A stretch of DNA of 32,000 nucleotides from NCBI GenBank assembly GCA_963675915.1, contig OY780959.1:2280001-2312000 (forward strand). Reading direction: 5' to 3'. Under the pieces are notes generated by a model. That model worked only from the letters and a program-made list of their open reading frames with translations. It was not told where the DNA came from and ran no database searches. How positions within the stretch are numbered: position 1 is the first letter of the stretch; each line of letters opens with the position of its first letter. This stretch comes from Coprobacillaceae bacterium (GTDB taxonomy: Bacteria; Bacillota_I; Bacilli_A; Erysipelotrichales; Coprobacillaceae). The position numbers were made by a program, and so were the translations under genes. Shown here piece after piece: positions 1-32,000 of the stretch.

Positions 1-1
1 A

Positions 2-2323
2 AAACTTACCAATATCCGTCCATTGACTGCGGCGATGAAAGAATTCTTCTCTTCATCACAGTTGTCACAATTCATGGATCAGATCAATCCATTGGCCGAG
101 TTGACCAACAAACGTCGTTTGTCGGCATTAGGTCCTGGGGGATTGTCTCGTGACCGTGCTGGTTACGAAGTGCGTGACGTCCATCCATCTCATTACGGAC
201 GTATCTGTCCAATCGAAACTCCTGAGGGACCAAACATCGGGTTGATTTCGACTTTGGCATCATACGCAAAAATCAATCGTTATGGTTTCATTGAAACTCC
301 ATATCGTAAAGTTAACGGAACTGTAATTGACGAAAGTGATGTTCGTTATCTTACAGCTGATGAAGAAAAGAACTATATCATCGCCCAAGCGAAAGTTGAC
401 AGTGATGAAAATGGTCAAATCTTGGAAGAGCAAGTAATTGCCCGTCATTTCGGAGAAAACATCCTGGCCAACCGCGAAGATGTTGATTTTATCGATATTT
501 CTCCAAAACAGATCGTATCAGTAGCGACCTCATGTATTCCATTCTTGGAAAACGATGATGCTACCCGTGCCTTGATGGGTGCCAACATGCAGCGTCAGGC
601 AGTACCTCTGTTGAATCCTCATACTCCGTTTGTCGGAACAGGTATGGAATATCAAGCGGCCCGTGATTCGGGTGCCGCAGTAGTATCTGAAGAAGGTGGC
701 GTAGTTACATACGTTGATTCTAAGAAGATTGTCGTAACAAATGAAGAGGGAGATCATGTTTATCGCCTTTCTAAATTTGCGATTTCAAACAACGGAACTT
801 GCATCAATCACAAACCGATTGTAAAAGTTAACGAAAAAATATTGCCAAATCAAGTTTTAGCTGATGGACCAGCGATGGAAAACGGTGAACTTGCCCTTGG
901 TCAAAACGTCCTGGTTGGATTCATGACATGGAATGGTTACAACTACGAAGATGCGATCATCATGTCTGAAAGACTGGTTAAGGAAGATGTTTATACTTCG
1001 ATTCATATCGACGAATACTCAATCGAATGCCGTGATACCAAATTAGGACCTGAAGAAATTACAAGAGATATCCCTAACGTCGGTGAAGAGGCTCGTAAAT
1101 ACCTGAATTCCGATGGTATTATCATGATCGGTGCCGAAGTTAAAGAAGGAGATATCCTGGTAGGTAAAGTTACGCCTAAAGGACAGGCGGAACTGTCTGC
1201 TGAAGAAAAACTGTTATTGGCTATCTTCGGTGAGAAATCTCGTGAAGTTAAAGATAATTCACTTAGAGTTCCTCATGGTGGGGCCGGTATCATTCATGAC
1301 ATCAAAGTATTCTCACGTAAAAACGGTGATGAATTGCAACCTGGTGTCAATAAAGTAGTTAAAGTCTATATCGTTCAAAAACGTAAAATCTCCGAAGGGG
1401 ATAAAATGGCCGGACGTCATGGTAATAAAGGGGTAATTTCCCGTATCTTGCCAGTAGAAGATATGCCGCATTTGGAAGATGGAACTCCATTGGACATCAT
1501 GCTTAACCCATTAGGGGTACCTTCTCGTATGAATATCGGTCAGGTATTGGAATTGCATCTGGGATACGCTTGTCGTCAACTTGGTATGTATATTGCAACA
1601 CCAGCCTTCGATGGTCTGAACCTTCATGACCTGGAAGATGCTATGGCTGAAGCAGGTATGGCAAAAGATGGTAAACAAAACGTAATTTCCGGAAGAACTG
1701 GAGAATATTTCGATTCGAAAATCTCAGTCGGTGTCATGTACATGATCAAATTGGCCCACATGGTCGATGACAAACTGCATGCCCGTTCAGTCGGACCTTA
1801 CTCATTAGTAACTCAACAGCCATTGGGTGGTAAAGCTCAAAATGGTGGACAAAGATTTGGGGAGATGGAAGTTTGGGCCCTTGAAGCATATGGGGCGGCT
1901 TACACATTGCGCGAAATCCTGACTGTTAAATCAGATGACGTTGTCGGACGGGTTAAAACTTATGAAGCGATTGTCAAAGGATTGCCTTTACCAGAACCAG
2001 GTCTTCCAGAATCATTCCGCGTACTGAAAAAAGAACTTCAGGCATTGGCTCTGGACTTCAGATTATTGGATGACGAAGGAAACGAAGTTGGAATGCGAAA
2101 TATTGAAGATGAGGAACGTCGCTTCCCTAAATCAATTGATCGCGACTTTGGAAATAAAAAAGAAGAAGAAAAAGATGAGTCTAAAGAAGATTCTAAGCAA
2201 GAATCTGAAGAAGATGAAATCGATGAGTTAGATGCAATTCTTGATGAAGCTATCGAAGAAATTGAATTCGATGAAGAATCAGGAAACTTAGTAGATGTCG
2301 AAGAAGACGAAAATGATTTATAG
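2..2323 (+). CDS. rpoB: DNA-directed RNA polymerase subunit beta, C-terminal ~773 aa; 5' end lies outside the window
   Basis: The frame is open from base 2 ([16 protein letters not shown]...). Rif-cluster motif [31 protein letters not shown], plus [13 protein letters not shown] and MNIGQVLE motifs. An acidic C-terminal tail precedes the stop at 2321-2323. The TTG at 23 in the ORF track is not the real start. Confidence 0.97.
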
Positions 2324-2334
2324 GAGGAAATTTG

Positions 2335-5300
2335 ATGGCAAGTACAAATAATTTCTCATCAATCCAAATTGGTTTAGCATCTCCTGAAAAGATTCGTGAA
2401 TGGTCATTCGGTGAAGTTAAAAAACCGGAGACAATCAACTATCGTTCACAAAAACCGGAAAAAGACGGTTTGTTCTGTGAAAGAATCTTTGGTCCGTCAA
2501 AAGACTGGGAATGTAGCTGTGGTAAGTATAAAAAAGTTCGTTATAAAGGCGTAGTTTGCGACCGTTGCGGTGTTGAAGTAACCAAAGCTGCTGTTCGTCG
2601 TGAACGAATGGGTCATATCGAATTGGCGACTCCAGTAGCCCACATTTGGTATTTAAAAGGAATCCCTTCTCGAATGGGATTGGTATTGGATATGTCACCA
2701 AAACAATTGGAAGAAATAATCTATTTCGTTTCTTACGTAGTTGTTGATAAAGGTGCTACTCCTTTGGAATATAAACAAGTATTAGCTGAAAGAGATTACC
2801 GTAAGTGTCTTGAACAATTCGGTGATGCATTCGAAGCTCAAATCGGAGCTACAGCTATTAAAACTTTATTGTCACAAGTTGATTTGGATAAGGAATTTGA
2901 AACAATCAACAGTGATTTACGTGAAGCTCAAGGGCAAAAACGTACAAAACTTTTAAAAAGACTGGAAGCAATCGAAGCTTTCAGAGCTTCTGACAACGAT
3001 CCTGAGTGGATGATTATGGATGTACTTCCAGTCATCCCTCCGGATTTACGTCCGATGCTTCAACTTGACGGAGGTCGTTTCGCGACTTCGGATCTTAATG
3101 ATTTGTACCGTCGGGTTATCACTCGTAATAACCGTCTTAAAAAATTATTGGAGTTGGGAACACCTTCAATTATCGTACAAAACGAAAAACGGATGCTTCA
3201 AGAAGCAGTCGATGCCCTGATTGACAATGGTCGTCGTTCTAAACCGATTACCGGTGCTGGAGGTCGAGCTCTTAAATCATTGAGTCATTCGCTTAAAGGG
3301 AAACAAGGTCGGTTCCGTCAAAACTTGCTGGGAAAACGTGTTGACTACTCAGGACGTTCGGTAATCGCCGTAGGTCCGACTTTGAAAATGTATCAATGCG
3401 GAATCCCACGTGAGATGGCGCTGAACCTGTTCAAACCATTCGTTATTCATGGTTTGGTTGAACGTGAAATCGCTGGAAACATCAAATCAGCTGAACGTCT
3501 TATCGATAAGATGGATGACGTTATCTGGCCGATTGTTGAAGATGTTATCGAAGATCATCCGGTCCTTCTTAACCGTGCGCCGACACTTCACCGTTTGGGG
3601 ATCCAAGCGTTCGAACCTAAGTTGGTAGAGGGAAGAGCAATCCGTCTTCATCCACTGGTTACTCCGGCCTTCAATGCCGATTTCGATGGGGACCAAATGG
3701 CCGTCCATGTTCCTTTGGGACCCGAAGCCATCCAAGAAGCCCGTCAACTTATGTTGGGATCAAGCAACATCCTTGGTCCAAAAGATGGTAAACCTATCGT
3801 TACTCCTTCTCAGGATATGGTGTTAGGAAACTACTATCTGACTCTAGAAGATAAAGATGCCCTTGGGGAAGCTACTGTCTTTGTTGACCGTAACGAAGTG
3901 TTGCAGGCTTACTATTCTAAGACTGTTCAACTTCATACCCGTGTGGCAATCCGCGCTTCAAGTCTTAACAATGTGACTTTTACAGAAGAACAAAATAAAT
4001 CTTACTTGATTACTACTGTCGGAAAAATCATCTTCAATGACATTTTCGCAGGACAATTCCCGTTCATCAATGATCCATCTGATGAAAACCTGGTTGCAAC
4101 ACCAGATCGTTATTTCGTACCGATGGGAACCAATATCAAGGAATTCATCGAAAATCAGGATGTCATCAAACCATTAGGAAAAAAAGCCTTAGGTAAGATC
4201 ATCAACGAAATGTTCAAGAATCGTCCGATGGAAGAAACTTCGACAATGTTGGATAAGCTTAAAAACCAAGGTTTCTACTACTCGACAATTGCCGGAATCA
4301 CTGTATCGGTATACGATATTCAGGTTCCTGAAGAGAAATATGAATTATTCCATGTCGGAGATGAACGTCTGGATGATATCAACCGTTTCTATGCCAAAGG
4401 TCTTTATACCGAGGAAGAACGTTATAATTCAGTTATCAAATTGTGGTCTAACGTTAAAAATGACGTTCAGGAAATTGTTCGTCGTGAGTTCGAAGCTGAT
4501 GATCGTAACCCGATCTTCATCATGTCGGATTCTGGAGCCCGTGGATCGTTATCAAACTTTACGCAGCTGGTAGGTATGCGTGGTCTGATGTCGAATACCC
4601 GTGGGGAAGCAATGGAAATCCCAATCAAATCTTCATTCCGTGAGGGTCTGACTGCATCGGAATTCTTCCAGTCTACCCATGGTGCCCGTAAAGGATCTAC
4701 CGATACGGCCCTTAAGACAGCCGATTCAGGTTACCTGACTCGTCGTCTTGTCGACGTTTCCCAAGAAGTAATTGTTTCTGAAGAAGACTGTGGTACCGAC
4801 CGTGGTCTGGTTGTTACAGCATTATTGAATCCAGAAGACAAGAACGTTGTCGTTCCATTATTCGACCGTCTGGTTGGACGTTATTCTTGCAAGAATGTGT
4901 TCCATCCGGCTACTAACGAGTTGATTGTAGGGATCAATGAATTGATTACTGAACAGTTGGCTGGTGAAATTGTCGATGCTGGAATCGAAGCGGTTGAAAT
5001 CCGCTCAGTTCTGGGATGTGCATCTAAAAATGGTGTATGTCAAAAATGTTACGGTAAGAACCTGGCTACCGGCGAAGTTGTCGAAGTCGGTGAAGCCGTA
5101 GGTATCATGGCTGCCCAATCAATCGGGGAACCTGGTACCCAGCTGACAATGCGTACCTTCCATGAGGGTGGGGTTGCCGGTGGTGCCGATATCACTCAAG
5201 GTTTACCTCGTATCCAAGAGTTGTTCGAGGCCCGTAATCCAAAAGCTAAGTCACTGATCACTGAGATCAGAGGTACTGTTACTGATATCATCGGAAGCGA

Positions 5301-6033
5301 TCATGACCGTAAGGAAATCGTTATTTCCAACGATCTTGAATCCCGCAGTTATCTAGCTCCTTATGGTGCGAAGATTTCTGTTGCAGTGGGTGAAGATGTG
5401 ATCCTTGGTCAAAAATTGACCAAAGGTTCGATCGATCCTAAAGAATTGCTTTCAATTTCGGATACGGAAACAGTTGAAAAATACATCATTCAGGAAGTTC
5501 AGCAAGTATATCGTCTTCAAGGGATCGAGATTTCAGATAAACATATCGAAATCATCGTAAAACAAATGTTGAAGAAAATGGTTGTTGTCGAAGGTGGGGA
5601 TACTGATATCCTGCCGGGTACTCATGTCAATGTAACTAGATTCACTAACATGAACAAAGATACCTTGGCTGAAGGAAAACGTCCTGCAGTTGGTAGACCG
5701 ATGTTGCTGGGGATCACCAAAGCATCATTGGAAACTGAATCATTCCTTTCAGCGGCTTCATTCCAGGAAACTACAAAAATCCTGACTGATGCAGCGATCA
5801 AAGGTAAAGTCGATCACCTGAAAGGTCTTAAAGAGAATGTATTGATCGGTAAATTGTTGCCGGCCGGTACTGGTATCCGCGGACCATTGGTGGCGCCAGA
5901 AGATCTTGAAGAGGAAAATCAAAACTCTTTAAGTGATCTTGATGCACCGGATATTGAATCTTTCTTGCAATCATATGAGCAGATGGATGAAGATATCACT
6001 CTAGATGCAATCAATAATGAAGAATTTCAATAA
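2335..6033 (+). CDS. rpoC: DNA-directed RNA polymerase subunit beta'
   Basis: Zn-finger [23 protein letters not shown], catalytic [12 protein letters not shown], trigger-loop and bridge-helix regions. AGGAGG at 2322-2327 lies 7 nt before the ATG at 2335, which I prefer over the TTG at 2332 used by the track. Confidence 0.97.
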
Positions 6034-6074
6034 TTGATCTTCAATAATTGACTGTTAAATCATCATAATATACA

Positions 6075-6119
6075 AGGGCCTGGATCAGGGATGATAATCA
6101 TCTCTGGCACAGGCTCTTT
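6075..6119 (+). terminator. Long imperfect hairpin after rpoC; probable intrinsic terminator or attenuator
   Basis: Outer stem AGGGCCTG (6075-6082) pairs with CAGGCTCT (6109-6116). Inner stem CAGGGATGA (6086-6094) pairs with TCATCTCTG (6098-6106); each stem has one G-U. The hairpin is followed by TTTATGATGATTTT. Confidence 0.5.
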
Positions 6120-6224
6120 ATGATGATTTTGTCCCAAGAAAAGGACATAATCTTGAAACTGAGGATTAAATTGTCCGAATATCATTCGTCATAAAAATTA
6201 TTTGTTGTTTTTTAGTAAATTATA

Positions 6225-6253
6225 TTGACAATGACTGATAAATATTGTATATT
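6225..6253 (+). promoter_or_regulatory. sigma-A type promoter of the str operon (rpsL-rpsG-fusA-tuf)
   Basis: TTGACA (6225-6230), 17-nt spacer, TATATT (6248-6253). It sits ~90 nt upstream of the rpsL ATG. Confidence 0.6.
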
Positions 6254-6343
6254 CACATAGGTGTCCTGTATGGACATATAAGATTATTTATAGTGAAACA
6301 CCCGGAATTGTGTGTTAGATATTTGAAGAAAGGAGAAACTTAA

Positions 6344-6757
6344 ATGCCAACTATTAATCAATTGGTTAGAAAAGGTCGTTCAAATAAAACAGTTAAATCA
6401 AAATCACCAGCGTTAAATAGAGGTTTTAACTCAATAGCTAAGAAACCAACATTGACTAGCTCACCTCAAAAACGTGGTGTTTGTACTCGTGTTGCTACCA
6501 TGACGCCTAAAAAACCTAACTCGGCTTTGCGTAAATATGCCCGTGTTAGATTATCTAACGGAATGGAAGTAACTGCATATATTCCAGGAATTGGTCACAA
6601 CCTACAAGAACATAGTGTTGTGTTAATTCGTGGAGGTCGTGTAAAAGACTTACCTGGGGTTCGTTACCATATTATCCGTGGTACAATGGACTGTGCAGGA
6701 GTTAATGATCGTAAACAAGGTCGTTCTCGTTACGGAACAAAAAAACCTAAAGCTTAA
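6344..6757 (+). CDS. rpsL: 30S ribosomal protein S12
   Basis: [12 protein letters not shown]...[11 protein letters not shown]...[23 protein letters not shown] upstream. Confidence 0.98.
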
Positions 6758-6795
6758 TTAAAGCTTATTAATACTTAAAGAAGGAGGATATATTA

Positions 6796-7266
6796 ATGTC
6801 AAGAAAAGGACGTATTGGTAAAAGAGACGTATTACCTGATCCAGTGTATAACTCTAAGACAATTACTAAATTAATCAATAACATTATGCTTGATGGTAAA
6901 AAAGGTGTTGCTCAAAACATCTTATACGATGCATTCAGCAAAGTAGAAGCAAAATCAGGAAAACCAGCAATGGAAATCTTTGATCAAGCTATCAACAACA
7001 TCATGCCAGTTTTAGAACTTAAAGTTAGACGTGTGGGTGGGGCAAACTACCAAGTACCAGTTGAAGTTTCATCTGAAAGACGTGTGACTTTAGGGTTAAG
7101 ATGGTTAGTAAACTACTCTCGTTTGAGAAACGAATCAACTATGGTTGATCGTTTGGCTAACGAAATTTTAGATGCTTCAAACGGAACAGGTGCTTCAGTT
7201 AAGAAGAAAGAAGACACTCATAAAATGGCAGAAGCTAATAAAGCATTTGCTCATTTCCGTTGGTAA
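6796..7266 (+). CDS. rpsG: 30S ribosomal protein S7
   Basis: [20 protein letters not shown]...[19 protein letters not shown] upstream. Confidence 0.98.
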
Positions 7267-7290
7267 TATAAATAAAACAAGGAGAAAATT

Positions 7291-9366
7291 ATGGCACGCG
7301 AATTTTCATTAGAAAACACTCGTAACATTGGTATCATGGCGCATATCGATGCTGGTAAGACTACGACTACAGAACGTATTCTTTTCTATACTGGACGTAT
7401 CCATAAAATCGGAGAAACTCACGAAGGTGCTTCTCAGATGGACTGGATGGAACAGGAACAAGAACGTGGAATTACCATCACATCTGCTGCTACTACTGCA
7501 CAATGGAAAGGTAACCGTGTAAACATCATCGATACACCGGGCCACGTTGACTTCACTGTCGAAGTAGAACGTTCATTACGTGTATTAGACGGTGCTGTTG
7601 CAGTGTTAGATGCAAAAGCTGGGGTTGAACCTCAGACAGAAACAGTATGGCGTCAAGCTACTACTTATGGAGTTCCTCGTATTGTATTCGCAAACAAAAT
7701 GGATGCAACTGGAGCGGACTTCATCATGTCAGTTGAATCGATGGAAAAAAGATTAGGAGCTAATGCAGTTGCTATCCAATTACCTATCGGTGCTGAAACA
7801 GAATTCGAAGGAATCATCGACTTGGTTACAATGAAAGCCATCTTCAACAAAGATGACATCGGAGCTGAACAAGACATCGTTGAAATTCCTGAAGAATACA
7901 AAGAACAAGCTGAAAAATACAGAGCTATCTTAATTGATACTGTAGCATCATATGATGATGATCTTATGATGAAAGTTTTGGAAGAAGAAGAAATTACAGT
8001 TGAAGAAATCAAAGCTGCTATCCGTAAAGGTGTATTGGCTGTTGATTTATTCCCTGTACTTTGTGGTTCTGCTTACAAAAACAAAGGTGTACAGTTAATG
8101 TTGGATGCGGTAATCGATTATTTACCAGCACCTACTGATGTACCATCAATCAAAGGTATCGATGAAGATGAAAACGAAATCGAAAGACATGCATCAGATG
8201 AAGAACCATTCTCAGCATTGGCATTCAAGATCATGACTGACCCATTCGTTGGAAAATTAACATTCTTCCGTGTTTACTCAGGGACTGTTGATTCAGGTTC
8301 ATATGTATTGAACGCAACAAAAGACAAAAAAGAACGTTTAGGACGTATCTTGCAAATGCACGCCAACAAGCGTGAAGAAATCGACCGTGTACATGCAGGG
8401 GATATCGCTGCTGCCGTAGGTTTCAAAAATACAACAACTGGGGATACTATCTGTGATCCAAATAACTTCGTTATCTTGGAAAAAATGGAATTCCCTGAGC
8501 CAGTAATCGAATTGGCTATCGAACCAAAAACTAAACAAGATCAAGATAAATTAGGTCTTGCTTTATCTAAATTGGCTGAAGAAGATCCAACGTTCAGAAC
8601 ATTCACTAACCCAGAAACTGGAGATACAGTTATCGCTGGTATGGGTGAGTTGCACTTGGACGTAATCGTTGACCGTTTAAAACGTGAGTTCAAAGTTGAA
8701 GCTAACGTAGGAGCACCTCAAGTTGCTTACCGTGAAACTATCAAAGGAACTGCTGATTGTGAAGGGAAATACATCAAACAATCAGGTGGACGTGGACAAT
8801 ACGGACACGTATGGATCAAATTCGAACCTAATGAAGGTAAAGGATTTGAATTCGTTGACGCTATCGTTGGGGGATCAGTACCTAGAGAGTACATCAACTC
8901 GATCAAGGTTGGTCTTGAAGACGCATTGGCTACTGGTATCGTTGCTGGATTCCCAGTATTGGATGTCAAAGCTACATTATTCGATGGTTCTTACCATGAT
9001 GTCGATTCATCAGAATCTGCATACAAGATCGCTGCTTCAATGGCTTTAAAAGCTGCTGCTAAAAAATGTGATCCTGTAATCTTGGAACCAATCATGGCTG
9101 TAGAAGTAACTGCACCATCTGAATACTTAGGTTCAGTAATGGGTGACGTTTCATCTCGTCGTGGTATGATTGAAGGGCAAGAAGAAAGAGGAAACGCAAT
9201 CGTTGTTCAATCTTCAATTCCTTTATCAGAAATGTTTGGTTATGCTACTGACTTACGTTCATTCACTCAAGGTCGTGGAAACTACACAATGATCTTCGAT
9301 CGTTACGAACCAGTACCTAAATCAATCAAAGAAGAAATTATTAAGAAAAACGGTGGAAACAACTAA
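7291..9366 (+). CDS. fusA: Elongation factor G
   Basis: G-domain motifs [17 protein letters not shown] and NKMD; 691 aa in canonical str-operon position. Confidence 0.98.
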
Positions 9367-9394
9367 TTTTATAGTGAATTTACACCTTTAATTC

Positions 9395-9423
9395 TTGATT
9401 TTTCAATAAATATGACTTAAAAT
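9395..9423 (+). promoter_or_regulatory. Candidate internal promoter for tuf
   Basis: TTGATT (9395-9400), 17-nt spacer, TAAAAT (9418-9423), in the fusA-tuf spacer. Confidence 0.45.
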
Positions 9424-9459
9424 TACGTTATACTAAATATTAGGAGGAAAAAGCTTAAA

Positions 9460-10644
9460 ATGGCTAAGGAAAAATTTGACCGCTCAAAAGCGCACGTAAA
9501 TATCGGAACAATTGGTCACGTTGACCACGGTAAAACTACATTAACTGCTGCTATTACAACTGTATTGGCTCAAGCTGGTGGTGCAGACGCAATGGATTAC
9601 GCTGCAATCGATGCAGCTCCAGAAGAAAGAGAACGTGGGATCACAATCAACACTGCCCATGTAGAATACCAAACTGAAACTCGTCACTACGCTCACGTAG
9701 ACTGTCCGGGACATGCTGACTACATCAAAAACATGATCACTGGTGCAGCTCAAATGGATGGGGCTATCTTAGTAGTTGCTGCTACTGATGGACCAATGCC
9801 ACAAACTCGTGAACATATCTTATTATCTCGTCAAGTAGGTGTACCATACATCGTTGTATTCTTAAACAAATGTGACATGGTAGATGACGAAGAATTATTA
9901 GACTTAGTTGACATGGAAGTTCGTGAATTATTAGATGAATACGGATTCCCAGGTGATGACACTCCAGTTATCCGTGGATCAGCTTTAAAAGCATTAGAAG
10001 GAGATCCTAAATGGGTTCCAGCTATCCATGAATTAATGGAAGCTGTTGATGCTTACATTCCAACTCCAGAAAGAGATACTGACAAACCATTCTTAATGCC
10101 AGTTGAAGACGTTTTCACAATCACTGGACGTGGTACAGTTGCTACTGGACGTGTTGAACGTGGAACTTTAAAATTAAATGACGAATTAGAAATCGTTGGT
10201 ATCAAAGAAACTTCTAAAACAGTTGCTACTGGTATCGAAATGTTCCGTAAATTATTAGATTACGCTGAACCAGGAGATAACGTAGGGGTATTATTACGTG
10301 GTGTAAACCGTGAAGAAATCGTTCGTGGACAAGTATTAGCTAAACCAGGATCAGTTACTCCTCATAAAAAATTCAAATCTCAAATCTACGTATTATCAAA
10401 AGAAGAAGGTGGACGTCATACTCCATTCTTCGCTAACTACCGTCCTCAGTTCTACTTCAGAACTACTGACATCACTGGTGTTATCGAATTACCAGAAGGT
10501 GTAGAAATGGTTATGCCAGGGGATAACGTTGAAATTACTGTAGACTTAATTCACCCAATCGCAATCGAAAAAGGAACTAAATTCTCTATCCGTGAAGGTG
10601 GTAGAACTGTAGGTTCTGGAAATATCTCTGATATTATCGAATAA
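9460..10644 (+). CDS. tuf: Elongation factor Tu
   Basis: [18 protein letters not shown] and NKCD motifs; 394 aa; strong RBS AGGAGG. Confidence 0.99.
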
Positions 10645-10656
10645 TATTTGCAATTT

Positions 10657-10684
10657 AGACACTCAATTTGAGTGTCTTTTTTTG
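10657..10684 (+). terminator. Intrinsic terminator of the str operon
   Basis: Perfect 9-bp stem AGACACTCA / TGAGTGTCT with a 3-nt loop, followed by T7. Confidence 0.85.
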
Positions 10685-10919
10685 TTCCATGGTTCGCAAT
10701 TGTTTTTGAAGACAAATAGACTGAGAACCATCATATATTCTCTCTCAGGCCTGTATTTGGGCCGGAGCGTGCTATTTGGCCTTTGGTAGAATAATTATTA
10801 AGCATTGATGTTAATCTGGCTTGTCGGGCAAATAAGAGCCGTATTCAAACCAACGACTTCGGTTAAGTCAATATCAAATATTTTTTTCATAATTTAAAAA
10901 TATAAAAGTACGGTATTTA

Positions 10920-10948
10920 TTGATTTGTTATTCCATATTTGCTAGAAT
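10920..10948 (+). promoter_or_regulatory. Candidate promoter of the EIIA gene
   Basis: TTGATT (10920-10925), 17-nt spacer, TAGAAT (10943-10948). Confidence 0.5.
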
Positions 10949-10982
10949 GTAAGGGTAAACAAAAGATAAGGAGATATTACAA

Positions 10983-11291
10983 ATGGATCAATCAGAACAA
11001 ATTATCATAAACTTAATTGTTAACGCTGGGAGCGCACGTAGTTCAGCTATCGAAGCTATCCAATACGCTAAAGGTGGAGACTTAGAAAAAGCTGAAGAAT
11101 CAATTCAACAAGCTAAAGAAACTGTTAATGATGCTCACCATGCACAAACAGAATTAATCCAAGCAGAAATCCGTGGAGAAAAAACTCCATTGAACTTATT
11201 AATGGTACATGCACAAGACCACTTAATGACTGCATTGGTTGTTATTGACTTAGCTCAAGAATTCATCGATTTATACAAAAAAGTGGGATAA
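10983..11291 (+). CDS. PTS lactose/cellobiose-family EIIA component (orphan; no IIB or IIC in the window)
   Basis: 102-aa all-helical protein with the family-typical ...HHAQTELIQ...MVHAQDHLMTA... phospho-His region. RBS AAGGAG. Confidence 0.85.
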   Translation: MDQSEQIIINLIVNAGSARSSAIEAIQYAKGGDLEKAEESIQQAKETVNDAHHAQTELIQAEIRGEKTPLNLLMVHAQDHLMTALVVIDLAQEFIDLYKKVG

Positions 11292-11303
11292 TCACTTTAA
11301 CTA

Positions 11304-11333
11304 AGACTTCGCTTGCAGCGGAGTCTTTTTTTT
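11304..11333 (+). terminator. Intrinsic terminator after the EIIA gene
   Basis: Stem AGACTTCGC / GCGGAGTCT (one G-U), loop TTGCA, then a T7 run (11327-11333). Confidence 0.8.
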
Positions 11334-11419
11334 GTGAAAAAGTTTTTGGTAATTATCCCGATGTAATCGAGGTAATTGACGACCGGGGATTTTGGGGATG
11401 AAAAAGTGGCAAAAAAGGG

Positions 11420-11448
11420 TTGTCAAAGGAGGGGATAAGTGGTATATT
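11420..11448 (+). promoter_or_regulatory. rrn operon 1 promoter P1
   Basis: TTGTCA (11420-11425), 17-nt spacer, TATATT (11443-11448) with an upstream TGG (extended -10). Confidence 0.6.
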
Positions 11449-11522
11449 GATTGAGCGCCAAAAAGAAGCGGCGCCAAAGAAAACATCAGGAATCAAGAGA
11501 ATGAAAAAGTTGAAAAAAACTG

Positions 11523-11551
11523 TTGACTCTCAAGGGTAAATGATGTAAGAT
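11523..11551 (+). promoter_or_regulatory. rrn operon 1 promoter P2
   Basis: TTGACT (11523-11528), 17-nt spacer, TAAGAT (11546-11551), preceded by an A-rich UP-like tract AAAAAGTTGAAAAAAAC. Confidence 0.6.
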
Positions 11552-11577
11552 AATCAAGTCGGCTCAAGAGGGCCACA

Positions 11578-11592
11578 GTTCATTGAAAACTA
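11578..11592 (+). promoter_or_regulatory. boxA-like antitermination element in the rrn leader
   Basis: GTTCATTGAAAACTA resembles the Firmicute rrn boxA (TGTTCTTTGAAAACT). The same core CATTGAAAACT recurs in the ITS. Confidence 0.55.
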
Positions 11593-11676
11593 AACAGAAT
11601 TAAAAACACACGTCAATATTCTTAAGGAATATAAAGTAAATTAAGAGCTAAACAAACACAATTGTTTGTACAATAA

Positions 11677-13205
<1,529 letters not shown>

Positions 13206-13297
13206 AGGAGAACCGTTCAACCACCCCGGTTGAACAAAAACAAGAAGTGTTGTTAAGAAATTCTGTTTAGTTTTGAGTGAACTGAGATTTACTCAAA

Positions 13298-13313
13298 GAT
13301 CATTGAAAACTGG
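13298..13313 (+). promoter_or_regulatory. boxA-like element in the 16S-23S spacer; also the 5' arm of the 23S processing stem
   Basis: GATCATTGAAAACTGG. The stretch 13298-13324 is complementary to TCGATTATTATCTAGTTTTGAGTGATC downstream of 23S (~16400-16426). Confidence 0.5.
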
Positions 13314-13479
13314 ATAATAATCGAAAGATAGAAAAGAGATCGAGGAAATGAAAATTTCCAAAATTTATAACCAGATAGATTTAATTAATTAATTTATGTG
13401 GTCTTTCTAGAAAAAGTCGAAAAAAAACTAAGAAAAAACTAAACTTTTACAACAGTAAAAGTTTAATCAAACACCAATA

Positions 13480-16380
<2,901 letters not shown>

Positions 16381-16443
16381 TTGGACAAAGACAACAAAGT
16401 CGATTATTATCTAGTTTTGAGTGATCTAAGGAAAACTCGATAA

Positions 16444-16551
16444 TCTGGTAACGATGGCATGATGGACACACCTGTACCCATCTCGAACACAGAAGTTAAG
16501 CATCATAACGGCGAAGATAGTGCGTTAGCGTGACAATAGCAAGTTGCCAGT
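16444..16551 (+). rRNA. rrf: 5S ribosomal RNA (operon 1), short form of ~108 nt
   Basis: TCTGGTAACGATGGC...CACACCTGTACCCATCTCGAACACAGAAGTTAAGC...GTTGCCAGT, with the terminal helix formed by the 5' and 3' ends. Confidence 0.9.
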
Positions 16552-16559
16552 TTAGCAAG

Positions 16560-16583
16560 GAGGAACGAAAGTTCCTCTTTTTG
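16560..16583 (+). terminator. rrn operon 1 intrinsic terminator
   Basis: GAGGAAC-GAAA-GTTCCTC followed by TTTTTG. Confidence 0.8.
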
Positions 16584-16608
16584 TTTACCCGAAAAGAAGC
16601 CAAAAAAA

Positions 16609-16632
16609 GAACCCGCCACAGCGGATTCTTTT
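16609..16632. terminator. Second, weaker hairpin with flanking A and T runs (possible bidirectional terminator)
   Basis: A7 then GAACCCGC-CACA-GCGGATTC then TTTT; 7 of 8 bp pair. Copy 2 carries a T>C change that weakens the stem. Confidence 0.4.
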
Positions 16633-16666
16633 AGGAAGAGAGTTTTATAGTTTATAATTCATTATT

Positions 16667-16751
16667 AGGGAGAGAGATAAGGTATTCACCTTACACCTAT
16701 AATATAGCCCGTGGGGATGAACTCATTATTACATAATTATGGATAATTATG
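16667..16751 (+). repeat. Intergenic repeat element, copy A1 (palindrome-centred, ~85 nt)
   Basis: GAGAGAGA + hairpin TAAGGT-ATTC-ACCTTA + TATAAT + two tandem 8-bp palindromes ATAATTAT (16733-16740 and 16743-16750). Identical copy B1 downstream of rrn2; diverged copy A2 about 170 bp downstream. Confidence 0.7.
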
Positions 16752-16778
16752 GCAAGAGGTAATTGGGCGAAAGCAACA

Positions 16779-16801
16779 AAAGACAAGTTGCCTTGTCTTT
16801 T
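16779..16801. terminator. Hairpin terminator between repeat copies A1 and A2
   Basis: Perfect 9-bp stem AAAGACAAG / CTTGTCTTT with loop TTGC. An A-run precedes it and a T-run is embedded in and follows it. Confidence 0.6.
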
Positions 16802-16833
16802 GGTTGAGAAATTGAGTATTGTGTTAAAGTTTT

Positions 16834-16927
16834 TGAGAGAGAAAGTGTAAGTTACCTTACAATTACATCATAGTCCGCGAATGTCATGCAAATATTGATA
16901 ATATTTGGGCAATTATGTGATAATTGG
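16834..16927 (+). repeat. Intergenic repeat element, copy A2 (diverged paralogue of A1)
   Basis: TGAGAGAGAAAG + hairpin TGTAAG-TTAC-CTTACA + ..CATAGTCCG.. + GCAATTATGTGATAATTGG, collinear with A1. It has an extra palindromic insert AAATATT-GAT-AATATTT. Confidence 0.55.
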
Positions 16928-16956
16928 ATTGTGATGAAATAAAATTACTGTAATAC

Positions 16957-16985
16957 TTGTAGAAGATATTACCAAGTGATACAAT
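16957..16985 (+). promoter_or_regulatory. Candidate promoter of the 157-aa gene
   Basis: TTGTAG (16957-16962), 17-nt spacer, TACAAT (16980-16985) with an upstream TGA (extended -10). Confidence 0.5.
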
Positions 16986-17007
16986 CTCACCATGGAGGTA
17001 ATTTGAG

Positions 17008-17481
17008 TTGGAAACTAACAATTGCAATGATTACAGATATAATTTCATCAATGAGAGTTTGACAAAACTGCTTGATCCCAAATATAAAATTTTATGCATC
17101 GGAGATCCTGACTGCGTTGCTCTTGATCGACCTGATTTCAAGGGGGATGTGACTGTTATCGAAAACGATGAGGCAGATGCTTCGCTTTTAATGTATGACT
17201 ATGATCTGATTGTCTTTTCTGATCTGGTCAAATACAATGACTTTGGCAACCTGCGCTCGAAATTGAATCGATATTACCATTTTCTGGCTATCAAGGGTAC
17301 TATGGTGCTTACTTTTGAGATTGCGGGAGCCGGTGATTCTAAAAGTGGTCTGATCAGCCGTGATGAATTTGGTGATCTGATTGATAATTATACTAACTTG
17401 GAAATATTCACATATGAGCTGTTTGCGGCGGAAGAAACGGATGTCAAATCTTATTTGACAGCGGTTTTGAAAACTGTCTAA
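17008..17481 (+). CDS. Hypothetical protein, 157 aa; weak resemblance to a degenerate Rossmann/methyltransferase-like fold
   Basis: TTG start 8 nt after GGAGGT. The strand-loop pattern KILCIGDPD...DLIVFSDLV...LAIKGTMVLTF resembles class I methyltransferase motifs but lacks the Gly-rich SAM loop. No family recognised with certainty. Confidence 0.55.
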   Translation: METNNCNDYRYNFINESLTKLLDPKYKILCIGDPDCVALDRPDFKGDVTVIENDEADASLLMYDYDLIVFSDLVKYNDFGNLRSKLNRYYHFLAIKGTMVLTFEIAGAGDSKSGLISRDEFGDLIDNYTNLEIFTYELFAAEETDVKSYLTAVLKTV

Positions 17482-17535
17482 CAGTTTTTATTTTACAAAA
17501 TAAGTTTAGATTGATACTTAATAACAGTTTCTCGC

Positions 17536-17564
17536 TTGAAGAAGTTTCGCACGTATGATATAAT
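17536..17564 (+). promoter_or_regulatory. Candidate promoter of the TetR-family gene
   Basis: TTGAAG (17536-17541), 17-nt spacer, TATAAT (17559-17564) with an upstream TGA. The AT palindrome TTATTTT-AC-AAAATAA at 17487-17502 is a possible operator or a weak terminator. Confidence 0.5.
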
Positions 17565-17595
17565 ACTCACTAGAGAATAGAAAGGAGAGGCTGTT

Positions 17596-18222
17596 ATGGA
17601 GTATCCTAAAATCAAGAAAAGCGAGAATAATAGTTCGCGTAAAACCAAAAAAGCAATCAGAAATGCTTTGGTATCTATCATGCAGGAAAAGGAACTGTCT
17701 ACTATTACGGTCAAGGAATTGACTGAAAAGGCGGATATTTGTCGTAAAACCTTCTACATCCATTACGGGCAACTTAATGAGGTGCTCGACGAAATTCAAT
17801 TGGAATTTTTGGAAGAGGCTCAGTTGATGCTGGAGGGGCTATTCAATAATGGATCTATAATAAATGTTTGCGATATTCTTGCGAGTATTCATGATTTGGT
17901 AGTCAAGAAGGATTCCTGGTATTATGATCTGTTTGAATCGGCTTATGGTCCCAAATTGATCATTGAACTGACCAATATCCTGTCCGAATCCTTGTACTAT
18001 CGGATCAGACCGATTCCAATCATAAGTGAGCAGCAGTTGCGCTTCACCTGTAAATTCATATCATCGGGACTTATTGGAATGTACTATGACTGGGAAGTTA
18101 GTGAAGATAGAATTGAATTGGAAGAGTTGGCAGTAATCATGACGGATCTTATCAGCAACGGCTTGCCGGATAAGATTGAAAAATACGTTCCGGAGTTCAT
18201 GGCTAGGGCTGAAATTCAATAA
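17596..18222 (+). CDS. TetR/AcrR-family transcriptional regulator
   Basis: N-terminal HTH ...AIRNALVSIMQEKELSTITVKELTEKADICRKTFYIHYG...; 208 aa; RBS AAAGGAGAGG. Confidence 0.85.
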   Translation: MEYPKIKKSENNSSRKTKKAIRNALVSIMQEKELSTITVKELTEKADICRKTFYIHYGQLNEVLDEIQLEFLEEAQLMLEGLFNNGSIINVCDILASIHDLVVKKDSWYYDLFESAYGPKLIIELTNILSESLYYRIRPIPIISEQQLRFTCKFISSGLIGMYYDWEVSEDRIELEELAVIMTDLISNGLPDKIEKYVPEFMARAEIQ

Positions 18223-18227
18223 AAATT

Positions 18228-18253
18228 CAAGGACGAAATGTTCTTGTTTTTTT
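18228..18253 (+). terminator. Weak intrinsic terminator after the TetR gene
   Basis: CAAGGA-CGAAATG-TTCTTG (6 bp including one G-U) followed by T7. Confidence 0.45.
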
Positions 18254-18261
18254 ATACAAAA

Positions 18262-18281
18262 AATTAAATATTATTAATAAA
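18262..18281. repeat. 20-bp direct repeat, left copy (putative target-site duplication of the IS30-family element)
   Basis: AATTAAATATTATTAATAAA is identical to 19974-19993 and contains the perfect 10-bp palindrome TTATTAATAA. Confidence 0.75.
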
Positions 18282-18533
18282 GGTTAATTGAAAACTGAAG
18301 TTCCACTTTGTTTGATTAACTTCCACTCTTAGTATTTGTTTGAAAATTGATATCCGAATATTTCGAATTTTATCTATTATTTTTACCAATATATAGATAT
18401 AATTGAATTAGTAAATAAGAATTGAATGATTTTTGGGCGCACTAAAAATCAGTGTGATTTTTCGAATTTTTTTTGAATTGCGAAATTCCACCCTTGTGTT
18501 ATCAAGTTTGTTTGATTTCCCTGGATAGATTCT

Positions 18534-19835
18534 TTATTTATTTGATATCAATAATCGTGATAAAGTGATATCATCCGGTCTTATGTATGAAACATCTAAT
18601 TTTGTAGCTGCTTCAATCGAGTATAGTGTCGTGAATAATAAATATGGTGGTTTATTATTCAAAGACTTTCGTGCATAAGAATTAATGTGAGACATCATTA
18701 AGTTGATGTCTTTTTGCTTGTATTCATCCCAGGATTTGCCCTTGGGGACGAAATATCTAATGAACCTATGATTGTTCTCACATTCACCTTTTTCTTCAGG
18801 CGCTGATGGATGACAGTAGAAAATGTAGGTTCTTCTTTCACCTTTGTCATTGAATTCAATAGCGGCAGGATTTGAAAATTCCGACCCATTGTCTGTCAAA
18901 ATTATCGGAAACAATTTTTTGAACTGATCATGACCCAGCACCTCATAGATATGATTGAAATAGTTTGTAACTGAGGCCGAATCGTTAAAATCGCGTTTTA
19001 TGGCGATCATGAAAGAAGAATTGTTGAAGTGGAGGGTAAGCAAGCAGGCGCCACCCTTGGTTCCTTCGACACTGTCCATTTCAACTACGGCGACACTAGG
19101 GTGCTGTTCAATGAAACTCTGATAATCTTCATAGGTCCTACCTTCAAGGCATTTTTTGTCAACCTTGTATTGCTTGGATTTCTTCCTTCTAGGTGCAAAC
19201 TTGACTTTTCGAGTAAGATCAATGTTACGGATATTTAAAATACAGGCATCAACCAAATTGTACAGAGTTTTTTCGCTAACCATCAGTTCATCTTTATGAT
19301 TAATGAAAACGTGATGGATGGACTGATGCTTGTTTTTTACAAGATCACCGAGAATCGAGTTCAATCGTTCAATTTGAGCTTCATCAATAATAAATCCGGA
19401 TCTTGATTCACTTAATCTAAGATCATGCTTTTTCTGAGCTGATTCGCTAAAATAGTAATGCTTTGACAATGGGCATTTGTGTTTGCTATCGCAGCTATTG
19501 CAGACATACGGTGCTTTCAACAACGTCGGGCAGGATTCTCTTTGGTATTTTGAACATTGAGTGACACATAACCCACAGAATTTGCACTTAATTTTTCTTC
19601 GTCGATTGCAAGTTTGACAAGCGAAGTTTTCGGAACAATCATATCGATTAATGCAGTCGTTGAAACCATAGCCAAACCTGCCAGTATTTTTAATTGTGAA
19701 ATTACGCCTTACCTCTTTAGATATGGTAGTGCAGTCCTTGCCAAGTTGAATACCAATGGCTTTAAAAGAACAACCGCTATTAAGAGAATTCTCAATGATC
19801 TTGCGATCATCTAGAAGTAAATGTTTGTTTATCAT
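18534..19835 (-). CDS. IS30-family DDE transposase (433 aa from the ATG at 19835)
   Basis: N-terminal HTH (LLLDDRKIIENSLNSGCSFKAIGIQLGKDCTTISKEVRRN). DDE triad context VVEMDSVEG / ILTDNGSEF / KGECENNHRFIRYFVPKG. GGGAG RBS 8 nt before the ATG at 19835. The track start at 19913 lies upstream of the predicted promoter. Confidence 0.9.
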   Translation of the reverse strand: MINKHLLLDDRKIIENSLNSGCSFKAIGIQLGKDCTTISKEVRRNFTIKNTGRFGYGFNDCINRYDCSENFACQTCNRRRKIKCKFCGLCVTQCSKYQRESCPTLLKAPYVCNSCDSKHKCPLSKHYYFSESAQKKHDLRLSESRSGFIIDEAQIERLNSILGDLVKNKHQSIHHVFINHKDELMVSEKTLYNLVDACILNIRNIDLTRKVKFAPRRKKSKQYKVDKKCLEGRTYEDYQSFIEQHPSVAVVEMDSVEGTKGGACLLTLHFNNSSFMIAIKRDFNDSASVTNYFNHIYEVLGHDQFKKLFPIILTDNGSEFSNPAAIEFNDKGERRTYIFYCHPSAPEEKGECENNHRFIRYFVPKGKSWDEYKQKDINLMMSHINSYARKSLNNKPPYLLFTTLYSIEAATKLDVSYIRPDDITLSRLLISNK

Positions 19836-19877
19836 CAGAAACACTCCCTTCAATGGTTCAGGGAAATCTATACTTAA

Positions 19878-19906
19878 ATTATACAGCTTCATATTTGTAA
19901 GGTTAA
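19878..19906 (-). promoter_or_regulatory. Candidate transposase promoter inside the IS30 end
   Basis: On the minus strand: TTAACC (19906-19901), 17-nt spacer, TATAAT (19883-19878). Confidence 0.4.
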
Positions 19907-19931
19907 GTTCCATGTGAGTTTTGTATAAATT

Positions 19932-19964
19932 AATTCCACCCCTAAAATATACTGGGGTGGAATT
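19932..19964. repeat. Perfect 11-bp inverted repeat (hairpin) at the transposase-proximal IS30 end
   Basis: AATTCCACCCC - TAAAATATACT - GGGGTGGAATT. The right arm is part of the terminal IR; the left arm is a second, oppositely oriented end-like copy. Confidence 0.9.
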
Positions 19965-19973
19965 TCAAATTAC

Positions 19974-19993
19974 AATTAAATATTATTAATAAA
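19974..19993. repeat. 20-bp direct repeat, right copy (putative target-site duplication)
   Basis: AATTAAATATTATTAATAAA abuts the terminal nucleotide of the IS30 IR and lies 14 bp upstream of the rrn2 P1 -35 box. Confidence 0.75.
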
Positions 19994-20007
19994 TTTGCTC
20001 AAAAGGG

Positions 20008-20036
20008 TTGTCAAAGGAGGGGATAAGTGGTATATT
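20008..20036 (+). promoter_or_regulatory. rrn operon 2 promoter P1
   Basis: Identical to P1 of operon 1 (TTGTCA-17-TATATT). Confidence 0.6.
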
Positions 20037-20110
20037 GATTGAGCTCCAAAAAGAAGCGGCGCCAAAGAAAACATCAGGAATCAAGAGAATCAAAAAGTTG
20101 AAAAAAACTG

Positions 20111-20139
20111 TTGACTCTCAAGGGTAAATGATGTAAGAT
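20111..20139 (+). promoter_or_regulatory. rrn operon 2 promoter P2
   Basis: Identical to P2 of operon 1 (TTGACT-17-TAAGAT). Confidence 0.6.
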
Positions 20140-20264
20140 AATCAAGTCGGCTCAAGAGGGCCACAGTTCATTGAAAACTAAACAGAATTAAAAACACACG
20201 TCAATATTCTTAAGGAATATAAAGTAAATTAAGAGCTAAACAAACACAATTGTTTGTACAATAA

Positions 20265-21793
<1,529 letters not shown>

Positions 21794-22066
21794 AGGAGAA
21801 CCGTTCAACCACCCCGGTTGAACAAAAACAAGAAGTGTTGTTAAGAAATTCTGTTTAGTTTTGAGTGAACTGAGATTTACTCAAAGATCATTGAAAACTG
21901 GATAATAATCGAAAGATAGAAAAGAGATCGAGGAAATGAAAATTTCCAAAATTTATAACCAGATAGATTTAATTAATTAATTTATGTGGTCTTTCTAGAA
22001 AAAGTCGAAAAAAACTAAGAAAAAACTAAAATTTTACAACAGTAAAAGTTTAATCAAACACCAATA

Positions 22067-24967
<2,901 letters not shown>

Positions 24968-25030
24968 TTGGACAAAGACAACAAAGTCGATTATTATCTA
25001 GTTTTGAGTGATCTAAGGAAAACTCGATAA

Positions 25031-25138
25031 TCTGGTAACGATGGCATGATGGACACACCTGTACCCATCTCGAACACAGAAGTTAAGCATCATAACGGCG
25101 AAGATAGTGCGTTAGCGTGACAATAGCAAGTTGCCAGT
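25031..25138 (+). rRNA. rrf: 5S ribosomal RNA (operon 2)
   Basis: Identical to 16444-16551. Confidence 0.9.
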
Positions 25139-25146
25139 TTAGCAAG

Positions 25147-25170
25147 GAGGAACGAAAGTTCCTCTTTTTG
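25147..25170 (+). terminator. rrn operon 2 intrinsic terminator
   Basis: GAGGAAC-GAAA-GTTCCTC + TTTTTG, as in operon 1. Confidence 0.8.
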
Positions 25171-25253
25171 TTTACCCGAAAAGAAGCAAAAAAAAGAACC
25201 CGCCACAGCGGATCCTTTTAGGAAGAGAGTTTTATAGTTTATAATTCATTATT

Positions 25254-25338
25254 AGGGAGAGAGATAAGGTATTCACCTTACAGGTATAATATAGCCTGTG
25301 GGGATGAACTCATTATTACATAATTATGGATAATTATG
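25254..25338 (+). repeat. Intergenic repeat element, copy B1 (equals A1 with 3 substitutions)
   Basis: Part of the large repeat. Differences from A1 cluster around the TATAAT: CC>GG at 25283-25284 and C>T at 25297. In this copy they create a 5-bp stem ACAGG/CCTGT. Confidence 0.7.
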
Positions 25339-25354
25339 TCAAGGCTTGTTCAAA

Positions 25355-25383
25355 TTGATATTGTCATGAGAGGATGGTATAAT
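25355..25383 (+). promoter_or_regulatory. Strong consensus-like promoter with no ORF immediately downstream
   Basis: TTGATA (25355-25360), 17-nt spacer, TATAAT (25378-25383) preceded by TGG (extended -10). It lies 238 nt upstream of the Crp/Fnr gene ATG. Confidence 0.6.
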
Positions 25384-25443
25384 AGTTACAATTTCCTGTA
25401 CATTTAGTGCAATGAAATATTGTAATCTTCAGCAAACTCAAAT

Positions 25444-25474
25444 GGAAAAGAAAAAGAACCGGCAAGCCGGTTCT
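25444..25474 (-). terminator. Hairpin with a U-tail only on the minus strand
   Basis: AGAACCGG-CAAG-CCGGTTCT (8 bp). On the minus strand it is followed by TTTTCTTTTCC; on the plus strand by TAAAAAT. Confidence 0.5.
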
Positions 25475-25479
25475 AAAAA

Positions 25480-25560
25480 TAAAGAGAGTTGGACAAATAT
25501 ATTATTATATGGGGGGAAGGTATTTACCTTATGTCTCTATAATAACCCAATTATATTAAA
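25480..25560. repeat. Intergenic repeat element, copy B2 (weak; quasi-palindromic)
   Basis: ATTATA-TGGGGGG-AAGGTA-TT-TACCTT-ATGTCTC-TATAAT. The same AAGGTAnnnTACCTT hairpin and flanking TATAAT as A1 are present, and it aligns in either orientation. Confidence 0.35.
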
Positions 25561-25620
25561 TTAATGTGAACAATAGTTGATTTTCGAAATATAAGCTAAA
25601 AATCTCAAGGAGTTGGTTAG

Positions 25621-26277
25621 ATGGAGTTAATGCTAGAAAATATATTCAGTTTTTACAATAAGTTGACAGAACAGCAGAAAGATTTGCTTAAAAGTAACAC
25701 CCACCGCTATGAGCATAAGAAAAATGAATTGCTGAATCATGACAGTAATGAGTGTCGGGGAATTGAAATTGTTGTCTCTGGTCAAGTCCGGGTATTTCTT
25801 TCCTCACGGCAAGGATCGCAGATAACATTATATCGTTTGTTTGAAAATGATATTTGTGTTTTGTCGGCCGGCTGCATGCTTAAAAATCTTGACATCCCGA
25901 TTGAAATGGAATTTGAAGAAGATACGGTCATGTATGTGATTGACAACTATATCTTTAAAAAAATTTGTGATGATAATATTTTTGTCAAGGAATTCGTCCT
26001 AGGCGAACTTGCTATGAAGTTTTCGGATGTCATGTGGTTATTCAATCAGTATGTCTTTTCAAACAACGCCCAGCGTCTTGCTGAAGCGTTGATTCATCAT
26101 GTTTCAATTCAGGACAGCTACACTTTGGAAATCACCCATGATCTTTTAGCTAAGGATCTGGGAACCGCCCGGGAAGTGGTGACCCGGCTTTTACGTCAGT
26201 TTCAAAAAGATGGGTTAGTCCGACTCAGCCGCGGCAAGGTTGAGATTATTGATTTCGAACAACTCAACAGAATATAA
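25621..26277 (+). CDS. Crp/Fnr-family transcriptional regulator
   Basis: cNMP-binding-like beta-roll (GIEIVVSGQVRVFL...LYRLFENDICVLS) and C-terminal HTH ITHDLLAKDLGTAREVVTRLLRQFQKDGLV. RBS AAGGAG. Confidence 0.88.
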   Translation: MELMLENIFSFYNKLTEQQKDLLKSNTHRYEHKKNELLNHDSNECRGIEIVVSGQVRVFLSSRQGSQITLYRLFENDICVLSAGCMLKNLDIPIEMEFEEDTVMYVIDNYIFKKICDDNIFVKEFVLGELAMKFSDVMWLFNQYVFSNNAQRLAEALIHHVSIQDSYTLEITHDLLAKDLGTAREVVTRLLRQFQKDGLVRLSRGKVEIIDFEQLNRI

Positions 26278-26278
26278 A

Positions 26279-26307
26279 AAAAGCATTTGGCGTTTAGTCA
26301 AATGCTT
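26279..26307. terminator. Bidirectional hairpin between the convergent genes
   Basis: 10-bp stem AAAGCATTTG / CAAATGCTTT with a 9-nt loop. It overlaps the last codons of the minus-strand gene. The A-run on its left side gives a U-tail for the minus-strand transcript. Confidence 0.55.
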
Positions 26308-26908
26308 TGTTGTCTTTATCATATTGTTGTTTTAAATCCAATGCTTTAATTTTGCAGATACCCTGAGTCATTGTACCGATCGGGCAATAAACGCACCAGG
26401 TCCGGGGTTTGAAGAAGGCCATCGTGATCAACCCGAGTAGGGTGGAAGTAAGCATAAGCGAATAAAGCCCATACGCGAATTGGGTTACCCAAGGGAGCGT
26501 GTTGTGGTAGTTGAATGTAAACGGGATTTTCATGGTCCAGAATAGGGTGATTACAGTTTTAAGGGAAGTGGTATCTTTGAATACCAGATATGTCAGAATA
26601 AGCATGTTGGCGAACATTGCCAGGAAGAATACCAGGAAACCATAACGGAAGACGTTGCTTCGAAGGGAACTTGGACATTCGTTATTTTTAGACAGCTTAA
26701 GTTTTTTTCCAAGGATATCCAATAACTGACCTCTACCGCAATATTTTCCACAGTATGATTTTGAGCCTGATTTGATAGCGATGATCAAAGGGACGAACAT
26801 ACAGATCAGGCCAAGCCAGGCAAAAATGATATTGAAAAATCCGAGGATAAAATATGTTATTGTGGCTATCCACATATAGTCATACCAATTTTTCTTTTTG
26901 TTTTTCAT
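26294..26908 (-). CDS. Polytopic membrane protein with two Cys motifs; NapH/Fer4_5-like 4Fe-4S-binding membrane protein
   Basis: About 5 hydrophobic segments. Motifs YCGKYCGRG and WCVYCPIG (CxxCP) are typical of membrane-bound 4Fe-4S-binding proteins. The start overlaps the ferredoxin stop (TAATG), which suggests translational coupling. Confidence 0.65.
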   Translation of the reverse strand: MKNKKKNWYDYMWIATITYFILGFFNIIFAWLGLICMFVPLIIAIKSGSKSYCGKYCGRGQLLDILGKKLKLSKNNECPSSLRSNVFRYGFLVFFLAMFANMLILTYLVFKDTTSLKTVITLFWTMKIPFTFNYHNTLPWVTQFAYGLYSLMLTSTLLGLITMAFFKPRTWCVYCPIGTMTQGICKIKALDLKQQYDKDNKAFD

Positions 26909-27096
26909 TATTTGCTCACCTCGATTTCAATTACTGAAGCCGGACACTCTCTTTTGCATAGTCCGCACCCGACACATTTATCCATATCAATTTGGGCATA
27001 CATCCCTCTATCTATCTTTATCGCATTGCGGGGACATACCTTGATACATGATCCGCATGCTACACATTGTTTTTGATTTATGATTGCTTTTCTCAT
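26908..27096 (-). CDS. 2x[4Fe-4S] ferredoxin (62 aa)
   Basis: CVACGSCIKVCP and CVGCGLCKRECP motifs. RBS GAGGAGGG. Confidence 0.9.
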   Translation of the reverse strand: MRKAIINQKQCVACGSCIKVCPRNAIKIDRGMYAQIDMDKCVGCGLCKRECPASVIEIEVSK

Positions 27097-27145
27097 AGTT
27101 CCCTCCTCATTTACTTGCTAGTATATCTAAGTGTTGAGGGCTTGT

Positions 27146-27162
27146 ATGTGATAAAGTTACAT
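27146..27162. promoter_or_regulatory. Candidate Crp/Fnr-type operator overlapping a weak -35 of the ferredoxin operon
   Basis: ATGTGATAAAGTTACAT (TGTGA-N5-TTACA, 5 of 8 symmetric pairs). On the minus strand the downstream promoter is CATACA (27148-27143), 17-nt spacer, TATACT (27125-27120). This places the palindrome centre about 41 nt upstream of the predicted start. Confidence 0.3.
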
Positions 27163-27224
27163 AAAACGGGACGATATTCCAGTTTTGAAAAATACTTTCA
27201 AATTATGTCCAAACTAGTATAATG

Positions 27225-27253
27225 TTAATAATAGACAAACTATTAGATGTCAA
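27225..27253 (-). promoter_or_regulatory. Consensus -35 promoter reading toward the ferredoxin operon, at or near the downstream edge of the IS110-family element
   Basis: Minus strand: TTGACA (27253-27248), 17-nt spacer, TATTAA (27230-27225). Confidence 0.45.
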
Positions 27254-27301
27254 GAAGTAACTAAGTGAATATTCATTTAGGTTTTTTTGACAATTAATGG
27301 C

Positions 27302-27323
27302 CGTTTGGCTTGGTTTAGAGGTG
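27302..27323. repeat. 22-bp inverted repeat, arm 1 (3' non-coding side of the IS110-family gene)
   Basis: CGTTTGGCTTGGTTTAGAGGTG is the reverse complement of 28856-28877 with one mismatch. It also overlaps a local hairpin TAGAGG-TGAAT-CCTCTA. Confidence 0.9.
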
Positions 27324-27437
27324 AATCCTCTATAAAAATCTTGTTTTTGGATAAATTTGAGCGCACTGAAAACAACCTGCCAGATTTTAATCACTGGAAG
27401 CTCTTACATTTAATGATTCCTTATAGATTAGGCTCGC

Positions 27438-28817
27438 TTATGTTGTATAGATGAATTTATGGACTTCTCCATTTTCATCACTGTAACGATAGATTTGCCT
27501 TCTGGTCTTTAGGGGAATATGAGTAGTAATACTTTGGAAGAACGTATTTCGGGTTTCTTCCGGTAATCTCATGAGATGATCATGTTCGATTACAAATTTG
27601 CTTTGCTTCTTCATCATGGAATATATATAACGGGCAACTTTATTGGCTACTGCCACAACTGCCAATCGATGGCGTTTTTTGTTCCCGTTCTTGATCTTTT
27701 CGAAATATGCCTTGAGGACTGGATTGTGTCTTCTGGCAAATTCTCCAATCATATATATGGCATGACGAAGATATCTTGAACCTTTTTTTGAAATCTTGCC
27801 CATGATTTCAACTGAACTGCCGGAGCGCTTGTTTCTTGGGGCGAGCCCCATGTAAGAAACATATTTGTCAGCGTTTTTGAAAAGTTTGATGTCATATGTT
27901 TCGGCAATTACTGTTGCCGCTGTTACATCACCGCATCCTGTCAAAGTCTGCAGTTTATCAAACATCGGATTAGTTGAACCTAGTTCTCTAATCATCTTTT
28001 CAAGAGTTTTTATTTGTCGCTTCATATCAATGACGACTGCCGCCTGGCCCTGGATTATGGATCTGATTGACTCAGATACTTTGCGTGGAGCAAGCGAATC
28101 AAGACAAAGGTCAAACAGCTTATCTACCTTATCTGATTTGGTCCTGTTTTTCGATGCTTTTAAAACAATATCTAATACTTCTATTCTTGAAGCGTTTATG
28201 ATATCATGTGTCGTAGGATATGAAGATAAGATAGCAAGAAATGTTGCTGACTTAGGTTCGAAGACATATTGAAGTTCAGGGAAATAACGTTCGCATTGGG
28301 CAATGAGGCGGTTAATTTCTTGAGTATAAGTTTTCTTTACCTGGCCATGGCGATGCACTACTGCTTTCAAATCTGCATATCCTTTTTCATTATTTATGTT
28401 GTTTTTGTGAACATATTTAACGTCATATTCATATGCGACTATTGAAGCAATTGTCTGGGCATCCAGTGGATCAGACTTACCGATATCATGAGATTCACGC
28501 CATTTATTGACATATTGGGTGTTAAGTAGATATACATCCTCAATGTCGTTTAAAGATGAATGGATGAACTCGAAGATATTGTCGGAATAAACACCAGTGA
28601 CTTCCATTGCATAAGTCACATGGTTGCAATCTGAATCAATGTATTTTCTGACAGTGGCCAGGAAATCATTCAATTCGGATTTCAAAAACTTAAATTGAAT
28701 TCTTTTTCTCAAGAATTTAGGCTTGATATTTCTATCACGATTGACAGAAATAATAGCAGCATCGGCCTTGCCTTTAGAGACATCGATACCAACGAATAAT
28801 TCATAACTGTTATTCAT
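27438..28817 (-). CDS. IS110-family transposase/recombinase (DEDD RuvC-like N-domain + Transposase_20 C-domain), 459 aa
   Basis: FVGIDVSKGK (D), YAMEVTGVY (E), GKSDPLDAQ (D..D). C-domain LQTLTGCGDVTAATVIAE...YMGLAPRNKRSGSS...ISKKGSRYLRHAIY. RBS GAGGT 7 nt upstream of the ATG. Confidence 0.92.
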   Translation of the reverse strand: MNNSYELFVGIDVSKGKADAAIISVNRDRNIKPKFLRKRIQFKFLKSELNDFLATVRKYIDSDCNHVTYAMEVTGVYSDNIFEFIHSSLNDIEDVYLLNTQYVNKWRESHDIGKSDPLDAQTIASIVAYEYDVKYVHKNNINNEKGYADLKAVVHRHGQVKKTYTQEINRLIAQCERYFPELQYVFEPKSATFLAILSSYPTTHDIINASRIEVLDIVLKASKNRTKSDKVDKLFDLCLDSLAPRKVSESIRSIIQGQAAVVIDMKRQIKTLEKMIRELGSTNPMFDKLQTLTGCGDVTAATVIAETYDIKLFKNADKYVSYMGLAPRNKRSGSSVEIMGKISKKGSRYLRHAIYMIGEFARRHNPVLKAYFEKIKNGNKKRHRLAVVAVANKVARYIYSMMKKQSKFVIEHDHLMRLPEETRNTFFQSITTHIPLKTRRQIYRYSDENGEVHKFIYTT

Positions 28818-28855
28818 AAACTGAACCTCATTTCAATGTATTCTGTTTTGAATTG

Positions 28856-28877
28856 CACCTCTAAACCAAGACAAACG
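28856..28877. repeat. 22-bp inverted repeat, arm 2 (5' non-coding side of the IS110-family gene)
   Basis: CACCTCTAAACCAAGACAAACG, beginning 39 nt upstream of the recombinase ATG. Confidence 0.9.
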
Positions 28878-29120
28878 CAACCTCGTAAATGGGGAGACGA
28901 AGTGAAACCACAACGCTGCATCAAACTAATTCGGGTATAAAGACTGCTTGGATCAAGGATTAAGTCTACGCAAGGTGGACATCATGTGAGCCACAGGGAG
29001 GAGGAATAAAACCTTCATTCAAAACAAGTCTATTATCTTAGAAAAAGGATACTAATGCAATTCTTAAGTGAATCAATATTAATTAAGGATTACAAACATA
29101 TTATACGAGGGGGGATTACA

Positions 29121-29873
29121 ATGAAAGCAGTATTTTTTGATATTGATGGGACGCTGGTCAGTCATGGAGACCGGATCATGCCCGAAAGTACCAAATTGGC
29201 TTTGAAAAAGTTGAAAGAACAGAACATCATGGTGTTCATCGCTACGGGGCGGCCGCACAGTTCGGCGGTTTTCATGAATGAATATTTCGAATTCGATGGT
29301 TATGTATGCAATAACGGCACGAATGGAGTGTTCAGGTGTCAGCAGATTATTGACATTCAGATACCTAATGAATCACTGGAAGTCATGATTGAATATGTGC
29401 GCTCGAAAAAACTTAAAGTGGGGATTTCGACTGATGTTGAAGTCTATTATGGCGGAGTTGACGGAGTTTTATACGATGACAATATGCCCGTCCGACCGAT
29501 TGAGCAGTGTCTTGATGACAAGATATATCAGGTGAATCTATATGCGCCACCAGAAGCGGATGATGAATTCCTTCATCATTTGCCCAATAGCAAGTCAGTC
29601 CGGTGGACTGACCGCTTTGCCGATATCATCTCGGTTGAAGGTGGTAAGGAAGTGGGAATCCGCAAGTTCTTGGGACTGTTGGGAATCGAGGAAAGCGAAA
29701 TCGCCGTTTTTGGCGATGGCGAAAACGACCTGACGATGCTTAAAGCCTTCAAAAATTCGGTGGCCATGGGAAATGCTAATGATATCGTCAAGGAGAATGC
29801 CAGCTTTGTGACTGACCACATTCTTGAAGATGGGATCTACAATGCCTTGAAGAAATTCAAAGTAATCGAATAA
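29121..29873 (+). CDS. Cof-type HAD-IIB family hydrolase (sugar-phosphate phosphatase-like)
   Basis: MKAVFFDIDGTL (motif I), IATGR (motif II), GDGENDLTM (motif IV). G-rich RBS GAGGGGGG before the ATG at 29121. The track start at 29055 has no RBS. Confidence 0.88.
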   Translation: MKAVFFDIDGTLVSHGDRIMPESTKLALKKLKEQNIMVFIATGRPHSSAVFMNEYFEFDGYVCNNGTNGVFRCQQIIDIQIPNESLEVMIEYVRSKKLKVGISTDVEVYYGGVDGVLYDDNMPVRPIEQCLDDKIYQVNLYAPPEADDEFLHHLPNSKSVRWTDRFADIISVEGGKEVGIRKFLGLLGIEESEIAVFGDGENDLTMLKAFKNSVAMGNANDIVKENASFVTDHILEDGIYNALKKFKVIE

Positions 29874-29885
29874 AGGAGAATAACA

Positions 29886-30590
29886 ATGGAATTAGTCCGA
29901 CTTGAAAACGTGAATAAGACATATAGTAACGGCGAAGTTGAAACCAAAGCCCTGGTGGATATCGATTTGGCGATCGATCAAGGTGAGCTGATTGTGATAT
30001 TGGGACCATCAGGTTCGGGAAAAAGTACGCTCCTGAATGTTATCAGTGGTTTGGACTCGATAACTTCAGGAAAGATTTTCTTTGAAAATGAACTGATTTC
30101 CACATACAAGGAAAAACAGCTGACTCAATTCAGACGCAAAAATCTTGGTTTCATTTTTCAACAGTACAATTTGCTGCAGACACTTGATGTCAAGGATAAT
30201 GTCAAGATTGGAAGTGAAATCGCCAGTGAACCGCTAGATGTCGATGAAACTCTTGAAGCAGTGGGCTTGAGTGCGATGGCGGGAAAATTTCCTTATCAGC
30301 TTTCAGGCGGGGAACAGCAGCGGGTGTCAGTAGCCAGGTCGGTAGTCAAGAATCCTAAAATCATGCTTTGTGATGAACCGACAGGAGCGCTGGATCAGAC
30401 TACCGGACAGCAGGTGCTGGAATTGCTCGAGCGTCTCAATACTGAATACAAGATGACCCTTATGATAATCACTCACAATCCCAATATTGCCCAGATGGCT
30501 GATCGAGTGATCAAAATGAATTCGGGAAGAATAACTGCGATAGAAAAAAATGTGCATAAACGAAAGGCCGGCGATATCGAATGGGCGTAA
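29886..30590 (+). CDS. ABC transporter ATP-binding protein (MacB/LolD-like)
   Basis: Walker [11 protein letters not shown]-loop, signature LSGGEQQR, Walker [10 protein letters not shown]-loop ITHN. Confidence 0.93.
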
Positions 30591-32000
30591 AAGTACTTTT
30601 CAAAAACGTTGTCAAACTGTTCGGTAATAAAAAATTCCAGTTGTTGGCGATATCGGTGATCATTTTCTTGTCATCGTTGATTTATACAACTATGTTTCTG
30701 GCGACTGAATCGCTTGGTGACGCCATTGGTGACATTCAGTCCAATTACAATCTCGAGGACTTTTCAATTGATAGCTATGATGTCCTCTATCCTGAGGAAC
30801 TTTCATTGATCGACAGCGGGCTGCCGGAAAACTTCGATTATTCTCTTGAGGCGCTGTACCATCTTGATCAGAAATCTTTTGACCGGGTAGTCGCAGCGAG
30901 GATGAAAAAATTCGAGGATGAATTTTCCAATAGTGATTATGATTTGATGGTTCGGGAATATCAGGATGTTCTTTTCGAAGGGAATCACACCTTTAGAGTC
31001 TATAAGAATTCCGATACGATCAACCGGACTTATCTCGAACAGGGAGTTCTTCCCTCAGATGATGATGAAATTGGGATCAATGAAATTTACGCCAAGAAGA
31101 ATAATTTGACAATCGGTGATAGAATCGAGATTAATGACAAGGAATATGAAATCACCGCATTTATTCTTTTTCCGGATTATAATCTCCCGATTACCAACAA
31201 CCAGTTCATTATCGACAGTTCCAAAAACGGGGTGGCCCTGGTGATAGATGAAGAATTTGATGATCTTGAGGGAAGATTCGGTTTTTACATCTCCGGAATT
31301 TATTCCGGGGCGACAACCAAGAATGATTTTGAAACAAATGTCGTCGATGAATTTGATCTGGACGATGTTCCCGGTCTGACTGCTATAACCTTGACTGAAA
31401 ACCAAACTCGTTCCGGGGCTATTTATGAAGAAATTGCCGGGGGACAGGTCATGACTCTGACAATTGCTCTCAACATTTCCCTGATTGCGGTAATTGTGGT
31501 GGCGATCATAACTTACCGAATCCTCATAAGCCAAAAATCCCAGTTGGGACTCCTTAAATCTTTGGGATACCGAAACAGCGAGATTGCTTTGCCATATTTG
31601 ATTCTTGTGGCAATAATTTCACTTCCGATGCTCCTGGTGGGGCACCTGGTCGGTAACTTTGCAGGATACTATATGAAATTGATGTATTTGGATTTCTACA
31701 TGTTGCCCAATACTCCAATTAGCGGTGACCTTTCGGTCATGGTGACTTCGATAGCTGTTCCATTTGTCTTTATTTCCGGTTTGTCATATCTTGTGATTTA
31801 TCGGATGCTTAATAAAAAGGCACTTGATCTGCTCCGTCCGCATTCATCTAATAAAGTGAACTTTATCACCCGATTGGTGACAAGAGTTCTTGCCAATGCC
31901 AAAGCGAGCATCAAATTCAAATACAGTTATTTGACTCAAAGTTTTGGTAAACTGGCAGTTTTTATTATCGGCCTTTTCTTTGTGTCCTGCTTGCTGATCA
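30581..32000 (+). CDS. ABC transporter permease, FtsX/MacB-type with a large extracytoplasmic domain; 3' end outside the window (not in the ORF track)
   Basis: By my own translation, the frame is open from the ATG at 30581 to the window end: [41 protein letters not shown]..., a ~260-aa soluble domain, then ...VMTLTIALNISLIAVIVVAIITYRILISQKSQLGLLKSLGYRNSEI... (FtsX motif region). The start overlaps the ATPase stop (ATGGGCGTAA). Confidence 0.85.
   Translation, partial: MGVKVLFKNVVKLFGNKKFQLLAISVIIFLSSLIYTTMFLATESLGDAIGDIQSNYNLEDFSIDSYDVLYPEELSLIDSGLPENFDYSLEALYHLDQKSFDRVVAARMKKFEDEFSNSDYDLMVREYQDVLFEGNHTFRVYKNSDTINRTYLEQGVLPSDDDEIGINEIYAKKNNLTIGDRIEINDKEYEITAFILFPDYNLPITNNQFIIDSSKNGVALVIDEEFDDLEGRFGFYISGIYSGATTKNDFETNVVDEFDLDDVPGLTAITLTENQTRSGAIYEEIAGGQVMTLTIALNISLIAVIVVAIITYRILISQKSQLGLLKSLGYRNSEIALPYLILVAIISLPMLLVGHLVGNFAGYYMKLMYLDFYMLPNTPISGDLSVMVTSIAVPFVFISGLSYLVIYRMLNKKALDLLRPHSSNKVNFITRLVTRVLANAKASIKFKYSYLTQSFGKLAVFIIGLFFVSCLLI

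Follow-up and report, generated by a model that had tools for sequence, protein, structure and literature searches.

An IS110-family insertion sequence from gut Erysipelotrichales with a predicted bridge RNA, Shine-Dalgarno target sites and a conserved helix between its two ends

[quoted passage not shown] 2024, PMC11208160; Hiraizumi et al. 2024/2026, PMC11208158, PMC13626964). Its pairing rules and CT core are known (PMC11208160, PMC13626964): the LTG has the sequence of the top strand, the RTG is a reverse complement, and CT stands at both element boundaries. A junction promoter is split between the right end (RE), which holds the -35 box, and the LE, which holds the -10 box. IS1111/seekRNA elements use the same recombinase family and an RNA that likewise carries target and donor guides, but place that RNA in the RE and bear sub-terminal inverted repeats of 7-17 bp (Siddiquee et al. 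2024, PMC11187229). In ISPpu9, an IS110-family element of Pseudomonas putida, the region beyond the recombinase gene contains a sequence linked through complementarity to an RNA of the 5'UTR region; this downstream RNA, Ssr9, pairs with the antisense RNA Asr9 and belongs to an accessory module that many copies lack, and a role in controlling recombinase expression or bridge-RNA processing has been proposed for it (PMC8450116, PMC12288879). The maturation and regulation of bridge RNAs have been left open (PMC12288879; PMC13626964).

Here, we describe an element found in a 32,000-nucleotide stretch of DNA (the window) from a Coprobacillaceae bacterium. We present evidence that positions 29109..27233, read on the minus strand, very probably constitute an intact insertion sequence of the IS110 subgroup that works in the manner of IS621, with a predicted bridge RNA in its LE directing it to Shine-Dalgarno (SD) sites. 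The element is typical of a family already known, and its undescribed addition is a conserved RNA helix between LE and RE.

A preliminary description of this locus, made from the sequence alone, had recognized a 459-aa IS110 DEDD/Ser recombinase whose two flanks are long and hold no credible open reading frame, and the list of open reading frames and the domain searches bear out both statements. Pfam places DEDD_Tnp_IS110 at residues 9-180 (E 3e-16) and Transposase_20 at residues 288-372 (E 6e-23), with the scores for PF01548 and PF02371 both above their cut-offs, and the NCBIfam model NF033542, 'IS110 family RNA-guided transposase', gives 193 bits against a cut-off of 140. The residues D12, E72, D116, D119 and S332 are invariant among 25 relatives. 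Among transposases of solved structure, those of IS621 and ISCro4 are homologues of the recombinase; the IS621 protein has 326 aa rather than 459, and only the C-terminal half aligns well. At E < 1e-10 the family comprises 260 protein clusters with thousands of member sequences, 2619 of them in a single cluster. Look-ups of P0121 and of the HAD-family hydrolase encoded beside the element (with either start) returned no match.

The ends of the element were set by collecting other copies, as had been proposed: about 50 independent insertions of relatives, together with an empty site in a near-identical genome (locus L096, reached via the neighbouring ferredoxin gene), fix them at 29109 and 27233 with CT as the core dinucleotide (Table 1). 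The termini CT|CGTATAATATG ... TTGACATNTAATAGTTTGT|CT are identical across these insertions, whose recombinases are 45-100% identical, and there is no target duplication beyond the core. The empty site reads CATTGTAATCCCCC-CT-ATTATTAACATTATAC, a single CT between the exact flanks of the window copy, which matches the prediction to the base. The extent first given to the element, 27228-29037, was thus too small on the left, where LE reaches 29107 (29109 with the core CT), and misplaced on the right, where the end is 27233 rather than 27228; consequently, the 5' flank as first drawn lacks 72 nt that include the -10 box together with the greater part of the first stem-loop. Because the ends are fixed in this way, LE measures 290 nt rather than about 220. 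Measured from element end to coding sequence, LE (290 nt) and RE (205 nt) exceed those of IS621 (about 190 and 105 nt), and neither end adjoins the recombinase gene; ends directly next to the gene would have spoken against a guide RNA.

Table 1. Features of the insertion sequence and its target site (positions in the window)
Feature	Positions	Strand	Remarks
Whole insertion sequence	27233..29109	-	1875 bp counting one CT core
CT core, LE side	29109..29108		
CT core, RE side	27234..27233		
LE-side target remnant	29110..29123	+	SD GAGGGGGG, completed by core and first base of the element; true ATG at 29121
HAD-family hydrolase gene	29121..29873	+	gene call in L096 gives 250 aa from the same ATG
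-10 box TATAAT, LE tip	29100..29105	-	paired with RE -35 in the circle
SL1, 5' stem-loop of predicted bridge RNA	29056..29094	-	comparative folding
Closing helix, 5' strand GUUUUGAAU	29017..29025	-	pairs with 28853..28845
Target-binding loop module	28955..29015	-	basal stem AAGG/CCUU and UUA/UAA, two guides, distal hairpin 28994..28975
LTG, CCUCCUCCCU	28995..29004	-	same sequence as top strand of left target and core
RTG, CUUGCGUAG	28966..28974	-	reverse complement of core and right target
LDG, UUAGUUUGAUG	28919..28929	-	matches RE terminus TAGTTTGT
Donor-binding-loop distal hairpin	28894..28918	-	inner stem varies with pairing kept
RDG, CAUUUACGAG	28882..28891	-	UACGAG is the reverse complement of LE tip CTCGTA
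Segment b	28852..28877	-	3' part of bridge-RNA region, recombinase 5'UTR; pairs with c
Recombinase gene, 459 aa	27438..28817	-	DEDD RuvC-like and Ser Tnp domains
H1 (27400..27377) and H2 (27375..27341)	27341..27400	-	each followed by a U-rich run
H3, UAGAGG..CCUCUA	27316..27332	-	segment c begins with its 3' arm
Segment c	27302..27326	-	RE, recombinase 3'UTR; complementary to b
-35 box TTGACA, RE tip	27248..27253	-	invariant in all copies
Left donor (RE terminus), TAATAGTTTGT	27235..27245	-	conserved RE ends
Target sequence written out			AATCCCCCCTATTATT
Target form with ATTATT right side			AATCCCCC-CT-ATTATT
Guide-perfect target			CCTCCTCCCTACGCAAG
Donor junction sequence			...TAGTTTGT-CT-CGTATAAT...
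Donor sequence written out			TAATAGTTTGTCTCGTATAATATG
RE-LE circle junction, in silico			...TAATAGTTTGT-CT-CGTATAATATG...

Alignment of the LEs revealed two hypervariable blocks on either side of a conserved hairpin, and it had been suggested that nucleotides in such loops should covary with the flanking target and donor sequences. They do so. The LTG agrees with its own left flank at 6.95/9 positions versus 5.67 when flanks are shuffled, and the RTG agrees with the reverse complement of CT plus right target at 4.74/7 versus 4.28 (0/10000 permutations in each case); examples of the latter are GCAGAG facing CTCTGC in L001 and UUAAG facing CTTAAT in L032. The LEs of the window copy and its duplicate L002, of L001 and of L079, which represent the two closest protein clusters (88% identical proteins), are nearly identical outside the guides, while their LTGs differ and each fits its own flank; the RTG of the window copy and L002 differs as well. 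The fit of the window copy to its own site is imperfect: the LTG matches ATCCCCC-CT at 7/9 positions, the RTG matches the right target only over CTA, and L002, an identical copy, agrees with its left target only after a 3-nt shift in register. Among subfamilies the distance from LTG to hairpin varies by 1 nt. For CTCCTT-type guides we considered a TT core combined with an unvarying LTG register, which proved incompatible with the junction sequences.

The donor guides follow the ends of the element itself. The LDG UAGUUUG(U) matches the RE terminus TAGTTTGT, and where the RE ends in TAGTTAGG-CT the LDG segment reads AAGUUAGUU (AGUUAG), so that the LDG tracks the terminus from TTTGT in the family of the window element to TTAGG in distant relatives. 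In the subfamily of the window the LDG carries an A at a position where the donor has T, and the LDG does not extend over the CT core (UG or UU stands there), unlike that of IS621. The RDG UACGAG/UGCGAG matches the LE tip CTCGTA. In most relatives the RDG-region consensus, CCGUAUUUGCGAGGUUG, differs from the IS621 sequence, CCGUAUUUGCAAGGUUG, at 1/17 positions, and this single difference tracks the donor, which is CTTGT in IS621 and CTCGT in the family of the window element; the window sequence, CCCAUUUACGAGGUUG, has further differences. The 3' part of the donor loop is almost identical in IS621 and most relatives (CCGUAUUUGC[G/A]AGGUUG). Segment b (GCGUUUGUCUUG), which equals the RE terminus plus core, was considered as the left donor guide and rejected because relatives with a different terminus kept b while the segment upstream of it changed.

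The guide-like segments and the conserved bridge-RNA helices are all found in the 290-nt LE, ahead of the recombinase gene and on its sense strand, which places the predicted guide RNA in the LE, as in the IS110 subgroup. The LE would be transcribed into a bridge RNA of about 230-250 nt, whose predicted parts follow the IS621 order: a 5' stem-loop, a target-binding loop (LTG CCUCCUCCCU, hairpin, RTG CUUGCGUAG) and a donor-binding loop (LDG UUAGUUUG, hairpin, RDG UUUACGAG). With this RNA, the recombinase would carry out recombination. The strand rules for LTG and RTG are those of IS621 as well. The segment containing SL1 forms one long hairpin in 17 LE variants of unrelated sequence and of 43-122 nt in length. 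A closing helix, which encloses both loops in the window element, unlike IS621, comprises 9 pairs with 94.8% of cells paired and one compensatory change from U-A to C-G. In the target-binding loop, pairing of the basal and distal helices is 91-100%, and pairs 35/88 and 51/72 show compensatory changes; taken together with the closing helix, these helices are 94.7% paired with 3 covarying pairs, versus 29-63% in slid controls. In the donor loop, the inner stem reads AGUG/CACU, CUGAU/AUCAG or GGAU/AUCC across subfamilies (read by eye, uncounted). The LE comparison gave no defined limits for the donor-loop basal stem or the 3' end of the RNA.

Folding each flank singly, another step that had been proposed, gave an LE no better than shuffled sequences (z = 0.01) and an RE at z = -1.62, neither of them informative; the case for a bridge RNA rests on comparison between copies and not on local stems. 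The 5'-flank stems AGACT/AGTCT and CTTG/CAAG named in the preliminary description are present in the window, but their partners are not kept in other subfamilies, and these stems do not define the structure; AGACT belongs to an invariant LE segment. RNAalifold recovered only part of the LE structure, and in one run paired the guide itself, while in a brute-force helix search G·U pairs in invariant columns swamped the signal. Neither flank matched Rfam 15, either in the whole window at the gathering threshold or in 27000..29200 at E up to 10; matches in these searches were limited to rRNAs and two chance hits inside the recombinase coding sequence. Since Rfam gave no match on the flanks, support for the element as bridge-RNA-guided, the idea with which this analysis began, comes from LE covariation with target flanks and donor end and from homology to the IS621 bridge RNA.

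IS621 targets a REP element; the target of the window element, as judged from its insertion sites, is the SD sequence of a divergent gene, which in the window is the HAD-family hydrolase gene starting at 29121. The 7 nt preceding the core contain a mean of 5.8 pyrimidines in 50 unique flanks, and in 42/50 of these CAT occurs 9-13 nt 5' of the core. The LTG has the pyrimidine-strand sequence of an SD site and so resembles the anti-SD of 16S rRNA, and this resemblance would account for insertion at the 5' boundary of ribosome-binding sites, with the element always oriented divergently to the affected gene. A guide that mimics the anti-SD would make nearly every gene a potential site. The affected gene keeps its SD and start codon intact and would be separated from its own promoter; a promoter scan and the LE alignment showed no conserved outward promoter in LE that might drive it. 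The consensus target of the IS900 group is CATGN4-6*CNCCTT, and IS900 inserts between the ribosome-binding site and the start codon, both of which it has been proposed to borrow, perhaps for an antisense open reading frame (hed). Insertion of the mycobacterial IS110-family elements IS900, IS901, IS902 and IS1110 at translation-initiation signals is reported in the passage of PMC8141618 that cites Doran et al. 1997. The window element and the IS900 group are alike as IS110-family elements that take the ribosome-binding site and start codon of a host gene as an oriented target; they differ in that the window element inserts at the 5' boundary of the SD, leaves both SD and ATG to the host gene and feeds no antisense open reading frame.

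As in IS621, the promoter is divided between the ends. Simulated joining of RE to LE yields TTGACA-TCTAATAGTTTGTCTCG-TATAAT, that is, TTGACA-N17-TATAAT with both hexamers invariant, and circularisation would thereby assemble a perfect promoter driving the bridge RNA and the recombinase. In the integrated copy a promoter scan found no -35 partner for the LE TATAAT, and no circle-junction sequence occurred among the first 79 loci collected.

The three hairpins of the RE that the preliminary description pointed out are real and are kept in 27 relatives (85% of cells paired, with covarying pairs in each), although, as judged by inspection of the RE alignment, they are not guides. Three pairs covary in H1, a pair of H2 is CG in 16 and GC in 7, and H3 is 78% paired. 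Within the RE, the parts that vary are the loops of the hairpins and the sequence that follows the stop codon. In addition, 22-26 nt of the RE (segment c) form a helix with segment b of the LE, comprising 25 pairs with 92.4% of cells paired and 6 pairs with compensatory change; 0/500 shuffles equalled it, and slid controls gave 34-51%. When LE and RE are scored for ungapped local complementarity, the same b-c match ranks first in each of 6 diverged copies (0/300 shuffles each); RNAduplex over full LE and RE is meaningless here because it allows large loops. Pairing is kept in the diverged copies in which both segments are readable, down to 45% protein identity. Complementarity between the ends of IS621 is weak and differently placed (8/300 shuffles). 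The window element resembles ISPpu9 in relating the region downstream of the recombinase to the 5'UTR, but the sense strand of its RE pairs directly with the sense strand of the 5'UTR, and does so in diverged readable copies. In the papers searched, we found no description of an LE-RE helix of this kind.

This helix may process or regulate the transcript of bridge RNA and recombinase. Bracketing the recombinase open reading frame with 22-26 bp, it could tentatively be viewed as a processing stalk or a folding switch, a proposal we regard as possible but not probable. As a stalk it would act like the stems flanking rRNAs, for example as an RNase III site releasing the bridge RNA from the recombinase mRNA; as a switch it would couple bridge-RNA folding to completion of the transcript. 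Since the 5' arm of H3 is identical in sequence to UAGAGG in b, H3 is an alternative to the b-c helix. Another account, in which the RE structures only terminate or insulate transcription of the recombinase gene without any further function for the b-c match, is unlikely. H1 and H2 do lie directly after the stop codon, each followed by a U-rich run (UUGUUUU, AUUUUUAU), and they may be terminators; on the other hand, their stems are A/U-rich, the H2 loop has 21 nt, a terminator scan called neither, and terminators leave unexplained a 22-26-bp helix whose partner lies 1.5 kb upstream and which shows compensatory changes down to 45% protein identity.

It is also improbable that b and c, instead of forming an RNA helix, are an inverted repeat acting at the DNA level, such as a site bound by a protein at each end. 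Inverted repeats near the ends are common in transposons, and in the family of the window element b resembles the RE terminus (GTTTGTCT). Departures from Watson-Crick pairing in b-c are, however, strongly one-sided on the recombinase-sense strand (33 G·U versus 3 A·C cells), six pairs change on both sides with pairing kept, and the repeats are set in from the ends, by 230 nt and 80 nt, instead of lying at the tips. Moreover, in relatives whose RE terminus has become TTAGG, b is unchanged and c pairs 20/20 with b and not with the terminus, an observation that also led us to reject the pairing of c with the RE terminus suggested by RNAalifold.

That the window copy is a fixed, inactive relic has very little probability. 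The window holds one copy only, and its fit to its own target is imperfect, yet its open reading frame is intact and both ends are complete. Locus L002 carries an identical recombinase and LE at another position in a different context, and this copy, together with the empty site in L096, indicates that the element has recently been mobile. Least credible of all is an IS1111-type arrangement with a seekRNA in the 3' flank and the three hairpins as its scaffold. The RE is long (205 nt, with hairpins conserved through covarying pairs), and IS1111-group elements encode their RNA behind the gene (PMC11208160). Every block that follows target or donor, however, lies in the LE, which at 290 nt is not short and is homologous to the IS621 bridge RNA; inspection of the RE alignment revealed no segment that tracks targets and no relation of the variable RE parts to the flanks, and sub-terminal inverted repeats of 7-17 bp are absent from the tips, CGTATAATATG and TAATAGTTTGT, which on direct reading are not inverted repeats of each other.

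These results resolve a natural bridge-RNA element from gut Erysipelotrichales with respect to its ends, core, four predicted guides and target motif. Dozens of natural guide variants, each paired with its insertion site, provide a specificity data set for a recombinase distantly related to that of IS621, and the insertions bear on gene inactivation and on variation among strains within a common group of human gut bacteria. The LE-RE helix offers a testable lead on bridge-RNA maturation and regulation; if its proposed role is correct, it would be the answer of one lineage to the problem of separating a bridge RNA from the recombinase mRNA, or of coordinating the two.

Relatives of the element were collected from a Coprobacillaceae MAG locus (L001, 88% protein identity), by exact look-ups of related proteins and by a scan of metagenomes (66 loci). 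The termini are nearly invariant among copies whose proteins are 45-100% identical, the left non-coding end (LE, 5' of the recombinase gene) starting with CGTATAATATG directly after CT and the right end (RE, 3' of it) finishing with TTGACATNTAATAGTTTGT directly before CT; the sequence outside varies by site. The two genes neighbouring the element are adjacent in a near-identical genome (L096), where the empty site, CATTGTAATCCCCC-CT-ATTATTAACATTATAC, corresponds to the window's two flanks joined via a single CT. Conserved termini and empty site together define an element of 1875 bp with the core dinucleotide CT, the core also found in IS621 (PMC13626964). Comparison of copies, as the preliminary description had proposed, thus fixed both ends and core; its interval had located the element, 72 nt too short on the LE side and 5 nt too long on the RE side. 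Because an identical copy (L002) lies at another locus and the L096 site is empty, the element has moved recently. At one insertion of the P0101 element (L085:2830-2870) the RE terminus is in tandem duplicate (AATAGTTTGTCT AATAGTTTGTCT). The left junction of L083, L085, L087 and L088, ...GTCCCTCCT-CT-CGTATAAT, has one CT more than the guide (GUCCUCCUU), which suggests slippage in CCT repeats or a duplicated core.

Coordinates of the element and of neighbouring features in the window
Feature	Position	Strand	Detail
Element	29107..27233	minus	core CT at 29109..29108
LE			290 nt
RE			205 nt
Recombinase ORF	27438..28817	minus	459 aa
PF01548 domain			residues 9-180, profile match
PF02371 domain			residues 288-372, profile match
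NF052498 weak match	27573..28046		residues 258-415
Inter-loop connector	28939..28960	minus	in LE
Segment b	28877..28852		in LE
Segment c	27326..27302		in RE
HAD-family hydrolase gene	29121		true start ATG
Over-extended ORF	29055		start, 272 aa
TATAAT	about 27219..27224	plus	former HAD-gene upstream sequence
Ferredoxin and membrane protein genes	26294..27096	minus	62-aa 4Fe-4S ferredoxin; 204 aa
Region upstream of this gene pair	27097..27232		unaffected by insertion
rRNA operon 1 (16S-23S-5S)	11677..16552	plus	complete
rRNA operon 2 (16S-23S-5S)	20265..25139	plus	complete, in tandem

The IS110 protein described from the sequence was borne out by its ORF, by both IS110 domains and by a match to NCBIfam NF033542, 'IS110 family RNA-guided transposase' (193 bits, cut-off 140). 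Among solved structures it is closest to the recombinases of ISCro4 and IS621, and an alignment of 25 relatives shows no variation at D12, E72, D116, D119 and S332. The C-terminal part also matches NF052498, a TIGR-Tas RNA-guided endonuclease family, at 35 bits, below the cut-off of 100; TIGR-Tas systems have reportedly been linked with IS110 in one paper.

The flank encoding the predicted guide, previously left undecided, is LE. The 32 distinct LEs align well except in the first stem-loop and in two short hypervariable blocks that flank a conserved hairpin, GYGGC...GYCCRC. In IS621 the left target guide is the top strand of the left target plus core, and the right target guide is the reverse complement of core plus right target (PMC11208160). 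Under these rules, the 5' block matches its own left flank at 6.95/9 positions, against 5.67 with guides randomly reassigned to sites, and the 3' block its own right flank at 4.74/7, against 4.28 (0/10000 each; 43 unique sites, 18 guide types). Both IS621 rules, strands included, therefore hold in this family, and the anticipated covariation of loops with targets is present. This is clearest in three LEs whose protein clusters, the two closest, are 88% identical: outside the guides these LEs are near-identical, and in the guides they differ.

Target guides and target flanks of three closely related LEs
Copy	Left guide	Left flank	Right guide	Right flank
Window / L002	CCUCCUCCCU	ATCCCCC-CT (window, 7/9)	GCGUAG	only CTA matched (window)
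L001	GUUCACCU	TTCAC-CT	GCAGAG	CT-CTGC
L079	UUUCUCCU	TTTCTC-CT	GCAGAG	contig ends at core

Four metagenome contigs (L058, L059, L062, L067) hold a shortened form of the L066 insertion (L066:1160-1330): the DNA between the left flank (ATCTCTCCT) and the left target guide (CTCTCTCCTT) is missing, and with it the initial ~120 nt of LE. The deletion resembles a recombination event between target and RNA-guide copy, which form a 9-bp direct repeat. The protein match of these contigs reaches only the first ~270-280 residues. The 5' part of LE is in tandem duplicate in an E. coli IS621 copy (L080:1590-1740; NZ_CP024240), the second unit starting directly after the left target guide (...GTATCGGGCCT joined to TGTATTATCCC...); apparently the guide was used by the element's own LE in the manner of a target.

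Donor guides were likewise recognized in LE. The left donor guide, UUAGUUUGU, has the sequence of the RE terminus TAGTTTGT, and in distant relatives with an RE ending in TAGTTAGG-CT the corresponding segment is AAGUUAGUU. The LE tip CTCGTA has its reverse complement in a further segment, UUU(A/G)CGAG. The right-donor-guide region reads CCGUAUUUGCGAGGUUG in most relatives and CCGUAUUUGCAAGGUUG in IS621, whose sequence was checked in E. coli genomes; this single difference matches that of the donors (CTCGT in the present family, CTTGT in IS621). The sequence in the window (CCCAUUUACGAGGUUG) deviates at a few further positions.

The single-sequence fold of LE, suggested earlier as a check, was not above chance, so that conclusions on structure rest on comparison among copies. 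The first stem-loop forms one long hairpin in 17/17 LE variants tested, which are unrelated there in sequence and range from 43 to 122 nt. The 9-bp closing helix, target-loop basal stem and distal stem are 94.7% paired, with compensatory changes in three pairs (slid controls, 29-63%). Rfam, which detected the two rRNA operons in the window, gave no match on either flank at E up to 10, and an ORF scan found no credible ORF in either flank, as had been described. The connector between the loops has two versions, each the reverse complement of the other: (C/T)CAAG in the window, L032 and L033, able to pair with CUUG(G/A) in segment b, and CUUGAC(A), equal to the RE -35 region, in L003, L013 and L035. 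An alternative pairing or an internal promoter may be involved.

The three RE hairpins noted earlier are conserved. Covariation is seen at three pairs of H1 and at one pair of H2 (C-G in 16 copies, G-C in 7); H3 is less well supported. Inspection of the RE alignment revealed no segment following the target flanks, and the hairpins were therefore rejected as guides. Unexpectedly, RE segment c is complementary to LE segment b, located directly 3' of the right donor guide. Over 19 distinct b/c combinations, 92.4% of the cells at 25 pairs are paired, and six pairs are changed on both sides; 0/500 shuffles attain this score, and pairing falls to 34-51% in slid controls. In relatives with 45-54% protein identity, 20/20 pairs are retained through changes such as GAUUUAGAGG/CCUCUAAAUC to GAUAGAGAGG/CCUUUCUAUC or GGCUUAGAGG/UCUCUAAGCC. 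Non-Watson-Crick cells comprise 33 G·U versus 3 A·C, placing the constraint on recombinase-sense RNA rather than DNA. Judged from this covariation, the two segments pair as RNA. In six diverged copies no other LE/RE complementarity scores higher (0/300 each), whereas the IS621 match is weak and differently placed (8/300). In this family segment b resembles the RE terminus; it is unchanged where that terminus has changed and was thus rejected as a donor guide. Segment c begins with the 3' arm of H3, which can thus pair either within the hairpin or with b. From its length, sufficient for RNase III, and its position around the whole recombinase ORF, the b-c helix may be a processing stalk, or may switch between bridge-RNA fold and mRNA. 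Closest to it among described systems is the Asr9/Ssr9 pair of ISPpu9, with a different organisation (PMC8450116, PMC12288879); no description of a comparable LE-RE helix in IS110 elements was found in the open-access literature.

Joined in silico, RE and LE form a consensus promoter, TTGACA-TCTAATAGTTTGTCTCG-TATAAT, with a 17-nt spacer and both hexamers invariant. A promoter scan found no -35 partner for the LE TATAAT in the integrated copy, and the predicted promoter would therefore fit the IS621 pattern, in which expression is weak in the integrated state and strong from the circle.

CAT, the complement of ATG, lies 9-13 nt 5' of the core in 42/50 unique left flanks, and the 7 nt preceding the core are pyrimidine-rich (mean 5.8/7), the other strand thus reading ...AA-AG-GAGG...N7-ATG. 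By this pattern the target is a Shine-Dalgarno (SD) sequence, with the core within it or at its 5' edge, so that the left guide has anti-SD-strand sequence. The mycobacterial IS900 group, according to the account in PMC8141618 (citing Doran 1997), also targets ribosome-binding sites, with a different geometry. The gene at the window insertion encodes a HAD-family hydrolase; the 272-aa ORF was rejected as an over-extension through the LE tip, the L096 genome calling 250 aa. After insertion the gene retains GAGGGGGG-N7-ATG, and its former upstream sequence, which probably held its promoter, is now 1.9 kb off, beyond RE. No conserved outward promoter was found in LE. The ferredoxin and membrane protein genes downstream of RE form an operon-like pair. 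The rRNA operons end about 2 kb from the element; the 16S rRNA 3' tail normally carries a CACCTCCTT-type anti-SD, which would resemble the target motif, and no insertion was seen at the two operons.

These comparisons support an intact, recently mobile IS110-subgroup element with a putative LE-encoded bridge RNA, a CT core, a predicted junction promoter and SD targets. The bridge-RNA-guided reading of the preliminary description is thereby sharpened by target-tracking guides, ends and core. Bridge RNAs have been predicted for most IS110 elements (PMC11208160), and the kind of element is therefore already known; what sets this one apart from routine cases is the predicted LE-RE RNA helix and the anti-SD-like guide.

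What the first reader, a model, noticed from the sequence alone, without database searches (positions are those of the whole stretch)
27302..28877. 22-bp inverted repeat linking the 5' and 3' non-coding regions of the IS110-family element
CGTTTGGCTTGGTTTAGAGGTG (27302-27323) and CACCTCTAAACCAAGACAAACG (28856-28877) are reverse complements with a single mismatch. A match of this length should not arise by chance within 1.6 kb. Classical IS110-group elements lack terminal IRs, and IS1111-group elements have only short sub-terminal IRs, as far as I recall about 7-17 bp. A 22-bp pair is therefore unusual. I see three readings. (a) They are long sub-terminal IRs, giving an element of ~1.58 kb. (b) The IS inserted into the centre of a pre-existing 22-bp-arm palindrome. 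(c) They form a long-range 5'UTR-3'UTR RNA duplex, or a segment of a guide RNA complementary to the opposite end. The 3' arm can also fold locally (TAGAGG-TGAAT-CCTCTA), so alternative pairing is possible.
Basis: seen in the sequence. Interest (0 to 1): 0.6.

Follow-up and report, generated by a model that had tools for sequence, protein, structure and literature searches.

The report
Conserved pairing between IS110 ends
The 22-base inverted repeat is real and conserved, but it lies well inside a 1.87-kb RNA-guided jumping gene: one arm is the tail of the element's bridge (guide) RNA and the other sits past the transposase gene, so the two most likely pair as nucleic-acid strands to control or process the guide RNA, a feature I did not find described for this family in the papers searched.

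Summary
The repeat (27302-27323 / 28856-28877, 21 of 22) is confirmed. It occurs only inside the two copies of one IS110-family element in this genome. The true element is 27233-29109, with the transposase on the minus strand. The arms lie 68 and about 230 nt inside the ends, so they are not terminal or sub-terminal repeats and not a split host palindrome. A related genome has the same site empty, with no palindrome. The left end encodes a canonical bridge RNA whose guides covary with target and donor. The upstream arm lies inside that RNA, between the right donor guide and the closing helix. The downstream arm lies after a terminator-like hairpin in an unusually long right end. In 24 of 25 distinct relatives (40-100% protein identity) the arms stay complementary: 93.7% of cells pair, and 6 of 22 pairs changed on both sides. 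Twenty-five other IS110-family elements showed no repeat of this kind. Best reading: a conserved long-range duplex, most likely RNA-RNA on sense transcripts, that remodels or processes the bridge RNA. A stem in the single-stranded DNA circle intermediate is a serious rival. The function is inferred, not shown. An earlier report of this scan had already called this element's other copy an SD-targeting bridge-RNA IS.

The parts
27233..29109 (-). Whole IS110-group element (1873 bp plus the CT core dinucleotide on each side)
   Evidence: The two genomic copies are identical, apart from 2 mismatches, exactly over 27232-29109. The ends are conserved in all relatives.
27233..27234 (-). Core CT at the right-end junction
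   Evidence: CT is found at both junctions of every copy examined.
27248..27253 (-). Outward -35 box TTGACA at the right end
   Evidence: With 13 nt, CT and CG it gives TTGACA-N17-TATAAT across the circle junction. It is invariant in the clade.
27302..27323 (-). Downstream (right-end) arm, CACCTCTAAACCAAGCCAAACG on the transposase strand
   Evidence: present in 24 of 25 complete relatives and in all partial loci with a recognisable right end.
27316..27332 (-). Small local hairpin that sequesters the 5' part of the right-end arm and leaves AAACCAAGCCAAACG single-stranded
27369..27401 (-). Terminator-like hairpin plus U tract between the stop codon and the right-end arm
   Evidence: The stem sequence differs between relatives while pairing is kept, and TTGTTTT follows.
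27438..28817 (-). IS110-family DEDD/Ser recombinase gene, 459 aa
   Evidence: PF01548, PF02371; NF033542 193 bits against a cut-off of 140.
28825..28829 (-). Shine-Dalgarno GAGGT of the recombinase gene; it is not part of the arm
28838..28853 (-). 3' strands of the closing helices P1 (28838-28843) and P2 (28845-28853) of the bridge RNA
   Evidence: RNAalifold; P2 has two-sided changes in the 40% clade.
28856..28877 (-). Upstream arm, CGTTTGTCTTGGTTTAGAGGTG, inside the bridge RNA between RDG and P2
   Evidence: it is the most conserved block of the left end.
28882..28891 (-). Right donor guide (RDG) CATTTACGAG, complementary to CT-CGTA(T)AAT at the left end
   Evidence: L071 has TGAG where its left end is CT-CA.
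28893..28919 (-). Apical hairpin of the donor-binding loop
   Evidence: (alignments): my reading is that CA/TG in most elements becomes CG/CG in OWN and L003. Neither RNAalifold run predicted this hairpin.
28922..28927 (-). Left donor guide (LDG) AGTTTG, same sense as the right-end terminus AGTTTGT-CT
   Evidence: It is AGTTAG in the L008/L049/L091/L098 group, whose right end is AGTTAGG-CT.
28966..29006 (-). Target-binding loop: RTG (28966-28971), apical hairpin (28975-28994), LTG TTCCTCCTCCC (28996-29006)
   Evidence: The LTG matches the target consensus in families with many copies: L055 TTCCTCCT and L033 AATCTCCT.
29017..29025 (-). P2 5' strand GTTTTGAAT
29088..29093 (-). P1 5' strand GTAATC, near the predicted transcript start
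29100..29105 (-). -10 box TATAAT at the left end
29108..29109 (-). Core CT at the left-end junction

Best explanation
The two arms are a conserved long-range pairing module of a clade of IS110-group, bridge-RNA-guided insertion sequences from gut Erysipelotrichales. The upstream arm is part of the bridge RNA itself. It is the nearly invariant segment between the right donor guide and the 3' strand of the helix that closes the RNA. The downstream arm lies in the unusually long right end, about 115 nt past the stop codon and just beyond a leaky-looking terminator. I propose that the downstream arm is transcribed on the transposase strand, by read-through of that terminator on the integrated copy or on the excised circle. 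It would then anneal to the upstream arm, either in cis (5' leader to 3' tail) or in trans (another copy's bridge RNA). The resulting 19-22-bp RNA duplex crosses the closing helices P1/P2, so it cannot nest with them. It should therefore unfold or lock the donor-binding end of the bridge RNA, and it is long enough to be an RNase III substrate. The net effect would be to inactivate or process the bridge RNA/transposase transcript, which is a self-limiting 'anti-bridge' control. Shown: the arms, their position inside the element and inside the bridge RNA, and their conservation and covariation. Inferred: that the pairing happens in RNA, and its regulatory consequence.
For: (1) The arms are internal. 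The two genomic copies and about 40 insertions of relatives define the ends. (2) Complementarity is kept in 24 of 25 distinct elements down to 40% recombinase identity, at the same positions: 32-54 nt before the start codon and 101-124 nt after the stop. Of the cells, 93.7% form standard pairs, and 6 of 22 pairs changed on both sides. None of 500 column shuffles reached the observed covariation or percentage paired, and slid registers gave 35-50%. One pair shows the series U-A, U.G, C-G (L008, L091, L098). (3) The left end is a bridge RNA. Helices P2 and the TBL stems covary, and LTG, LDG and RDG covary with target and termini. The upstream arm sits inside it, and its only local alternative, a weak hairpin, has no two-sided covariation. 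(4) RNA duplex energy is -30 to -46 kcal/mol against -9 to -15 for shuffles. In minimum-energy folds of the full 1.8-kb transcript the arms pair in 6 of 6 diverse elements. (5) Both arms lie on the same strand in the transcription direction, and there are 38 G.U cells against 3 A.C cells on the sense strand. (6) There is no protein-coding explanation: reading frames across the arm differ between relatives. (7) 5'-3' UTR pairing that controls translation or decay is known in Firmicutes (icaR PMC3868564; hbs PMC5737220).
Against: A conserved terminator-like hairpin lies between the stop codon and the downstream arm, so most transposase transcripts may never contain that arm. I found no convincing promoter for a separate right-end RNA (and inspection). 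The excess of G.U over A.C is confounded, because the invariant upstream arm is G/U-rich, so any transition in its partner gives a wobble. One relative (L094) keeps the upstream arm but has no downstream arm, so the pairing is dispensable at least there. The duplex does not cover the recombinase Shine-Dalgarno. No transcript data were available.
Confidence: 0.45

Rival explanations
1. The arms pair in DNA, not RNA. They form a 22-bp stem in the single-stranded (top-strand) circular transposition intermediate. This splits the circle into a 1.5-kb loop (the recombinase gene) and a loop of about 300 nt that holds the right end, the junction and the bridge-RNA gene. The stem would help stabilise the circle or convert it to double-stranded DNA, a role like a single-strand origin.
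For: Two preprints report that IS621 and CazIS110 excise mainly one strand and release an ssDNA circle that the host must convert to dsDNA (10.64898/2026.08.31.748434; 10.1101/2025.10.25.684509). Both arms are on one strand. DNA-parameter duplex energies are -18 to -28 kcal/mol against -6 to -8.5 for shuffles in all 24 elements. This reading needs no transcription across the terminator-like hairpin that precedes the downstream arm. The covariation fits DNA pairing as well as RNA pairing.
Against: Elements with up to 5 G.T in 22 pairs are the weakest as DNA but not as RNA. A plain 22-bp stem has no resemblance to known single-strand origins that I could see. Single-strand excision has been shown only for distant relatives. 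The upstream arm is constrained as part of an RNA.
Confidence: 0.22
2. The upstream arm is a third, long guide of the bridge RNA. It base-pairs with the top DNA strand of its own right end, 68-90 bp from the crossover site, and so anchors the recombinase-RNA complex to the donor.
For: The arm lies directly 3' of the right donor guide within the bridge RNA. The complementarity, including rG.dT wobbles, fits RNA-DNA pairing equally well. The arm also contains GTTTGTCT, identical to the right-end terminus plus core in most elements.
Against: Known IS110 guides are 4-9 nt and lie in internal loops next to the core (PMC11208160). Opening 22 bp of duplex DNA 68 bp from the crossover has no known basis in the solved complexes. 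The arm does not follow the changed terminus GTTAGG-CT of the L008 group. L094 lacks the site.
Confidence: 0.1
3. The arms are two inverted binding sites on double-stranded DNA for the recombinase or a host protein, or an evolutionary relic of an inverted duplication with no present function.
For: An inverted repeat with parallel changes in both arms is also what co-evolving protein sites would show.
Against: IS110 recombinases read DNA through the bridge RNA, not through repeats (PMC11208160). The arms sit at very different distances from the ends (68 against about 230 nt). The free variation at column 122 (G, A or C), often matched in the partner, and the U-A, U.G, C-G series are typical of base pairing, not of protein recognition. 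A relic would not stay 94% paired across elements whose recombinases are only 40% identical, while the rest of the right end diverges.
Confidence: 0.08
4. The arms are sub-terminal inverted repeats (IS1111 type), or the halves of a host palindrome split by the insertion.
For: Only the first impression of a long inverted repeat flanking the recombinase gene.
Against: The element ends are 68 and about 230 nt outside the arms. sTIRs lie 3-7 bp from the ends. The genome has no solo copies. The orthologous empty site has no palindrome. Both arms are carried into unrelated sites in many genomes.
Confidence: 0.01

Closest known systems
IS621 / IS110-group bridge RNA elements (Durrant et al. 2024, PMC11208160; Hiraizumi et al. 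2024, PMC11208158)
   Same: It has a DEDD plus Ser recombinase and a CT core. A consensus promoter is rebuilt across the circle junction. The left-end non-coding RNA has a target-binding loop followed by a donor-binding loop. LTG and LDG are in the sense of the top strand, and RTG and RDG are complementary to it.
   Different: The recombinase is about 460 aa. The right end is about 200 nt, where the IS110 group normally has a short one. The bridge RNA is about 255 nt, closed by two long-range helices, and carries an extra, nearly invariant 22-nt segment after the RDG. That segment has a conserved complement in the right end. No comparable repeat turned up in 25 other IS110-family elements of the phylum or in the papers I searched.
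IS1111-group sub-terminal inverted repeats (Partridge and Hall 2003; Siddiquee et al. 2024, PMC11187229)
   Same: An inverted repeat inside an IS110-family element, one arm near each non-coding end.
   Different: sTIRs are 11-13 bp, lie 7 and 3 bp from the ends, and flank the donor core. Here the arms are 22 nt and lie about 230 and 68 nt from the ends. The element has its guide RNA upstream of the gene, as in the IS110 group. A separate, imperfect 10-bp repeat (ACATnTAATA / TATAATATGT) occupies the true sub-terminal position.
5'UTR-3'UTR pairing in Firmicutes mRNAs: icaR of S. aureus (PMC3868564) and hbs of B. subtilis (PMC5737220)
   Same: Complementary segments lie before and after one coding region on the same strand. 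In icaR the 3' segment is C-rich and anti-SD-like and the duplex is cut by RNase III. Here the downstream arm starts with CACCUCU and pairs with AGAGGUG.
   Different: Here the 5' partner is not the gene's own ribosome-binding site but part of a guide RNA. A terminator-like hairpin separates the gene from the 3' partner. Nothing has been tested experimentally.
ISPpu9 regulation by the small RNAs Asr9 and Ssr9 (PMC8450116)
   Same: An IS110-family element in which sequence downstream of the transposase gene is related to the 5' leader and takes part in RNA-RNA pairing that tunes transposase expression.
   Different: In ISPpu9 the downstream RNA resembles the leader and titrates an antisense RNA. 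Here the downstream segment is directly complementary to the leader on the same strand, and no antisense RNA gene is evident.

Membership tests
IS110 family (DEDD/Ser recombinase insertion sequences) | Recombinase with an N-terminal DEDD RuvC-like domain and a C-terminal Tnp domain | tested here: met
   PF01548 (E 3e-16) and PF02371 (E 6e-23). NF033542 scores 193 bits against a cut-off of 140.
IS110 group (bridge RNA in the left end) | Structured non-coding RNA upstream of the recombinase gene, with target and donor guides that match the insertion site and the element termini | tested here: met
   Covarying helices. LTG matches the target consensus in two multi-copy families. LDG and RDG change together with the termini in the L008 group and in L071.
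IS110 group (bridge RNA in the left end) | Promoter rebuilt across the right-end/left-end junction of the circle; scarless insertion with a shared core dinucleotide | tested here: met
   TTGACA-N17-TATAAT results from joining 27253..27235, CT, CG and 29105..29100. CT is found at both junctions of all copies. The circle itself was not observed.
IS110 group (bridge RNA in the left end) | Long left end and short right end | tested here: not met
   The left end is 290 nt and the right end 203 nt (175-244 nt in relatives). The right end is long. Siddiquee et al. list 26 of about 350 IS with two long non-coding regions.
IS1111 group | Sub-terminal inverted repeats of 11-13 bp lying 6-7 bp and 3 bp from the ends | tested here: not met
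   The arms lie about 230 and 68 nt from the ends.
IS1111 group | Guide (seek/bridge) RNA downstream of the recombinase gene | tested here: not met
   All four guides lie in the left end. The right end holds only the terminator-like hairpin, the arm and the -35 box.
icaR-type 5'UTR-3'UTR mRNA pairing | The 3'UTR segment pairs with the Shine-Dalgarno region of the same mRNA | tested here: not met
   The recombinase SD (28825-28829) lies 26 nt downstream of the arm and is not part of the duplex.
icaR-type 5'UTR-3'UTR mRNA pairing | Both segments are present on one transcript, and the duplex is cleaved by RNase III | not testable with these tools
   No transcript data. A terminator-like hairpin lies between the gene and the downstream arm.
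Known RNA families (Rfam 15) | Match to a curated covariance model | tested here: not met
   cmscan of 27100-29250 at E up to 10 gave only three chance-level hits, all far below their gathering scores.
Single-strand origins of rolling-circle replicons | Long imperfect palindrome with conserved RNA-polymerase binding and termination motifs | not tested
   No model was available. Considered only as a functional analogy for the ssDNA-circle rival.

The most novel reading that the evidence does not exclude
The right end of this IS clade encodes a dedicated partner strand for the bridge RNA. One possibility is an 'anti-bridge' RNA that switches off or triggers processing of the guide RNA, giving a built-in copy-number or activity control for an RNA-guided recombinase. 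The other is a stem that organises the single-stranded circle intermediate. Either would be a third, conserved base-pairing module in bridge-RNA systems, besides the target and donor loops.
Probability: 0.4. Interest if true: 0.75.

Novelty: new variant of a known kind. Interest (0 to 1): 0.55.

Why it matters
Bridge-RNA recombinases are being developed as programmable genome-writing tools. How the natural elements limit their own activity, mature the guide RNA out of the guide-plus-transposase transcript, or handle the single-stranded circle is still open. This clade offers a clean, testable module: 22 nt in the guide RNA and 22 nt in the right end, with a natural variant (L094) that lacks the second arm. 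If the pairing silences or processes the bridge RNA, it would be a natural off-switch that could be transplanted. If it acts in the DNA circle, it bears on the copy-and-paste model. At the least, the finding corrects the boundaries of the element and shows that a long inverted repeat in an IS110 element need not mark its ends.

Tried and rejected
(1) Rfam scan of the element: nothing above chance. (2) Promoter scan for a separate right-end RNA or an antisense RNA: only weak 9-of-12 matches, fewer than in shuffles. The one candidate antisense promoter inside the recombinase 5' coding region is not conserved in relatives (inspection). (3) The upstream arm as the left donor guide. It contains GTTTGTCT, identical to the right-end terminus plus core. 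I rejected this because the L008/L049/L091/L098 group changed its terminus to GTTAGG-CT and its real LDG to AGTTAG while the arm stayed the same. (4) A local closing stem GAATT/AATTC for the donor loop. RNAalifold instead pairs AUUCAAAAC with GUUUUGAAU upstream of the target loop. (5) A small antisense ORF over the right end (55 aa in the window; a 47-aa gene was called in L033). Frames and peptides are not conserved. (6) Strand assignment from the G.U against A.C asymmetry. It favours the sense strand 38 to 3 but is confounded by the G/U-rich, invariant upstream arm. (7) RNA against DNA pairing from duplex energies. Both are far above shuffles, so this does not decide. (8) Constrained folding to measure competition with P1/P2. 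My constraint missed part of the arm and single-sequence folds did not recover P2, so I make no claim. (9) A survey of 25 other IS110-family elements found only guide-to-target matches, such as GAGGTGAC against GTCACCTC at the right-end junction of L108/L112/L129, and no internal repeat of this kind.
Full report
OBSERVATION. Arms 27302-27323 and 28856-28877 are 22 nt long and complementary at 21 of 22 positions. The local hairpin at 27316-27332 is also present. A 459-aa ORF on the minus strand (27438-28817) lies between the arms. It is an IS110-family recombinase: PF01548 and PF02371, and NF033542 at 193 bits against a cut-off of 140. A genome-wide search for the arm with up to three mismatches finds four sites only, two arms in each of two element copies.

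TRUE BOUNDARIES. The genome (one contig, 2.63 Mb) holds a second copy. Walking the pairwise alignment outwards shows identity from 27232 to 29109 with two mismatches, and unrelated sequence beyond. In transposase orientation the left end begins CT-CGTATAATATG and the right end finishes TTGACATCTAATAGTTTGT-CT. I fetched about 40 insertions of relatives from public genomes and metagenomes. The same termini recur, and the flanks diverge exactly at the CT. Joining right end to left end gives TTGACA-N17-TATAAT, the circle-junction promoter typical of IS110 elements (PMC11208160). The element is therefore 1.87 kb, and the arms lie 68 nt from the right end and about 230 nt from the left end. This rules out terminal and sub-terminal repeats; IS1111 sTIRs lie 3-7 bp from the ends (PMC11187229). 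It also rules out an interrupted host palindrome. As a further check, a same-genus genome carries the orthologous ferredoxin/HAD-hydrolase intergenic region without the element. That region reads TATAAT...AG-GAGG...ATG with no palindrome.

WHAT THE LEFT END IS. I aligned the left ends of 20 distinct elements, whose recombinases are 40-100% identical, and folded the alignment with RNAalifold. The result is a bridge RNA of about 255 nt. Two long-range helices close it: P1 GUAAUC/GAUUAC and P2 GUUUUGAAU/AUUCAAAAC. P2 becomes GUUCUGGA/UCCAGAAC in the 40% clade. Inside lie a target-binding loop and then a donor-binding loop. The guides follow the rules of Durrant et al..
- The LTG equals the left target plus core. 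In L055 it is TTCCTCCT and its six sites read TTCCTCCT; in L033 it is AATCTCCT and its sites read AATCTCCT.
- The LDG AGTTTG equals the right-end terminus AGTTTGT-CT. It becomes AGTTAG in the group whose terminus is AGTTAGG-CT.
- The RDG ...ACGAG is complementary to CT-CGT. It becomes ...TGAG in L071, whose left end starts CT-CA.
The upstream arm lies directly after the RDG and 2 nt before the 3' strand of P2 (5 nt before the pairs that RNAalifold predicts). It is the most conserved block of the whole left end. Its only local pairing option is a weak hairpin rich in G.U, and no pair of that hairpin changes on both sides.

WHAT THE RIGHT END HOLDS. After the stop codon comes a hairpin followed by a U tract (27401-27369). 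Its stem sequence differs among relatives while pairing is kept. I read it as a Rho-independent terminator of moderate strength. About 40 nt further on is the downstream arm, with its 5' part caught in a small hairpin and its 3' part free. Then come 50-110 poorly conserved nucleotides and the invariant -35 box and terminus. A right end of 175-244 nt is unusual for the IS110 group, whose right ends are short.

CONSERVATION OF THE PAIRING. In every full-length relative but one, the best complementarity between the 330 nt upstream and the 260 nt downstream of the gene is this same pair of segments, at the same distances. I aligned 25 elements over their whole length (A2) and scored the 22 pairs.
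- In 24 elements, 93.7% of cells form standard pairs.
- Six pairs changed on both sides: columns 111, 119, 122, 123, 124 and 125.
- None of 500 column shuffles reaches the observed covariation (0.232 against 0.147) or the observed percentage paired.
- Sliding the partner by 1-3 columns drops pairing to 35-50%.
- Column 119 shows the series U-A (L008), U.G (L091), C-G (L098).
- Column 122 is G-C, A-U or C-G in different lineages, though it is mismatched in several others.
The downstream arm is also present in all partial or decayed copies that keep a right end. The exception is L094 (58% identity). It keeps the upstream arm unchanged, but its right end has a different sequence with no complementarity above shuffles. 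The upstream arm therefore has a role of its own in the bridge RNA, and the partner is an accessory that can be lost.

SPECIFICITY TO THE CLADE. I took 25 other IS110-family elements from 150 genomes of the phylum. In most, the best upstream/downstream complementarity was no better than in shuffles. The few exceptions were guide-to-target matches at the element junction or unexamined. Rfam has no model for any part of the element.

MECHANISM. Selection on complementarity is well supported. Which molecules pair is not settled. Both arms lie on the transposase strand, so they can meet in a sense transcript or in the top DNA strand. Four observations favour RNA.
- The upstream arm is certainly transcribed, being part of the bridge RNA driven by the junction promoter.
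- The helix tolerates many G.U pairs, up to 5 of 22, without loss of predicted RNA stability.
- In minimum-energy folds of the whole 1.8-kb transcript the arms pair in six of six diverse elements.
- Comparable 5'-3' UTR pairings regulate Firmicutes mRNAs (PMC3868564, PMC5737220).
The order of segments along the RNA is P1, P2, loops, arm, P2', P1', gene, arm'. The long duplex therefore crosses P1 and P2. Unless a large pseudoknot forms, annealing of the right-end arm must open the helices that close the bridge RNA next to the donor loop. This is an inference from topology. I therefore propose that right-end transcripts, made by read-through of the terminator on the chromosome or on the circle, act as an anti-bridge strand in cis or in trans. 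They would inactivate the bridge RNA or create an RNase III site that separates or destroys the guide/transposase transcript.
The main difficulty is the terminator-like hairpin upstream of the arm, together with the lack of any visible promoter for a separate RNA. That difficulty, and recent reports that IS621 and CazIS110 excise as single-stranded circles, make a DNA stem in the single-stranded intermediate a serious rival. The covariation and the energies do not separate the two. A third possibility is that the arm acts as an extra-long guide for right-end DNA. It cannot be excluded, but it has no structural precedent, and the arm did not follow the changed terminus in the L008 group.

COMPARISON AND NOVELTY. 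The element is a member of the IS110 group of bridge-RNA insertion sequences. An earlier report of this scan reached the same view of the other copy. What is new is the conserved 22-nt pairing between the tail of the bridge RNA and an extended right end. I found no description of this in the bridge-RNA, seekRNA or ISPpu9 papers searched. ISPpu9 is the nearest precedent for right-end sequence related to the leader, but its logic differs: there a sense RNA titrates an antisense RNA. I class the finding as a new variant of a known kind, of moderate interest. The structure is solid and the function is open.

Noticed in passing
window 27222-27234 and 29108-29123; loci L030-L060: The whole clade inserts into Shine-Dalgarno regions in one orientation. 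The target on the transposase strand is ..(A/T)(T/C)CCTC-CT-(T/A)T.., the reverse complement of AAAGGAGG, and the host gene's start codon lies 6-9 nt from the left end in most copies. The element thus lands between a host promoter and its ribosome-binding site, leaves AG-GAGG attached to the gene, and receives the displaced host promoter pointing into its right end in antisense.
   Followed up: partly
window 27218-27223 and 29121-29123: In the window, the HAD-family hydrolase gene (true ATG at 29121; the mechanical ORF from 29055 starts inside the IS) has been cut off from a likely promoter -10 (TATAAT at 27218-27223) by the 1.87-kb insertion. The same-genus genome G035 has the uninterrupted arrangement.
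   Followed up: partly
window 28996-29006 compared with 29110-29120; second copy at G000:C1:511348-513171: The left target guide of this element (TTCCTCCTCCC) matches its two resident sites only imperfectly (AATCCCCC-CT and TACCTCCT-CT). The right target guide (GCGTAG) matches only CT-A of either site. An earlier report of the scan noted the same for the other copy.
   Followed up: partly
window 27239-27248 and 29096-29105: An imperfect 10-bp inverted repeat (ACATCTAATA / TATAATATGT, 8 of 10) flanks the donor core at the true termini and overlaps the -35 and -10 boxes. This is the position of the short STIR described for IS110 elements. In a single-stranded circle it would display GTTTGT-CT-CG in a hairpin loop.
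   Followed up: no
L094:1559-1757: A natural variant (recombinase 58% identical) keeps the upstream arm and the terminator-like hairpin but lacks the right-end arm. A different AT-rich palindrome sits upstream of where the arm would be. Its terminus is AGTTTGG-CT while its LDG is still AGTTTG.
   Followed up: partly
L045, right-end junction: In one insertion the 12 nt AATAGTTTGTCT at the right end is directly repeated in the flank (..TAATAGTTTGTCTAATAGTTTGTCTAATA). This may be a footprint of an earlier copy or of recombination at a donor-like half site.
   Followed up: no
window 27441-27611; alignment A1: The C-terminal extension of about 55 aa in the recombinase is shared by the whole clade (459-473 aa) and holds invariant residues (for example L418, E420, T422, F426, F427, Y443, D447, F455). 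It co-occurs with the extra bridge-RNA segment and the long right end, so it may bind one of them.
   Followed up: no
G000:C1:1039244-1040380, 1653196-1654332, 467020-468156, 124216-125391: The same genome carries at least two other kinds of IS110-family element: three copies with an open frame of 412 aa and one of 403 aa.
   Followed up: no
L108, L112, L129: A different IS110 lineage (386-aa recombinase) with a similar right end (TTGACTTTTAATAGTTAGT) also sits next to CACCTC. Its left end carries GAGGTGAC, which looks like a right target guide for ribosome-binding-site-like sequence.
   Followed up: no
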